Positions 1 through 7,768 of a DNA stretch of 7,768 nucleotides are shown here, piece by piece. Every line of letters begins with the position of its first letter. Position 1 is the first letter of the stretch. This DNA comes from an uncultured archaeon (lineage in GTDB: Archaea; Asgardarchaeota; Lokiarchaeia; Sigyniarchaeales; Promethearchaeaceae). A program made the position numbers and the translations under genes. The notes under the pieces are model-generated. The model saw only the letters and a list, made by a program, of their open reading frames with translations, was not told the origin of the DNA and searched no databases. Location of the stretch: positions 1 through 7,768 of the forward strand of contig CAYRPF010000108.1 in NCBI GenBank assembly GCA_964426185.1, in the 5' to 3' direction.

Positions 1-430
1 CCATTGAGTCATAAAATGAATTCCGATATTCTAAAGTTCTCCCCACGCATGTGGGGGTGTACCAGGGATGAAAATCTCAAAGATTGATTTACCCTTGTTC
101 TCCCCACGCATGTGGGGGTGTACCAAAAATAGTGAAAAGAGAAAAGGGGATTCATGAGTTCTCCCCACGCATGTGGGGGTGTACCATGAACTCGAATATT
201 TTTTTTGTCTTAATTGTTGTTCTCCCCACGCATGTGGGGGTGTACCATTGTGTGCCGCTCAAGGGACTCCAGTTGCAATATTCTCCCCACGCATGTGGGG
301 GTGTACCAAACATGAAAGCGAAAGGAATTTCATGGATATAATTCTCCCCACGCATGTGGGGGTGTACCACAAACATTGATTTAGTTGAAATTGATGTTGG
401 AATTCTCCCCACGCATGTGGGGGTGTACCA
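1..430 (+). CRISPR. Type I-E-like CRISPR array, leader-distal end, truncated by the left window edge
   Basis: Repeat (G/A)TTCTCCCCACGCATGTGGGGGTGTACCA starts at 36, 97, 158, 219, 280, 341 and 402 (exact 61-bp period), with unique 32-bp spacers. CCA at 1-3 is the in-phase end of a preceding repeat. The CCCCAC-GCAT-GTGGGG hairpin is followed by 8 nt (GTGTACCA), matching the I-E repeat architecture and 8-nt 5' handle, which implies + strand transcription with the leader off-window to the left. Confidence 0.97.
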
Positions 431-462
431 TATTTAAACTAATCCTAAGGCTTTTATTCTGA

Positions 463-491
463 GTTCTGATAATAAATGCAGAGGTTAAAAA
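463..491 (+). repeat. Degenerate terminal CRISPR repeat, preceded by a final 32-bp spacer at 431-462
   Basis: Starts exactly one period after the last intact repeat (402+61=463) with GTTCT. It matches the consensus at 15 of 29 positions ungapped (GTTCTgataAtaaATGcaGaGGTtaAaaA). The hairpin is destroyed. Confidence 0.6.
481..485 (+). promoter_or_regulatory. Shine-Dalgarno-like GAGGT for the DEDDh gene
   Basis: GAGGT lies 7 nt upstream of the ATG at 493, inside the degenerate repeat. Confidence 0.55.
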
Positions 492-492
492 T

Positions 493-1056
493 ATGCCCCA
501 ATTAGATGAAGATGAAGTGATGATTATTGATTTAGAGACTACTGGTTTTTTTCCTTTTAAGGATTTAATTGTAGAAATAGGAATAGTTCAATTGGATCTC
601 AATTCTGGAAAAAGAGACCATATAATGAACGAATTAGTTATTGAAAGCGAAAAGCGGTTAAGTCAAAAGAGAAATTCATGGATATTCAAGAATTCGGATT
701 TAACTTATGAAGAATTATTGGAAAAGGGAATAAGTCTAAGCGAAATTTCTTCAAAACTCTCTGATTTATTTAGGAGTAATAAATTTACAGGTTTTTATTC
801 TGAGTTCGATTTTACATTTTTAGAAGCGCGTGGATTTAAAATTGATAAAGCTGCTGATATAATGTATTTATCGAGAAAATACCTTAATATATACTATGGT
901 ATTGATAAATATCCCAGTGTCGAAGAATGTATGAAAAGGATTCTGAAAGATTATTCAAAAGAGCCGCACCGTGCGATTAAGGATGCTGAAATAGAAGCAA
1001 AAATATTATTTGAGATATGTAAAGATGAAGAAATAAGAGAAGAATTATTTAATTAA
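493..1056 (+). CDS. Stand-alone DEDDh (DnaQ/epsilon-like) 3'-5' exonuclease, 187 aa
   Basis: ExoI motif IIDLETTG, ExoII-like GFYSEFD (the usual HNxxFD is altered) and ExoIII motif HRAIKDA, with the typical IVEIGIV strand after ExoI. Confidence 0.92.
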   Translation: MPQLDEDEVMIIDLETTGFFPFKDLIVEIGIVQLDLNSGKRDHIMNELVIESEKRLSQKRNSWIFKNSDLTYEELLEKGISLSEISSKLSDLFRSNKFTGFYSEFDFTFLEARGFKIDKAADIMYLSRKYLNIYYGIDKYPSVEECMKRILKDYSKEPHRAIKDAEIEAKILFEICKDEEIREELFN

Positions 1057-1066
1057 GGATAGTTAG

Positions 1067-2422
1067 TTATACCAAATCTTTCCATAGGATTTCCTCCATA
1101 CCCTTTAAATCAAAGCAAAACACTTCTCTTTCATTAAATTCTTCAATTTTTTGTGAAAAACTTCTTGCAAAAACAACAAATGTATGTTCTTTTGTATGAA
1201 GTTTACCAGGATATCGTATTAATTGACCTTTTTTTGCTAATTCCTTAACTATTCGCTTAGCATTTACTTTTTCTTTCCATTTGCATTCAATAAGATAATC
1301 GTTTTTTGAAGTTGGAGAAAATGCAACTAGATCTATTTCATTTTCCTTCCACCACCATCGACCGATCTTGGAAAATTTGAATAAATCCATTTTAATTAGA
1401 AATTGTTTTGCTACTTTTTCAAAGATATGACCCAAATAATCGCTGTAGTCTGTCTTAATTTCATCAATACTTAATATTCCCTCTTCAAGGCTACTTAAAT
1501 TACCATAAATATAACGAAACCAAAATCTTAAGAAGTTATCCTTCAGAAAGTATCGCCCATTTCTCGAAGGAATTTTATCGGTAATTGGGATTTCTCGATG
1601 GATAAATTCTATTTCAATTAACTGACTTAAATACTTGGAAATTTGAGATGTATTTAAATTAATATGATTTGCAATAGCGTTCGGAGTGGTCTTACCAAAT
1701 GCTATAGCTTCAAGAATTTGCTTATACCTGCGAGCATTTTTAAATTCATATCGGATAATGAAATCGATTTCATCTTTTAAAAAACTTGTAGAAGATTTGA
1801 ATTCCGTTGATAACCAATCCCAGAAATCACCTTTGATCATATTTAAATAATAGGGGATTCCATCGGAAAATCCATAAATTTCGATTATTTCTTCCAACGA
1901 TTTGTTTGGAAAAAAAGCCTTCAAATCATAAAATTTAACAGGAGACAATTTTAAAGAAACGTCTTTCCTAGCATATAATGGGCTCGAGTGATCTAAAACA
2001 TTTTTGGTCATTAGAGATATTGAAGATCCCAAAAGAATTAGTTTCAGAGGAGAATCTTGTAGAAGAATATCTATGATATATTGAAAAGTATTAAGGATTT
2101 CTCTGTCTTCAAGGATTAAATTTTGAAATTCATCAATAATGATGAGATTAACTTTATTTCTGAGATATTTAAAGAGTATTTGATAATCTTTTTTGAGATC
2201 TAATATTTCGGGAACCTTTTTTGCACAAGTATTATAAAATTTATCGAGATTTTGCGTTTCTCCTGCAAGATAATAGATAAATTTTTCATTTTTGGCAATG
2301 TGTAAGGCTAATGCGGTTTTTCCAATTCTGCGCCGACCATAAATAACAATGATTTGTTTTTGTTTGGATGAAATTTTATTTAATAAATCTCGAACTTCCT
2401 TGGTTCTATCCTTAAATTCCAT
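1067..2422 (-). CDS. Archaeal AAA+ ATPase (COG1672-like) with wHTH and C-terminal DUF234/PD-(D/E)XK-like domain, 451 aa
   Basis: N-terminal F.DR..E, Walker A YGRRRIGKT, Walker B IIIDEFQ, LLGSS, SPLYAR and GIPYYL motifs. HTH-like TPNAIANHINLNTSQISKYLSQL, DNFLRFWFRY, and C-terminal GHIFE...GRWW...EIDLV...IECKW. Confidence 0.92.
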   Translation of the reverse strand: MEFKDRTKEVRDLLNKISSKQKQIIVIYGRRRIGKTALALHIAKNEKFIYYLAGETQNLDKFYNTCAKKVPEILDLKKDYQILFKYLRNKVNLIIIDEFQNLILEDREILNTFQYIIDILLQDSPLKLILLGSSISLMTKNVLDHSSPLYARKDVSLKLSPVKFYDLKAFFPNKSLEEIIEIYGFSDGIPYYLNMIKGDFWDWLSTEFKSSTSFLKDEIDFIIRYEFKNARRYKQILEAIAFGKTTPNAIANHINLNTSQISKYLSQLIEIEFIHREIPITDKIPSRNGRYFLKDNFLRFWFRYIYGNLSSLEEGILSIDEIKTDYSDYLGHIFEKVAKQFLIKMDLFKFSKIGRWWWKENEIDLVAFSPTSKNDYLIECKWKEKVNAKRIVKELAKKGQLIRYPGKLHTKEHTFVVFARSFSQKIEEFNEREVFCFDLKGMEEILWKDLV

Positions 2423-2543
2423 AATTAATATTAAGAAAATTCATAATAAAAATTTTTAGGGTAAAAAATTTTATGAAAATTAAGAAAATAATTTTTATGA
2501 TAATGGCAAAAACTTCTCTTGATATAGAAAAGAAGAGTACTAA

Positions 2544-2909
2544 TTACATCAACCTACCTAACCATGCATTCAAATCCAACACCCACCATGCCATTTTATC
2601 TTGGAATCCATTTGAATTTAAAAAAGTGATTTGCATCAATGGAATTGCTCTAAATTTCCCTAAAAAACTTTTTACTTGCTCCACCTTCGAGATAGATTGC
2701 CGAGGGATCACGAACTTCCGTTGGGGTAGCCACATATAGAAAATTAAATACTCCCTTGTTAAAGCGAGAACTCCGTTTCCCCTTATTTGAGAATAGCCTT
2801 TAGATTTTATTCCTGCAAAATTGGCCATATTATCCACTATTTCAAAAGAATCGGTTTGGAAATCTTTCTTAATTGCATTTAATCGTTTTTTTTTCAATCG
2901 GGAAAACAT
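2544..2909 (-). CDS. Small hypothetical protein with probable PH-like (GRAM/bPH) fold, 121 aa
   Basis: The pattern G-x-L-x-LT...LIF...F-x-IP...I..V (GNGVLALTREYLIFY...KFVIPRQSISKVE), further beta strands and a C-terminal W-containing helix resemble PH-fold domains. Recognised by pattern only. Confidence 0.65.
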   Translation of the reverse strand: MFSRLKKKRLNAIKKDFQTDSFEIVDNMANFAGIKSKGYSQIRGNGVLALTREYLIFYMWLPQRKFVIPRQSISKVEQVKSFLGKFRAIPLMQITFLNSNGFQDKMAWWVLDLNAWLGRLM

Positions 2910-3097
2910 CAGATATCACATATGAAATTAAGATAAATTGGTTAAATAAATTGTGAAATATCAAAAAGTCAATTCCATTCAATTTTCAAGTTCTAAAAAC
3001 AACCATTTTAATTGATCTATTTGTTCTTCTTGCATCTCAATCCAATTATGGAGTATTTTTCAAAGGCGGAAAGAAAAACCCAATTAAAAAAAGTCCA

Positions 3098-3571
3098 TTA
3101 TTTCAATTCTTCAATAATCTGATGAAAATCGTTTTTATTTGGATAAATAATTCGAATATCTCCCAAACTTACTTTAAAATCGGAATCCATGGTAATAAAT
3201 CCTGCACATTTGGTGTCAATTGCTGTAATCGCATGTAATGCGTCCATTGCATATAGATTTTGTTTGAATATCAAGGGTCGTGATTTTATAATATGCGTTT
3301 TCGAGATGGGAATCAAGAATAGAAATCTATCTCTAACTAATTCTTCAATATCTGCAAGAAAAAAGTCTAAAGCAACATTTGCAGAATGTAAATCAATTAC
3401 TTCCAGATTTACTTGCTTTTTAAAGGCCCGAAACATCTCAGTTATCATGATTTCATTGGTGATCATTTGAAAATTATCTCTGTTCTCTTCAAATATTTTA
3501 TCTACATATTTACTATCTTCGAAAGGGCAATAACGATAGTAGAATATGTTGGTATCTAAATAGAATTTCAT
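3098..3571 (-). CDS. vapC: PIN-domain VapC-type toxin, 157 aa
   Basis: FYLDTN, ITE, YAMDALHAITA and FITMDSDF provide the PIN acidic residues. Its ATG overlaps the upstream antitoxin stop (ATGA at 3568-3571). Confidence 0.9.
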   Translation of the reverse strand: MKFYLDTNIFYYRYCPFEDSKYVDKIFEENRDNFQMITNEIMITEMFRAFKKQVNLEVIDLHSANVALDFFLADIEELVRDRFLFLIPISKTHIIKSRPLIFKQNLYAMDALHAITAIDTKCAGFITMDSDFKVSLGDIRIIYPNKNDFHQIIEELK

Positions 3572-3807
3572 GAACCTTCCTCACGGATTTCTCGAATCAC
3601 GTCAATTCCATTCTTAAAAGGTTTTTTGGCCTGCGATTGAAGAAAATTTCGCAAGTCTTGAGCACTTAGAATTTTTAATTTCTGCTTGATAAAGGTGTGG
3701 ATCCCTCCTCGTATCGCTTCACTTCGATTTTTGATAACCCCAGCTTGAACCAGTTGGTCCAACCATTCGATCAAATCATTATCAAGAAATACAGAAATGT
3801 TAGTCAT
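3568..3807 (-). CDS. Ribbon-helix-helix (CopG/NikR-like) antitoxin, 79 aa; true start is probably 3807 rather than 4047
   Basis: MTNISVFLDNDLIEWLDQLVQAGVIKNRSEAIRGGI is a classic RHH signature, and the C-terminal GIDVIREIRE resembles archaeal VapB tails. 4-bp overlap with vapC. A TATA-like box lies 23-28 nt upstream of the 3807 ATG. Confidence 0.88.
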   Translation of the reverse strand: MTNISVFLDNDLIEWLDQLVQAGVIKNRSEAIRGGIHTFIKQKLKILSAQDLRNFLQSQAKKPFKNGIDVIREIREEGS

Positions 3808-3811
3808 AATT

Positions 3812-3846
3812 ATAATAGAAAAAATATAATATAAAAATACTATTAT
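3812..3846 (-). promoter_or_regulatory. Putative archaeal promoter of the RHH-vapC operon with a flanking inverted repeat
   Basis: TTTATA on the minus strand at 3830-3835, at leaderless-transcript spacing from ATG 3807. It is bracketed by ATAATAG (3812-3818) and CTATTAT (3840-3846). The context is very AT-rich, so support is modest. Confidence 0.45.
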
Positions 3847-3961
3847 TTTTCTTGTTAATACTGCTTTCATCATCAAGATATTGGATTGTTCTTCTTCACA
3901 TGAGGAGTTATTTTCTAACTTTGTGGAGGCAGAACAGCAACATATATGAAAGTAATTGAAA

Positions 3962-4288
3962 TTATCGATTAAATTTTTCTTCACTGATGATTTGCTGAGC
4001 AATTTCATCTGTATAATCATCGAGATCTGCCTCAATAGGCGGTTCAATATTTTCCTTCACAATAATTTCCAAGATTTGATCAGGCGTGAGGGAGGTAAGG
4101 TGGAGTATTTTTTTCAGACCAATTTTACCTTGCTTATAATCTTCCAACAAAATGGGTAGGATTTTATCGGTTAATTGATCGATTAAAATCTGGCGTGTGC
4201 AAACTGCCTTTGATATATTTTTCCTTTTTGCAAGATATTCAAGTAATTGATTGATTTCTTTGTTTACTCGAATGTTAATTTGATGCAT
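3962..4288 (-). CDS. RHH + UPF0175-like HTH putative antitoxin, 108 aa
   Basis: N-terminal QINIRVNKEINQLLEYLAKRKNISKAVCTRQIL (RHH), then LEDYKQGKIGLKKILHLTSLT...ILEIIVKENI (UPF0175-like Y..GKIS...A pattern) and an acidic tail. Confidence 0.8.
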   Translation of the reverse strand: MHQINIRVNKEINQLLEYLAKRKNISKAVCTRQILIDQLTDKILPILLEDYKQGKIGLKKILHLTSLTPDQILEIIVKENIEPPIEADLDDYTDEIAQQIISEEKFNR

Positions 4289-4295
4289 AATATCC

Positions 4296-4346
4296 AGAGT
4301 ACTATAAGTACTCTAATTATTTAAGATTATTTCTACTATTAGTACT
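4296..4346. promoter_or_regulatory. Two operator-like palindromes flanking a probable bidirectional promoter
   Basis: Perfect inverted repeat AGAGTACT-ATA-AGTACTCT at 4296-4314 and a second imperfect copy TCTACT-ATT-AGTACT at 4332-4346 (12/15 to the core of the first). TATTTAAG lies between them at 4318-4325. The whole intergenic region is 59 bp. Confidence 0.7.
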
Positions 4347-4347
4347 T

Positions 4348-4824
4348 ATGAATCTAATGATAGACACCTTTTCATGGAAGAAAATTGACCTTTTATCGCA
4401 GGAGGATCTTATTAATCTCGATCTTTTTTATAAGTGGGCTCAAATTTACATAACGCATGAAGTCAAAAAGGAAATAGAGCATTTTGGATTAGATTCATGC
4501 AGAATCAATGCGATCACCATTTTACCTGTGAAAAACAAAAAATATTACAAATTTGCCTTAGATTTAGGATTTGATGCAGCAGATTCTGAGATTTTTAGCA
4601 ATTGCAGTTCTACCAAAGAAATGACAATAGTATCCGAAGATAAGCCGTTATTGAAACTTTTACAATCCTTTAAAGCCAGGGCGATACAAGTGATAGATCT
4701 ATTTGGAATCTATTATAAATTGGATTTAATCAAATCAAAGGAGTTAATTCGAATAAATAAATACTGTAGAGCGAAGAAAAATATTACAGATAGAAAATTC
4801 AAAAAGATTAACCAATATCGTTAA
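4348..4824 (+). CDS. PIN-domain protein (DUF3368-like), 158 aa
   Basis: LMIDT, IYITHEVKKEI, GFDAADSEI and IVSEDKPL follow PIN acidic-residue spacing, with a C-terminal helical extension as in DUF3368-type PINs. Confidence 0.75.
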   Translation: MNLMIDTFSWKKIDLLSQEDLINLDLFYKWAQIYITHEVKKEIEHFGLDSCRINAITILPVKNKKYYKFALDLGFDAADSEIFSNCSSTKEMTIVSEDKPLLKLLQSFKARAIQVIDLFGIYYKLDLIKSKELIRINKYCRAKKNITDRKFKKINQYR

Positions 4825-4950
4825 GAAAGCAAAATTGAACTAATATTTATTATATCCTTCAAAATTCCTATAGGATCATTAAGGATCTTATATATATCAC
4901 TGAGAAAAACAAGTTCAAACTTAATTGTTAAATAAAAATTTTCCAATAAA

Positions 4951-4970
4951 AAAATTGAAATGTCAATTTT
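4951..4970. promoter_or_regulatory. Inverted repeat upstream of the CPBP gene (possible operator)
   Basis: AAAATTGA-AATG-TCAATTTT has perfect 8-bp arms and ends 13 nt before ATG 4984. Confidence 0.35.
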
Positions 4971-4983
4971 CTCACTTTAAATT

Positions 4984-5718
4984 ATGGTGCAAACGTGGAA
5001 ACCCAATAAATGGGATTTAGGGATATCACTATTAATTGCAGCTGCATTTCCCGTTTTAGCTTCATTTTTGTATTCAACCACCGGTGCATTCATTCCGATG
5101 GTGATTTATTACGGGTTGGCTTGGGGGATTAGCAAATGGCGGCGCGGAAAAACAGGTTATTTCAATCCTATGCCGAAAAAAATCCCCCAATTCTTCATTA
5201 TAAATGTTTTTGTGATTGTTTTAACTTTAATTGCAGCATTTTTTGCCCGTCCTGCGGAAATTTTTCCATTTTCTTCAGGAGCATTAATAACGGGATTGAT
5301 ATGGGCTCCAATTAATGCTGCTTCTGAACAATTGCTTTGGATTTATATTTTTGAATCTTGGGATTTATTTCCATTGAAATTACAAACGGATAGTGTTGCA
5401 GAATTAAATAATAATAATAAAATGAGTTATAAGAAATTAAAGAATAACATATTGCTCTTTCGGATTATAGGAATTATTTTATTTAGTTTGTTTGTAGGCA
5501 CAATTCATTCGATGTATTGGAGTAAATTTCTCACTACGGTAAATGATTCTTCTGTTTGGGGTATTATTTTTATTTTACTAACAACGGTATCTGGATATTT
5601 GCACATTGCGGTGTGGCGTGAATCGAAGCAGATGATTTTTACATTTATACCGCATTTTATGCTGAACCTTTTCCCGCTTTTCTGGACGGGCTATTCTATG
5701 GTACCCTACCTTTTTTAA
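4984..5718 (+). CDS. CPBP (type II CAAX/Abi) family intramembrane protease-like protein, atypical motif 1, 244 aa
   Basis: Multiple hydrophobic TM segments. NAASEQLLW occupies the position of EExxxR, FVGTIH corresponds to FxxxH and PHFMLN to HxxxN. Confidence 0.7.
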   Translation: MVQTWKPNKWDLGISLLIAAAFPVLASFLYSTTGAFIPMVIYYGLAWGISKWRRGKTGYFNPMPKKIPQFFIINVFVIVLTLIAAFFARPAEIFPFSSGALITGLIWAPINAASEQLLWIYIFESWDLFPLKLQTDSVAELNNNNKMSYKKLKNNILLFRIIGIILFSLFVGTIHSMYWSKFLTTVNDSSVWGIIFILLTTVSGYLHIAVWRESKQMIFTFIPHFMLNLFPLFWTGYSMVPYLF

Positions 5719-5879
5719 TTTAAATTATACTATCTTGTAAGGTTAAGAATTCACCTACTGGTTATTCAGTACCATTAATGTTGCAGAACGAGCAAATTTT
5801 AACTCGAATGCTTGATACTTGATGCTTGAATAATTTTTTTACGCTGCACCGATTAATTAAAATGACATTGGGAACTCAG

Positions 5880-5907
5880 AAAAAAAAGAAGGATCGGCAA
5901 AAAAAAA
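5880..5907 (-). terminator. Oligo-T archaeal-type terminator of the surface-protein gene
   Basis: On the minus strand, T9 (5899-5907) and T8 (5880-5887) runs begin 14 nt after the stop at 5921. Confidence 0.45.
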
Positions 5908-5920
5908 CGAATAGATTTTA

Positions 5921-6001
5921 TTATATGTGCTTTCTCTTGAAGAAAACTAGAACTATTGCAGAAATTAATAAAATGGGGACGAAATTATAAAAGCCAGGGA
6001 T
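5921..6001 (-). other. C-terminal protein-sorting signal (Loki-CTERM/PGF-CTERM-like)
   Basis: IPGFYNFVPILLISAIVLVFFKRKHI* has the tripartite motif, TM helix and basic cluster layout. Confidence 0.75.
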
Positions 6002-7768
6002 ATTCAAGTTTTCCATCAAATTATCATAATTAAATGGGTTTTCATTATTGTCTTTGTCATCATTTGCTTCATTATCAGTGGAATCATCGCTGTCACTGGA
6101 ATTATCGTTGTCATTATTTTGGTCATTGTTAGAATCATTGGTGAAAACAACTGTTATCGAAATAATATCTGACATCGGAGATTGTCCACTGCCATTTACT
6201 GCAACTAGATATATATTGAATCTCCCTTCAGTAGGAAATGTAATACTACAATTTGCATAATTTGAAGTGTTTGTAAGGGTATTATTCACCCAAATCTCAT
6301 AATAGTCGACCATCGGAATCGATTCCCAATAAAGAAAGATATAATCCGCAGTTATTTCGGTACTAGTCGTTATCCATACTGGAGCAGGCGGTAATTCGTT
6401 TTTTATGGTTATCCATAATGATTCTGATATGTTAGATTTTCCAATGGCATTTACCGCTACCAGAGTTATGTTATAAAGGCCTACATCTGGAAAAATTACA
6501 GTAAAGCTGTTTTGAGTGGTTGTATCCACCATAGTTTGATTGATCCAAATCTCGTAATAATCCACCAAAGGTATTGATTCCCATTGAATTGCTAAAGTTC
6601 GATGAATCGTGGTGGCATTTGCAGTAATCCATACCGGTGTTTGCGGTAATTCGTTTTTTATGGTTATCCATAACGATTCAGACAAATTTGATTTTCCACT
6701 GGCATTTACTGCTACCAGAGTTATGTTATAAAGGCCTACATCGGGAAAATTAACGGTATAACTGCTTAGTGTGGTTGTATTCACCAATGTTTGATTGATC
6801 CAAATCTCGTAATAATCCACCGAAGGTATTGATTCCCATTGAATTGCCAAAGTTCGATGAATCGTGGTGGTATTTGCAGTAATCCATACCGGAGCAGGTG
6901 GCATTTCGTTTTTTATGGTTATCCATAACGATTCAGACAAATTTGATTTTCCACTGGCATTTACCGCTGCCAGAGTTATGTTATAAAGGCCCACATCGGG
7001 AAAATTAACGGTATAACTGTTTTGTGTGGTTGTATCCACCATAGTTAGATCTATCCAAATCTCGTAATAATCCACCAAAGGGATTGATTCCCATTGAATT
7101 GCCAAAGTTCGATGAATCGTGGTGGTATTAGTAGTAATCCATACCGGAGCGGGTGGCAATTCGTTTATGGATATCCATAACGAATCTGATATGTTAGATT
7201 TTCCACTGGCATTTGCCGCTACCAGAGTTATGTTATAAAGGCCCACATCGGGAAAATTAACGGTATAGCTGTTTTGAGTGGTTATATCCACCATAGTTTG
7301 ATTGATCCAAATCTCGTAATAATCCACCAAAGGGATTGATTCCCATTGAATTGCTAAAGTTCGATGAATCGTGGTGGTATTTGCAGTAATCCACACAGGC
7401 GCCCAAGGAAGACATAGTTCGAAGTTGTTATTAAAAGTGTTATCATAAGAATCAAATGACACAAAAATATTTTCACTATTTCGGAAAAATCGGTTATTTT
7501 CTATGATATTTCTATTTGAACTTGTAATCCAAATTCCTTTGTATTTGATATATTCTATAGTATTGTTTAAGATAATACTTTCGTTCGTATTAATCAGTTT
7601 AATTCCATTTTCGATAGAATAAATGTGATTATCTTGAACATAAGAAGAAACGCAATAATCCAAAATTACTGATCCTGTCCAATCAAGTTGCCCTGCTCCT
7701 AAATCTAATTTTTGGTTACAAATATCGTTCAAATAAATTCTAATTCCACTAGAATCATAAAAATATAT
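5921..7768 (-). CDS. Large cell-surface glycoprotein (5' end outside window): beta-helix (NosD/PbH1-like) + 5 FN3/Ig-like repeats + D/N linker + IPGF-CTERM anchor
   Basis: The frame stays open from 7732 to the window edge (IYFYDSSGIRIYLND...), so the TTG at 7732 is probably not the start. Beta-helix-type GI.L.....NII.NN.I repeats, PxAPVW...IQWESIP.VDYYEIW...YNITLVAVN..GKS repeats, an acidic linker and a C-terminal IPGF + hydrophobic helix + KRKH. Confidence 0.9.
   Translation of the reverse strand: MYFYDSSGIRIYLNDICNQKLDLGAGQLDWTGSVILDYCVSSYVQDNHIYSIENGIKLINTNESIILNNTIEYIKYKGIWITSSNRNIIENNRFFRNSENIFVSFDSYDNTFNNNFELCLPWAPVWITANTTTIHRTLAIQWESIPLVDYYEIWINQTMVDITTQNSYTVNFPDVGLYNITLVAANASGKSNISDSLWISINELPPAPVWITTNTTTIHRTLAIQWESIPLVDYYEIWIDLTMVDTTTQNSYTVNFPDVGLYNITLAAVNASGKSNLSESLWITIKNEMPPAPVWITANTTTIHRTLAIQWESIPSVDYYEIWINQTLVNTTTLSSYTVNFPDVGLYNITLVAVNASGKSNLSESLWITIKNELPQTPVWITANATTIHRTLAIQWESIPLVDYYEIWINQTMVDTTTQNSFTVIFPDVGLYNITLVAVNAIGKSNISESLWITIKNELPPAPVWITTSTEITADYIFLYWESIPMVDYYEIWVNNTLTNTSNYANCSITFPTEGRFNIYLVAVNGSGQSPMSDIISITVVFTNDSNNDQNNDNDNSSDSDDSTDNEANDDKDNNENPFNYDNLMENLNIPGFYNFVPILLISAIVLVFFKRKHI
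6143..7411 (-). repeat. Five intragenic tandem repeats of 252-255 bp encoding FN3/Ig-like domains
   Basis: Units start (minus strand) at 7411, 7159, 6904, 6649 and 6394. The marker GATTCCCA recurs at 6321, 6576, 6831, 7086 and 7338. Units 1-4 are near-identical and unit 5 is diverged. Confidence 0.95.

Follow-up and report, generated by a model that had tools for sequence, protein, structure and literature searches.

For CRISPR-Cas systems that lack Cas4, the accepted model is that host exonucleases do the trimming in trans (PMC10284694). Prespacers are trimmed by DEDDh domains fused to Cas2 in some bacterial type I-E systems, and by Pol III epsilon and ExoT in E. coli (PMC10470216, PMC10284694), while free Pol III epsilon and ExoT can partly rescue a dead Cas2-DnaQ mutant (PMC10470216). 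CRISPR-Cas loci are in addition described as widely carrying stand-alone DEDDh exonucleases as ancillary parts (Makarova et al. 2020, cited by PMC10284694). How correctly sized, PAM-free spacers arise in Cas4-less systems is settled for few bacterial models only. Here we describe an archaeal locus of this kind. The window that we analysed, an entire contig of 7,768 bp (C108) from a 92%-complete Asgard archaeal genome of 3.26 Mb and 34% GC (G000), carries a gene for a free DEDDh exonuclease, P0002, at the trailer end of a type I-E array.

Like the catalogued stand-alone DEDDh ancillary genes, P0002 is small and single-domain, lies beside a CRISPR-Cas locus that lacks Cas4, and matches the PADLOC model PDLC01247 (‘DEDDh, CAS associated’) over its full length (E 1.4e-18). 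It differs from them in its Asgard host and in its position, which is at the array trailer and neither within the cas operon nor in front of it; moreover, PDLC01247 scores non-CRISPR homologues equally well and so fails to single P0002 out from a family that is mostly unlinked to CRISPR. Cas2-DEDDh of Megasphaera NM10 (PDB 8FY9-8FYD, PMC10284694) and Cas2-DnaQ of S. thermophilus DGCC7710 (8H18/8H2F, PMC10470216) have the same fold and DEDDh site as P0002 (TM 0.72/0.78 and 0.70/0.79). These systems and the one described here are all of type I-E without Cas4, and the job proposed for P0002 is the same, but P0002 is unfused and only 21-24% identical to these domains, and the local Cas2e is instead fused to a catalytically dead domain of DEDDy/RNase_H_2 type. 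Pol III epsilon and ExoT of E. coli (PMC10470216, PMC10284694) are likewise free DnaQ-family enzymes that act in trans on Cas1-Cas2-bound prespacers, an action that is proposed in the case of P0002. These are housekeeping enzymes encoded far from CRISPR, however, whereas P0002 is an additional copy beside the array, and the housekeeping-like counterpart of the E. coli trimmers in this genome is a paralogue on another contig (C65). Finally, among phage proteins the best match of P0002 is to the DnaQ-like exonucleases of PHROG 192 (‘DNA polymerase exonuclease subunit’, 2.3e-22), a model that likewise fails to separate it from its non-CRISPR relatives, and P0002 has no replication or recombination gene adjacent to it.

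What is new here is therefore modest: an Asgard example, the placement at an array trailer, and a neighbouring Cas2e with a decayed fused DEDDy-type domain. The genome presents a natural archaeal case in which the exonuclease fused to Cas2 is dead and an intact free exonuclease is encoded on the array, an arrangement that mirrors the laboratory rescue of dead Cas2-DnaQ by free DnaQ-family enzymes (PMC10470216). Cas1, the Cas2e with its dead domain and P0002 would together provide a simple three-protein test of natural trimming in trans, of the role of the dead domain and of Asgard I-E adaptation. If P0002 is merely a neighbour of the array, the finding is ordinary.

The array, its trailer and the type I-E operon

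Table 1. Features read along the 7,768-bp window, with positions counted from its first nucleotide.
Feature	Positions	Strand	Basis or remark
CCA (last 3 nt of a repeat truncated at the contig boundary) and one 32-nt spacer	1-35	+	direct reading
Type I-E CRISPR array, seven 29-nt repeats and six 32-nt spacers	36-430	+	repeat [G/A]TTCTCCCCACGCATGTGGGGGTGTACCA
Terminal 32-nt pseudo-spacer	431-462	+	TATA-like TATTTAAA at 431-438; short T run (four T) at 452-455
Degenerate terminal repeat	463-491	+	15 of 29 bases matching, in exact 61-nt register
Stand-alone DEDDh (DnaQ-like) 3'-5' exonuclease, 187 aa (P0002)	493-1056	+	Pfam RNase_T
ATPase_2, DUF234 and wHTH protein	1067-2422	-	like PADLOC defence candidate PDC-S27, E 1.9e-37
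PIN-domain protein with ribbon-helix-helix (RHH) and DUF6290-like small proteins	3098-4288; 4348-4824	-; +	VapBC-like toxin-antitoxin arrangements
Surface protein with beta-helix N-terminal part	5921-7768	-	5' end cut by the contig end

The repeats start at 36, 97, 158, 219, 280, 341 and 402, an exact period of 61 by which every spacer is 32 nt long, as the first-pass annotation of this DNA had stated. Its placement of the exonuclease gene also agrees with our coordinates: the gene is co-oriented with the array, with its start 62 nt beyond the end of the last intact repeat (430) and 1 nt past a decayed copy. Since this eighth copy (463-491) keeps the register of the array and random genomic 29-mers matched the repeat as well in only 0.08% of trials, we take it to be a genuine degenerate terminal repeat. 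Within it, at 481-485, lies a Shine-Dalgarno-like GAGGT that could, by its position in the sequence, serve as the ribosome-binding site of the ORF at 493-1056. The intact repeat follows the E. coli-type I-E pattern, in which an 8-nt handle comes after a stem (CCCCAC/GTGGGG).

A complete I-E operon was found on a separate contig (C82, locus L011), where cas3, cse1, cse2, cas7, cas5, cas6e, cas1e and cas2e lie on one strand. All eight Cas proteins scored above the I-E Pfam cut-offs and seven of them above the NCBIfam models too; Cas3 fell below the cut-off of the full-length NCBIfam equivalog, but above those of the Cas3 core and HD domain models. Downstream of cas2e, a leader of ~200 nt is followed by two copies of the repeat seen in the window, which run off the contig end. 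The features of a type I-E locus are all present, namely a 29-nt stem-loop repeat, an 8-nt handle, 32-nt spacers and an eight-gene operon that shares the repeat, and the earlier description of the array as type I-E-like is borne out by the build of the repeat, the length of the spacers and the occurrence of the same repeat beside the operon. The same annotation had suggested looking for cas1, cas2e, cse1 and cse2 and for the absence of cas4: the four genes are there, and the Cas4 family had no match in the 92%-complete genome. The operon contig also bears (L011, 11797-11885) a mini-array made up of one 32-nt spacer and two repeats, one of which has a mismatch. It lies 48 nt upstream of the cas3 start, with the cas operon on the other strand.

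The repeat follows cas2 and the leader on C82 in the same orientation, which puts the exonuclease gene on the crRNA strand, at the trailer end of the array. On its array side, C82 breaks off after a 32-nt spacer and the first 2 nt (AT) of the next repeat, and the window opens with the last 3 nt of a repeat and another 32-nt spacer; these ends are compatible with the two contigs being pieces of one array, a join that we infer and that is not in the assembly. Searches with the spacers returned no match in the genome itself (up to 5 mismatches), in the fetched loci (up to 7 mismatches) or, for two spacers and exact matches only, in viral contigs, and the spacers therefore yield neither PAM nor target evidence. 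A likeness between spacer 5 (309-340) and the exonuclease gene (643-686), which share the blocks GAAAGCGAAA and TTCATGGATAT (10 and 11-13 nt), was considered and set aside as probably due to chance; the blocks are spaced 5 nt apart in the spacer and 22 nt apart in the gene, and are mutually out of frame.

The claim that the trailer leaves little room for a promoter of the gene's own is not safe, because 62 nt can hold an archaeal TATA/BRE promoter. When we derived a promoter consensus from the regions upstream of the tRNA genes of this genome, many of these genes were found to be preceded, 35-60 nt upstream, by an A5-7T3-5(A/T)A element, which is probably the BRE/TATA consensus of the organism. 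The leader on C82 contains one A5-7T3-5 element, 52-59 nt ahead of the first repeat, and there is none in positions 1-1100 of the window, trailer included, an absence that weighs little over 62 nt. Since the trailer offers only TATTTAAA (431-438) and the T run (452-455), read-through from the array is possible.

On its other side, the exonuclease gene is convergent with the PDC-S27-like gene across a 10-nt gap, where the unit on the + strand ends. This ATPase was considered as the partner of P0002 in a module and rejected, as it was never found beside other DEDDh homologues. Together with the PIN and RHH genes it forms a low-GC accessory island that adjoins the array; the exonuclease gene, at 29% GC, resembles these island neighbours, while the C65 paralogue has 37%. 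The surface protein at the far end of the window has, beyond its beta-helix part, five nearly identical PKD/Ig-like repeats of ~95 aa and an Asp/Asn-rich linker, and it ends in a PGF-type membrane anchor. This anchor and the archaeal-type ATPase fit a Loki-type Asgard host.

The trailer exonuclease and the local Cas2e

P0002 matches Pfam RNase_T (PF00929) with an E-value of 1.9e-12 and 48.5 bits (cut-off 24), covering profile positions 2-164 of 164, and its catalytic residues D13, E15, D106, H159 and D164 (Exo I DxE, Exo II D, Exo III Hx4D) are invariant in 19 aligned members of the family, P0002 included. Its AF2 model (pLDDT 94.5) has the RNase H-like DnaQ fold, and Foldseek paired it, at a probability of 1.00, with structures of that fold, 8H2F, 2GUI and 8FYC_K among them. 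In the ranking of PDB folds, the first two places are taken by 8H2F and 8H18, which represent the Cas2-fused DnaQ domain of S. thermophilus type I-E (PMC10470216), and the Megasphaera Cas2-DEDDh (8FYC_K) comes fourth, just beside Pol III epsilon. The margins between these matches are small and a sequence profile of the whole family yields similar ones, and the fold matches show a resemblance of P0002, not its membership of a CRISPR-specific clade. Two other identities were rejected: P0002 is not Pol III epsilon (DnaQ proper), as it reaches 20.5 bits against a cut-off of 222.7 with TIGR01406 and 25 against 71.5 with TIGR00573, and it is not a Cas2-DEDDh trimmer-integrase, as it is a separate ORF of 187 aa with no Cas2 domain.

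The local Cas2e (P0001) is a protein of 392 aa in which the Cas2 portion takes up only residues 6-89 and is followed by a C-terminal exonuclease-like domain. We compared its motifs in an alignment with 11 homologues. Several of the more distant homologues carry Pfam RNase_H_2, and the distant relatives have an intact DEDDy-type site, made up of DIETTD, FNxxFD and YNxxD; the counterparts in P0001 read SLETTD, HREKIL and FNLLK. In P0001 and two further proteins (P0075 and P0076) the first Asp is replaced by Ser, Cys or Ala, the Exo II Asp is absent and the Exo III Asp is replaced by Lys, and in P0078 both Exo II and Exo III are degenerate. P0075, from Candidatus Harpocratesius sp. (WP_457557388.1), is 69% identical to P0001, and its domain is also dead, as are those of P0076 and P0078. 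Because P0001 has lost the catalytic motifs that its relatives keep, its fused exonuclease is inactive, and a trimmer acting in trans becomes plausible for a locus whose Cas2e domain lacks catalytic residues. The first-pass annotation had named a DEDDh domain on the local cas2 as an argument against a free trimmer. A fused exonuclease-like domain is present in form, but it is of DEDDy type and catalytically dead.

Asgard I-E trailers, the wider family and the proposed role of P0002

Cas2e was found in only 6 of 400 Asgard genomes. We located the arrays of these genomes by their repeat, and four trailers could be read. Two of them carry a DEDDh gene: that of the window, where the exonuclease domain of Cas2 is dead, and that of Promethearchaeota (Lokiarchaeon) CR_4 (G002), where no Cas2 exonuclease was seen in a region that contains an N gap. 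The other two show none, either beside a Cas2 with intact exonuclease motifs (G018) or, over the 447 nt available, beside one whose motifs are intact but whose gene carries a stop (G268). DEDDh genes of the P0002 family hence abut two of the four visible trailers, and these belong to the two loci in which no intact Cas2 exonuclease was seen; a split of two against two by Cas2 status is suggestive and proves nothing. As the family occurs at a frequency of ~0.3 per genome of roughly 4000 genes, two matches in four specified slots are beyond chance, even if a hundred-fold enrichment in defence islands is allowed for.

In CR_4 (G002:C163) the I-E array has 47 repeats, and the DEDDh gene at its trailer is convergent with it; the two are joined across an N run, which also cuts the 3' end of the gene. 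Across these loci, Cas1e proteins are 51-56% identical, the highest pair being that of our genome and CR_4. The two array-adjacent DEDDh genes themselves are 34% identical, have long branches and do not group in the tree, and by the AU test their grouping as a clade is neither supported nor rejected (p 0.41). The Cas2e region of CR_4 (L032, 8656-9318) comprises a Cas2e domain, a proline-rich linker, a 38-N scaffold gap and the end of an ORF with a SWIM-like zinc finger (CSCPVRRNCKHC), which could belong to a Cas2-SWIM fusion or to a separate small gene. No exonuclease domain was seen in this region, in which the 38-N gap lies.

On this evidence our favoured, if tentative, reading, which we hold with a little less than even confidence, is that P0002 is a CRISPR-linked trimmer that acts in trans. 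P0002 is an accessory, fast-evolving DnaQ-like DEDDh 3'-5' DNA exonuclease that now lies at the trailer end of an I-E array. In this reading it would cut back the 3' overhangs of Cas1-Cas2e-bound prespacers until they fit the 32-nt ruler, and would also take off the PAM. It would thereby supply an activity that the local Cas2e cannot, its own fused domain being dead. P0002 might be expressed from the weak TATA-like element of the trailer, or else through read-through of the pre-crRNA and cleavage by Cas6e in the last intact repeat, in which case its mRNA would begin with the 8-nt handle. Activity on prespacers, contact with Cas1-Cas2 and the mode of expression are all points that we infer. As the CR_4 gene is convergent with its array, co-transcription is no general feature of the association.

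The family as a whole is not CRISPR-specific. In the order to which this genome belongs, 26 of the 101 genomes searched carry homologues; apart from the window these occupy 33 sites, with identities of no more than 45%, and 20 of the 25 other genomes that bear them show no Cas1. When 79 metagenome loci and 57 viral contigs were added to the 33 Asgard sites, only one of these 169 other sites, that of CR_4, was in contact with an array; in this one respect a condition that the first-pass annotation had itself named against its proposal holds, homologues being overwhelmingly unlinked to CRISPR. Among the best 80 metagenome loci a single array was found, on a contig of the organism studied here (L150, 100% identical), and the other 79 had none; nor did any of the 57 viral contigs have one. 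A comparable picture came from 80 Cas2e loci of reference genomes (mostly bacterial, 60 with arrays), in which the CR_4 locus was the only one with a member of the family and the ~77 mainly bacterial loci had none nearby. The linkage of relatives to CRISPR points both ways: two of the four visible Asgard I-E trailers carry a family member, and only one of the 169 other homologue sites, again that of CR_4, is linked to an array.

Such a distribution is what would be expected if P0002 were an incidental neighbour, a solitary mobile or island-borne DnaQ-like exonuclease beside a static trailer with no role in adaptation, for example what is left of a replication-recombination module from a virus or plasmid, or a gene of a defence island. 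We regard this account, whatever the origin, as the main rival, somewhat less likely than the trimmer reading. The family is not only mostly unlinked to CRISPR but also common in two other settings. Its members on the 57 viral contigs, at 31-40% identity, sit among genes for DnaD- and DnaC-like loaders, RecT, SbcC-like proteins and primase-helicases, and in two genera it shows conserved housekeeping synteny beside arcTGT-like, SAH hydrolase, aEF2 and FttA genes. The island in the window, with its PDC-S27-like ATPase and PIN/RHH pairs, also fits this account. Furthermore, no homologue of P0002 above 46% identity was found among 5.8 billion proteins, and the sister lineage represented by P0075, which is present in the same set and whose Cas2 domain is also dead, apparently has no orthologue, a point against a strict partnership. 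Against an incidental neighbour stand the two Asgard trailers, which exceed chance even with strong island enrichment and which belong to the loci without an intact Cas2 exonuclease. In addition, none of the other genes around P0002 was found again beside a homologue, and no polymerase, loader, replication or recombination gene lies nearby.

P0002 is not the only DnaQ-like enzyme of the host. The first-pass annotation had supposed an archaeal host lacking bacterial Pol III epsilon, but a DEDDh paralogue on C65 was vertically inherited: it forms a tight group with the copies in the two other genomes of the genus and shares their synteny; P0002 is an extra, divergent copy on a long branch that has no orthologue in the genus. 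Returning to the trimmer reading, the earlier proposal is partly supported: a free-standing trimmer at this locus is favoured by the complete I-E operon, the failure to find Cas4, the Cas2e domain without its catalytic residues and the case of CR_4. That it is dedicated to this task is weakened by a family mostly unlinked to CRISPR and by the host paralogue.

An extension of the trimmer reading, which we consider unlikely, is that of a split trimmer-integrase, in which the domain fused to Cas2 would serve as an inactive scaffold and the catalytic trimmer would be encoded at the array end and made from Cas6e-cut read-through of the pre-crRNA; if this were true, the supply of trimmer would be tied to transcription of the array.

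Type I-E crRNAs retain the Cas6e-bound 3' hairpin and need no 3' trimming, which tells against the use of P0002 in tidying the 3' trailer of the pre-crRNA. This or another CRISPR-linked role outside trimming, such as the degradation or shortening of Cas3 fragments in interference or primed adaptation, is quite improbable: it would account for the linkage to the array as well as a trimmer does, and stand-alone DEDDh ancillary proteins occur in every CRISPR type with no role assigned in the literature (PMC10284694), but the viral members of the family, set in DNA replication and recombination modules, argue for DNA substrates, the best structural matches are adaptation trimmers, and no sequence feature points to such a role.

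Other architectures in the family

Some copies of the family are fused to reverse transcriptases or LRR domains. In two genomes the family DEDDh domain forms the N-terminus of giant proteins of 1150-1167 aa (L050, 6046-9546, in G100; L059, 3744-7193, in G093), the first of which also contains a reverse transcriptase matching DRT-type models (RT_UG36, UG34 and Drt3a). In a third (L058, 343-4884, in G049), the DEDDh domain is C-terminal in a protein of 1514 aa with no other recognised domain. Finally, two DEDDh-family genes, of 182 aa and 658 aa, were seen within a run of ~16 small co-oriented genes that includes a DNA methylase (L047, G053:C49, 200-10400) and that resembles an Asgard archaeal virus or integrated element.
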